Source: Thelocarpon superellum
Lineage: Eukaryota
NCBI GenBank assembly: GCA_026025795.1
Contig: JAPEUG010000051.1
Location: 1 to 64,000 of the forward strand
Length of the DNA stretch: 64,000 bases
Direction: 5' to 3'
Part shown: one piece after another, positions 1 through 64,000 of the stretch
How positions within the stretch are numbered: position 1 is the stretch's first letter
Layout: each line of letters begins with the position of its first letter
The notes under the pieces: generated by a model
Told to the model about the DNA's origin: nothing
Databases searched by the model: none
The model's input: only the letters and a program-made list of their open reading frames with translations
Translations under genes and position numbers: made by a program

Positions 1-1845
1 GCATTTCCGGCATTTCCGGCATTTCCAGCTGCTCCGTTACCACCATGACCACTGCCGCCGCCGCCGCCACCGCCGCTACCGCTGCCACCACCACCAGGGC
101 TGCCGCTGCCGCTGCCGCTGCCGCTACCGCTACCGGCGCCATTGCCTCCGAGAGCACCGTTGGGCGGAGCTCCGACGATGGTCGAAGTCGAAGTTGTTTC
201 AGGCACCGTCACGATGGACGTCACGGTCAGCAACTGCGTGGTTTCTGCCACCGTGATGATCTGGCCTGAGTCTGTCACCGTCGAGGCTGGAATGACGCTG
301 ACAGTTGCCGAGGTGATGAAGACCGTCGTGGCCGCGATTGTGGTAGTTGCACCAGCCTCGGTCACAGTAGAGTCCGCGATGACGCTGGTGCTCACTGATA
401 CCAGGGTCGTGGTCGAGGCAGGGAGTGTCAAAGTCGAACCACGTAGGGTCACAGTCGAAGCCGGAATCACCCTGGTGGTGACCGAGGTCGCTGTGACAGT
501 GCTTGCGGGCAGCACAATCGTGGACAACTCGACGGTTGTCACCGTTGGACCGGTCTGGATCACGGTCGTGGCGGGAATGGTGCTTACTGTCGTCACAGTA
601 ATGTTCACTGTCGACGCGGGTAGGGTGATGGTCGTCCCTGACTCGGTGATGGTAGTCGGTGGCACTGTGCTTACAGAAGTTGTCGTAACCGTCACTGTTG
701 TTGGGGGGAGCGTGATGGTAATGTTGTCTGTCACAGTGGAGAAGATGTCTGTTGTTGCAGTTGTGGTAATATCATCTGTCACTGTAGAGACGATGTCTGT
801 TGTTTCAGTCGTCGTGATGTTGTCTGTCACAGTGGAGAAAATGTCGGTGGTGGCAGTCGTAGTGTTGGTCACTGTTTCTGTGACAGTTGTCTTTCCTTCC
901 CGAAAGATATCGTAAGTGGTGGTGACAGTATCTGTTTCTGTAGAGAAGATATCGCTGGTGACTGTGACATTATCTGTCAGGGTAGAGAAGATATCGCTTG
1001 TGACAGTAACATTTTCGGTGATAGTCGAAGTGAAATCACTGGCGACTGTAACGTTGTCGGTGATAGTCGAGGTGAGATCACTGGTGACAGTGATGTTGTC
1101 AGTGATGGTGGAAAACACATCGCTCGTGACGGTGATATTGTCAGTGATGGTGGACAAGATGTCTGTAGTAGAGGTGATGGTCGTGGTATTGGTGATTGTG
1201 ATGAAGATGTCTGTCGTGGCAGTCGTTGTGTTGTAAAGTGTCGAGAAGACATCGCTCGTGACCGTGGTATAGTCGGTGATGGTGGAATAGAGGTCACTGG
1301 TGACAGTAACATTCTCCGTTACAGTCGAGGTGATGTCACTGGTGACAGTAACATTATCCGTTACGGTCGAGGTGATGTCACTGGTGACAGTGACATTGTC
1401 TGTAACCGTCACCGTCGCCGCGCTCCCAACCGTAATCGTGTCGGTACAAGTAATCGTTTCGGTCCTGCAACGTTTAATCTCTGCGATGTTACGCTGACGG
1501 GGTGTCTCACCTAGTGACAGTCGGTCTGCAACGGTCAGGCACATCATCGCAACGAAGCGGCGGCGATATGCGTAACCATGCGGGACTCCCATCCGGCCCG
1601 GCAATAGCGTTGGAATCCGGAGACGAATTAACCTCCGGGGTAGGAGAGGGGCTGGACTGTGATTCCTCGCCATTAGCCTAGACGACGAGGATAGAAGGAA
1701 GTGGGCAAGCGGGACATACCCCACTCGGCCATTGCCTGCGGATGCCGTAATGCCAGTGTCCACCTTCCGCCACGCTGCTATCCACACATATGATGGCGAT
1801 GGCGGCCCACCATAGTGCGGCGCAGATATGGAGACTGCGTGGCAT
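1..1845 (-). CDS. Secreted Thr/Val-rich tandem-repeat cell-surface protein (adhesin/mucin-like); 3' end runs off the window
   Basis: ATG at 1845 gives signal-peptide-like MPRSLHICAALWWAAIAIICVDSSVA. Introns start GTATGT (~1719) and GTGAGA (~1510, ending TTGCAG ~1465). The long last exon encodes 14-aa repeats (TVTSDITSTVTDNV), then a TxT/PAST-rich stalk and a Gly/Ser-rich segment. Not listed in the ORF track because the exon lacks a start codon. Confidence 0.8.
935..1420 (-). repeat. Coding 42-bp (14-aa) tandem repeat
   Basis: ggtgacagtaacattctccgttacagtcgaggtgatgtcact at ~1299-1340 recurs near-identically at ~1341-1382, with degenerate copies down to ~935. Confidence 0.9.
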
Positions 1846-4800
1846 GATATGTTGCTTTGATCCTGCCTGCTAGACGGCCGTGAAAGATGGCAGGAGGGTC
1901 CGCCGCAGCGGATAAGCTCGAGCGCGGTAAGATGAGATTGGGCCACCGATGCTGTGAACGAGTGACGGAGGATTCACGGCCACGAGCAGCGTAGGGGATC
2001 GATGGCCGCGGCGCAGAACCGGGCTGAGGTCAATCACTCGAACGAGCGTGGAGGTGGTCTGGTTCAGCGGGCCCACCGAGCGGCAGCCTGCTGGTGCCCC
2101 GCCGTTGACGGTGAACGGGCGACGGGAGGTAGCGGACGCGCAAATGGAGAGACGCGCTGGAGGAAATGAGGTGCGAGGTTTGCCAACACTCGAACGAAAG
2201 ACGAGGTGATGGTCACACAGAGGAGAGACGCGGCGGGAGAAAAGTGGAGTGGCGGGTGGAGGGTCATGATAGACAATGGCCAAAGGCCAAAGGCCCGATC
2301 AAGGAAAGCATCGACAGAGAGCTGCGGGCCAATGGGACGACGACCTGAGGGCGAGGCCAATGACCACGCACGTCAGAGTTTGCGCAAGGCACGGCGACGC
2401 TGGTCGGCCGCATGGGGCAGGCTGGGCAGCAGACGCTGCTCGGCATGGTCGGATGCAGGTGGACGTAGCCCTACCCATCGGCGGGGGCTCGTCACCAAAG
2501 TGGGAGCTCCGCAGTGGCAGAGGCAGCATGATGGTGGTGGCGGGGCACGACGTGGGAGCGGTGACGCCGAGGGGCAGCGATGGCAGGCCCGCGTCGAGCT
2601 CGATGGTAAGCGCCGTGATAGCGGACCTCGTGCAGCTCAGGCGGACCCGGAAGGAGGGTTTCCTGCTTGCACTCCGAACGCCAGATGGCCCGGGAGCCTC
2701 ACGACCGACGCGAGCGACGGCGAGCCAGGGTCGACCCGAAAGGTTAAGATGGCCTCATAGGCGACCGAAAGCTACCGGGGTGCGAAGCCCGGCTGGCTGT
2801 GGCAGCAGTTGTGGTGGAGTGGACAGGGATGGGCCGTGGGCATGGGTGGGCCTGGGTCGTTCCTTCAGCCATCATCCGGTCGTGGCTTGTTACCTCCGCC
2901 TCCACCGCGACCTAAACAGCTCGTGCCGAGCGCAGTGCCCGCTGTCTGTGGCCCACCCTTCACAGGTCAGCCTACCATCGTTCGTCCTCAGTCCACGCCG
3001 TCGTTTCGAAAGGACTGTGCTGCAGCTGCACGACCATCACCTACAAACTACTACAGAACAGCGACCTCATTCCGGGCACGCGGAGCCCGAAGGAGGCGAC
3101 AGTTGACGTCGCCCTCGAATTGAGGCGTAAGGCAGTTATCGGACGGTCGTAGCATCGACGGCGGCCAGAATTCGGAGGACTTCCGTACGCGTATGCCATC
3201 ATGTCCGTTCGCCATGGCTCGTCGACGCCCAAGCCAGTCTCGCCCGTGTTTTGTGTCCTCGGCGGACCATGTCTCGGAGGGAGCGCAAGACCAACGCACA
3301 ATGGGCCGGGTCCAATGCCGCAGACAGAGACTCGGCCTGCCATTCCCTGCACATGCATTTCAATTACGTGCTCGCCTTGTCGCCAATCCTGGTACGTGGA
3401 GCCCTCTGTTTACTCGATTCGCACCGCGGGAAATCCTCCATCGCGTTTGCCTCGAGGATGACGATGATGACCCAGCACGTCCGTTCGCTCTTGCGCATGC
3501 CGGCCGACATAGCCCAGCGAGCTTGGCGGGGTATCTGCAGATGCGGTGGCAAGACTCGCTTCGAGCGTGGCCCGACGTGCTTGGTTGCGTAGGTGGTCGG
3601 TGTGTTCTGCACGACTTTACGCCCGCACCCAGATCTTACCGCTGTGCCACGCATCCTCATGTCCTCATCCGTGCCCACGTCGGCTGCCCATGTAGCCTGG
3701 GCCAGGCCAAATTTACGGCGCACGTAAACCCTAATTGATCAACCACTCGTACACATCCCACCGTCTTGCGCTGAGCACGGGATAGAGGCCAAATGCTTCC
3801 GAGAACATCTTGAGGCACATGCAACGACGCGCCACGAACGACGGACGAGGAGAGGGGAACAGTACCAGCTGGGCGTTTCGTTCAGCAAGCCATTCTTTGA
3901 CCTGCATCGGCTGCTTGGTCGATTCGAGCGTTTTGTTTGGCTAAGCGAGTTCGTCCACAGGGTCTCCGTCATGCCGTGGCTGGCTGGGAATCAAGTCACG
4001 GTAAACTAGGCGACTAGCGGCGAGCGAACCCTCTGGGCAAACACGCTGGGCAGCTTCCCGCACCTTGTGTCTGTCCCACCTGGGGCCGGCACTGGGCACA
4101 GCGCCTGAGTGGAAACTCTACACGGAACCCTGGTCCGGCGCTGGTATTCGGCATATGACGGCGGTCGATGGTAACGTGCTCCAGCTCGACTCGCACGAAG
4201 ACAAGTTCCCTTCGGCCGATCGAAAGACTTGGAAGAGTAGGTCCAAAGGTGCGGCTGTGCCACGTCAAAGACCGCATCCCTGTCCTGCCGGCGCAGTCCT
4301 TCGTGGCGTCGACGCTAGACATCTCCTCCGCTCCGGTTCGCTGGTCGCGATGTGCAAGTGTACGCCTTCGAGCCCTGCCACAAAGAAATCTTGGCCAAGC
4401 GTTCCATTCTTAGATCGGCCACCCGTGCTCGCTCGACGTGCCCATGTTCGTTCAAGCCAGGACAAGGCCCGGCATGTCACCGAAGCTTGTGCGTTGTCCC
4501 ATTGAGCCGTCGCAGAGGGCATGGATCCTCCTCGACCCTCCGCAGGCTGACCGGGGTGTGTGGGCCATTGAGCGCGGGCCCTCAGCCCCGATTGACCGAT
4601 AAGCCAAGCCGACGATTCGTGCTGCTCGCGCCCCCGCTTCTTCCCGTGCCCCACCACCTTGCTCTCGGGCCTTTGAGCTTGCAGCAGCCAAGGGCAGAAT
4701 CGACCGATGCACGCATGTGCATCTGTCGCCTACTGTGGTCGAGAGCGCGTCCCCACCTACGGAGAAAATGCACCTCCACAGCAGCTGGCACCGGACTTGC

Positions 4801-4990
4801 ACCTGGGCTTACAGCAAGCGGTCCATGGCCGGCACCCAGGGCCGCCACCAGACACGTTCCACGAATACCTTAATCAGCCAACACCGATGTGTTGAGGTGC
4901 AGCTGGTTAATCGTGGCGGCGTTGAGATGCACAATCTTGAACTTCACCATCGCGTACCTGGATTTGCCCTACCTCCAACTCGGCGCGAGG

Positions 4991-7708
4991 ATGGCGCGCT
5001 TGATCGTATTTTGCATCGCATGGAGTCTGGTGCCGGTTGCGATGAGCGCGCGGCCGTCGCTGCTCGGAGCTCGAGATGTCCTCTCCCCGCGCGATTGGCA
5101 ACCCAATCAGCAAAACCAGACGCTGTGCTGGTGGGAACAACCACGGAGTAAAGCACCTTGATATGGGTGCATACCTTTGCGGACGGAGATGCTGATGATG
5201 GTCCAGGCGCCATCATCCGGGATACACTGTATATTGATGGAGGATACATGGGATACCTCCCCGGCTTCGCCAATGGCTCCGTCGGCGCACCCATCCAACC
5301 TGGTATGATTGCTCCATCGACGTGAGCTAAGGCACCAGTGTTGACGCCGCACCAAGAGGACGGACAGTTTCTCTACGCTTTGAACTTCACCACGCCTTTC
5401 ACCACCTCCCAGAACGCCAGCGACGTCCTGCAGACCATCAACAAGACGTCGGGCGCGGCAAATAATCTGGCCCCAAATTTTTACGACGGCACCCTGTTTG
5501 CCAATGATGATGAGTTCTACGAGTATGGTGGCCTCCTCCGTGACACCGACAGCCTTGATCCTCCCCCGGCCACCTCCGTCCTGGGCTTTGAGAGGTTTCA
5601 GTATGGGCCTCAGCGAGATTCGTGGCAGCCAGGCTTCTACGATGGACAACTTCCAGATGGCATCACCCGTTATGTCACGGCCGGCGCCAGCGTTAATGTT
5701 CCGTCACAGAACCTGGCCTTTTATTTCAGCGGAATGAGAGGGCCCACTTGGGGGGATATTCGGGCCCAAGGACGGTCTCAGTACAATGCCACCGTGGTCG
5801 CCAACACGATGATTTCCATTGACATGTCAGTCATGCGCAGCGAAAAGTATACGAATACCACGCTGCCCTCTACTATCCCGGGTCGCGCCAACGCTGAGCT
5901 TGTCTGGATCCCGGTATCGGATCTAGGCGTCCTAGTGGCGCTCGGTGGAGTGATCGAGCCAAGCTGGGCCTTTCTCCCACTCACGGACGCGCAGAAGGTT
6001 CAAAGTGTACGGCATCCTTCCCTCCTATGTCGGACATGATGACTGACACGCTCACATCGGGCAGCAAAACGTCAGTCCTGGTTTCATGGAGACCGTGTCA
6101 GTCTACGATATCAAGTCGGCCACGTGGTACAACCAAGCCACGTCTGGTGACATCCCGCCGCAATTGACCCAGTTCTGCTCGGTCGTGGCCTCGGCCAAGG
6201 ATGGATCGTCACAGAACATCTACATCTATGGCGGATGGGATGGTCTGGACGACACCAGCGCCCCGTCGGACGACGTCTACGTCCTCTCCCTTCCCTCCTT
6301 CACCTGGGTGCACGTGTATAATGGCACCTCCGCGCATGGCCGTCGCTCCCACAAGTGCGCCAAGGTCTACCCGGACCAGATGTTCGTCGTGGGCGGACAA
6401 ACCCAGCAGGCCGAAACCTTCAGCTGTCTGGCCGATGGCGTCATACAAATCTTCAACCTGAACACGTTGGCATGGCAGGATAGCTATGATCCGAAGGTCT
6501 GGTCCCAATATAAGGTGCCGAGCGTCATTACGGCACAGATCGGTGGAAGGTCTGTGGCTCCCAAGCCCCATACCATCGGTACATCTTGCGCTGACCAACT
6601 GTAGTGGTGACGGAGGTGCTCAGAGCACAAAACCCAGCAGTTGGTCCAACAACTCGCTGGCCGGCCTCTTTGGCACCAAGTACAGCGCCCCGATCACCAC
6701 GTATTATCCCTACGCTTCTATCGCCGCCTCGCCGACGGGTGGCGCGGTGCCGACGCGGCTCTCCACCACGCTTCCCACTCCAGTGCCCCAGTCCAGCGGG
6801 ACGCCAACATGGGTCGGGCCAGTAGTTGGAGTGTTGGTGGCGCTCATCGTACTCGCGGCGCTCCTGACCTGCTTCGTCCTCTATCGTCGCCGGGGCGGCC
6901 TCAGACGACGCGGCACGGTGAGCGACACGGGAACTTCGCGGGGCAACCGGATCATGAATTGGATCCCATACCCCCCCAAGGCTGCGACGGCCTCTACCAC
7001 GGGAGATCACAGCGACGACAGCGGTGCGACTGCCATTGCGAGCTCCGGTAACGAGAAGCATGGAGTGCACGAGCATTACATGCCCGCCGAGGTCTCTGGA
7101 AGTCCGTTGCACGAACTTCCTGGTACGTTGAACCTCCGCTCGTTCCCTTCCGTCCACCACTGACCCCGCGTGAAGCCAACACGCCTCCAACCGAGCTACC
7201 CGACGGCAGCACTGGGCAAGAATTCTTCGGTTTCTCCTCCTCAAGCCCGTCACGGTCCGTTGGGTCTCCCATCACGCCCATTTCAGGGATTCCACGCCCA
7301 GAGTCACCCACTGCCAGCCCAACCAGCCCCTTACATGACCGACACGCGTCCGACATCTCGTCCATGCAGCCAGTCTCACCTACCAACGGCGCCTTCACCC
7401 GAGGACACACTCGTCAGGTCAGCAGCCTCGACTCGGCAGGTATGCCATCGCTCGGCTCAGGCGTCAGCGAAGCCGGCCTCGAGGACGCGCGACGTAGCTC
7501 GAGGCATCGCTCCGACCTCCAATCCCATCGCCTCAGCGACCTCAGTCCCGTCCACGGTGAAGTGACGCCCCCTGAGCCAGAGGCACCGCCGCCAGCACCC
7601 GGCCAGCCCCATATTTTGCTGAGTCCGCCAGCGCCGACCTCGCCAACCTCACCATCACGATCGCCTGCTTCTGGACGACAGAGCTCGTTTGGCGAGGTTT
7701 TCCGATAG
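4991..7708 (+). CDS. Kelch/beta-propeller type I membrane protein (signal peptide, kelch repeats, one TM helix, Ser/Pro-rich tail)
   Basis: N-terminal MARLIVFCIAWSLVPVAMSA. Kelch motifs LYIDGG, FYEYGG, LVALGG, IYIYGG, MFVVGG. TM segment WVGPVVGVLVALIVLAALLTCFVLYRRR. About 5 GT-AG introns join the ORFs at 5338, 6086, 6486 and 7364. Confidence 0.85.
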
Positions 7709-7722
7709 GAAATGCTTCACAA

Positions 7723-7768
7723 TGCGCTTTCACGCTGCGCTTTCACGCTGCGCTTTCACGCTGCGCTT
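7723..7768. repeat. 13-bp tandem repeat (tgcgctttcacgc), about 3.5 copies
   Basis: Read directly just after the kelch gene stop codon. Confidence 0.9.
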
Positions 7769-8364
7769 CCATGGTAAGCATTCATCAACAATTTGAGCAG
7801 TTGGAATTCTTGGTTCTTTAGAAGGTTAAGGGATATGCCTCGCGATGTATGTATGCTAGGCAGGGGCTCGGAGCTGGGGGCTTGGTGAGGATGCACTTGG
7901 CACTGTAGTGGATTCAGTCGGCATATCTGAACGCAAAGCCAGGGCTAGGAATGTGGAATATGCGGTGGCGCGTGAGCCGACCCTTCTTGTATAGTATATC
8001 TTCAGCTTTGGCATTTTTACAAAATACCCAACGCTTCTTGTCAAGCTGGGGGTGCTTCAGTTATCCACCCCAGCATGTGAATCTTGCGGCCCCTCCCGAT
8101 GATGCCCGATCTCCACCGCCAATGCAGCATGTAGCAACGGATTTCACAGTAAACTTTTCGCTCCCATGCAGCGGATTATTATTGGAGGCTCTTGATGTGG
8201 TCATACCAGTTCTGGTGAATGAGAACAACCAGTCAGTTTGCACTCATGTGCGGAATGCCGCGGGGGACCGATCAGACTCACCTCCGCGACCAGTCTGTCT
8301 TGCCCACAACTCCTGAATGATCTTGGCTTAACTTCGCTCACCCCATGCCGTTCTCCTTTCTACC

Positions 8365-9245
8365 CTAACTCCACCGAATCCCAAAGATCTTCTTCGGCTC
8401 TTTCGAGCCGCCTGTGGCCTCGGTGTTTTCCAAGTAAACTCGAGAGTGGCCTGGGACATCTAATGCCAAGAACAGGTACTCGAACTCGCTGCTTCCTGAA
8501 CGCTTCACCATGTGTAGATTGACCACCCCTTTATTCGACGGCCCTTCAACCTACCGATTTTCATGAGTGATCGTAGACGAGGGAGAAAGTTTCGGAACAA
8601 GCTTACATTGAAATGCATCTGGAGATGCTCTGCTCCGTTTGGATCTTTGGAGAGATTGGACCTGAAAGGCGGATGAGCCAAGCGGTTCTTCTGTCCGAAA
8701 TATACGACACTCACGCAATTGGCCGTGCCCGAGCCCACTTGTTCCACGTAGGTTCACCATAAGCCTTGATCTTCTTGGCACTGCCCAACAGCTCCGTGCA
8801 CTGAGGATCCCTTCGGACTCGATCAAAGGCCCGGTTGAAATGGCTGGTCTTGCTCTCCAAGGAGAAGACTTCGAGGTATAGAAGGGTGAATACACCGCCC
8901 TGGTGTCTTGACTTAGTACGTAGATGCTTTCCGAGGCCGGAGACTTACCGTCATCACAAGACCAGTCAGAATCGTGAGCAGGTTGAACGACTGCTGCGTT
9001 GTACGGGCAGCTTTCTCCCGTGTTGAAAGCTCACCCCACCGGAGTCGCCCATCATCATTCGCCACGGTGATCTGCCTCCGTGACGAAGAGCTTTTCTTGG
9101 TTGTTGCACCTCCTGTCGCACGATGTCGTTGCTGCTGGGACAGACGCCCTCCCGTAGCAGAGACTAGTCGGAGCGGTAAGGTGGACGGCGGAGGGTGAGC
9201 ATGCCGGAGGACATACTGATGCAGAACCATCGGGGCCGTCAACAT
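8365..9245 (-). CDS. TIM21: Mitochondrial import inner membrane translocase subunit Tim21
   Basis: RRQITVANDDGRLRWGELSTREKAARTTQQSFN, TM segment, then AFDRVRRDPQCTELLG..IKAYGEPTWNKWARARPIA, HLQMHFNVEGP..GVVNLHMVK and a KKIFGIRWS* end. 3 introns. Start could be 9281. Confidence 0.9.
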
Positions 9246-9654
9246 GGTGGAGCGTCTCGTGATTCTTTCGGTCTTCAGCACATCTGGTCCTAAAACTGGG
9301 TCGCCAAGCTATGGCGGGAGCTCTCCTTGAGGGGAACGACGATGGCTTGAGCATCCTTTAGTGGGGAAACTTCGGCCAATCGCGCGTTGACTCTGGAAAG
9401 AAGCCGAGCGAGAGAACGATTAGATAAGCAAGCCCCATCAGCGGCCCGCTTCATTCCCCGTGTCGAACATGACGATTAGTTCATTAGCGGGCGATTATCA
9501 AGGGCCGGCCTGGGACACGTCGCCATTGCAGATCCAAGGTCTTGCCAAGAGGAGCTCACTCACGGGACTCTGGCGTATCTTGGTTTGTGTGCCGCCACGC
9601 CGCCACGCCACCGCTGTCCGATGTGAATGTGGTCGTATTGATCGATCTGGCAAG

Positions 9655-11413
9655 ATGAGTCTCGCGACCAAGGCCCAGACGCAGAAGATCTTTGAGAAAC
9701 TCAGGTCAAAGCCGGCAAACAAGGTAGGGGCTACGTGGGCTCGAAGCAACCACTCGAGACTGACCGTCGCAGGTTTGCTTTGACTGCGGGAGCAAGAACC
9801 CCACATGGTCCTCCGTCCCCTTTGGCATCTACCTGTGTCTCGATTGCTCGGCCACCCACCGCAACCTCGGCGTCCACATCTCCTTTGTTCGCTCCACCAA
9901 CCTCGACCGTAGGTTTGATTCCTGACGTGGCCATAGAGTGTACTAAATCCACCCTAGAATGGCAATGGGACCAACTCCGGCTCATGAAGGTCGGGGGGAA
10001 TGAGTCCGCCACCAAGTACTTTCAGACGCATGGTGGAACGGCGGCACTGGCGAGCAAAGACGCCAAGGTCAAATATGAGTCGAACGCCGCGACTAAATAT
10101 AAGGAGGAGCTGAAACGAAGAGCGACGGCCGATGCCAAAGAGTATGGCGTCAACGGGGACCCAGACGTACGCTCGCTGACAAGCGCTCGGCAGATACCCG
10201 AATGAGGTCGTGGTCACGGATCTTGCTGCGGCCTCGGCCGAGGACGGCAGTGCGACCCCGACCGGAGAGCCGGACGACGACTTCTTTTCGTCCTGGGACA
10301 AACCTGCCATCAAGCGCCCAACTCCGCCCATCTCTCGGACTGGGACGCCATCATCGGCCGGACGAGCCCCGTCCCCCTTCCTTAATGCCGGCTCCAATGG
10401 AAACGCTACCGCCCGTCCTAAATCACCCCTGATCAACGCCGAGATGGCGACGGTACCCACCGCCCCCCGAAGCACCGCCGCCCCGGCTGTCCGCAAGCCC
10501 ACTCTGGCTGGCGGATCTCGCAAGGCCAGCGTGCTGGGCGGGAAGAAGAATCAAAAACTCGGAGCCAAGAAGATCACAGGAGCCGACGCCATCGATTTCG
10601 AGGCGGCCGAAAAGAAGGCCAAGGAGGAGGCGGAGCGGATCGAGAGACTCGGCTACGATCCTGACGCCGAAGCGGCTGCGGCCGCGGCCAGCGAGGCCAC
10701 GCCTCAGGTGGGGCTGCCGGCGGCAGAGACGAAGATCGCGAGCCCGACGCCCTTGAGCCCGACCAAAGGCTTGGGAACGACCAAGGGCCGTGAGCGTACC
10801 AGCGCCGAGATGGAACGACTAGGCATGGGGATGGGTCGGTTAGGCTTCGGCCAGGTAGGCGGCGCGGCAGCCAAATCTGCCACGCCACCCAAGAAGATGG
10901 GCTTTGGTGCCACGGCCAGCAGCAAGGCTAGCGCGGAAGGTACGTCACGTCTCGCCCTGACATCACTTCGTCCAACCCGTCACTGACAGTCCTTGCGGCA
11001 GAGCAAGAAAGCTACGCGCGCCAAAAGTTTGGCAACCAGAAAGGCATCTCCAGCGATGAATTCTTCGGTCGCAACATCTTTGACCCCTCGGCCCAGGCCG
11101 AGGCGCGGACACGTCTACAAAACTTTGAAGGCTCATCCTCTATCTCCAGTAATGCATATTTCGGTCGGCCCGACGAAGACAACGCACCGGATGAGTTTGG
11201 CAACTACGGCGATCTGGAGGGAGCCGCGAGGGACTTTGTAAGGAAGTTTGGCGTCACGGCAGGCGACGACCTGGAGAATTTGACACACGTCTTGGGAGAA
11301 GGCGCCAGCAAGCTGCAGGGTACGTCGTAATGTTTTCGGAAACATTGAAGCTGCCAGGCTCAACTTGCTAACCATTGATCACAGGGGCGATCCGGAGCTA
11401 CCTTAACAGCTGA
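9655..11413 (+). CDS. GLO3: ADP-ribosylation factor GTPase-activating protein (Glo3/ArfGAP2/3)
   Basis: [68 protein letters not shown] (ArfGAP zinc finger). Glo3 motifs [15 protein letters not shown] and SISSNAYFG. About 5 introns. Confidence 0.93.
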
Positions 11414-12435
11414 TGTGGCTTCCGATAGGGGCTCTGTCGGTTAAAACAGGGGGATGGACCGCTGAGAATTCCCCGTGTGTGATCATGATGAAGGCTATGC
11501 GATACGCTTTGCAAGAATGGAGACTTTCGTGGAGCATCGAGTCCGTACACAAGCTTCCCAAAGTTCAAACAGCCTCTACAAGATATTTCATCCTTTCCTT
11601 CTACAAGGCTTCTAAGCAAACGGTGCAGGATGAGCCACTGCAAATCCTTGTCCCTACGCCACGCGATGGTGATGGCCTTGCACAAACAATCTTGATTCGA
11701 GATTGTCCGCTAGCCACGTGTGGACGTAGCAGTCTGTAAAATTCTGTCTCCAGCTTGTTCGGGCCGTCTGCCCTTCACGTCCGTTCACGGGAGACGCCGT
11801 GCTTACATCAGACGACATTCGAGGCCTCGAGGGAGGATCCCCGCTTCTACTCGTACTGTATGGTCTCGGTAATTTTGCCTGGACTAGGGCCCGTAACCCC
11901 GTATGCTAAAGCTGGAGGAACCTCCGCTGGGTGGACAATTCCACGGTCGGCCACCGAGGTCGCTAACTCCCTGCCCTGCGGGTGGTCGGGAAAGTCGTCT
12001 CGTTTGCCTACTGATGACGCCCATTGGCCTCACCTCCTCTCCTCTCCTTCCCTTCTCGACGTGACGAAGAGCTTCGCCTCGACCATCAGAATACATGGCG
12101 TCGTAGCAATCCGACCGCCGATATACTCCCGCTTTACTCCCACGTACCGCTTGTGTCCAGCGTCCTTCTCCTGCAGGCATCACGGCGTATCGCAGTCGTC
12201 CTCGTCACCGCCATACCTTCCATCTACTCCCACCGTAACCCTGGCGGTCTCACGGCACTGGAAGCTTTTCCTCCTTATTGGGGTGCTGTTTGTCTCCATC
12301 ACCCTCATCCTGGCCCCAACCGGCCGTATCACCTCCCGTCTCTCTGCCTTGCTGAAACCGACCCGGCCCATCTCCCTTCCCTCCACAACCCTCGCACCCG
12401 CTGCATCCACCGCGGGGCCAGCGTCACCTGCGACC

Positions 12436-14725
12436 ATGGCCTCCCACGCGAGGAAGAAACCGCCGCAGGCCCCGCCAAAGTTCATCGCGACCCCATCCTC
12501 GCTGATCGATGATACTAAGCAATTGATTCAAGGCTCCCGTGCCGTTCAGGACGGCGTCGTTGCCAACGTGACGCCCGAAAATGCCACGTTCGACAACGTG
12601 CTACGACCACTTGCCCGGGATGAGAATGAAATGGCGGACGTCTCCCACATCATCTGCTTCTACCAAGCCGTCTCGGCAGATCAGGCTCTCCGCGATGCGT
12701 CGACCGAGGCGGAGAACCTTCTCAACGAATTCGACATCGAGTCGTCAATGCGAGAAGACGTCTTCCAACTTGTAGACGCGACGAAAAAGAAGAATGAGAC
12801 GCTCGCGCCCGAATCACAGCGCCTGCTGGACAAGGTGCACAAAGGTTACATCCAATATGGCCTGGGCATACCAGCGGGACCGAAGCGAGACCGATTCAAG
12901 GAGATCAAGCAGCGATTGAGTCAGATCAGCACCATCTTTCAGAAGAATCTGAATGAAGAGACGGGCGGACTGTGGTTTTCGCCCGAGGAGTTGCACGGCG
13001 TTCCCGACGACGTGGTATCGGGGCTCAAGAAGGGCGAGGGCGTGCATGCCGGGAAGCTGCGTCTGACGTACAAGTACCCCGACCTTTTCCCCACGCTGAA
13101 GTACGCCACCAATGCGGGAGTGCGCAAGCAAGTCATGATTGGCAACGAAAACAAGTGCAATCAGAACGTACCCCTGTTCAAGGAAGCCATCGTGCTCCGA
13201 GACGAGGCCGCTCGTCTCCTGGGCTACGTGAACCATGCCGCCTTCCGCATCGAGGACAAGATGGCCAAAACGCCGGCGACGGTGGATGACTTCCTGGGCG
13301 ATTTGCGGACCCGACTTGGTCCCGGCGGTAAGGAGGAGCTGACCAAGCTCCAGGGGCTCAAAAGCGACGATCTCCAGTCGCGGGGCGAGGAGGCACTGAA
13401 TGATGGCCACTACTATCTCTGGGATCATCGGTTCTACGACCGATTGATGATCGAGAAGGAGTACTCCGTGGATCAGCAAAAGGTGGCCGAGTACTTTCCT
13501 CTGGGCCCCACTGTCGCCGGCATGCTCCACATCTTCGAGCAGCTCTTTGGGCTCGTGTTCGTCGAGCTGGGCCCCGGCGCGGAGCGCGATGCGCTGGTCG
13601 ACTCGGGCAAGGGGACGGAAGTGGCATGGCATGAGGACGTCAAGTTCTTCAGCGTGTGGGATGATGAGGGGGAAGGCGGCGGATTCGTGGGCTATCTCTA
13701 CCTTGACATGTTTCCGCGCGACGGCAAATACGGTCACGCGGCCAATTTCAATCTGCAACCGGTGAGTGATGGCGAGGAAGTCTCCCTGCAGAGCTCGCAG
13801 CTGATCGAACGCTCAGGGCTACATTGACAGCAACGGCTCGCGCCGTTATCCGGCCACGGCGCTGGTATGCAACTTCTCCAAGGCCACGGCAAAGAAACCG
13901 AGCCTGTTGAAGCACGACGAGGTGGTCACGCTTTTCCACGAGCTGGGACATGGCATCCACGATCTCGTGTCGCGCACCATCTACTCCCGGTTCCATGGCA
14001 CCAACACCGTGCGGGACTTTGTCGAGGCCCCGAGCCAGATGCTTGAGAATTGGTGCTGGACGCCGTCGCAGCTGAAGTCGCTCAGCCAGCACTACTCCTA
14101 CCTCTCGCCCGAGTACGCGGACGCGTGGCGGGCCGAGGCGGGATCGGGTGCGACGCAACCGGCGCGCGAGATGCCGGACTCGCTCATCGCGAGCTTGGTC
14201 AAGACGCAGCATGTCAACGAGGCGCTCTTCACGCTTCGGCAGCTTCACTTTGGCATCTTTGACATGACGGTGCACGAGCCCAAGAGCCACGAAGACGCCG
14301 TACAACTACCTATCACCGAGCTGTTCAACGACCTCCGACGGCAGATCAGTCTGTTGGATGGGCCAGAAGTAGCGGGCGCCAAGAGCAACTGGGGCCATGG
14401 GCAGGCGACCTTTGGTCACCTGATTGGCGGATACGACGCCGGATATTATGGATATCTCAGGTCTGTGCAGCACCGCTCTGTTCGACTCCTGACTTGAGGC
14501 ACGATGGCTAATGCGATTTCGGAACGCAGCTCGCAAGTGTATTCGGCCGACATGTTCTTCACCGTCTTTGCTCCCGATCCCATGAATGCCCAGGAGGGCC
14601 GTAGGTACCGGCATACCGTGTTGGAGCGTGGGGGAAGCCAAGAGGAGATGGTCACACTCGAGCAGTTCCTGGGCCGCAAGCCCAGTACGGAGGCGTTCTA
14701 TCGTGCGCTGGGATTGACCCAGTGA
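12436..14725 (+). CDS. PRD1: M3 metallo-oligopeptidase (thimet oligopeptidase/saccharolysin Prd1/MepB-like)
   Basis: HDEVVTLFHELGHGIH (HEXXH), DFVEAPSQMLENW, FGHLIGGYDAGYYGYL. Introns at ~13762-13817 and ~14461-14530. An in-frame upstream extension is possible (see findings). Confidence 0.92.
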
Positions 14726-15870
14726 GCGAAGGCAGCGTGGAGGACATGGCGCGTGCGGCGGCGGCTGTGAGGTTTCCTCTCGCTTGACGCCGTCCGCCGT
14801 CCGCCGTCCGCCGTCCTCTTCGACTAGGTGCCCCTGTCCCCCGTGGATACGATAATGTAGGAAATGGACCATGACGGGTGCGCTCACAGCCTTGCGCCCA
14901 TACATGCTGGCACAGTCGCACAAAGGCTCCCCTGCGTGGCGCCAGGAGTATTGTGGAGTGGCCGCGGCTGCCACCCCAGAGGCCTCCATTGGATGTCGTC
15001 GCCGCGCGTGCGCAGGTCATGCATCGAGCATGTTGAAAGTACGCGCGCGGCTATGCCCTCCCCCAGCCTCTCGGGCCTCTCGGGCCTCCCGGGCACCTGT
15101 ACGCCTCGTCCGAGCTACTGCGACGGGCGGGAGCATTCATTGTCTCCTGGCCGGATCGCCTGCTCGCTCGTCGTGACCGCGACGTTGGTGGTACCTCCTC
15201 CACGTAGGTCGCGCATACTTCACACTCGATGCTTCCCTGCCCTGGGGGTGCCTGGGCGCCGCGGCGAGCATGTCCCAGACGCCGCCCCGGTCGCAGCGTG
15301 CCCTTTGAAGACCAGTAGCGTGGAAAACGTCACTGGGCGTCGATGGGCAAGTAAGAGGCGCGTCCGCGACGGCACATTCCCGTCCAGACTACGGCACATG
15401 TACCAGCCGAGTGCCGCCGAGGGCGGTGGAGGAGTCGCCGGCGGGGATTCAGACTCGAGCGGGGTGAAGGGAGGGGCAGAAGAAGGCAGCGCGACCAGGG
15501 GGCGTCAACTAAAGGGGAGGTCAGGTAGGTGGTGTGGGCGAGATACGCACGACGATCATCTAGCGTCCGGGAGCTATGCTGGCCACCCCGATCGGCGTCA
15601 TGTAGGCCGATCAGAAAGCGGCGAGTAGTGCAGGTCCATCGACATGTCACCACTGCATCGCCCGCCCCAATGCGACGGCGAGGCACGACCGGCCGATGCA
15701 CGTCGGAGCTTCGCGAGGCCTGCCGATCGCCCATGGACATGGTTATCTGATGTTTCGCCACGGCCGGGCCTTGATCGCCTTACCCATCCTTTGGGCCCGG
15801 CCTATTCATCGGCACAGACTTCCCGACGAATGAGAAGCTGCCATTCAGCGCAGGGCGAATGAGGCCTCAA

Positions 15871-15881
15871 CGCTGCCCACG

Positions 15882-15913
<32 letters not shown>

Positions 15914-15915
15914 CA
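15871..15915. repeat. 9-bp tandem repeat (gcccacgcc), about 5 copies
   Basis: Read directly in the long region upstream of the C6 transcription factor. Confidence 0.85.
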
Positions 15916-16715
15916 GGTTGGTGCTGCCCGGACGCGCCACCGGCCTGCCCAGCGACCCCGGTTTGCCTGCTCTGCGGGCCCACACCACCTTTCCCCTCTC
16001 TGTGTCGTTCTCTTTTCCAATGTCTTCCCTGACTGGCTCGCGCTCCGGGGCGGTGTTTTCGGTCAACGGCAACGGGTCGGCGGCGGCTGCTGGCTTGAGC
16101 GGACAGGATGCGACCAGATCGGCTAGTGGCTCTCGGCGAGGTCGCCCCCAGCAAGACAGCCACATTTAGTCCGCATGTCTCCGCTCCGCAGACGATGTCG
16201 TCCATCGTTTGTGCCATGCCTTACCCATCACCTGTCTTCCTGTTCCCTGATGCGGCTCCGTGGAGTTCGCTGGACCGTCACCTCACCCAGCCGTCGTCAT
16301 CTCCCCACCGGCTCCGCTTCCGCCTCCGCCTCCGTCTCCGCCCTCGACCCCGTGTCCCATCTCCCGGGTGATCTTGTGCGCGCGCCAGTGGCGGGTAATG
16401 CGTGGTGCTGGTGCTGGTGCTGGTGCTGGCGCAGGCACGCTTTCGGGGGGCTTGCTGAGGTCGAGGAGCCTCGGGCCCCGTGAGAGAGGGAAGAAGTCGT
16501 CGGGCCCCAACGTCGTCCGAATATGAGGGACCGCGCCCACTCCCATATGCGTGCTTAAAAAGGACCTGCCGCCAGAACGCACGCTGCCCTCCGCCCGCGG
16601 GTGTTGCTCCCTTCCTCTCTCTGGCCCAGCCTCCGCGACGGACCCCATCGTCCACAAACCTGGTCGTAGCCCATCCTCACCGTGCTCGACCGCTCGTCGG
16701 GGCCGTCGGTCCGCC

Positions 16716-19166
16716 ATGTCCTTCCGGACCATCCACCCTGCCCACGCCTCCGGCTCGGGCTCGTCTTCTCCTTCGTCCTCCAAGCACCCCGCCCCGTTTG
16801 GGAGCGGGCGGCCCGAGGAGCGAAAGGGGGGCGGCGGAGCGCCTCCCCGTCGGACTAGAATCACGCCGAAGGACGTGACGGCCAACGCCTGCATCCAATG
16901 CAAGAAGGCCCGCACGAAGGTTAGTGCGATTCGTCTTCCTGCCCCCTTCTGCACACACACACGAGGTCTTCGCGAACCCAGCCTTCCGCCCCCGCTGGGT
17001 TTCAGCCCGGCCCGCACAGAAGGGGAACAGAGCGACTAATGTCGCGTGACGATGTGTAGTGTGACGGCAAGCAGCCGTGTTTTCGCTGCTACCAACGAAA
17101 TGAGGGCGCAACGTGCGAGTATCGCGTGCACGTCAAGATGGCCAAAGAGGAAATGCTCGAGCGCTTCGACCAGCTGGCGGAGCAGTACCGCTGGGCGCAC
17201 CAGATTATGAAGGCCCTGATCTCGGACAACCACGCGCCGGACATTGTGGAGCGGCTAAAACGCGGCGAGGACTACCGCTCGGTGGCGCGCAGCTTCCAAG
17301 ACACACAACTGGTGCCGCTGCAGCGACCGCCATCGAGTCGTGACTCTACGGGCACGATTGTGGCCGCGGCCGTCGCGTCGGGCGCGAGCTTGAAGGAAAT
17401 GATGGATTACGAGGTTGAGAGCCTCCCCGATCCAGCCTTCAGCACCGACGTGCATCCCGACGAGGTCGTGTGGACGCGGACGACGACGGACGGCGATCTG
17501 GTCAGCCATCTGCTGGAGCTCTACTTCACCTGGGTGCACCCCATCCACATGGTCCTCAGCGAGCCCCATTTCCGCACCAGCTTCGAGAGCCACGATGGCG
17601 TCTACTGCTCGCCGGCGCTGGTCAATGTCATCTGCGCCATGGCGTGCCACCTTCTGGACCCGACCTCCGCGGCGGCGACTGAGGACGACGCCACCGACGT
17701 GGAGGCCATCGTTGACGACGGCCTGGGCGATCGGTTCATGGACGAAGGCCGGTCGCTGATCAAGCCCGAGGACCATAACAAGCTCACCACCATCCAGGCC
17801 TTTGCCATCATGTTCCTCTGCGACGCGGCGGGCGGCAAGGCGCTCAAGGCGTCGTCGTACATCCGCTTCGCCAGCAGCAGCCTCGATAATGAGTCCATCC
17901 ACCAAAGCGTGCATCGCGACGCATGGCACATCACCATGTGGGGCGTGCACTCACTGAACGTGTGTGTGGCCTCTGCTCCTCTGTCGACTCTTTGTGTTTC
18001 TCGCGCTCTGCACATCTTCCTCTCTCGCGCTTTCTCCCGCTTCCCACTCCCCGCGACCTCTCTCTCTCTTGCTGACCTGCCGCAAGCGCGTGGTCCGAAT
18101 TCACCTACGAGTGCTCCGAATCATCGCACCTCGCCGCGGCGAACGTGCTCGACGGCGTGCGCCTGGATCGCGAAGATTCCAAGTGGCGGCTCTATCGCCA
18201 CGTTGACGACATCCACAACCCTCCGCAACCCAGTCTCGCGCTGCTGGCGGCGAACGAATCAGCTAGGTTCTTACAGATCGTGCAAGATACGAACGCTCTC
18301 TTCTATGACACCCGTGCCACCGTCGTCACCGCGCGCGACGTCCTCATCCAATACAAACGCTATCTTGCCTGGCGCGACGAGCTGCCCGAGGCCATCGCCC
18401 AGCTGGATATGGCCGATGTGCCGCTACCGCACCTGGTGTTTCTGCAGTGAGTGGCGTCCATCGGGCGAAGAGGAAGTAACGCTCTCTTCAAATCTGGCCC
18501 ATGCCGGCAGTGAGCCGCGCTAACCATGAGTCGTTGTCGCCACACAGCGTCCACTTTCACACGGCGATGGTCAGTCTGCTGCGTCCATTAGTCGGACTCG
18601 ACCAATTCGCACGGCACAGTCAGATCAACCCGGAGATCCTCGCACTGCACCACGCACAGGAGGGCTTGCACCTCTTGGAGCAATACCGCGCGCTGTACAC
18701 GTGTCGGCACCAGCCGCACCTGCAGGTGCTGTGCCTCTTGCACCTCTGCGACTTCCTCGTGCGCTTCGGCCCGCCCCAGCAGGCGCGCGAGGCGGCGACC
18801 TTCTGTCTCGAGAGCCTGAAGGAGTCGCGCGTCGGCCTTTCCGTGTGCGGACCGCTGCAGGAACTCTTCCGCCGCACGCTCGTCGAATGCGGCGTCCCGC
18901 TACCGATGGACATCGCGGACCTCATGGCCCCATTGACGGATTTCTGCCTCGACGATGTCATGGATTCCTGTACGCGTCTGTCGTATACCGCGCCCGTGGA
19001 GCAGGTGCGCAGACGCCTCTCCCCGTCCATCGCGGACGACTGGGATAAAGAGGCCGTGCGCCTCAACGCCACCTCTTCCCCCGGCTCCTCCACCTCCTCC
19101 ACCAGTTGGCGCCGGGACGCGGATAACGAAAAGTTGATGAAGATCCGCTCAATATTAAACCAATGA
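16716..19166 (+). CDS. Zn(II)2Cys6 transcription factor with fungal-specific TF (middle homology) domain, NirA-like
   Basis: Spliced CIQCKKARTK|CDGKQPCFRCYQRNEGATC binuclear cluster. WTRTTTDGDLVSHLLELYFTWVHP..F..SF...YCSPALVNVICAMAC and LTTIQAFAIM fit the Fungal_trans domain. C-terminal MKIRSILN. 3 introns. Confidence 0.88.
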
Positions 19167-22100
19167 ATGGATGAATGAAGCAGTTGGGAATCAGGAATCT
19201 GGAGTTGGTGCATCGGTGGACCGGCGATTCCGTGAACCAGTTGCATGTTGAATACATACAGCATCTGGCATCGTCTGCTCTCTATCTCCCAAGTAGACCA
19301 CTTTCAGGGGCCCGGCGACGGCCAGATTTCTTGATGCGTAGGAGCATCTTCCCCAATCGTCCATTATGCGTAACTTCGTGGTCTTTTACTACACTTCATT
19401 CAAAAATGAATGCATGGTATGAAGGTGTCGTACGAAGGCAGGGGAAGTGGGCGCAGGCGTTGAAACAGCAGGCAGTGAGGTGATGGAAGTCAAGAATATC
19501 TCTCCGACTCGGATCAATCCATGATGAAGAGGAAAGAGGAAAAGAGGTGTGAGGGCGAAGTGCAGCGCGGGGAGTGGGGGCGGTGGAGAGGAAAGCGTAA
19601 GATATCGTAACGATAGACAGATCGGACGGATAAGAGGAGAAGAGAGGGAGAGCGGACTTTAAAAAGAAACCCACATGCACGACATGATATTCAGTTGAAC
19701 AGGGGCAAGAGGGAGGAAGGTATCAGGCCACTTTTTCGGGTCGCCTTGCCCCATCCACTTTCCACTTTCCACTTTCCACCGTCTCAGCCGTGTTAGAATT
19801 GAAGACGACCTCTGTCACGATCATACAGTCATTCCCTACCATATCACGTCCGGGTCAGGACATCCACTGCCTCTCTGCCGAGCCTCGTTCACATCTCGCG
19901 TTGATGGGATAATGCCCGTCCTGGATATGACGCATCGATCTCGATTGGAACGTCCGTTAGGACGGAAACAGTGAGCGGCTTTGCAGAAGGAAAAGTGTCA
20001 GAATCGAAGTAGGTCAGGTCTTTGGTAATCCAAGACGGATCAAAAAGCAGCAACGGATGGAAAGGAAAGAAAAGAAACGATCAGAACGCGATGCGGCGGC
20101 TGCGGATGTTGATCTCGCGATCCGGTAGAACAAGCGTCAACCGGAGGTGATGATGGACACTCGTACTCGGACAAGCCAACCGCCCGCTGGCAAGCATAGC
20201 GAACAGGTTTACCTGAAGGGAACAACGAGAAGCCCCCTAGTTGAAAGGGTATCAAAGTCTGGGTACATCCGAGTACTCTCAACAGACACGCAGAACAGCC
20301 AAGAATGAGAAGCACGACGATCGTCGCAACCAAGCGCAAGCAGACGAGAATGGATGGAAGAATGCACTGGCTCGACGATAGGCTTACGTGGCTTCGGCGG
20401 AGACGGTCACGGTGACGCAGGTGACGGCTGGCCAAAGCGATGGGGATCGAGATTGAAGGTGTGGGATCGGTCGATTGTGCACAATCGGAGGGCCTCGTAG
20501 TCGAGATCCGAATACCATTGCTTACTGAGCAGCACGTCTTCCTGTGAGGCCTTAGCCTTGCACAAGACGATGCGGAGCGACGAATGGCGCTACCTGAGGC
20601 TCCAGAGCTTGCCTACCTACCAGTCGGACGGCGGTGGAGTACTCGCGATGCAGGCCGCGCTTGTCCGCCAGCCTGGCTGTGACTGACTAGACAAGCGAAG
20701 CTAGGGCTGTGGTGGAACGCCCACGCCCACGCCCACGCCCCGACATTTTCCCACCTCGCTTGTCGACGCCAGCATTTCCTGGCGGCCCCGCTAGACGAGG
20801 GAATAGTGTCGGCCAGCGAGCGCTACTCCGTCACCACCCTCTAAAAGGTTCTCGTACAACCGGTCTCGAAGCGAACGACACGGTGGCAGGCCCCCCGGCC
20901 CCCGAATCACAGCGACGGCAATGCGCCACGATCCTGCACCTCGAGCGGATCGTCGATCCCGCTACCCTCTGAATGTACTAGGGGAAGGCCCCAACTCTCA
21001 CCGTTAAACCTCTGTCCCGCCGGAAACACATCCCAACGCGATGTGGGTGCACAGGAAACCCCGCCGGTCAGTTCTTCTTCGCCTCTTCTATCCCCCACGG
21101 CAGTCTTGCGCTGCCGTGGGTACGACCCTGGGAACTTGCACTCGCTGCTCGCACGATTGCTCCGTCTGCTCGGCGACTGATCTTGCTCTTGAGCCTCGTG
21201 ACCTTGGCGATTACGACGCTATTGAATGATGCCGTACTTGGAATTTGACGCTGTGGTAACGGTGGCGGGGGCGCCATTACAGCGCTCGTTAGTGAACCTG
21301 ACTCGTGCTCCATGCAATCTTTGAAGGAATTCGTCGCTAGAGCAAGCTTCCGGTGTTCTGTCCGCCTATCGTCCAAGAGGAGATCCGTCCGTGATCCGAT
21401 CCACCCTCGTCTCATGCGTACCCACATTTCAACGGTGACTATCGGACTGACCAAGGTCCAACCTGGCATGCTCAAACCGACCCCCTCTCTTAGCCTGAAC
21501 CCTTTTCCTAGGAACCCTTCCGAGATCACTCTGCCAATGTAACGGCTACCTCCCGGCTACCAGCGCTCATGCCGGTACGGTTCAGGAACCCGTCCGGTCA
21601 CGACAGCTATGGCGAGGAGATATCCACCTTAATAGCTATCCTAGTGCTCTAGATGGCTCACCATGATCACTGCTCTGACCTGTAAACACAGCCACTATCT
21701 GTTCAACAGGAGTACGAGAGCCGGGGCCTCTTACGCCGGAATGGCAACGTAAAGGTAAGAGACCCACTTATCGGCGCCTGGATTCGTCATCGATGGTAAG
21801 CGGACGAGAGGCGAGGGTGCCTTGCTTCTCCCCGGCAACAGCGTCACGGATCACAAGATCGTCCGTTTGTGATCTGGCGTCACGGAGCCGTCGTGTCCCG
21901 TCATTCGCCGTCACTCTCAGTCGCCCTAGTCATTGTTACCCGAGATGGAGTGGCCTGATCTCCGGTGGCCTGATCGTATTGCCTGCGTATCTCATTCCAC
22001 CTGATTAGATCTAGCGGCCATGTGCTGCATTGAATTTGCCTGCGGATGATACGTTGTGGCTGGTGCTCCACGACTTACGAAGACTCACAGCTGAATATGT

Positions 22101-22452
22101 ATCTGAATCCAAAGGAATTAAGCCGGACCTACCTCCGTTCAGCTGCTCCTGACCTATAGTATCTATCATAGGCGTTGTGTGAACTGACATGGTTGAACCC
22201 GTGCGAAAAACCCCCTTATAAGCCGGACAATAAGGAAGAAGGCGATCAACGTAGCTCCTGACGTATCCATCCGTCCTCATCACTATTCACGCTCGCCTTT
22301 GTATCCGTCCTCCCCGCCTGTCACCTATTGCAAGGACGAAATGCAACAGGGTGTATCCTGTGTTCTTCTCCCCTTCTAACCCTCCGTCCCAATCGTACCT
22401 GCACCGTCATTGATCTCAAGGCCAGTCTTGTAACTAAGGGAAGGGGTTAGAA

Positions 22453-23510
22453 TCAATGTCTCAAGACAAAGGTTTCCAAACTGACTTGCATGGAGAACAA
22501 GCTAAAGCGCTTGCATGAGCATGACATATGGGGAGCGAGCGTGTGGTCATGTCCAATTACCACAGCCGAGGACCGACACGTGCACGCAAGATCTGTTAGG
22601 AGATACATGGTCTCTGGACCATGGAGTCTTGGCGCGAGCAAGAGCGTGAGCTCAGCAAACGAATGATAATGGATGTCAGGAAGCCGCGTGCGCTCGTCCG
22701 GGTCCAGTTGGCCATGAGAAGGCGGTCCAGGCAGACTGAGGGTACCACCGGTATTCCCGCTTGCCCCTATCCATGGAGAGCCACTGTCGACCATCGAATC
22801 CGGAGGTGTGGGGACATGCCACGCCGTTGGCTGATTGAACGTTTCGCTAGAGCGTCCTGCCGTTGGTCTGCAGGCGAAGCGACAAGTACGATCGGCAAGT
22901 GGGGCGAAGGGTTGAAGATCGTCTGCCTCGCTCTTGAAGTGTGGGTCTCCTTCAAATGCCCAACGATCCAGATTAGATTGGTCGGAGAGGATTCCGATCT
23001 CTTGTAAGATAGCTTGCGTCAGGGGTCTCTCCGATCTATCTTGTTGAAGCGGGCCACTGTCGTCTTCGGCTCGCTGCGCCTGCAGCTGCCGATGAAGCTC
23101 CTGCACCCCGGCCGCCAGTTGATTTCGCTGGGCTTCCAGTAGTTCAACGTAACTGATGAGATCCGATCATCAGCGAGCACGCTATACAGGTATCGCAGCA
23201 AGTCATACCGTCCGGAGAAAAAGCGCTTCTGGTAGTGTCGACGCATCCCGAAGCTGCACACCCCGTCGACCTCTCGGCACTGCATACACGGGCTTTCCCC
23301 ATCGCACTGAGCAGGCCGGCGTCAGCGATACCCGCGACGAGAAGAAGTGGTGGATGGTACCTTTCTCTTCTTCTGTCGGCAAAGGTCACAGGCTCGACTT
23401 ACCCTAGCCTTGGCGTGTCGAGCAGAGGTGGAGGAGACGGTGGGGTTTACCTGGTTGGTGGCTGGCCTGGACCCATCAATTGGCACCTTCGACGGGCATG
23501 AAGAGGACAT
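22453..23510 (-). CDS. Short Zn(II)2Cys6 transcription factor, Fcr1-like
   Basis: Exons 23510-23361, 23306-23209 and 23152-22453 splice in frame to RVSRACDLCRQKKRK|CDGESPCMQCREVDGVCSFG...GR|YVELLEAQRNQLAAGVQELHRQL...PLTQAILQEIGIL. This matches the Fcr1-type pattern as I recall it (GYVEMLEQQQ.QLV.GLQELYRR; PLTHDIL). The 3' end is uncertain. Confidence 0.8.
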
Positions 23511-24044
23511 CACAGATAGGGCGCACGAAGAGTCCGCGTGGCATGGGACTTGGTTCGCTCAATTCCAACACCGAAGCGTGGCCAGAGACGACGCCATGCG
23601 TATATTGGGCTATATACGACATGAGGCTCGCAAAGCTTCTGAGATGCATTGTGTCATGTTCTGAGCGACTGTGGCCTGATGAGGTGGTCTGACAAAGCAG
23701 GACAGACGGTAAACATCCACGACATTCTGCGTCTAGAAGATCAGTGTGATGGGCGACCGCACGTGCGAGCTGGGCATGGAACAAAGCGCCATCACCTTGT
23801 CATCGCGTAACTCGTCAACCGTTGAAGACCTCCATTCACTCACGAAGGTCAATAGCAGAAAGTCATCGCCCCTTACGCATAACATCATCCTTCCGACGAT
23901 TGAGAGAGACGGAAGGATTTGAACGACTCAGAGCCACACAGTGTCCTAGCCCGTCCGATAAAAAGGAACACGGCAGGGCACGAGCAGGTCGATCAAGTAG
24001 GAAGGCTAGAATTCCAGAACATCGTATCGCCTTCACTGACCATG

Positions 24045-25335
24045 CTACGTCAACAGTGCCTCCGACGCTCGGTAAGCGACCTGAACGTCGTAGGCGCTCT
24101 TGAAGATGGGCCGCGGAGCCTTGGGAACCGACATTGAGTTGAACACGGTGTTCATGGCGCCCCGGACGGATTACTCCGCGGTGAAGGCCGTGTCCTCGGG
24201 TATTCCCGCGTACTTTCCGAGCCAGAGAATATTCGTGCTGGCGGGCAGAATGCCGGTACTTCGATCGGTCGACCCGCGCGTCTAAAGGCGTAAGGAGATG
24301 CGGCAGAGCGCGGCGGAATCACGTTAGCACAGATACAAAGAGCAGCTGGCTCCTGTGATAAGCGTAAGTGGTTCAAAAGCTCGTCCAGGATCTCCGCTCC
24401 GGTACAAAGTCGCACGAACTCGCGAACAAGATCTCCAGGGCGATCGACATAGAGCGCGAATCCCCAGAAGACCGGTTACCCCCGGCGGCTGGTTCTGGAG
24501 ATGAGGGGGGTGGGGAATGAAGAGAGACATGAGCCGTCAAGAATCGTGAAAGGTGCATAGGGCGGCCGTAACTGGCCGAGTGGCGCTGAAATTCATGCTA
24601 CGTTGAATCAAGGCGGGATCGGTCATGGCGATGGTGAAGCTGTTCCACTGCGTTTTGCGCACGCGCCAAGGAATTTCGACAGCTTGACGGCAGGACTGGG
24701 CCCGGATTTGGTCGCAATCTTGATCCACAGGGTCCAGAAGGGATCGACAGTCGGACCCTCGAGCACGGCTGGGGCCGCATCCATGTACCCGACCGAGGAG
24801 GCGACAACCATGTTTCCGTTGGTGACGAGGTGTGAGTAGAAGACGTCATCCAGGGTCTTTCGCCTTGAGTAACGGTCCTATGCACTCTGGACTCCTAGCA
24901 GATTCATGCGGTCTATCTATGCGTTAGCATCAGACAACGAACAGAGAAGGAGCAAAGCACCATCGCACCCTTTGCAGCAACACCCACGTGGTACCCGTCT
25001 AGCTTGGTGGGGCCGTTTTCATCCAACCTTGCATTCGCCTTGCCCTAAGTTGCGTCGGTCGAGTCCGTGATCTCTTGATGGACCGTCTACCTAGGACGCT
25101 CCAATGCCGGAGAGCTCAGCAGCAAGTCGTACAGGTCGTGGTAGCTGGAATTCAGTATGGGCCACCGCGGATCAGATACCCTTCTCCACGCCGCCGAAGC
25201 CATCCACAGCGGCACCCAGGAGGTTGCTCCCTTCGTACTTGTGGATCTAGACTGCCGGAACGTGAACATCGCGGATGAGCAGTGCATCGGCCGATGATGG
25301 CGAGATGCCTCTTTCAGCAAGTGAGACATGTGTCT
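24045..25335 (-). pseudogene. Decayed oleate hydratase (myosin-cross-reactive antigen family) pseudogene
   Basis: Frame-hopping translation gives LLIRDVHVPAV*IHKYEGSNLLGAAVDG..EKG/LIRGG/ILNSSYHDLYDLL; LVTNGNMVVASSVGYMDAAP..FWTLWIKIA; QWNSFTIAMTDP..LCTFHDS*RLMSLFIPHPPHLQNQPPGV; CTGAEILDELLNHLRL; STNILWLGKYAGIPEDTAFTAE*SVRGAM. These are collinear with MCRA/OhyA motifs. In-frame stops at 25247-9, 24537-9 and 24171-3, plus several frameshifts. Confidence 0.85.
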
Positions 25336-26982
25336 GTCGTGGAATGTGCAGGTTAAAGAGGGGGTAGTCATCAAAAATGATCGTTGGAGGGAGACAGGTG
25401 GGCTATCAAGAAACAGGTTGATGGATGTTCGGCCATTGCGTATTCGGCGTCCTTGCCCCTGACATTGTAGCCAGGCTGAGGCTAGCCCCGGCCATCATCG
25501 TCGGGCGTGGATATCATCACTATTCACTACTAATGAATAGCGACGAGATGGCCATACTACCTACCTCCGAGTGTCTCGTGCAGGTTGCGCGTTTACATTC
25601 GTTTCCTGCGCTGTGAAGGGTGGCCTGATCAACGAGGCTAAGCCGAGATGCCGCGTCGGACCGGCTGATGACTTGCATCGCGCACTTGTTGAAAATGTAC
25701 GGGGTACGGGCACGACTTAGGGTACTCCTACCTGTCGGTACTTGACGTTTGGTAGCGCAACAAAAGTCATCGTTCGACCCGTACTCCGTCAGTTTCTCGA
25801 TCTCACGAAAGACAGAGCACCAGTTCCACCTAGGCTATCGTACTCGGGAGCTTTGAGCCACTCCGAGCTATGCAGGCTTCCACGTTTCACAGTGTCGGCA
25901 CCTCTCGGCTGGCATCGACCTCTGCTGCCTGCTTCTGTCTTCTCAACCCTCCCATTCGTTACGATCCACCACAAGATCCATCTGCAACGCGCTGATGAAT
26001 TCTGATGGTGCAAAGTAGTACTGGACAGATTTGCGGTCCGTAGGTGGATTGGAAGCCGCGGACAGGATGGCTCACTGGAATGGATATGAGAGGCGGGCGC
26101 TGGTCCTGTAGATATCAGGTCGAGATACTGCTCACCATTTGACCGATCACCGTCGCAAGCGCTACGAACATTCCGCGACGCCTACCAAGTGTGCCTCAGC
26201 AATGATAGCGGACGCTAGCGGATGCTGACGGATTCGTCCGCGGGCTGCAAGTACGAGTACTGCTGGAATGGACACTGAAGCATGAGCAGTGGAAGCGGGT
26301 CTGAGAACGACGGACCAGCGTCCGCGGCGAGGGTGGGGACCATCGCCGATCGATGAAGGAAGCGTTGGCTGCCTGGTCAATTCGCTACCCGAGCCCTGTC
26401 AGCATCTCGTACCAAGACCCCACCGTGCGCGTGGGCCGTGAACAGCCACAGTCCCGCCGCGACGGTTATGCGCCACTGTCCAAAGCCAAGGCATCTCAGA
26501 AGGTCGTGACCGGGGTCCTGCGCGCGGCCTGCGAATCACAAACATGCGGCAACAGGCGAGTCGCGAGTACTGGGACGGGTACATCTTCTTCGCCACTGTG
26601 CTTTGAGCAGCGAATCCACACCGAGGACTCTTCCCCTAAGGACCACCCTGTAGGGTTCTGCTCACCAGATCCCATGCCAACGTTTTAGCGCGCTCTGCCC
26701 GATCTCGTCCCGAAGACCCGTCGTGGCGATAGCTGACCACGGTTGATACGTCTCTTCCCCCCATGCTGAGCTTTCTCGACCTTTATCTCGGCCCCACCCC
26801 AATTGATCTACTTATTGATTCAGCCTCCGCACTTCAATTCGACCTTGCAGCCTCATCGCTTCGCGCCTTGTGTCCCCGGGGTCCGCTGCATCGGTCAAGG
26901 ACACCATAGCGCAGCCAGGTGACGAGGTGCTCGCCGCGACTTGCCCGGCGCCGTCTGCGCCAACCGAGCCTCGGTCCGTTTT

Positions 26983-28016
26983 GATGGACCACGCGGGACA
27001 CGCACGCCAGCATGGTGAAGATGTGAGGATTGATGAGAGGCAAAGCCAAGTGGGTTGACAGAGCAGGTTCTGAAGCACTCAAGATCACCGAGCTGACGTT
27101 GCTCTCCGTATCGACCCGAGCCAACACCGGTCTGACGCGCGAGGATTGTTGGCCTCCGACCGCGGCGGGCAACTGGCTTCATTGGCCAGGTGACGTGCCT
27201 TCACCCGCACCAGCCGACCTACCCTATTGGAATCCCGCGGCATCGTGGGACGAGGTTATGGACACCAGCATGGCCACCGGCGCCTGTCCCGTGTCTGCCC
27301 TGGAGACTTCCCGATACTCCAGCGTGCCGCCCCTTTCACTCGACCCGTCTCTCGTCCACGCCGTCGGCATCAGCGCAGCCATGCACGGAACCGGTGCCCC
27401 GAATCAAGGGTGGTCCGCATACGCGCTCGACAGAGAAGCTCCGCCCAGTACGCTTGGTCGAGCCGAGTCCGCGGCCGAGTCTCCACAAAAGTTGCTCCTG
27501 ACACCAGTCAGCGAGGTGATTGACGAAGTCATGTCGCAGGCATCGTCCGGACAACCTACGGTCGACACGGCCCTCCCATCACAGTCCTACACAGACGCCA
27601 CCCGAGCCGAAGAGGGGAGTGACCTCAGCCCGCAGGTACGCACAGCGGCTGAAAAACGGAATGAATGCCTGCGCCGAAAGGACATCTCCAAGAAAGCGCA
27701 CACCCGGGTAGAGAAGAAATACCGGCAGAACTTGAACGACAAATTCAGTCTGCTCCTCGAACTGCTGGTCAAGCTTGGCATCCAGTCCTGCGCCCACGAC
27801 GACTTCACCCTCGGTCAGGGCTGTCTGAAGGTGGTGGATGACCCCAAACACCAGTGTCAACCAAACAAGGGCAGCATTTTGATCCAAGCCACACGCCACA
27901 TCGAACGCATCGAGCAACAAAACGGGCGTCTCCGCGAGGAGAACAAGACGTTGAAAGGGTATGTCTCGACTTTGGAGGGGTACGCTCGATCCAAGGACCA
28001 TCCGTTGAGTCGATGA
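26983..28016 (+). CDS. bHLH-Zip transcription factor, SREBP-type (Tyr in basic region), no TM segment
   Basis: KKAHTRVEKKYRQNLNDKFSLLLELL...PNKGSILIQATRHIERIEQQNGRLREENKTLKGYVSTLE. Start uncertain (ATG at 26983 with an intron from ~27049, or an internal Met). Confidence 0.8.
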
Positions 28017-29504
28017 CCTCAGGACTTAACGACAGGGGCTGCTCTTGAGAGAATCGGTTCTCGAGCCGTGGAGCCCCCAAGGCTCTGGGAAGCCATCTTT
28101 AGCCGTTCAAGGAACACGAATGCGATGTCATTTCTCTTTTCTTGGTTAGAGGCGCTTCCTGGATTTCGCTGCTTCACGTTTAAGTCATCACTGACAGAAG
28201 CTCAAAGTACCAATGCGCACGACGATTGACATGAAGTGATGTAGCATCCGACCCGCTGCAATGGAGGATATTTTGGGAACGTTGGGGGTCACCGGTGTCG
28301 TGAAGGAGAAAGACTTTTGGCTCTCTCACTTTTCTACCCATCCAGCTTCGTGAGGATGGTGATCTCTCTCATGTCGTGCTCCCTGCTGACGCCCAGATTG
28401 CGTCCGATTCACTTACGAGATGGTATACAGTATCGCAAGTCTGTTCCTTTTGTAGCCAGATAGACACGAGCATGCATACGAGAGAAAGACGAGCTCAGAT
28501 GACCAACGGATCGGATCAAGAGTGGTCCACACTGTAGATTGTGAGGGTAAAGGTGGCATGGCACGCATGGAGTGGCGTGTGAGGCACGTCAGGCGTGCGG
28601 GGGAAAAGGACAGAAACGCGAGACGAGGATTGCAAAGGTCGGCCAGCTTCGCCATAGCCGCGTGGCTTCCGGGGGTGGACTTTGCCCCCATCTTTCTCCC
28701 ATACTGATCGGAGATACCGCCCGAGGCATTAGCAGGAGTAGACTCCAATGGGGAATGATCGCCATCGCATCGGACCCGCTGGGGTGGGAGATTAGGGTTT
28801 CCCTACTGAGGTAAGGTCGGTGGCGGCCTCGGCCAATGGGAACACTAGTCTGGAGTTGCTTCTCCGGTCACATGAGCAGCAGTGTGACTACCTCGTGCGC
28901 GGGGCTCTTCTCGTAGACTACGCGCCGTCGCGTCTGGGATGGAATTCGCCATCATTCTAATTCCATCTTCCATCCTGATGTCCTCAGCAGACGACAATTA
29001 CTCGCGGATGATGATGCGGAACTGGAAGACGGGCGCAGCGTCCATCGACGATAAGGGGGCGAAAGTGAGGTCGCCACAGACTTCATGGTGGCCTGACCCT
29101 CTCTCGTTCTGTAGGCCTCCTTTCGCCTCCTCCCCTCTACTGGCTTCGAAACGCAGGCGATGAGTCTTTCTCTACCTCGATACCCATCTCATCTCTTGGC
29201 CACGGCCAATGAGCTCATCCGCGAGCTTCCGGCATCCCTGCCCGCCCATCTGACCAGTCCTATCAACCCATGAGCCCGAAACATAGGTGCGATGCTGGTT
29301 GGGAGCGGCACCGCACTTCACTCCGAGTGGTGCGTCAACGCTGCGGATCATGATAATGACGTCGGCGTTTGAGAGGACAAGCATTCGGGTTCTTCTCAAC
29401 GGTTTCGACCAGCAGTCTAGTGGTAGGGTCTCGGACCTCGAACAACTCGGTGGGCTCTACAGATTTCCGCAAGAATGGCGCGGAGCGCGAAGCGGCGGTG
29501 ACTG

Positions 29505-30117
29505 TCAGAAAGTGCCCTCACACTTCGCACAACGACATCGTCGATCCATCTGCCGGGATCTCCAGCATGGAATCTCCTGGACGGCTTCGTCGCTTAGACC
29601 CCCGTCCTTCACTTGGTCGTCCATCCATTTTTGCACAGCTTTGCTTTTACCCCGACCTATTCCGCTCTCAGCGGCTTCCCGTCCCCCGGGCTTTTTCGCG
29701 CCTACTGTCCTCGGCCCGGTTCCCTTGGGTTCCTTTGGCTTCGTGTGCTTTCGCCCGGACCGTTGCTTCGCAATAAGCGCGTCAAGAGACGCTGTCACCT
29801 GATGTAGGTCGATCTCGCCAGGCCTGTCCAGCGGCTGGTGGAAGGAAGGCACGTCAGACGCTATCAACGCGCAGGAAGAACATCGTTGGGGGAGCTCTTA
29901 CCTGGCCTGGCAGGCTGCACGTCTCCTCGGCATGCTGTGGCAGATCTGTCCGGGCGTGATCGCCATTGCCTTCGTCACCCTCGAACTTCTGGACGCGCAG
30001 AAGTCCAGCTTTCGAGTGAGAGTCTGAAAAGCCGTGCCGGCGCGACAGAGGAGACATCTCCAATGACTTGCGCTGTTCCCTCCTACTTGCCGCAGGATCA
30101 AGTGGATTGGCGGGCAT
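29505..30117 (-). CDS. Hypothetical two-exon orphan protein
   Basis: ORFs 30198-29854 and 29867-29505 are joined in phase 0 by a canonical 67-nt intron at 29901-29835 (GTAAGA...CTGAC...CCAG). No recognisable domain. Confidence 0.4.
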
Positions 30118-31140
30118 GACGGGGTTCTCGAAGGCTCTGTAGTAGGTCGTAGTGTGGTTGAGATCGAAGTAAATGAGGACGGCGGGATCTCGGGACATTT
30201 TGATCGCAGCTTTGCGTGATCCATGTAGGAAACTGGGGCCCTTTATTCTGGTCGTGGGGCTGGGAGGCTGTGATCAACGCAAGCTATGAATCACGTCCGA
30301 GCTGTGCGTTTCACATCGTGGGTGATGCGTGACATTCCACAAAGCGGTGGTGTGATCATGGCCGACCTGCAGCAACTCACGGGTCTTGCTGAAGACACTC
30401 CCCAGGTAGGGATGGTGGATCTGCCGGATCTGCTCTAGGCGACGACCACAGCTTCCGCAGCATTAATACAATCATTGGATCGCGGACTGTAGCGGTCGCC
30501 CGTGTGCAGGGGGAGCGGCAGATGCGTTGGCGCCAGACGGCGAGCGGGTAGCCATGGGGCGAAGAACAATCCCTTGCTCCGCACCGAAAATGGCGGTGCC
30601 GAGGGTCCATGAGCCAGAACTCGGCCTCGGTACTTCGACGCATCGACGCCGCGCATCGACGATGGGCAGCTACGATGCTGCACTAAGCCGCCGGGATGTA
30701 CGAGCCCGCGGTTGGAAATTGGGTTTGGTCATCTTACAATGTTCTAGCGGCTTCTGGCGGGCAGGTGAGTCGGAGGCAGGGTCACAGCGTGTCACACGCT
30801 GAAGCTTTTGGACAGGCAACATCTTCCGTGGTCTCGTCTCCTCTTGCCTTGGCGTACCCTCTCCATGGTGGATGGCCGCCACCCGCTCCATGATTCACCG
30901 GAGATTGCTCCGGGTGCGTCCAACATGCCACTGCTCGTCATGGTTCTGTCATGACATAAAGTACACGCGAGCATTTCCTGATGCCCGCCGCAAGCCCCAA
31001 GGAGAGGCGAAAAGGAAATCCCATATATCATGAGAGATTGCCAGTCAGCAGTGCTGCCGGATCAAGCATCCATATTCCCAAACCAACACCTTGATCCATA
31101 TCTCCCCATCCCCTAGTTGGAGAGCACTTGGTGGTTGAAC

Positions 31141-31722
31141 ATGTCCCCTTGGGCTGGTCTGTGGCCCACACCCCACGTCACCGCGGTAGAACATCTCCCC
31201 ACACCCAAGTCTCTAGTGCACTACTTCAACCGCGGCGAAATGTCCGCGAACGAGCGAAAGGTGCAGCGGGGTGTGTTATCGCCCGACTTTGACATTCGCG
31301 AAACCGACAGCCATTACTTCCTCGAGGCCGAGCTTCCAGGCCTCGAGGACAAGTCGGCCATCAATATGGAATGGACGTCCAGTCGCACGCTGGTGGTCGA
31401 GGGCCAGATGGAACGTCCGAAGCTCGCAGCCATGTGGAAGGAGCACGCGCAAGACGGAGGCGCGTTGCATCGATGCCCGAAATGCGACGACGAGGCCAAA
31501 GACGACAAAGATCACGAACGCGAACACGACCATACTTCCGAAGATGGATCGAAATTCCTCCTTGACGAACGCAAGATCGGTCCGTACCGACGAGCCTTTA
31601 GCTTTCCCGTTGACGTGGATCAGTCGGCGATGCGCGCGAAGCTGAGAGTCGGTCTTTTGGAAATCAAGATCCCCAAGCAGCCTCAGGATCGAACGGTGCG
31701 AAAGCGAGTGCGGATTGAATGA
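31141..31722 (+). CDS. Small heat shock protein (HSP20/alpha-crystallin)
   Basis: SPDFDIRETDSHYFLEAELPGL...TLVVEG...ERKIGPYRRAFSFPVDVDQSAMRAKLRVGLLEIKIPK, with C-terminal VRIE (IxI/V motif). Confidence 0.92.
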   Translation: MSPWAGLWPTPHVTAVEHLPTPKSLVHYFNRGEMSANERKVQRGVLSPDFDIRETDSHYFLEAELPGLEDKSAINMEWTSSRTLVVEGQMERPKLAAMWKEHAQDGGALHRCPKCDDEAKDDKDHEREHDHTSEDGSKFLLDERKIGPYRRAFSFPVDVDQSAMRAKLRVGLLEIKIPKQPQDRTVRKRVRIE

Positions 31723-32446
31723 GACGCGGTACTCGTACCATTACATGGACCTTCCGCACCGATGTTTTTCTCGGTCACAGCAATCATTCCAGAGCGGGTT
31801 GGATGCGGGAGAAATGGTAATATGGGTCCAGTAGGATAAGGATGGTCACGCGCCGTTTGCTTTGGTGCATACCCGCGAAGGGAGAAATTCAAATCCAGTG
31901 TCGTACACTGAAACATCTCGAACGGTCTCACCATGCAGCGGGTCGGCTCACCGACTGTCAGATATTGAAACCGTCTTCAAACTCGAATGGCGGAAGAAAA
32001 GGGCTGCACCAGCACTTCATGTCGGTTTGGAGCGATTATTCCGCGACATGCTCGGATGGAAGAATCTTTGATGTGTAGGAGCGCGCACGTGATCAGGTCA
32101 CGTGCCCACTCCTACTACAATCCGACTACGCGTAGATTAGCAATTCAGCTCTGATTCCTACAGATGGATGTTTTCGGCTGCTGAGGGAACGATGTCCGAA
32201 TAGGAATGGATCTACAGGTCATAGACAAAGTCAAGCTAGAGCCCCAAAGTTAGGAAGCTTCGATTATGTCAAACAGCATTAGATGCAAACCCGACGCACC
32301 ATTCCACGCCATTCCGTCTACCATACTTTCTCCACCGACACCTCCATTCCACAGACCCACCTCCAGGCGCTCCAAGCCCGTATCAGCGGATGTACAAGCA
32401 TGATGTCTCCACAGGATAAATGACAGTTCTCCACCCACCCTCCGCC

Positions 32447-33160
32447 ATGCCTACGATCTACACATACCACTGCCACTGCACGACTCTCCTGCTCGCCAGC
32501 ACGTACGACCTCTCGAAGCTACCTCAACGACAAGCTCCGGGTTTGGACTCGGCTTTGATCTTGCCCCTCCCGCCCCCTCCTACCATTCGGAGTGCTTCAT
32601 CTCCTTCGCCGTCCGAATCAGATGTTGACTCCGACAACGAGGGCGAGGAGGAGGAAGAGGAGGACGCGGACAAAGTAGCAACATCCCACGACATCTCTAC
32701 GACAAAGAATTTCACGAAGCCCAAAAGAAAAGGGCAAGGAGGAGAAGCCGAAGCAGACAAGGACAAGGACAAGGACAAGGACAAGGGGGGGAATGGTGGG
32801 GCATTCGAGGGCTACTCGCTCCTCCTTTCGACCTTCCTGGCTTCCAAGCCACTTATTGTGCGGCGCGAGGACGGGTTGGAGAAACGTCGTCTGCTGCGCT
32901 GTGCGCGTTGTAGGCTCGTGCTTGGTTATCAGCTCGACGCGGTGCATTTTGCGGGTGCGGGCGCGGGTGCGGGTGCGGGTGCGGGTGCAGGGAAGGCGGG
33001 AAACAAGGATGGCCAGGAGAAGGTGGGCGGGGAGGGAGATGGCAGCACGGAAGGCGTCACGTCCAGAGGCAAGGTCGTCTATCTCCTCCCGAACGCGATG
33101 CTCTCGACTGCCGATATGACACAGGGTAAGGGGAGGGACGACGTCGATGTTCAGATCTGA
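32447..33160 (+). CDS. Conserved Cys-motif protein resembling STEEP1/CXorf56 (UPF0428)
   Basis: IYTYHCHCTTLLL..L..LP.R...LD.ALIL and IVRREDGLEKRRLLRCARCRLVLGY, with acidic, DK and GA low-complexity inserts. Confidence 0.7.
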   Translation: MPTIYTYHCHCTTLLLASTYDLSKLPQRQAPGLDSALILPLPPPPTIRSASSPSPSESDVDSDNEGEEEEEEDADKVATSHDISTTKNFTKPKRKGQGGEAEADKDKDKDKDKGGNGGAFEGYSLLLSTFLASKPLIVRREDGLEKRRLLRCARCRLVLGYQLDAVHFAGAGAGAGAGAGAGKAGNKDGQEKVGGEGDGSTEGVTSRGKVVYLLPNAMLSTADMTQGKGRDDVDVQI

Positions 33161-33483
33161 CCTCCGTGGTTCTCCAGCTCTTCGTACCCATGGTGTGGGT
33201 GTCATCCACCACCGTAGACTCGTCGGCACGCCTTCGCCCCTGATTTCGCACCAATTTGTACAATACAGCTCTTATGCGCTACATAAAGATACCCTCAGCC
33301 GATTCTTGACTCGATTCGATTCGATTGACACCGGTCGCGTCCTTTCAGATGCACTCGTACGCGCCATAATTCAGTAGGAGCCACTGTGGACTGGAAGGAG
33401 TGAGAAGATGCCGCCAATGTGTTTGTTCCCTGCTCTCCCTCTCGCTCCCTCTCATGATCCTCCCTTCCGTTCGTAATCGCGAC

Positions 33484-34257
33484 TCAGTTTGCAAGTATCG
33501 TTCGAACGAGGTCTATTGAGCAGAGAGTCAGCGCCAACGCCTAGACGAGAGGTTCGAAATCGGCGAGACATACCCGTATAGTTGATCTCTCCGCTGCTCG
33601 TGTCGACTGCCTTCAATAGCTCGTCCACTTCATCGTCCGTCATCTTCTCACCGAGGTTGGTCAGGACTGAGAGCAGGTGTTAGTACGACAATCTATCCTC
33701 AGGGTGATCGTTTGAGACACACTGTATCGCAGCTGTCCCACGCCAATGAAGCCCGTCATGTCCTTATCGAACACCTGAAAACCTCGACAGTATTCCTCGG
33801 GCTCGCCAGGATCACGAAAGCCGCCCGGCCGGTTGAGGACCTTTTGGAAGGTCTCAAAGTCAACTGCAACCGGTATTATATCGTCAGTCCTCCTTCCTCA
33901 CGCCGTTTCTTATCAAGGGATTGTGTCATGCACGTACAGTCTCCGCCAACTCCTTGTTCCAAGTCCCGACACTCGGCCATGGTTGGGTTCTGGCCGCATG
34001 CTCGTAGAAGGTCACCGAGCGACTCTAGCGACACGCGTCCGGTGCCACGCTTATCAAAGAGGGAGAAGGCTTCTTTGTAGTTGGTCGATGCCTGTCAAAA
34101 GAGGGACGGAAAGTCAGTCAATGCGGTAAGGGAGGGGGAAAGGCGGTTGTCGAAGGGGCAGGGCCACCGATCAAAGACAACTAGAGGTGATGATAATGTT
34201 GATGCTGATGACACCGGCGAGCTGGACCATCGAATGAAACTGAACACAACTCACCAT
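33484..34257 (-). CDS. cdc4: Myosin light chain (EF-hand; S. pombe Cdc4 / Mlc1 orthologue)
   Basis: ATG-only first exon, then ASTNYKEAFSLFDKRGTGRV..LGDLLRACGQNPT..FDFETFQKVLNRPGGFRDPGEPEEYCRGFQVFDKDMTGFIGVGQLRYILTNLGEKMTDDEVDELLK..DLVRTILAN*. Confidence 0.93.
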
Positions 34258-34670
34258 ATTGATCTTCTTTCAGCTCGTGCAATCCGTGGGTAGAGTTGAC
34301 AGCAGTGATACGGATCGCAATTGATAGATGTGGATACTCGTCCGCCAAGCGCTTGACCGCGGGTCGAGAGTTCGCGTGTTTGGAATTTCGGTTGCTGTTG
34401 CTACGGGGCGACGCAAACACCACCGGTGTGCCACCCAGCGAGTTCGCTTTGCTTTTGCCGAAGTGGCGAACCCAGGAGCTGCCGGCCTCAAGTAGCGAGT
34501 CCGCCCTGTAACCTGACACGACCTCGAATTTGGGAGTTCAAAGTGTGCCCATCATCAATTGACCATGCTCGTATGTTTCCTTCCCGTTCGCGTTCTACAG
34601 CTGCTCTGCTGTCCCGTCTTCCGGGCGTATTCCCTCTACAGCTAATCCCTTTTTCCTCCAAAGTCCGGGT

Positions 34671-35640
34671 CTACCTTTTTCTGGCCAGCAAGAGACCACT
34701 ACCCCATTCAATGTCTACGGGCAATTCCTCCCAAGTGGAGCCAGCAAGTTGCCAATCGGGTTCGACCTGCACCATTTGGTCAAACATCTCGTCGACGATG
34801 TCTCCCGTGCCACCTTCGCCGAGCGTGCGGGTGTCAGGATGTGCCTCACGCCAAGCGTGGTAGGAGCTCCAGGTACGAATATATCCCTTGCACTGGCCCA
34901 AGGTCATCGTTCGCTCGAGCATCAACGTGCCCGCTCCCGCGCGTTTGCCCATGTTGGCCGGCTCGTACTCAATGCGGCGTACATCGGCCCAGTCGGTCAC
35001 GGGCGGGTGGATGTCATGGTATTGGTCCTCGACGATGCGTCGACCAGGCTGCGCCCAATAGCTGCCGAGGAAATTCGGGCCCTGCTCGTGGGAGTAACGA
35101 CGCAAGATGGCCGTTGCGCGAGGATGATCGACGAAGGTATGATCTTTATAGCCCCAGAAGGCGAGCGTTCCCTCTCGTCGGAGGAGGCGCCACAGTTCTC
35201 CCCACACACGCGGGTAGTCAAACCAGTGCGCCGCTTGACCCGCCACGACCATGTCCACTTGACCGTCTTCCAAGAAGGGGAGTGACTCGGCCGGCGCCTC
35301 ACGAAAGTCGATATTGGGAAAATCATACTTCAGGGTGGATGCTTTGGCAGTCGCCGTCATGCCCGGCGACGGGTCCGTCCCCACGACCGTGGTAAAGTAC
35401 GGAGAGAAGGCGCGAGCGACCATGCCCGGTCCACTTCCCAAGTCAACCACGAGGCTTCGCGGACCTCGATGGTATTCGAGGAGGGTTTCGTAGAGAGAAG
35501 GTGGGTAGATGGGTCGCATGGCTGCATACGCCGCGTGCGAGAAGGTGCTTTTACTGGGGGCGTGCATGCATCAGCCTGAGCGGGACGAGGAGACAGTGCA
35601 AGGACAGCTTTGGGCGGGACCCGTACGCGAAGGTCGCCAT
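34671..35640 (-). CDS. Class I SAM-dependent methyltransferase (trans-aconitate methyltransferase Tmt1/Crg1-like)
   Basis: MATFA|KSTFSHAAYAAMRPIYP, motif I VVDLGSGPG, GTDPSPGM, VAGQAAHWFD, GTLAFWGY. Confidence 0.88.
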
Positions 35641-35972
35641 GTCACGACAGTCTTGAGGTGATGCCGATCACAGATCTGGCCACTCTTCGGCGTGGTGCAC
35701 CTCCGCAAAGAGACACAATGACTACGGCGGAGTTGTGCGTGATGAGCATTCGAGAAGAGAGGAGGGATTCTTTATTGGCATTTCTCCGACCTCGGACGCC
35801 AGACGCAGCCGAAAATAAGCGCGGGCTATCGATAGTAAAGCGCGCCCCGCCGCGCTCGTCATCGTGCCGTGTCGGCCGAGTGGAAGGAGGCAACTCGACG
35901 TGAAGGCTGTCACTCGGAGCACCGTCACCACCACCACCCAGAGTTGCCGCGCTATCCTGACGAGTCTTCAAG

Positions 35973-36502
35973 ATGGAGGCCGCGGTGAAGACCTTCTTTT
36001 CCCAACCTCGATTTGCCGTGGTCGGCGCGAGTAACGATCCTTCCAAGTATGGGTTTAAAGGTAGGTGCGCCACGTATCGCCGACCGAGAGATGGCTTCGT
36101 CACGTTTACGCGTGTTGTACTCCAGTCTTCCGCTGGTATCTAGCCCACTCTCTTCCCGTGACGCCCATCAACCCTCGCGCGCTCTCCATTACCGTGTCCG
36201 GCACTTCTTATGCTACGGCCGCCAGCATTTCCGCACTCCCGACCCCCAGTGAGACTGCCATCTCCATCATCACCCCGCCCGCCATCACCGCTCAAGTGCT
36301 CGAGGAGGCGCGGGAGAACAACGTCATCGCCGTCTGGTTGCAACCTGGTAGCTTTGATGAACAGGTCCTGGCCCTAGCTAAGCGCTTTGGCGCGGGCATT
36401 GGCGGAGACGGTGGAGACGGCGGGGAAGGTTGGTGCGTGCTGGTGGATGGAGAGGTGGGCTTGGATCTCGCTCAGCGAGAATGGAAAGCGCAAAAGTTGT
36501 GA
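35973..36502 (+). CDS. CoA-binding protein (YccU-like Rossmann fold)
   Basis: FAVVGASNDPSKYGFK|VFRWYLAHSLPVTPINP...SIITPP..T..VL..A......VWLQPG. One intron at 36061-36125. Confidence 0.88.
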
Positions 36503-37319
36503 GCAAGACCAACTTTTCATCTCTGCTCTCCTTCATGCTCCGACAGTATCACGGCATTATATGCCTCAGGAATACGCCGTAGGCTTGTCCGTGCGAGGAA
36601 CTGGCGAGGGAGGTCATCACAATTGTTGGACGATTCATGCAATCATTTCCGCATCCCATCGCCTATCTACGTGATTATCCGCCCACGCCTTGATGCTGTC
36701 CCGGGAGAGCGGAGTGACGCAGCCCAAGCCAGGATCCATGGGCCGGCTTTTTAGCTAGACGAGACACCGCGGACAGCAAGCTAGGAGCTAATTGCTAAGA
36801 ATTGCCAATTCGACGAGGTTGGATCCGTCGTCCCTGTCTTTTGGTCATCGTCAGCGACTCGACGAGGTCCGAGAGGTGATCCGTGCCCGCGGCCACGGCA
36901 CTTCGGGTCCTCCATTTGGCAGGTGTTCCTTCATCCGGCTCCCATCATGAGCGACAAGATTTCTCGAGCTCGAGAGTGCCGGCGGACCGAAAGAGTGGAC
37001 CCTGAAGAAAGGACCCAATCGGATGGGTCATGCTCCTTCACGTCGCGTTCGATCTACCAATGGTTCGTGGTTCCTCTCGTCTGCCCTTGGCCGTGCACTC
37101 GCGGGACCCAACCCAACACGACACCTTCCCTATCGTGGTAGACCATTGGCGTGAAGCAAAGGTGAGGCAATCTACAGATTAGTTATATAGTGCGCAGCAT
37201 GGTCTCCGTCGGCATGGCCCCACCGTCTTTGGGGCTCAGCGCGTCACAGTGTGTCGTGTTCGGGTATCTTCCAGGCCCATCCAGGGTCGCGCGAGCCTCT
37301 GCTACGGGACCCTCTCACG

Positions 37320-38687
37320 ATGAAGGCCATTCAGGCGGTCAGCTTCGTAACGCTACTTTCATGTACCTGGGTTTCGTCCACGCTGGCACTGAACATCCTC
37401 GTCACCAACGACGACGGATTTGGGTCCGCCAACATCCGGGAGTTTTACAAAGCGTTGAATGCCGCTGGCCATAACGCGTGGATTGTTGCTCCCGTGGTTG
37501 ACAACTCGGGCAAAGGTGGAACCGTGAGTGGGAAGGCCCAGGCTGGTGTTGATTCGGTCGCTAATGCTGCTCCAGGTTGACTTTACCAGGGAGGCCAACT
37601 TGACCAGGAGCTCGATGTATAACCTCATTCCGTCCGGAGCTCCCTCGGTACGTGAATTGCGAGGTCCACAGCAGGCGTCCTGGATCCAGCAGTACTGACC
37701 TGTGATAGTTTGGAACGGATCCAAAAGACAGTCAGATCTGGTATTACAATGGAACACCGGCGGCCTGCACTTTTTTCGCTTTAGATTATGTGGTCAAGAA
37801 TTTCTGGAATGGCACGCAGCCGGACCTGCTTGTGTCGGGACCTAACGAGGGATCCAACCTGGGACCGTTTCTCTACACGCTCAGCGGAACGATGGGAGCT
37901 ACGTAGTAGGGCACTCGTTCTTGGGTGATATTGGCACGCATCGCTGACTCGTGAACAGTGCGGCCGTAGCCCGAGGCATCCCCGCCATTGCCTTTTCCGC
38001 CATGGACGGTACCAAACGTAGTTATACCTACGTCAACGCGTCTGCGCCGGGTGGCAAGGACCCAGCGACCATCACCGGCGAGCTTGGCGTTCAACTCGTG
38101 AATCAGCTTGCGTCCAGCGCCAACGGTGGTCGGCTTTTACCCCTAGGATACGGGTTGAGGTGGGCATCTCTCCGGAGCTTCCTGACCAAAGACTGAAGTG
38201 TTTCTACAGCGTCAACTACCCTGAGATCACCTCTTTGAAAGATGACAGCTGCATCAAACCCCCCTTTATCAATTCCCGCCTCACGGGCATGGCGGAGACG
38301 GACACGGCGGCCTATAATGCAAGCACGGGGCTCTTCACGTATCAATCGAGCGACAACTTCGAGGGCGACAATGTCTGTCTGAATGGAAACTGCACCCTAC
38401 CAGGCGAGACGGATGTGGTCAAGACGTGTCAAACGGCCATGTCTGTCTTTACGATCGACTACGACGCCCCGACGTGCCAAGGATCACAACCAGTGCGAGA
38501 GTTGACGATGCCTCTGGTGCGATACTCCACCAACGAAAGTGGAAACACAAAGGACATTCCGGCCGGAACGACCATCGGCGACGTTCCTTCGTCGTCGCCA
38601 ACGCCTAAGAGTGGGGGTCATGGAGTGGTGGTCCCTTCGACCTTTTCATTCTTGGGCTTGTTCTGTGCCCTTTTTTCCCTGGTTTAG
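37320..38687 (+). CDS. Secreted SurE-family acid phosphatase/5'-nucleotidase, probably GPI-anchored
   Basis: Signal peptide, then LNILVTNDDG, WYYNGTPAAC, PDLLVSGPNEGSNLGPFLYTLSGTMGA and GIPAIAFS. Ser-rich linker and hydrophobic C-terminus. About 4 introns. Confidence 0.88.
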
Positions 38688-39089
38688 CTGCAGATGGACT
38701 GGGAGGAGTATGGGGGAACGGGAGCCTGGTTGCAAATTGGAGTGTAGGAATAGGAGTAACTGATAGTATGAAATTGTTTGAAGATGGCGGAAATGAGTGT
38801 ACAATTTTCATGCTGTTTTGGAGAAAGATCGAAGAGGAGAATTGTTCGTGACAGAAATACCTCCCCGTGAATTGTTCGAGTTGTAGGCAGGGCGGGACAG
38901 CCAGTGGACGAGACGACATCAGCATTCAGTGTAAGTGAACTATTCCAATGAAGTCGGCGTCCAACCCCGGAGTTCACCAACCACCCTCATCCACACCGTC
39001 TGAAGCCTTTGAAATCTTCGCCAAACCTACACACACATCATTCGGCTTTCAGATCAGGTACTCGTCGAGCAGAAAAGTTGCAAGTCCAA

Positions 39090-39838
39090 ATGGCAGACGA
39101 CATGAACATACCGCGATTAACGCCCCGCATGACCCGTGAGCAGCTCTCGTCTCTCCTACTCCGGTGGCAGGACCCGCAGACGCCCCAGCCACGTCTTGTG
39201 ATTATAGATGTACGCGATTCAGGTAGGAAGACGCGAGAACTGCTTCATCCTTACTCTGTCGCGCAGTTTCATATCACCCTTTGTCTATCCTCTGGCATCT
39301 CGCATCCACTTTCCATGTTGCCGCTCTCCTTCCCTGTCACTGACTCTACGAATCCATACAGATCACGTAGGAGGTCACATATCCACATCGCAGCACGTGC
39401 CCTCCTCGACATTCGACACCTACTTGCCCACCTTGGTGCGCACATGCCGCGACGCAGACATCGTCGTCTTCCACTGCGCCCTCAGTCAAGAGAGGGGCCC
39501 GAGGGCAGCGAAACGTTATCTAAACGCCGTGCGGGAATCGCAAGGGGTTGAGGGGTCAAAAAGTGTCAGAGACAGGAGTGGAGGTGAAGATAGGGACGGC
39601 GAGGTCAAGACGGTCGGAGAAGTCGAAGGGGGGAGAAAGAAACAAGAGGTTTTCGTTCTTGATGGTGGGTTTGTCAAGTGGCAGGAGCTGTGAGTTTCCC
39701 CTTCCCTTTCCCTTTCCCTTCCACACTCACCTATCACAATCTGCAATCCTGACAATTGTCGCCTCCTCTAGATACGGCGAAGATGATCGATTGACAGAAG
39801 CTTACGCCAAGGACATATGGCGGGATTTCGACTATTAG
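39090..39838 (+). CDS. Cdc25-like rhodanese phosphatase / arsenate reductase (Ibp1/Ych1/Acr2 family)
   Basis: IIDVRDS|DHVGGHI, active-site loop VVFHCALSQERGP (HCX5R), VLDGGFVKWQEL|YGEDDRLTEAY. Confidence 0.9.
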
Positions 39839-39962
39839 CCATTGAGCAGAGTGAACTTCGGCGACGAGATGGAAATATATACTACCGCTCACATTACGAG
39901 TACCCAAGAAACTTTCATCTTACAAGAACGTGCTGCCTGCAAGCACCTCCGGAAAGAACTCC

Positions 39963-40837
39963 TCACATCTTCGAGGGAACCCACTTCGGAGCCCTCTTCT
40001 CCACAAAGGCACGCAGGCCCTCCCTCATATTCTCGCCCGCCTCGAGCCTTCCAAACCACGTATCGACCAAGATGCGCGACGCATCCTCGGCCCCTACGCC
40101 TTCCCAGCCCAGCTTGACGCCCTCGCGACTCACAATGACCGCATCGGGGCTATTCTGCGCAACGAGCGCCGCCATCTCCACCGCGGCCTGGACCAGCACC
40201 GAGCTCTCTACCACGCGGTTCACCAAACCCCATTCCCTCGCCTCGGCCGCACCCAGCGTGCGCCCCGTCAGCGCCATCTCCATCGCGCGCTGCTTGCCCA
40301 CTGTGCGGACCAGGCGGGGTAACGCACCTGCAATGGCCACGACACCCCGCTTGACCTCCGGCAGCCCAAACGTCGCAGCGGATGAGGCCAACACGATGTC
40401 CGTGTTCACGACCATCTCCATCCCGCCGCCGAAGCAGATGCCGTTCACGGCGGCGATGAGGGGTTTTTTGCCGCCGCGGCGAGACACTCCGCCGAAGCCC
40501 GTTGACCGGCTGGGTCGGCTCTTCTTTTCGCTCTGCTGTGCGTTCCATTCTGGCTCCATTAGTTCCGTATAAGTAGGTGCAGGCAGAAGCCCGGGGACAC
40601 ACCCTTGAGATCGGCACCGGCGCAGAATGCCCGTCCGGTGCCCGTGAGGACCCCAACCCGCAAGCTGGGTTCATTGTCCAGCCAGCTCCATACGGCGTCG
40701 AGCTCTTCGTGCCCGGCCGTGTTGATGCAGTTGAGTGCCTTGGGCCGATTGAGCGTCACCAGGAGGATGTGGGGCGCGGGGAAAGATAGCACGGCGTACT
40801 TCGTGTGCGGTGGAGGCGTTGCCAATGATTCTGCCAT
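39963..40837 (-). CDS. Enoyl-CoA hydratase/isomerase (crotonase family) with PTS1-like SKM
   Basis: LNRPKALNCI, LTGTGRAFCAGADLK, KPLIAAVNGICFGGGMEM, FGLPEVKRG, EGLRAFVEKRAPKWVPSKM*. One intron. Confidence 0.92.
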
Positions 40838-41216
40838 GCTTGCTATGCCCTAAATCAGGTGCGTGTCTGATTAGGGAAAAAGAGAGACGGCCAGTTGTCT
40901 TGATTCGAGTCATGAGATGGCAGGCTCAGCTCGACCGACGTGCGGTGGAGCTCGATCTTGATTTACCTCGGCTGGGGGAATTGCCTAGAGTACGTTACTT
41001 CGTACTCCCGTACGGCGGGGCAGTTCGGTACCGAGAAACTCTGCCATTACAAGCTCCATAACCGCATTACTCCACCGCTGGTACTGGTGCGACGTAGAGC
41101 CCCACCTGAAGGCCACTCTCGCCTGTAATTTTCGACTAACATGGGGAAACAGTTTTGCAGCGAGCACCCCTAGCTCCTGACAGATGTACCCGTACAATAG
41201 TCCATCTCCATTCGAC

Positions 41217-42392
41217 TCATAGCTTGGAGCCCTGCACCTTTTTCACAATGATCTCCACCTTGGCAAACAGCGGATGAGACTCCTCAAGGCCCGTGACCTT
41301 GGCGGTCGCGTCTTTCGCGCTGTGTTCCTGCAAGATCTTGGCCAACGCTACACTCTCCTCGTCGCCCTCGACGTTCTGGAACAGGAAGGCCATTTCGATG
41401 GCGCCGAGGAGAGCTTCAACGCCATGACCGCGCTCCAACAACTCCGACGCCGGACCGACAAAACGCTCTCGTCGGCTGAGCTTGCGGAGCGGGGCACGGC
41501 CCACGCGCTCGACCACGTCTTCGAGGTGCGGATTGCTGATGCGCTTGATGATCTTCTCGACGTATGCTTTCTGCTCGCTGAGCTCGATGCCGTGCTTGTC
41601 GACGATCAGCGTTGTCGTCTCTTGCAGCGCCTTCTGCACCTCGTCATGGATGGCCGGGTCCGCCAGAGCGTCGTAGATGGTCTTCCGGCCACGGTTATGC
41701 CCATAGTATGCCGCCGCCGCGTGGCCCGTGTTGACGGTGAACAGCTTGCGCTCGATGTACGGCTTCAGGTCGGCGACCCACTTGACGCCCGGGATGTCGG
41801 GGTGCTCGTGGTCGTGGAAGGGCGCCTGCTCCACCACCCACTCGAAGAAAGACTCGATCTTGACGTTGAGCCCAGCATCGGGATCTTGGCCCGGCACGAT
41901 GCGGTCGATGGCGGAGTTGGCATATCGAGCACGTTCGTGGTGGTCCTCCAGACGGTGTTCGGGAGTATTGGTCGGGTGCTTGATGTGGCCGGCCAGCGTA
42001 TCCGTGGCCCCTATCGCGTTCTCGCACGCAATCACCGCCAGCGGCGTTGCGTTTGACGCCCGCCCGTCGATCCCTTTGGCGATGACGGGCGCGATGAACT
42101 TGAGGATATTGGGCCCGACGGCACAGGTAACGAGGTCGGCCGTGGTGATCTCCTTGATCACGTCGGTCTCGTGCGTCTTGGAGTTGATGGCGCGGTAGTT
42201 GGTGATCTCAAAGGTATGTTCCCCTTCGGCGCCGATCTCCGTGACCTTGTAGGAGGGGGTGGACTGGAGCGCGTTGATGATGGTCTCCATGACATCGGCA
42301 AAGACAACCTCATAGCCACCACGGTGCAGAAACTCGGCCACGAAGCCGCGGCCAATGTTACCCGCACCAAAGTGAACGGCCTTTTTGCCCAT
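41217..42392 (-). CDS. mpdA: Mannitol-1-phosphate 5-dehydrogenase
   Basis: [64 protein letters not shown]. Ends VQGSKL*. Confidence 0.96.
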
Positions 42393-43404
42393 GATGAGCG
42401 CGTCTGGGACGTAGATGGAGTAGGATGTAGTGGGAGGGAAAATGCCCTGGAAGACCAAACTCAGCGGACGGAGAGTCAGCAGCAGACAGAGCGTCGTCGG
42501 TAGCAAATGCAGGCCAAACACTTCACAGCAAGGTATCGTGGAGAGGAGCAAGCGGAGGGGCAGTGCGTGCAATGCGGGGCATTCCGAGAGCCTCTCCGGA
42601 GCCTGCTGGATGGAGCGAAAGAATGCGGGGCATTGCGGGACACCAACGCGCGCGGGGACACCGGCGATACTTAGTCTCGTACAAGTTTACTCCGTAAGTT
42701 ACGGTGCATGATGTAACTGGAACTTTGTGTGCGATGCGGGAGTAGCTGGTGCAAAGAGTACTCGTGAAGAGTACTCGTACTACGGAGTCCTGGTGCTCTA
42801 ACTTACGGGAGCACCCGCCAAGCGACGTCATTGTCCGAAAGGTTTCCTTGGCCTATCCCCGACACTCGAGGGCCCGCCGTTTCCGTCACCTCTTCGACTT
42901 TTCTCGCATCGACAATGAATCTCACCTTTTTGACTTCTCTTGCATCGACCAGGGACCTCACCATCAGCCTTGGCCGACTGCTAGTCAAGAAGAGGAGCTG
43001 GAGGAGAAGTACTAGGGCTGCGAGCCAATGCCTATGATGAGTTCCACACATACGGTCGCAATTCCTGCGGCTCGCTCACAGACCATCGGAAACGTTTCTA
43101 GGCTTCAGTCACACTCGTGATTTGATAACCATGTGAATTCGCAATCAAAGCCACTTGTTCAGGCTACGTTGGGAACACTTGATTTCGGTCTACGATTGAC
43201 TGTCAGTTTACCGATGCCATGGTGAAGCCGTAGCGATTCCGTGGCCGCTTTGGTGTGTCGGATGCCCCGGGATAAGAGATTACGACTAGTCCTGAGGCCG
43301 AAAGAGCGGAGAAAAGCAGCTGCATGGAACCAAAGCATCATCCTCCATCCTCCATTCTCTCCCCCTGCGCCAATACGGACCTTCCAATAGGACTGCGCTC
43401 CGCC

Positions 43405-45056
43405 TTACGCCTTGCCAATCCACCCGCTATGCACAAAGAAGTCAAAGATCCGACCACACTTGTTGACATCGATCTGACGTGCACAATCCATGGTCAGAGT
43501 GGGTCAGGAAGCGGGGAGGAGAGGCACGGGCTTCCGCACCTTGCAGATCTCGCGTGCCGCCTTGCGCTTCAGGTTCCCGCCCTGTTTCATCGCCTCCTTC
43601 ATCAAGTGCTCCTTGATGACCAGATAGGGCTTGGGATAGATGCGCAGCGTACTGCATAGTTGTTGCTCCTCCTTGGTCAACAAGTGGAGGTCGTTGGCGT
43701 TCTCGTCGTCGAACTTGAGCGGCTGCACATTCGGCAGTGGCTGCACCACGTACTGTGGCTTGCCCGACAGCGGCGTCAGGGTGCCGTTAGCGTGCCCGCT
43801 GGAGAGGACGTGAGGGCCGTGGGCCCCGTTCGCCTGCAGGCGGATGGGGAGTTCGGGTGCCGTCAGCGAGGCCACCGCCGTCGGCGTGTCGACGGGCGGC
43901 GTGGGCTTGTTCATGCGCGAGACGGCCAGGCGGTCAACCTGACTCAACGTTGCCGCCTTCTGAAGCCGCTGTTGCTTCTCGGCCTCGTACCTCTCGCCGC
44001 TCTTGAAGTCGCCCAGACCCATCAGCCGCCATTCCTGGAGTTGGGCGATGGCCAGCCGGAGATTGTGCTCGTAGATCAGTCCCTTGCAAAATTCCTCAAA
44101 ATCTTGCCGGTTCATCATGCGCGCAAAGGGTTTGGCCTTGTTCAGCAGATCCCGCTCCTCCTTGCTCCGCTTCTTGTCCATGGCCGCATTCTTGCGGTAC
44201 TCAAGCAGGTTGTGCTGTAAGATGACGTTCTTCCGCTCCACCCGCGACGTCAGGCGCGAGTTGTAAATGTCCATGACCGCGAGCTTCAACTCCATCTCTG
44301 GCTCCAGCTCGCCCGTGCGCGGGTTGATGCCATCGCCCGGATCAAACTGCATGTGCTGCACCGCCTCCTCGGCCTCGTTGGCGTACTCCGTCTCAAACTC
44401 CAAGCGCCCGGGCATGTAACCGGCCACCTCGTGGCATGCCGGCACACTGGCCGTCGGCTTTTGCTTGGATACGCTCGACGGCGCCGTCTTGTTGGCCTCT
44501 TTGCGTTCGGCGATGCGCCGCTTCTTCCGTGCCTGAAACTCATCTCGCGTCGCGAGCAGGCTCCGATCATTCGGGCTGGCGAGGAGCGGGAGAGGAAAGT
44601 CGGGACTGTTGACGTAGGTGTCGACGTAGTGCTGACACACTTCTTCCTTGGTCCGGTAGCCCCCGATGTGGTCGGCGATGTCGGCCCACGACCCGAGACC
44701 GTACGTCTCCGCTCCCTCGAGAATGAGTAACTCCTCGTCCGCACCCCAGTCCGGGGTAAAGATGGGGATGGAGTGTTGCTCGATGACCGAGTAAGGATGC
44801 GTGGCCGGGTCATGTTCGCGGCTGGTCTCGCCGCCGGCAAAACATGGCACGCACAGATCGTATTCGTTGCACGTCGGATGCGCACACCGAATCCGTACCT
44901 GCTCGCGGGAGCTCGTCAGCTTGCCTCCGCGGGCGCATCCGTCCATGGCCAGATACGACCTACCGTGGACGTGATATCGGCCGAGCATCCATCACAGACG
45001 TATTTGACCCCTCCTTCGGTGCCCCGGGTGGCCGTCTTCTTCTTGATGACCCCCAT
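43405..45056 (-). CDS. ADA2: SAGA/ADA complex transcriptional adaptor Ada2
   Basis: ZZ finger ([33 protein letters not shown]), SANT domain ([29 protein letters not shown]), [23 protein letters not shown] end [19 protein letters not shown]. Confidence 0.95.
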
Positions 45057-46020
45057 GATCGACACAGCGGCGTTCCCGACGCGTGGTAATCATGTATGAG
45101 CTGGGCACCACGTCAAGACCATGAAAGCGTACAAGAGGAGCGCAGCGCGGCGCGACAGTAGGTCGGAGTCCACTGCAGGTCGGAGCGAGCCCGGTGGCAG
45201 TGAATGGAGCCACGCGTGCTCAGCGAGCGTCACTTTTCTCAACGTTCGCCATCGCCATGAGAGAATTGATAGGGATGTGTCGGGAGCGATCCGTGAGACG
45301 AAGCTAGAATGGCCGAGCCAATCATCGGCCGCGCTAGGCCGCGCCAGAGTGCCAATACGGGGTGCTGTACGCTACGTGGGTCCGCACCTTCACGCTTGCT
45401 TACCACTCTCGCATCTGCATAGTAAAACCACGGCGCTGGTGTGAGTGATCTCCGATATCACGTGCCATCGATCCCATCCTTGGCTGGCCCCACAGAAGCG
45501 AGGCGCAGCCCAAGATGGCGGCCCGTGGTCCCCCGCGGCACCGTAGTACCCTGACCCACCTGTGGCTGTGGTGTGCAGTGGTGCAGTGGTGTGGGGGGAA
45601 GTGGAGAGTAATCCTCCGACGGACGACCTCGACCAAGCATTGAATTGGTGATTGTGTTCACACAACGTCACCGTCAACTCCCTCGTGCCACTGCTCCGAC
45701 TGCCACCTCCTCTTCCATCACGATCCTTCATCCTAGCCCTCATCTCGACCAACGCTTTCCTTCCCCCTCCCCCAACCCATCACTCCCGTCCGTGCACTCC
45801 TGGGTGTTCCTCATCGCCACTCTAGCTGGCCTCGACGTGGCAGACTCCACGCATCCTTTCCCGACGTCAATCGACCACTCATCTGGGGAATGCACCTTCG
45901 AGCCACCCGAGTGTCTCACGCCGGAGTCTGTTGAGCCCCAGCATTCTTCGCTCCCCCCGGAGCTGCGACCGACGGGCCTCGTAGTGACACCGCGAGGAGC
46001 TCCCGACGCCCGTCGCCATC

Positions 46021-48242
46021 ATGTCGTGGAAGCTGACAAAAAGTATGTGATGCTCCTTGATCCTCACGCTCACTTCCATGGGTGATCCATCGTGCCGTGT
46101 GCTATTGGTGGTCGAGCTCGCCCAGATGTAGCGTTGCTGAACGGGCCAAAGCTGACTCCATAATAGAGCTCAAGGATACGCATCTTGCACCTCTGGCTAA
46201 TACCTTCAACCGATCCTCGTCCACCTCCACTATCACTCCCGTTGACGCGTCCAAGGATAGTCTCAACAGCAGCAGTACTAGCGACAATGGCATTGGTGGG
46301 TCACCTCTTTCGAATGACGGTCTGGCCGGGCCGGGTGCTGACCTCATCACAGCCGCGTCAGAGGCCAATGCGTCCCCGCCCGCGGCCCCGGTGAAGCCGG
46401 GGATCCTCATCGTCACGCTCCACGAGGGCAAAGGCTTCTCGCTGCCGCCGGAGTACCAAGCCCGCCCGCCGTCATCATCGCAGCCGCAGGGCTCGTTAGC
46501 GGCCGGCGGCGGCGGCGGCTTCTCCGTCTCGGGCTCGCTACGTGGCCCACCATCCATGGCGCCCAGCCACACGGGCGTATCTTCCTCGCTTTCAAGTTCC
46601 ACAACCCTCGGCTCCAACACTGGCACCGGCGGCATCAATGCTGTGCCCACCAATCATGGCCGCTATTCCTCCAAGTATCTCCCCTACGCCCTGCTCGACT
46701 TTGACAAGCTCCAGGTATTCGTCAACGCGGTGTCGGGCTCGCCGGAGAATCCCCTCTGGGCTGGTGACAACACGGCCTACAAGTTCGATGTGTCGCGCGT
46801 GACGGAGCTATCGGTGCAGATCTATCTGCGGAACCCTAGTGCCTCGCCCGGATCGGGCCGCAACGAAGACATCTTCTTGGGCGTGTGCCGGGTGAACCCG
46901 CGATTCGAAGAGTCCAAGCCCTTCGTGGAAGACCCCAAGAGCAGCAAGAAGGATAAGGAGAAGGCGGCCGCGGCCTTTGCCCAGCAAGAGCGCACTCGCG
47001 GACAGATCGGATCGGAGTGGCTGGAGGTGTCGTATGGCACGGGACAGCTGAAGATCGGGGTCGAGTACGTGGAGAACCGAGCGCGCGCGCTGAAGATCGA
47101 GGACTTTGAGCTGCTCAAGGTCGTGGGCAAGGGCAGTTTCGGCAAGGTCATGCAGGTCATGAAGCACGACACCCACCGCATCTACGCCCTGAAGACCATC
47201 CGTAAAGCGCACATCATCTCGCGGTCGGAAGTGGCGCACACGTTGGCGGAACGCTCGGTCCTGGCGCAGATCAACAACCCCTTCATCGTGCCCTTGAAAT
47301 TCTCCTTCCAGTCCCCCGAGAAGCTCTACTTGGTCCTGGCCTTTGTCAACGGCGGCGAGCTCTTCCACCATCTTCAAAAGGAGCAGCGCTTCGACATCAA
47401 CCGGGCTCGCTTCTACACGGCGGAGCTACTATGTGCCCTGGAGTGCCTGCACGGCTTCAACGTCATCTACCGCGACTTGAAGCCCGAGAACATCCTGCTC
47501 GACTACTCGGGTCACATCGCGCTGTGCGACTTTGGCCTCTGCAAGCTGGACATGAAGGACGAGGACCGGACGAACAGTGAGCTGTATGGATTCCTCTTGA
47601 AATCGATGCTGACCAATTGATAGCCTTCTGCGGCACGCCCGAGTACCTGGCCCCAGAGCTGCTCTTGGGTCAAGGCTACACCAAGACGGTGGATTGGTGG
47701 ACGTTAGGCGTGCTCTTGTACGAAATGCTTACGGGGCTTCCGCCCTTCTACGACGAGAACACGAACGAGATGTACCGCAAGATCCTCTCGGAGCCCCTAC
47801 ACTTCCCCGGACCCGAAGTGGTGCCCCCGGCGGCGAAAGATCTTCTTACCCGTCTACTCGATCGGAACCCGCAGCGACGCATGGGCTTTAACGGCGCGTC
47901 GGAGATCAAAGCGCACAACTTCTTTCATGCCATCGACTGGCGCAAGCTGCTCCAGCGCAAATACGAGCCAACCTTCAAACCCGACGTGGTATGTCTGCTG
48001 GCTGCACTCCGTGACTTGATGGTCACGCTAATCCTGACGTGTAGGCTGATGCCCTGGACACGGCCAACTTTGACCGTGAGTTCACCTCGGAGGCGCCGAC
48101 CGATTCCTTCGTCGAGGGCCCCATGCTCTCACAGACGATGCAGCAGCAGTTTGCGGGCTGGTCGTACAATCGCCCCGTCGCCGGGCTGGGTGACGGTGGT
48201 GGGAGCGTCAAAGATCCCGCGTTTGGTAGCGTGAGCGGGTAG
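46021..48242 (+). CDS. YPK1: AGC-family Ser/Thr kinase Ypk1/Gad8
   Basis: MSWKLTKK|LKDTHL, C2-like region, GKGSFGKV, YRDLKPEN, DFG, FCGTPEYLAPE, hydrophobic motif QQQFAGWSY. 3 introns. Confidence 0.96.
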
Positions 48243-49307
48243 CTACCCGGTCAGTCCACGTGCGAGAGATAGACATGACGAAGATGACGATGCACTACAC
48301 TGCGAGGCATGATGGACAGGAGCACTTCAAATGGGGTCGGAGGTGACGGTGAATGGGAATAGTTTGCAGCAGATCTCCACACACCAATGCCGGGACGTGC
48401 CGCACTCTGGGCACTGGCGTCTACCAGCGGCGTCACCTCTCAGGTAGTAGCGAGCGAGATCAAAATACAACGTGTCGGCGTGTCGGCGTGCGTTGTACAG
48501 CTCGATCGATGTAATGCCAGATGGGAGCCACGTCCCTTGCCCTGTCTAGGTCGTTACTTGGTAGCGGATCAGTGCGACCAGAGAACAGCACAACCAACGG
48601 TCATCTGCGTGAGAAGACGACAAAGCGTCATTCGCTGCCTGCGTTCCTCAGTACGAGTATGGCCGCACACCCGTCAAACTACAATGTGAACCAACTTCGT
48701 GTCTTTGCCGCACATTTCTGGGCTCGCCGCGCTCATCAGCATGCGAGAGGCAGGTATTTCTGCGGCTCTCTTCCCGAGTAATCTTGGCGTGCTTACGCTC
48801 GAAAGAGCCAAGTTCCGCTGTTTTTGAATGGGAGTACCGTAGGGCAAAGGAACGGGCCTCGCACGAGAGACCGGAGGTATTGCGCGGATGCATGAGCGAC
48901 GACGGGTCAACGCCACGGCGTAAATGACGCTAATGGTGGGGCTGTTGGGCGGAACGACAAGACTTGACGGGACCAAAGCGACAGCGAAGGGAGTGGACTA
49001 GGCCTCCGAAGCTGCCGAGTCGAACCCCTCCATCACCACGTCACATGCAGTCACCGTGCGGTGCTGGCAGTGGCAGGCCAAACAGTCCCCGTTAATCATC
49101 GCTGACGCACTTCTTTCTCAGCAACAGCTCTTCGCTCGCTCCCTCCCCGCCCGCCTCAGCTCAATTTCTCCTCTCCCCCACTCCCTCCAGTTGAGCCCTC
49201 GACGTGCCATTGAAAGCTCGTAGCTCGCACTCGAAGCTTCATACACTTCTTGCTCCTTATCTCCACCTTCACGCCACCAGAGCCCAAAGCCACACTCGAT
49301 CCTTACG

Positions 49308-51208
<1,901 letters not shown>

Positions 51209-51812
51209 GGTCGTTCTGGGAGCGAGCCGATGAAAAAAAGACTGGTGCTGGAGAAATGGGGTTGATAAGGAGATCCAAGTACGGGAGGAGGTAGTAAGGT
51301 GGCAATCCGAGCATATCAAGATATGACATATCGAGGGTCGTACTCGGTACTTAAGAAGAGGAAGCAGAATGCGAGTGAGAAGACGTGTGTCTACTCAAAC
51401 ACAGATTCAGATTCAATTTCAGATGTAGATTGGACCGTCTCTTCTTTTCTCTTTCTACCTTCCTACCTACCTATCTACGGGGAACGGGATAGCTACACGA
51501 TTGTTCCATGAATGTCCACAGTGCTATGTTCAGTGGCGGTGATGAAACTGACCACCGAGGCCCAATCAAACGGGTCAGCGTCATCCGCGGGTGGGGACGC
51601 TGGTGCTTCAGGTAGTGGTGGGCCATACTGGCTGGGCTCGGCGCTCCCCAAAGGCCACAAAGATTGCATGCATGCAATGAGTATGGTAGACGGAGTAGAC
51701 TCGATTACACTTCTGTGTTGTTTCTCTCTCTTCTCTCCTCTCTCTTCTTTCTTTCGTGCTCGCTCGCTCGATACTCGCTGGTACGCTGACTCACTTGCTT
51801 CCTCCCTTCCTG

Positions 51813-51902
51813 CTTCCCTCCCTACCTCGTTTCATCGCTCCGTCATTCCATTCTCCCTCCCCACTTCCCTCCCTACCTCGTTTCATCGCTCCGTCATTCC
51901 AT
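51813..51902. repeat. About 39-bp direct repeat, two copies with 51-bp period
   Basis: cttccctccctacctcgtttcatcgctccgtcattccat at 51813 and 51864, in the convergent 3' region. Confidence 0.85.
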
Positions 51903-51964
51903 CCTCGTCAATCCATCATTGAGTCAATCCAGCAAATTCAGTAAACCATTCAAATCAAATCAAA

Positions 51965-54037
51965 TCATAATTCCAGCTGCAACTCCGTCACGCGCTGGTA
52001 CATCTCTAGTGCGCTATCGCTGTCTCGAAACTACGTCTTCATGTATTAGTCATCGGAGTCATGTGAAGATGTGTGTACGGAGGGTGAGACACGGGAGACG
52101 GGAGACGGGAGAGGGGAGAGGAGCGACTATATCACCTTCAACTGCATCATGGTGGGTTTCCCCCCCTCTAGAATGGTCAGCATGATGGACCGACTGGATT
52201 TCGTCGACGTGGGCACGGCGCCCTCGGGACTGAGCAGTTTCATGTTCTTGTAGATGGGCGCATTGAGAATGACGCGGTACACGCCCGACGCGCGCATCAG
52301 TAGTCGCGCGCTCGTCTTCATCGTCGTGTCCACGCCTTCATCCTCCTCCTCGTCTTGTTCTTCTTCTTGCCCGTTGCCGCCTTCGTTGCCTTCGTTGCCT
52401 TCGTCCTCGTGGCTGGAGGGCGGCGGAGGGCGCGACGCGTTCACTTTTAACACTCCCGCGCCTCGCTCCTTCCATCCGTGCTCCGCTGCGTTGTCGCCGC
52501 GCATTAGATGGTACAATTTCGCGTGGCCGGAAAAGACCGTCTCTTCGTCTTCTTCACCCGTCTCGACTGCATCGTGATGTCTGTTAGCGTGCTGGACTCT
52601 CATATGGCCACTTCCCCCTGCTCACCCTCTTGTTGTTGGAACCGGCGGTCTTCGCTGGCTTGTCTTGCCTTCTCACCGTCCTCGCCATTGCCGTCAGCAT
52701 CACCATCACCCTCGTCGTCCTCGTCGTCATCGTCTTCATCATCGCCTTCTGGCGCTCCAAATGCCTTGGACGGATGGTCACTCAGCCCAATGATCCCCGT
52801 CCCTGTCTTGGAGGTGAAGCTTGTGAGTCCACCCTTGGATCCGCCGAAGCCACCCGTAAGACCACCACCAAGACCTTCGCCAAGTTTTCCAAATCCAGAC
52901 GTAGTATTGGAGCCAAAGACCAAGGGCGTGCCGCCCAGCGCTCCTCCGAATGTGCTCGACGACGGAGATTTTTTCGCCGCCAACCCGGCGAAGCCTGAGG
53001 CTGTCGGATTGCTCGCCCCGAGCGTGCCAAATGGAGAGGCATTAGATCCAGCCAGGGCGGCAAATCCTGATGCAGCAAAGGCCGATGAGGACTGTTCCGA
53101 TGCCTCTTTGCTCTCGTTTGCTTCGCTCGAGGTCCCTACAGTATTTCCCGACTTCGGGCTGCCTAACGTGGCAAACGGTGAGATAGCTGACGTATTGGCG
53201 AAGCCGCTGGTGGGAGGGACCTTCGAAAGTAGTCTCAGCAACGTAGATAGCTTTACAGCTTGGACCCCAACATACCTTGGCGGGCTCCTTGGATTCCTTG
53301 CTTACCGCTTCTTGCGACGCGTCTCGATATCGCTTCTTCTCCGGTTGATCGCGGAAGATTCGGCTCGTTCGATTGGTTGTCGTCGTTACTCGATCTGGTT
53401 CCTCCGACCCTCTTTGCTCCTCCGTAGACTCGTCCTTCGCGGGCTCATCCTCCCTAGCGTGATCTTTGTCGAATTGGTCCCGGCTCCGCTTCTTCTTCGG
53501 CGATGCCAGTCGTTCCTTGGCATCCTCCATGGACGCATCGGCAGTGGCTGAGGGCGACACAGGTGTATCGCCAATGGTTGGGGAAGAGCTGGTAGGAACA
53601 TTCTCCGCGTCGTTCTCCTGCGCGGGGATCGATGCGATTGGCGTCTGAGGCCGATCTGCCGACGCATCTTCATCACCGGCTGCGGGCCTATCCGAAAGCT
53701 CCAAGATCCCTTCCATTCCTCCCTTGGTGGTCAAGGTCGTCGAAGAGGGGACGACGGCTCCATCCTTTCCTTCGATCTTGCGTTCAACGGCGGGTCCTCC
53801 AGTGGCCGCACCGTTCTCCCTCTCGTCTCCTTTCTTATGGGACGTATGGGATGAGGAACGTGCGACGGATGTTTGTGCCTGCTCCAGGACGTCATCCACG
53901 CCTCCCTCTGATCCTGACGCTGTCGACCGCATCTTGCCCGACTGATTTAGCACACCCAGGCTCGCGTTCTTGAGCTTTTCTCGCACGGGACGCTCATTAT
54001 CATTGTCGCTGGGCGAATCTTCTTCGGTGGAGGGCAT
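51965..54037 (-). CDS. Ran-binding-domain (RanBD1) nucleoporin/Yrb2-like protein
   Basis: N-terminal ERPVREKLK and KKRSRD, FG/FA-rich middle (GFANTSAISPF, FGGALG, FGKLG), RanBD VETGEEDEETVFSGHAKLY..WKERGAGVLKVN..ARLLMRASGVYRVILNAPI. The last exon FRDSDSALEMYQRVTELQLEL* is inferred. Confidence 0.85.
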
Positions 54038-55210
54038 TTCGGGTGTCAGGCCGTAGTAGGAAGGGTGGAGTCGGTTGACGTGGGTCTAAATGAAACAAAG
54101 CAAGTCAAGTCTGTTCAAGGCGGAGGATCAGCGCCGATCCCAATGATTGTATGCGTCGGGCCGTTGGGAATGCCTTCACAGAGCCTCATTTGTAGCTTGC
54201 GGCCGTAGAAAGGTTGAACGTGAGGGTAGGGGCCTGACCTATTGCGTTGGATAAGTAGCAGCCGCAGAGGGAAAGGACCCTGGACTGTGCAGTGGGATCA
54301 CTTGTGTTACTCGCACGACGAGATGGCCTTCACCGTTGACCGTTCACGAAGGCCTTAGTCTGATCACGCCCGGTGCATTGCCAAAGCCGCAAGATTGAGT
54401 CCACTAGGACCGTCGTGGTCAAGAGGCTCGTGGACGGAGACACTCTCTCCACAGAACGGTACCAAGCGGCCCTACGAAGCGTAGTGGCCACGAGACCGGC
54501 CTCGAGAGGGTCTTCGGGGAACGGCGGGTATGGACAGATCTGTCTCGAGGGTGGCTCTATCGAGGAATTGACCGCTCACATGCGTAGGCACCGGTCAGTT
54601 TCCGATACGAGGTCGGCCTCGATTAATTCAGGTGGGGGGTGACGGGGTTTTCTGGTCCCGTCCGCTCAACACGCGGGCGCCGGAGACGGCAGAGTGCACA
54701 ACAGAGCCAAGAGATCCGATGATCCGAGACTTACGAGATTCGACGGGGATGAGGGTTCGTGAAAGGAGAGAGTCGGGCAGCCGGGCAGCAGCAATAGCGA
54801 CAGTCTGGCCGGTGAGATGTGGTTACGCATTGATAGGCCAGGACCGCGAATTAGCGACCGACGTGCCCCCGCAAATCACACGTCAATCTCGCGCCGCGGT
54901 GTCGTGGGCGTGGGGAGGCCCACTTGCCGCGGGTCCGTAGTGCAGAATCAAACCGGCACCGGAGCCAGTCAGAGCATTGCCCAGGCCACCGACGCGACCG
55001 CTGCTGGTCCTCTTCGAGGTCGCATTCGACTCTCCCTCCGAGCGTCGACGCAAGATTACGCTTGACGCGTGCATGGCTGGCACTTGGCACTTGGCACAGC
55101 GTCCTGGATACATGTCTGCCTATCCGTCCTGATACATCAAGGTGCATTTACAGTGATCCGATAAAGAGATGAAGGAGCCAAGGGGTATTCGGTGGACCAC
55201 GTGCTCCAGC

Positions 55211-56265
55211 TCAGCTGATGAAGCAGAGACATCCCAGGCCCACGTAGAAGACGAACAGCGGGTAGACGGCAATCCCCACCCGATTCTTCACCACTCCCGA
55301 CCCGCCCAAGATACTGACGCCCGCTGCCAAGGACCAGCCCACCAAGACAATGTAGACGGGGATGCGAGCGATCGTCGGCAAGTGTAGGGCGCTGAACATG
55401 GCCGCCAGCACCAAGGGAAAGAGCGTGTAGCCGATGAGACAGATCGACTGGAAGAATGAACTGTCTCACTGCGTCAGCTCGGGTGGTGGGGTGAGTATTC
55501 GACTGCTCCAGCGACTCACATGTTTCCGCCGAGTAGCTTGATCTGCAGCGTCACCACCGCCTCACCGATCCAGACCATGGCAAAGACGCCCGAGAAGACG
55601 AGGGACTTCTGTGCCTCTTGGGCGGAGAGCGAGAGGAGTAAGGAGAGCAGCAGACAAAATACGAGCGGGCCCCTGTACAAGACCGGTGAGCATAGAAGAT
55701 CATGGCGGCCCGGAGTGATGGGCCGTATCATACCACAAGTCCCAATCGCGCAGGCCCTCGCTCATGCCTCCTTGAAGCACCACGTCGGCGTCTGGCCACC
55801 GACCGACCCCCAATAAGCCGCCAACCCCTTCGCGCTGGGCACCACCAATGCCGCCGCCTCGTTGCAGAACGCCGCCCAACAAGTACTTGGGCCAAAGCAC
55901 CTGGCGCATCTTCTCCCACACCGCCAGCAGGTCACGGGACAACGTCTCCCATACACTCTCATCAATGGTGTTGGTCGGTGCGCGCCGATCCTCGCCGGGA
56001 ATCGAGGAGGTTAGGTACGATTGGTTTAGAGGGTTATTGGACGATTGTGGCTGGATGTGGCCCGTCAACGGCGCCCGTTGAGACGTGCTCGCAATCGGAT
56101 CATCGAGATCATCCAAGGTCGCTGGTGTGCCATGTATCAGCGTTATTCGAGAGAACGATGGCCGTTCACGATGGGATCTGGCGTACCGTCATCCGGATCT
56201 ATCAGATCAGGCTCGACCGAAGGGCTTGCATGATTATCATACGGGTTCGACGATGAGCTTGCCAT
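55211..56265 (-). CDS. YIP4: Yip1-domain Golgi membrane protein (Yip4/YIPF6)
   Basis: TIDESVWETLSRDLLAVWEKMRQVLWP, LRDWDLW|GPLVFCLLLS, TLQIKLLGGN|ISFFQSICLIGYTLFPL, AVYPLFVFY. 3 introns. Confidence 0.9.
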
Positions 56266-56976
56266 GGTCGGCTGGCGACGGCAATCATCCACTCTTCAGT
56301 TTCGCGCGTCACTGCTCACCCGAGCGGCTCCGTTGCGACCAGGACGTCCGGGTCGAGATGGCGGAAAACGTTAACCCGAAGCTGTTGGGGCTCAAGATCC
56401 TGACCAAACGTTGGCGAGGGACAGCTAGACCTTCCGACCGTTCGGTTCGCTGACTGCAGGTCCGACCTATTCCCGTCACGGGACTCGAGCTATTTGCCTT
56501 TCTTCCTCCTTTTAGTGGTCCACCCTGCCAACATTGCTCACAGAATACATTGACCATATAAGACTCATCGCGTGATTCTATGCTTTGGAGGTTGGGCAAT
56601 GTCTAGACACGTACTCGAATCGTAACTAAGCATTTCATCACGCGGCAGACGGCTAGATCGGTCCGGCAGTCAGGCTTCGGCAGGGTGGCGCGGCTATTTA
56701 GCACCAGTCGCCCAGAGGAAGTGGGTTTCACTAGGCAGGGAGACGATGTTCGAAGTTCCTTGTAGTTAGCCAGTTAGCCACTTACTTAGGTAACTGCCAC
56801 AAAACCGGATACGCCTCTCTAAGCCGCCTGCGGTATGAAACCGGGCAGGTCGTTAAAGAACGTCATCACACCCGCTAATGATGTAGCTCTGCAGCGAGGG
56901 ACGATGAACCAGGGAAATATAAGAGAAGACATGGCTCAATCATCCTCTGCAAAACATCATCTCTATTCAGCTGAAC

Positions 56977-57310
56977 ATGGCGGACCTCTACTTTATTCTC
57001 ACCATGGTTATGGCCATCTTTACCATCCTCACCGTCGCCCTCGTTGGCGCATGGTACGGAGGGTACCTCGAACCGATCATCGTTCGCGTGACCAAGTTCA
57101 TCTTCATCTACAAAGCCAAGGCCGAAGAAAAGGCGTTGGAGGCGCAGGGGAAGAAGGCTGGGGTGGATTTCGTCAAAGGTACCTTTCCTCCGACCCCACT
57201 CTCGCATGATATCCGCGGCACGTGCTCACTGATCAACAGGGGACTTGCATGGAAACAAGCAAGCCGACGCCGTCGAAAACGAGGGCTTGGGCGCACTGAA
57301 GAAGCTCTGA
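56977..57310 (+). CDS. Small (about 90 aa) single-TM hypothetical protein
   Basis: MADLYFILTMVMAIFTILTVALVGAWYGGYLEP..YKAKAEEKALEAQGKKAGVDFVK. A canonical intron (GTACCT..CTGAT..CAG, 57179-57239) then gives GDLHGNKQADAVENEGLGALKKL*. Confidence 0.65.
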
Positions 57311-57618
57311 TAATATTGGCACGATTCAAGCCCTGATCCTGCTGCGATTTGTGGAGAAAAATGGAGCCTGCTGTACTTCTGTGCCGATGGTAGAATGTAA
57401 ACTGGTGTTGCGGCTGTGCAAAAACAAACGATAGACCTACATGCCTGTGAAGTTTAGCTGCACAGTTTTTGGACAGAATAGCATTCTCTGGAGACCGGAA
57501 ATTAAAGTCGATGAGGTAGAAAGATCCGCCCAATGATGCAAGTACGGATGATAAATCCGATGTTGAGGAATAAACTTGAGTTGAGTTTATATAATAGAAT
57601 AGGCCACTTAACTCGACC

Positions 57619-57804
57619 GGCTCAATGGTCTAGTGGTATGATTGTCGCTTCGGGATTTCATCGCCTGAGTGTTAGAAGCACTCTTCTGCGGTTACACTTT
57701 GGTGAAGCCATAGAAAAATGTGACAGGTCCCGGGTTCAAAGTAAATCTTTCATCCTAACTCCTTTGACCCATTAACTTACTGTTCGTTAGTCCCGGTTGA
57801 GCCC
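57619..57804 (+). tRNA. tRNA-Pro(CGG) with a canonical 37/38 intron (57655-57718) and a second 50-nt GT-AG insertion in the T-loop (57741-57790)
   Basis: Acceptor stem GGCTCAA/TTGAGCC, A-box TGGTCTAGTGG, anticodon stem GTCGC/GTGAC around TT-CGG-G..T, variable loop AGGTC, T-stem CCGGG/CCCGG, T-loop TTCAAA^T. Removing both inserts gives a standard 72-nt eukaryotic tRNA-Pro. Confidence 0.9.
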
Positions 57805-57821
57805 CAACTCAACTTGCCTTC

Positions 57822-57827
57822 TTTTTT
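57822..57827 (+). terminator. RNA polymerase III terminator (T6)
   Basis: Six-T run starting 18 nt after the tRNA discriminator base. Confidence 0.75.
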
Positions 57828-58114
57828 GCCCCTCTCTCGAATGAAATTTGGTTAATCTGCGGGGAGAGGGCGATCGGGAAGGTATCCGATCGGTCAAGTG
57901 ACCCGCCACGATTGGCCACCATTGCTCAGCGGTCATTCTTAGGGGCCATGCTCGCCCTGGATCTCCCCACCAGCTAGCGGTAACTCCCGTCCAGCATTAC
58001 GATACATGCTTCTGAAAGGCCTTGCCCTCACACCCCGACACCTCGGACGTGCCCACCGAGACAAGTATATGGGCTGCTTGAAGATGTAGCACCATCACAT
58101 TCATCGAGTGGAAG

Positions 58115-60214
58115 ATGGTTCTCCAAGACTTCTTTCTCCCCAAGACGAGCGCTTCAAGTCGAAAAGCACGCCGCGGCTTGTCGTGGAGCTCCTCGTCCTT
58201 GACGCGCTCCTTTCCGGCCCGCGCCCCAGCCCAAGATGCCAGGTACATTTGGGACGAGGCGATGCTGGAGGAGGAAAAGTCGCCAGAGGAGGCGGATCTG
58301 AAAACGCTCAACGGCTCTCTCGCTCTGCTGGCCTCGATCTTCCCGGACGTGCAGCCCGAGGTCTTCCGAGAGATGCTCTCCAGCTACGGCGAGGAGAGCA
58401 GGCTGCATGTTGTCACGGAGGCGCTCCTCAAACACAAGGCCAAGTGGGTGCGAGGTCAGTGGCGAGTACCCGGGAAAGACGGTCCTGCGGGACCGACGAG
58501 ATCAGCGGCGGCGTCAGCAAATGCTGGCGGGGCAATGAGCCTCGCGGTCGAGGAGCGCTTTCGCAGTGAACCCTACAAAAGAGCGGTACGCGGGGCTCTC
58601 TACCAGGAATTCCGAGATCTATCACACTCCGCCATCAACGCCGTGCTTGCCGAGCACAACTACTCCTATACCTTGAGCCGGCCGACGCTCGTCGCCCTCT
58701 CCTCCAAGTCATGGCGCTCCTCGCTCTCCTCCTTCTTCACGCGACGCAAACCATCCGTGTCCATGTCTACGGCGGTCAACCCGCTGCTCGTGTGGCGCCT
58801 GGTCGAGGGCGGGACGGACGAGTCGATCCCGATGCTACGGAGCACGGGCTCCGCCGAGCTGGACCGAGAACTGTTTGAGTCCTTGATTCGCCCCCTACAG
58901 CAGACCACCAAGGAGGCCAAGGAAGACCGAGACCACGAGATGGCGCTGCAGGCAAACGAGGCCGAGGCCGAGGCGGTCAACGCCATGTACGAATGCGGAT
59001 GCTGCTTCTCATCGACGACATTTGAACAGATGGTGGCCTGCGACCGAGGGGGGCACTGCGTTTGCTTCAGCTGTGTACGCCACGTGGTCCAGGAAGCGCT
59101 CTTCGGGCAGGGCTGGGCAAAGAACGTGGATGGGGGTGGCAAACTCCGGTGCATTACACCCATGCCGGACGATCGACTGGACTGCGAGGGCCGCATCCCC
59201 TCCGACTTGCTTCATCGAGCTCTAGTGGAAGAACGCGGAGGGGAAGAGGTGTGGCAGAAGCTGGAGGAACGAGTCGCCAGCGACGCATTACAAAAGAGCC
59301 AAGTCCCGCTGGTACGATGTCCGTTCTGCCCCTACGCCGAGGTGGACGACGTCCAGATCCACGCGTCGAGCGACACGTGGCGCATCAAACGAGCGGGCAT
59401 GTGCTCGCTCACGACCATTCTCCTAGTCATGGTGTCGGGGGCCTTTTCCTTCTTCCTCTCCTTCTTCCTCCTCATCACCATCCTCACGCTTCTACACCCC
59501 TCGACTCCCTCCCTCCCCGCCCAACTTTCCACGCAGCTCTCCGCCTCACTCACGCGCCTGGCCCGACGCCGACGCGGGCTGAAATTCACATGCCAATCGC
59601 CCATGTGCGCCCGGTCCTCGTGCATGTCATGCGAGAAGGAATGGCGCGACATCCACATCTGCTACGAGTCGGAACGGCTCGCGTTGCGCGCACACGTGGA
59701 ACGGGCCATGTCATCAGCGGTCAAGCGGACGTGTCCAAGATGCAATCTCTCCTTCGTCAAGGCATCGGGATGCAACAAACTGACGTGCGTGTGCGGGTAC
59801 CACATGTGCTACGTTTGCCGCAAGGAGATTGGAAACGAGGGCTACCGGCACTTCTGCGAGCACTTCCGGCCCAAGGGCGCCGGGGCCTGCGAAGTCTGCG
59901 ACAAGTGCGACCTGTACCGCGCCGAGGACGAGGCGCGCGCGGTGCGCCAGGCGGCGGAGGACGCGGAACGCGAATGGCGCAGCAACGAGACCGGTGCAGG
60001 CGGCCGCGCGCTCGAAGATTGGCGGTGGGAACGGCGGGATGACTTTGCCGGCACGAGTGGCGGCTTGAGCGGCATCGGCAGTGGTAGTGGCGGTGGGGCA
60101 GGTGCAACGTGGCTCCGGCCGAGTACATGGCAGGGCTGGACGCATCTTCAGAAGAAAAGCGCAGCACAAGATGCGTTTGACTGGCTGGTGGAGAATCTGG
60201 TGGAGCTCCCATGA
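58115..60214 (+). CDS. RBR (RING-IBR-RING) E3 ubiquitin ligase, RNF216/TRIAD3-like, with N-terminal CUE-like region
   Basis: LASIFPDVQPEVFREML (CUE-like). RING1 ECGCCF..C..GHCVCFSC. IBR CPFC...CQSPMC..SCMSC...HIC. RING2 RTCPRCNLSFVKASGCNKLTCVCGYHMCYVCR. Single 699-aa ORF. Confidence 0.92.
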   Translation: MVLQDFFLPKTSASSRKARRGLSWSSSSLTRSFPARAPAQDARYIWDEAMLEEEKSPEEADLKTLNGSLALLASIFPDVQPEVFREMLSSYGEESRLHVVTEALLKHKAKWVRGQWRVPGKDGPAGPTRSAAASANAGGAMSLAVEERFRSEPYKRAVRGALYQEFRDLSHSAINAVLAEHNYSYTLSRPTLVALSSKSWRSSLSSFFTRRKPSVSMSTAVNPLLVWRLVEGGTDESIPMLRSTGSAELDRELFESLIRPLQQTTKEAKEDRDHEMALQANEAEAEAVNAMYECGCCFSSTTFEQMVACDRGGHCVCFSCVRHVVQEALFGQGWAKNVDGGGKLRCITPMPDDRLDCEGRIPSDLLHRALVEERGGEEVWQKLEERVASDALQKSQVPLVRCPFCPYAEVDDVQIHASSDTWRIKRAGMCSLTTILLVMVSGAFSFFLSFFLLITILTLLHPSTPSLPAQLSTQLSASLTRLARRRRGLKFTCQSPMCARSSCMSCEKEWRDIHICYESERLALRAHVERAMSSAVKRTCPRCNLSFVKASGCNKLTCVCGYHMCYVCRKEIGNEGYRHFCEHFRPKGAGACEVCDKCDLYRAEDEARAVRQAAEDAEREWRSNETGAGGRALEDWRWERRDDFAGTSGGLSGIGSGSGGGAGATWLRPSTWQGWTHLQKKSAAQDAFDWLVENLVELP

Positions 60215-60246
60215 GGATGAAGTATTTACTTAATCGTATGCCTATA

Positions 60247-60287
<41 letters not shown>

Positions 60288-60313
60288 CAACCATCATCAC
60301 AACCATCATCATC
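60247..60313. repeat. (CAT)n microsatellite with CAC/AAC interruptions
   Basis: About 13 perfect CAT units followed by (catcacaac)-type units, between two convergent genes. Confidence 0.95.
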
Positions 60314-60331
60314 ACTGTACTTCCGTACGCA

Positions 60332-61732
60332 CTAGGTCAGATTGCGGCGCAACACCGCGTTCCCCCCCTTCTTCATGGACACCAGCACGCCCTCGACAGC
60401 GGCGCGTTTCCGCGCGACGGCCTCCTCACGGATCCGTATCTCCTCTTCAAAGTCTCGTGCCACATTCCGCCGGCGCTCGCGCGCCGCCGTGCGCCGCGCC
60501 ACGTGGTCCGCGAAGCGCGCGACGAACCAGTCGCCGCATTCCTCCCACGTCTGTGTGCTTAGCGCGTTGCAGAACCCGCGCTGCTCCGTCTCTGCTTGCG
60601 TCGCCATGTGCGATAGCTGCTCGGAAAGCGGTAGGGCTGCCTGTGCGCTGGATAGGGCGTATGTGGGCCCCGTGGCCGAGGGATCCTCGTCGAATGTCTC
60701 CGCTGCGAGCGTTGCGTAGGTCATTCGTGACAGTGTCGCAGGGCTGTAGTCTAACTTGGTCTCGGGCTCCATTTGGTGCCGTGCGGGCCCGCCGTGGCCT
60801 CCTGCCTTTCCTGAGGCGGGCGAGCCGGAGGCATCGTCGTCGAGGTCGTCCTCTGCGAGATCGCTGGCGTCAAATACGTTGTGGTCGTCGCTTTGGGGAG
60901 CTTGCGTCCCTTGGTGGTGTACGCGTGATGGATCCAGGGCCTTCTTGACGACGCTGGTGCGATGTCGGTGGCTCTTCTCCCCTTTGTGGCCTCGGAGCTC
61001 GAGGAGCTGGTCCGGTGGATCTTGATTCTCCGTCTGCGCCTCTGCGCGGACATTCGATCGTCCGCGACCGCTGAGAGGGGGGTCTGCACGACGTCGCTCG
61101 TTCACCTTGTCCGTCTCTCGCCGTGCCTCGGCCATCTGCTCTTTCGTAAACGTCATCGTCGGGTCCTCTTCCACCGGCATATCTTCCTCGTCTTCACTCT
61201 CGCTTTGCTCGAGGGCGCTGGCTTCCTCGATCGCTTCTACGGGCGAAGCAGCCGGGGAGAGAATTCTGGGGGGCGCCATCGGCCGGAGATTTTCCGCCAC
61301 GATCCGGGAGGGACGGTGCATGGCCAGTCTCACTCCCGGCCCAGGTGGCCTCGAGAGCTGTCTCGGCACGTCTTGAATCCCTGCAGACATGGTGGCCTCA
61401 CTTCCGATTGTCGACTCGTCGATCTGGTCCACGTCGGTGTCGTAGACGTCTCCGCCTGGGCCGGGTCCGTTGTTCGCCCACTGCCTTTGCACCATGGGCT
61501 GGTCCTCTCGCGTCCTCACTGTGGATGTTGATCCGTGCCGCACTGGTGCGGCCCATGCGCGTGGGGCCGTGGCGGGCTCGTGTGACTGTGGCGTCTTTCT
61601 CAGCAGCGGGTACGCCTGGCTTGCTTGCTCCACGACACCAGCAGCTGCAGGCTCGTCGTGTGTTGGCGCGCCGCCCGATGAGATGCTGTGGTATCCATGC
61701 CCTCGGACAAAGTCTTGCATCTTCCACGGCAT
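60332..61732 (-). CDS. ECM11 (extracellular mutant protein 11) C-terminal-domain protein
   Basis: Disordered N-terminus, then LDYSPATLSRMTYATLAAETFDEDP...FCNALSTQTWEECGDWFVARF..RERRRNVARDFEEEIRIREEAV...MKKGGNAVL. Confidence 0.8.
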   Translation of the reverse strand: MPWKMQDFVRGHGYHSISSGGAPTHDEPAAAGVVEQASQAYPLLRKTPQSHEPATAPRAWAAPVRHGSTSTVRTREDQPMVQRQWANNGPGPGGDVYDTDVDQIDESTIGSEATMSAGIQDVPRQLSRPPGPGVRLAMHRPSRIVAENLRPMAPPRILSPAASPVEAIEEASALEQSESEDEEDMPVEEDPTMTFTKEQMAEARRETDKVNERRRADPPLSGRGRSNVRAEAQTENQDPPDQLLELRGHKGEKSHRHRTSVVKKALDPSRVHHQGTQAPQSDDHNVFDASDLAEDDLDDDASGSPASGKAGGHGGPARHQMEPETKLDYSPATLSRMTYATLAAETFDEDPSATGPTYALSSAQAALPLSEQLSHMATQAETEQRGFCNALSTQTWEECGDWFVARFADHVARRTAARERRRNVARDFEEEIRIREEAVARKRAAVEGVLVSMKKGGNAVLRRNLT

Positions 61733-62430
61733 GCCGAAGCTGGCTTGGTGTAATCCGGCGTTTCATCGATCGCACAGGTTCAGCGGAAGCGTGCACCGTG
61801 CCATGCGGTATTCTCGTGCCTATGGAGCATGGCGAGTAGTGCCGTGTCGTGGCACAACGTGGATCAAACGAAAAGCTTCATTGTCCTTGGAAAGATTGTC
61901 GTTGAGTGGGGAAAAGTAAACTTGGGGAGTTGGAGCTGTCACTATCCACGGGTCTTTGCATCTCTGTGTGTGAAAGAAGAATATGATTGAACATGGCAGC
62001 TATCAACACAACGAAACAATACCAGCCGCAGGCGAAGTGTTCTGACTTTCTGACTCGCGATGAGCGATCGTATCGACGGGGATGAGGGTCCGATACGCGC
62101 ATCATTCTCCTACTTAAGCACTCCGTGTGCGTCTGTACTAGACTCTGTTTCTACAGCTTTTCATCTCAAGTGCGTGAATAAAACCTCGGGTCTCGAGCCA
62201 AAGTTATTAGTCCATGGAGATATATCGGCCCAAGCTACTTTCCTGCGGCTGGACAGCGACCAAATCCGTAGGAAGTCACAAGGAAACAAAGGTCCGTGAC
62301 TACATCCCCAAGCATTCAAAATTCGCACTCAGTCCTTTTCCACTCCATAGCACAAGATCAGATGCCGTGACAAGTATAAAGTGTAACAGAACGCTCGCTT
62401 GCCAACATGAAAAACCGAGACGAAGCCATG

Positions 62431-64000
62431 CTAGAGCCAACGAAAGCCTTGCTCCTCTTCGCCGACCGGATTCGCTCCCACAGGCAGCCGCTCATTGTGC
62501 GGACCCGGGTTGACTCCCAAAGGATACTGGCGGGCCGACCAATTATCTGGCGAGCTGTAGCTGGGTGGACTGGACAACGGGTCGCCATAGTCCCGCTTCG
62601 GAGCTTGCCCTGGCTCCGCGTGTTCCGACTCGGGAGCCCAGACGGGCAGGCCGTCTGGGGGCTGTGCTTCTCCGGAGGGCACACCACGCCCGTACTCTGC
62701 CAAGGTTCCATTGATGCCGGTGAGAGACCAGGCGAAGACAGCCACTTCACGGATGGACGTCATGAATTCCTCCATGGGCGGACCATTGGTGGCCTGGCCA
62801 GCGTAGACTGGGTGGGCGAGCACGGCAGAAGAGCTTGGGAAGAGGCTCCCTTGCAAGGCATGCATCTCATGGGCCGGAGGCATGATCGGCGGGGCCGCCC
62901 ATGGGGAGGCAAAGACGCCGTTGGTATACACTTGAGGTTGCGGTGAGGTCATGACTGTCGAGACGATCGGTCGCGCCCGGCGGAGCACCACCACCATGCC
63001 ATCCGAGGTGCATGAAACAACCGCCTCAACCTCGATGGCGTCATCGTCTATGCTGGGAGGTGTACGTCGTTGTCCTTCGTCCGACACGGACATGGACGAG
63101 CTTGATGAGGCCGCGCCCCGCATCTCGCCGAAGACGTTGATGTCGGATCCAGCGCCGAGGTCCGTCCCCGAGGACGACCGAGAGTCGAGACTGGATGACC
63201 CTGTCGGCTCAGCCCGCATAAAGACGTCGGCGTCTGGACGACCGTTGAGGTGCACCCCGCCGTCATCATCCTCGTCGCTGCTGGGTCCGTCCGTCATGGG
63301 GTGGTCTGCATGGCCACGACGTGGATCGCGGAACCAGAAGCGGAGATAGGCAATCGAATCGTTCGCTTTGGCTCCCTCAAGACATCGGATGGCGCTGGGA
63401 AGGCAATTCTCTTGGATACACTCGTAGAAGCTCTTGCCCTTGGCCTCTTCCGCCGTCACCCCCAGCACCGTCGAGAGCGCCGTGGTGGCGTACATGATGG
63501 CCAAGGTGCGCGTGAAGCGATTGAGGAAGAGCGCGGCCCGTGGCTCGTGTTTGCGGATATTGGGTGCCTCGATAAACTTGGTCGACAGGTGTGACAGCAT
63601 GTGGTACCGCGGGTCGCGCGGCGAGGACGAGAATAGCCGTCGAATGATCGGCGCTTCTACCGCGCGCTCTGTGGATCGATGTTAGGCGCATGGCACGCGA
63701 GAGACAAGGCGCTGCGGCGTGCTTACTCTGGCTCTTCATGCCTCGGCGATAGATGCTGGTGCTCGCCACCAAGACATCGTAGACCACGGTAAAGACACAT
63801 TCGCAGCCGACCCAGTGGCCGTACTTGCTGCGAATCCGGCAGTAGTTCAACACCGCCGCCTTATCCATCTGCACCCCGCGACCGTGCACCGAGCGCGCGA
63901 AGGGAATCTCATCGGGATGGAAGTAGTCGAAGCAGGACCGCCCGATGACTTCCTGCGGCCCGTATCCCAGGATATCGATGATCGAGTCCGATGTATAAAG
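62431..64000 (-). CDS. Conserved fungal double-PAS-domain protein (5' end outside window)
   Basis: LYTSDSIIDILGYGPQEVIGRSCFDYFHPDE..DKAAVLNYCRI (PAS 1). Intron from ~63726. EPRAALFLNRFTRTLAIMYAT..VLGV..GKSFYECI (PAS 2), EVEAVVSCTSDGMVVVLRRAR. Confidence 0.85.

What the first reader, a model, noticed from the sequence alone, without database searches (positions are those of the whole stretch)
57619..57827. tRNA-Pro(CGG) with a spliceosomal-type intron in its T-loop in addition to a normal tRNA intron
Seen in sequence: an otherwise intact tRNA-Pro is interrupted between T-loop positions 59 and 60 (TTCAAA^T) by exactly 50 nt (57741-57790). The insert starts GTAAAT (5/6 match to the fungal donor GTRAGT), contains branch-like CTAAC (57755-59) and TTAAC (57772-76, 14 nt before the end), is pyrimidine-rich and ends TAG. 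Size and anatomy match the mRNA introns in neighbouring genes. GT-AG removal restores a standard T-loop, T-stem and acceptor stem. The insert has no run of 4 or more T, so Pol III could read through, and the T6 terminator is intact. Established knowledge: eukaryotic tRNA introns normally sit at 37/38 and are cut by TSEN/Sen. Non-canonical positions occur in archaea and some algae through bulge-helix-bulge motifs, and I could not find a convincing one here. Spliceosomal introns are known in fungal snRNAs such as U6 and in ascomycete rRNA, but I know of none in a tRNA. Inference: a Pol III transcript matured by two different splicing machines, possibly gained by reverse splicing. Standard tRNA finders would likely miss it or call it a pseudogene.
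Basis: partly seen in the sequence, partly recalled or inferred. Interest (0 to 1): 0.95.

Follow-up and report, generated by a model that had tools for sequence, protein, structure and literature searches.

The report
tRNA-Pro gene with mRNA-type intron
A proline tRNA gene of a fungus-like genome is split twice, once by a normal tRNA intron and once, in its T-loop, by 50 bases that look like an ordinary messenger-RNA intron; a related environmental contig shows the same oddity at a different spot, but nobody has yet seen the RNA being spliced.

Summary
At 57619-57804 lies a tRNA-Pro(CGG) gene that ARAGORN and Rfam miss. Removing 57741-57790 in silico gives a clean cloverleaf with a 64-nt anticodon-loop intron.

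The 50-nt insert starts GTAAAT, has CTAAC, TTGAC and TTAAC branch-like motifs, ends TAG, is unstructured, and matches local mRNA introns in size. Only 7 of 127,900 window 50-mers meet the same three criteria. It forms no bulge-helix-bulge motif.

A new result: metagenome contig L093 carries a tRNA-Pro(CGG) gene with a mature sequence 71/72 identical to this one. It is split by an unrelated 57-nt GTAGGT..CTGAT..CTAG insert at a different T-arm position, 52/53. Two uninterrupted relatives, L072 and L092, fix the boundaries.

So the inserts are spliceosomal-type intron sequences, gained at least twice in intact genes. Whether they are spliced is untested: no RNA run, no whole genome and no sister genome were available.

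- Functional two-machine splicing: about 0.45.
- Intron-derived insertion that killed a redundant gene copy: about 0.35.

I found no published case.

The parts
57588..57594 (+). TATATAA, a TATA-like element 31 to 25 nt upstream of the tRNA start
   Evidence: Read. A role in Pol III (or Pol II) initiation is inferred from recalled knowledge of fission-yeast and plant tRNA promoters. Not tested.
57619..57654 (+). Exon 1 of tRNA-Pro(CGG): acceptor 5' strand, D-arm (A-box), anticodon stem 5' strand, and anticodon CGG through G37
   Evidence: ARAGORN after insert removal. Identical to exon 1 of L093, L072, L092 and L068.
57655..57718 (+). Canonical tRNA intron, 64 nt, after position 37
   Evidence: ARAGORN. 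The anticodon stem is kept 4/4, and position 32 pairs with the third-last intron base, as in 4 relatives. It is structured: z -2.80, with 2 of 200 shuffles folding as well.
57719..57740 (+). Exon 2: position 38, anticodon stem 3' strand, variable loop AGGTC, T-stem 5' strand CCGGG, and T-loop TTCAAA (54-59)
57741..57790 (+). 50-nt spliceosomal-type insert between T-loop positions 59 and 60
   Evidence: GT..AG ends, GC 0.36, 33 of 50 pyrimidines, unstructured (z +0.49).
57741..57746 (+). Donor-like GTAAAT (5/6 to GTAAGT; A instead of G at +5)
57755..57759 (+). Branch-like CTAAC, with its A 32 nt from the 3' end of the insert
57764..57768 (+). Branch-like TTGAC, with its A 23 nt from the 3' end of the insert
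57772..57776 (+). Branch-like TTAAC, with its A 15 nt from the 3' end of the insert
57788..57790 (+). Acceptor-like TAG
   Evidence: One PGI intron in the window also ends TTAG.
57791..57804 (+). Exon 3: T60, T-stem 3' strand CCCGG, acceptor 3' strand TTGAGCC, and discriminator C
57822..57827 (+). T6 run, a Pol III terminator-like site 18 nt after the gene

Best explanation
The locus is a tRNA-Pro(CGG) gene with two introns of two different kinds.

The 64-nt intron after position 37 is an ordinary tRNA intron. It would be cut by the tRNA splicing endonuclease and the exons sealed by tRNA ligase; that pathway is established knowledge for fungi (passages of PMC4090602).

The 50-nt insert between T-loop positions 59 and 60 is a genuine spliceosomal-type (GT-AG, branch-site) intron sequence. 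This much is shown by anatomy, statistics and an independent second case.

Inferred and not shown:
- The precursor comes either from the tRNA's own Pol III promoter (A-box, truncated B-box, TATA-like element at -31, T6 terminator) or from a read-through Pol II transcript.
- The spliceosome first removes the T-loop intron in the nucleus.
- Only then can the T-arm and elbow form.
- The endonuclease, which measures from the folded mature domain, can then remove the anticodon-loop intron, and the tRNA can be exported.

Such introns were gained at least twice in this tRNA family, at 59/60 here and at 52/53 in L093.
For: 1. Removing exactly 57741-57790 restores a complete cloverleaf. The mature sequence is then 71/72 identical to the uninterrupted genes L072 and L092.

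2. Those boundaries are GT..AG, with a 5/6 donor, three YTRAY branch-like motifs 15-32 nt from the end, a TAG acceptor and 66% pyrimidines. Only 7 of 127,900 window 50-mers and 0 of 200,000 shuffles meet the same criteria. By my reading of the junctions, about 4 of the 50-nt deletions still leave a plausible 7-nt T-loop. Allowing for that, the chance stays near 2e-4.

3. L093 is an independent replicate. It has the same exon 1, a different 32-nt canonical intron, and a 57-nt insert GTAGGT..CTGAT (A 13 nt from the end)..CTAG at 52/53. Removing that insert gives tRNA-Pro(CGG) 72/72 identical to L072 and L092. Only 4 of 127,886 window 57-mers meet the criteria. The two inserts are not significantly alike: 129 of 2,000 shuffles score as high.

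4. Size and form fit local mRNA introns. The PGI introns are 47, 46 and 62 nt, and removing them leaves the 494-codon spliced PGI frame with one stop, which I take to be the terminal one (not located).

5. The insert is unlike a tRNA intron. It is unstructured (z +0.49; L093 insert +0.28), whereas the canonical intron is structured (z -2.80). It also forms no BHB. The same test passes in relaxed form on another T-loop insert, L020/L114 (central helix 3/4, outer helix 4/4).

6. Exons of both split genes carry no disabling change. The window's single difference from the relatives is in the variable loop.

7. There is no T run of 4 or more inside the gene, and a T6 follows it.

8. CCG is the commonest proline codon, 104 of 283 in 8 long high-GC3 ORFs, so a CGG tRNA is in demand.

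9. Precedent: mRNA-type introns exist in fungal U6 genes. The titles of Tani and Ohshima 1989 and 1991 were seen in the reference list of PMC5855946. That U6 is a Pol III transcript is recalled.
Against: - No RNA evidence of any kind.
- The donor GTAAAT has A at +5, whereas the three PGI introns have G.
- The exon side of the donor (AAA|) is a poor match to the usual AG|.
- The insert cuts the B-box, leaving GGTTCAAAgta. That loses positions 60-62, including C61. Reduced TFIIIC binding is inferred from recalled knowledge.
- Gene copy number is unknown. Run X1 holds at least one other contig that aligns to exon 1 (57621-57654) with different flanks and a different intron, so another tRNA-Pro gene exists and could make this copy dispensable.
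- Only 1 further GT-AG case was seen among 124 exon-1 matches, 27 of which bear an intron.
- A review states that insertions in D or T arms of eukaryotic tRNA genes are usually taken to be pseudogenes (PMC4090602, passage read).
- Pol III transcripts are poor splicing substrates in mammalian cells (recalled, not checked).
- The insert's GC content (0.36) is below that of local introns (0.43-0.60).
Confidence: 0.45

Rival explanations
1. Dead or dying gene copy. A spliceosomal intron or introner-like element was inserted into a redundant tRNA-Pro(CGG) gene, by reverse splicing with retro-integration, by transposition, or as filler DNA at a break. The Pol III transcript is not spliced, so the locus makes no functional tRNA, and its exons look intact only because the event is recent.
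For: - T-arm insertions in eukaryotic tRNA genes are conventionally read as pseudogenes (PMC4090602).
- Introner-like elements that create new introns are described in fungi (PMC11282704, passages read).
- The B-box is split and the donor is suboptimal.
- At least one other tRNA-Pro-like exon 1 is present in run X1.
- No RNA support exists.
Against: - Two independent events, in genes whose 72-nt mature sequences are still perfect or differ only in the variable loop, while their canonical introns and flanks have diverged beyond alignment. This requires both events to be recent.
- No other copy of the insert in the 64-kb window: the best match is 13 nt.
- No target-site duplication is seen at the window insert.
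- The inserts are unstructured. The longer length and stable fold of fresh introner-like elements is recalled, not checked.
- The T6 terminator is kept, there is no internal T4 run, and the TATA-like element is kept.
Confidence: 0.35
2. The insert is a non-canonical tRNA intron removed by the tRNA splicing endonuclease or another endonuclease, as in archaea, nucleomorphs and Cyanidioschyzon. On this reading the GT-AG ends are incidental.
For: - Position 59/60 is the T-arm counterpart of 37/38 and is listed among archaeal non-canonical intron positions (PMC4090602).
- The T-stem gives a perfect outer helix, 4/4.
- Some eukaryotic endonucleases cut non-canonical sites (PMC4090602).
- Another eukaryotic Pro(CGG) gene, L020/L114, has a BHB-like insert at 59/60.
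Against: - The central helix is 1/4, and there is no pair equivalent to the anticodon-intron pair. Shifting the boundaries by 1-2 nt does not help.
- The insert is unstructured.
- The L093 insert sits inside the T-stem with no BHB.
- GT..AG plus donor plus branch motif in both inserts is very unlikely by chance.
Confidence: 0.05
3. The locus is not a tRNA gene in use but part of a Pol II transcript, either sense read-through or an antisense RNA. The intron signals would then serve that transcript.
For: - The minus strand carries CGAACA|GTAAGT (donor at 57780) and CTAACACTCAG| (ending at 57665), a 116-nt candidate intron over exon 2.
- GTAAGT occurs only 13 times on both strands of the window.
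- The gene lies between two plus-strand ORFs.
Against: - The plus-strand GT..AG coincides to the base with the tRNA-restoring boundaries. An unrelated transcript would not explain that.
- L093 has no such antisense signal by my reading of its sequence.
- The minus-strand ORF 57111-57629 has no Pfam match.
- The antisense motifs were found after the fact.
Confidence: 0.08
4. Assembly artefact, or chance resemblance.
For: Only one DNA run holds the stretch, and it may be the assembly's own source.
Against: - Contigs built from the reads carry the insert with 0 differences, at depths (104-136) like the flanks.
- The chance estimate is 7 of 127,900.
- An independent analogue exists in L093.
Confidence: 0.02

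Closest known systems
mRNA-type (spliceosomal) introns in fungal U6 snRNA genes (Schizosaccharomyces pombe, Rhodotorula; Tani and Ohshima 1989, 1991; titles seen in the reference list of PMC5855946)
   Same: A short GT-AG, branch-site intron inside a small non-coding RNA gene that Pol III transcribes from internal promoter elements (the Pol III point is recalled), in fungi. Independent gains at different positions have been proposed to arise by reverse splicing (recalled).
   Different: U6 sits in the spliceosome's catalytic centre, which explains how introns get there. A tRNA does not. Here the host also has a second intron handled by a different machine, and the intron cuts the B-box and T-loop. 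Splicing of U6 introns has been shown experimentally. Nothing is shown here.
Non-canonical tRNA introns of nucleomorphs and Cyanidioschyzon merolae, and archaeal BHB introns at 59/60 (PMC4090602, passages read)
   Same: tRNA genes with two or more introns, including in the T-arm. The position is 59/60.
   Different: Those introns are short or carry BHB motifs and are cut by the tRNA endonuclease. This insert fails the BHB test, has GT-AG, donor and branch signals, and is unstructured.
Introner-like elements and introners, the mobile sequences that create new spliceosomal introns in fungi and algae (PMC11282704, passages read)
   Same: A source of new GT-AG introns that can land in new places. 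They could explain repeated gains.
   Different: They are described in protein-coding genes and occur as multi-copy families. No second copy was found in the 64-kb window, and the two tRNA inserts are not significantly alike. A genome-wide copy count could not be done.
   Same: The same kind of claim in another eukaryotic lineage.
   Different: A different organism, tRNA and position. I did not see its sequence or test it.

Membership tests
U2-type spliceosomal intron | GT at the 5' end and AG at the 3' end, at the boundaries that restore the host | tested here: met
   57741 GT and 57789-90 AG. Of 37 tRNA-restoring deletions among 4,646 tested, this is the only one with GT..AG ends. By my reading of the printed junctions it is also the only one that reproduces the relatives' T-loop.
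U2-type spliceosomal intron | Donor consensus GTRNGT (fungal; consensus recalled) | tested here: inconclusive
   GTAAAT matches GTAAGT at 5 of 6 positions and lacks G at +5. The PGI introns have GTGAGT, GTAAGT and GTGAGT. L093 has GTAGGT, a full match.
U2-type spliceosomal intron | Branch motif CTRAY/YTRAY about 10-40 nt before the acceptor | tested here: met
   The branch A of CTAAC lies 32 nt from the 3' end, TTGAC 23 nt and TTAAC 15 nt. In L093, CTGAT lies 13 nt from the end.
U2-type spliceosomal intron | Length and composition like the organism's own introns | tested here: met
   50 nt against 47, 46 and 62 nt in PGI, with similar pyrimidine content (0.66 against 0.54-0.68). GC content is 0.36, below the local 0.43-0.60.
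U2-type spliceosomal intron | Removed by the spliceosome through a lariat | not testable with these tools
Eukaryotic tRNA intron cut by the tRNA splicing endonuclease | Position 37/38 | tested here: not met
   The insert lies at 59/60. The other intron of the gene, 57655-57718, does lie at 37/38.
Eukaryotic tRNA intron cut by the tRNA splicing endonuclease | Anticodon-intron pair, or its T-arm equivalent, with the 3' site in a bulge | tested here: not met
   T54 faces T (no pair) and the central helix is 1/4. All 5 canonical introns tested keep the pair.
Archaeal-type BHB intron | Two 3-nt bulges separated by a 4-bp helix at the splice sites | tested here: not met
   Central helix 1/4 at the true boundaries and at most 3/4 with broken outer helices at shifts of 1-2 nt. 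The positive contrast L020/L114 gives 3/4 with an outer helix of 4/4.
Functional tRNA-Pro(CGG) gene | Complete cloverleaf, anticodon CGG and conserved D- and T-loop bases after intron removal | tested here: met
   ARAGORN calls a 73-nt tRNA-Pro(cgg). It is 71/72 identical to L072, L092 and spliced L093.
Functional tRNA-Pro(CGG) gene | Pol III signals: A-box, B-box and T-run terminator | tested here: inconclusive
   The A-box region is identical to relatives and T6 is present. The B-box is cut after position 59, reading GGTTCAAAgta. In L093 the B-box GGTTCAAATCC stays whole because the insert ends in G.
Functional tRNA-Pro(CGG) gene | Mature tRNA is made | not testable with these tools
   No RNA data.
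tRNA pseudogene | Disabling substitutions or deletions in the exons | tested here: not met
   None found. The single difference from relatives is in the variable loop.
tRNA pseudogene | An intact gene of the same anticodon exists elsewhere in the genome | not testable with these tools
   No whole genome is held. One other exon-1-like contig is present in run X1, but its anticodon was not visible.
Introner-like element | A family of similar copies in the same genome | tested here: inconclusive
   No copy in the 64-kb window. The rest of the genome is not available.
Introner-like element | Stable predicted secondary structure (feature recalled) | tested here: not met
   MFE -0.7 kcal/mol, z +0.49. 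L093 insert z +0.28.

The most novel reading that the evidence does not exclude
In a group of filamentous-fungus-like organisms, tRNA-Pro(CGG) genes have repeatedly acquired true spliceosomal introns in the T-arm. A tRNA precursor is then matured by two unrelated splicing machines in a fixed order, the spliceosome first and the tRNA endonuclease second. This would be the first tRNA known to need the spliceosome. The unfolded T-arm would hold the precursor in the nucleus until the mRNA-type intron is gone.
Probability: 0.4. Interest if true: 0.92.

Novelty: new variant of a known kind. Interest (0 to 1): 0.78.

Why it matters
Textbooks keep the nuclear intron classes apart: spliceosomal introns for Pol II transcripts (plus a few snRNAs), and endonuclease-cut introns for tRNAs.

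A tRNA that carries one of each would have several consequences:
- It would show that the spliceosome can act on a tRNA precursor.
- It would give a natural system for asking how Pol III transcripts meet the spliceosome.
- It would bear on how new spliceosomal introns are born. Reverse splicing into abundant RNAs, or into R-loop DNA at highly transcribed genes, is an idea discussed in PMC11146597.
- It would mean that tRNA gene finders under-count functional genes in fungi.

Even if these copies are dead, two independent intron-like insertions in one tRNA family would be rare direct footprints of intron transposition into a non-mRNA target.

Tried and rejected
- Whole genome: not held. No census of Pro(CGG) genes or of insert copies was possible.
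- RNA evidence: no RNA holder listed. The four runs laid are DNA contigs.
- Runs X3 and X4 (other organisms): they align to exon 1. The X3 contig has its own 28-letter intron and its alignment stops at 57740, so it cannot tell whether X3 has an insert. X2 matched only 39 letters elsewhere.
- Metagenome pattern for the same T-loop insert with any 30-60 nt filler: 0 hits.
- The record behind L093: not held, so only 628 nt of that 38,866-nt contig could be read.
- Genome-contig scan: 4 loci, all plain intron-less genes.
- Synteny: blastn and tblastx of the loci against the window found nothing outside the tRNA.
- Homology of the two inserts: 129 of 2,000 shuffles score as high. Homology of the two canonical introns: they share TTTC..CGCCTG at the start, but 155 of 2,000 shuffles score as high. 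Neither is significant.
- Copies of the insert in the window: none longer than 13 nt.
- Rfam at E<=10: only two weak unrelated hits.
- Earlier findings of this scan, by sequence, by place and by relatives: nothing.
- An unbiased intron catalogue of the window from frame continuity: too noisy to use. The pattern-based list of 18 is circular for donor statistics, so only the three PGI introns are used.
- IRE1-type, group I and group II readings: rejected by eye. There are no CNG|CNG loops, and 50 nt is too short.
- The Pfam scan gave no family for the ORFs flanking the tRNA.

Full report
**What is there**

The window is GC-rich, 0.52-0.64 per 2 kb. It holds eukaryotic genes with short GT-AG introns, for example a phosphoglucose isomerase gene (Pfam PGI, E 1e-83). 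That a filamentous fungus is the source is my inference.

ARAGORN finds no tRNA anywhere in the window, with or without its intron mode. Rfam finds no tRNA at E<=10.

When 57741-57790 is removed inside a script, ARAGORN calls a 73-nt tRNA-Pro(CGG) with a 64-nt intron after position 37. The parts are:
- exon 1: 57619-57654
- canonical intron: 57655-57718
- exon 2: 57719-57740
- insert: 57741-57790
- exon 3: 57791-57804
- T6 run: 57822-57827

No run of four or more T lies inside the gene. A TATATAA sits at 57588-57594.

**Are the boundaries real?**

ARAGORN is permissive: 37 of 4,646 deletions around the T-arm give some tRNA call. The cloverleaf alone therefore does not fix the boundaries. Relatives do.

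A scan of prokaryotic genome contigs returned 4 more. Of the 124 exon-1 matches in these 123 loci:
- 89 are genes without an intron
- 26 have one intron in the anticodon loop
- 5 are too short to judge
- 4 give no tRNA call (L093, L020, L114, L100)

ARAGORN mislabels the isotype of several of the 26, and I checked them by eye.

L072 and L092 are uninterrupted in the T-arm. Their mature sequence differs from the window's spliced sequence at one base of the variable loop, 71/72 identical. By my reading of the junctions, only the deletion of 57741-57790 reproduces their T-loop TTCAAAT followed by CCCGG. It is also the only one of the 37 with GT..AG ends.

**Is it more than chance?**

I set three criteria before counting:
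- GT..AG ends
- first six bases matching GTAAGT or GTGAGT at 5 or more positions
- a YTRAY motif with its A 8-40 nt from the 3' end

Of all 127,900 50-mers on both strands of the window, 422 meet the first criterion, 28 the first two, and 7 all three. Some of these are presumably real introns. Of 200,000 shuffles of the insert, 0 pass all three. By my reading, about four of the 50-nt deletions leave a plausible 7-nt T-loop. Even so, the chance is near 2e-4.

**A second, independent case**

L093 covers 628 nt of the 38,866-nt contig JAABUP010002185.1. It has an exon 1 identical to the window's and a different canonical intron of 32 nt. It also has a 57-nt insert, GTAGGT...CTGAT...CTAG, between positions 52 and 53 of the T-stem. 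A one-base slide of those boundaries gives the same product.

Removing the insert gives a tRNA-Pro(CGG) identical, 72/72, to L072 and L092. Only 4 of 127,886 window 57-mers meet the three criteria.

The two inserts are not significantly alike: 129 of 2,000 shuffles reach the alignment score. They also sit 7 positions apart, so I read them as separate gains. The flanks of L093 and the window do not align, so these are different organisms.

The only other T-arm insert in the set is in L020 and L114, the same gene on two contigs. It belongs to a gene with a different acceptor stem and is not GT-AG.

**Not a tRNA-type intron**

I wrote out the bulge-helix-bulge geometry explicitly. It has an outer helix, a 4-bp central helix whose first pair is the anticodon-intron pair, and an inner helix.

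The canonical introns of the window, L093, L072, L092 and L068 all keep the outer helix 4/4 and the anticodon-intron pair. The window's T-loop insert has the T-stem as a perfect outer helix but a central helix of 1/4 and no equivalent pair. Shifts of 1-2 nt do not rescue it. The L093 insert has none.

The same test gives 3/4 plus 4/4 for the L020/L114 insert at 59/60, so the test can detect such a motif in a T-loop.

Folding agrees. The canonical intron is structured (z -2.80, with 2 of 200 shuffles folding as well). The two inserts are not (z +0.49 and +0.28).

**Comparison with local mRNA introns**

Three introns of the PGI gene were inferred from frame continuity and third-position GC:
- 49808-49854: 47 nt, GTGAGT..CTGAC..CAG
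- 50389-50434: 46 nt, GTAAGT..TTAG
- 50684-50745: 62 nt, GTGAGT..CTAAT..AAG

With these three removed, one frame of 494 codons has a single stop, which I take to be the terminal one although I did not locate it.

The insert (50 nt, TAG, 66% pyrimidine) fits in size and form. It differs in two ways: its donor has A rather than G at +5, and its GC content (0.36) is lower than 0.43-0.60.

**Is the DNA real?**

Contigs of run X1 carry the region with no differences, at depths of 104-136, like the flanks. One contig bridges the 3' junction. The 5' junction is spanned only by two contigs overlapping by 30 letters. X1 may be the assembly's own data.

X1 also holds another contig that aligns to 57621-57654 with different flanks and a different intron. 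So at least one more tRNA-Pro-like gene exists in that organism. Its anticodon could not be read.

**What it most likely is**

Shown:
- An otherwise intact tRNA-Pro(CGG) gene carries a sequence with full spliceosomal-intron anatomy exactly where its removal restores the gene.
- The same has happened independently in a close relative.

Inferred: the spliceosome removes it before the endonuclease can act, because the endonuclease needs the folded mature domain (established for eukaryotes; PMC4090602, passages read).

The precursor may come from Pol III. In favour are the identical A-box region, the TATA-like element and the T6 terminator. Against it, the B-box here is cut after position 59, although in L093 the B-box stays whole because the insert's last G substitutes for G52. 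Alternatively the precursor may come from a read-through Pol II transcript.

The precedent for an mRNA-type intron in a small non-coding RNA gene is fungal U6. I saw the citations in the reference list of PMC5855946; that U6 is Pol III-transcribed is recalled.

CCG is the commonest proline codon in 8 long ORFs, 104 of 283, so a CGG tRNA matters to this organism. I put this reading at about 0.45.

**The main rival**

The main rival, at about 0.35, is that an intron-derived sequence landed in a redundant gene copy and killed it. A review states that T-arm insertions in eukaryotic tRNA genes are usually taken as pseudogenes (PMC4090602). Introner-like elements that seed new introns exist in fungi (PMC11282704).

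Against this rival:
- Both split genes have flawless exons, although their canonical introns and flanks are fully diverged.
- No other copy of the insert lies in the window.
- The inserts lack the stable fold recalled for fresh introner-like elements.

None of this excludes two recent events.

**Literature**

Five full-text searches found no report of a spliceosomal intron in a tRNA gene. The library lacks most subscription-journal papers.

The papers I read passages of were:
- PMC12530127, PMC4090602 and PMC11282704
- PMC11146597, which discusses reverse splicing and intron insertion on the transcribed strand
- PMC5855946, reference list only

An earlier AI note of this scan (e1-4091646) reports an alga's tRNA-Ala gene with an mRNA-type intron. 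I did not test it.

**Verdict**

The spliceosomal-type nature of the insert is well supported. Its splicing and function are open. It is a new variant of a known kind (mRNA-type introns in small non-coding RNA genes), and of high interest if RNA data confirm it.

Noticed in passing
L020 and L114 (metagenome contigs Ga0115029_1005069 and ORXT01007552.1), T-loop of their tRNA-Pro(CGG): The same gene on two contigs (acceptor GGGTGAT, no anticodon-loop intron) has a 26-nt insert at T-loop 59/60. It is not GT-AG and passes a relaxed bulge-helix-bulge test (central helix 3/4, outer helix 4/4). It looks like an endonuclease-type non-canonical tRNA intron in some other eukaryote.
   Followed up: partly
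window 57665-57780, minus strand: The antisense strand of the tRNA gene carries CGAACA|GTAAGT (donor at 57780) and CTAACACTCAG| (ending at 57665). This is a well-formed 116-nt candidate intron that would cover exon 2. GTAAGT occurs only 13 times on both strands of the window. It may be chance or may mark an antisense Pol II transcript.
   Followed up: partly
window 57529-57586, plus strand: A weak Rfam match to an archaeal C/D-box snoRNA model (sR22, 16.8 bits against gathering 40, E 1.3) lies just upstream of the tRNA. Probably chance.
   Followed up: no
window 49571-51208, plus strand: A phosphoglucose isomerase gene (Pfam PGI, E 1e-83) with three inferred introns of 47, 46 and 62 nt.
   Followed up: yes
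window 60181-60948, plus-strand frame: An open frame with a long histidine run (HHHHHHHHHHHHHHNHHHNHHHH), overlapping a 476-aa minus-strand ORF at 60332-61762. Which strand codes was not examined.
   Followed up: no
window 57655-57667 and the start of the canonical intron of L093: The two canonical tRNA introns begin alike (TTTC..CGCCTG, 10 of 12) although the rest differs. Not significant on its own: 155 of 2,000 shuffles score as high.
   Followed up: yes
L100 (Ga0126337_10158300): A tRNA-Pro(CGG)-like sequence with a broken acceptor and T-arm, an ordinary decayed pseudogene for contrast.
   Followed up: no
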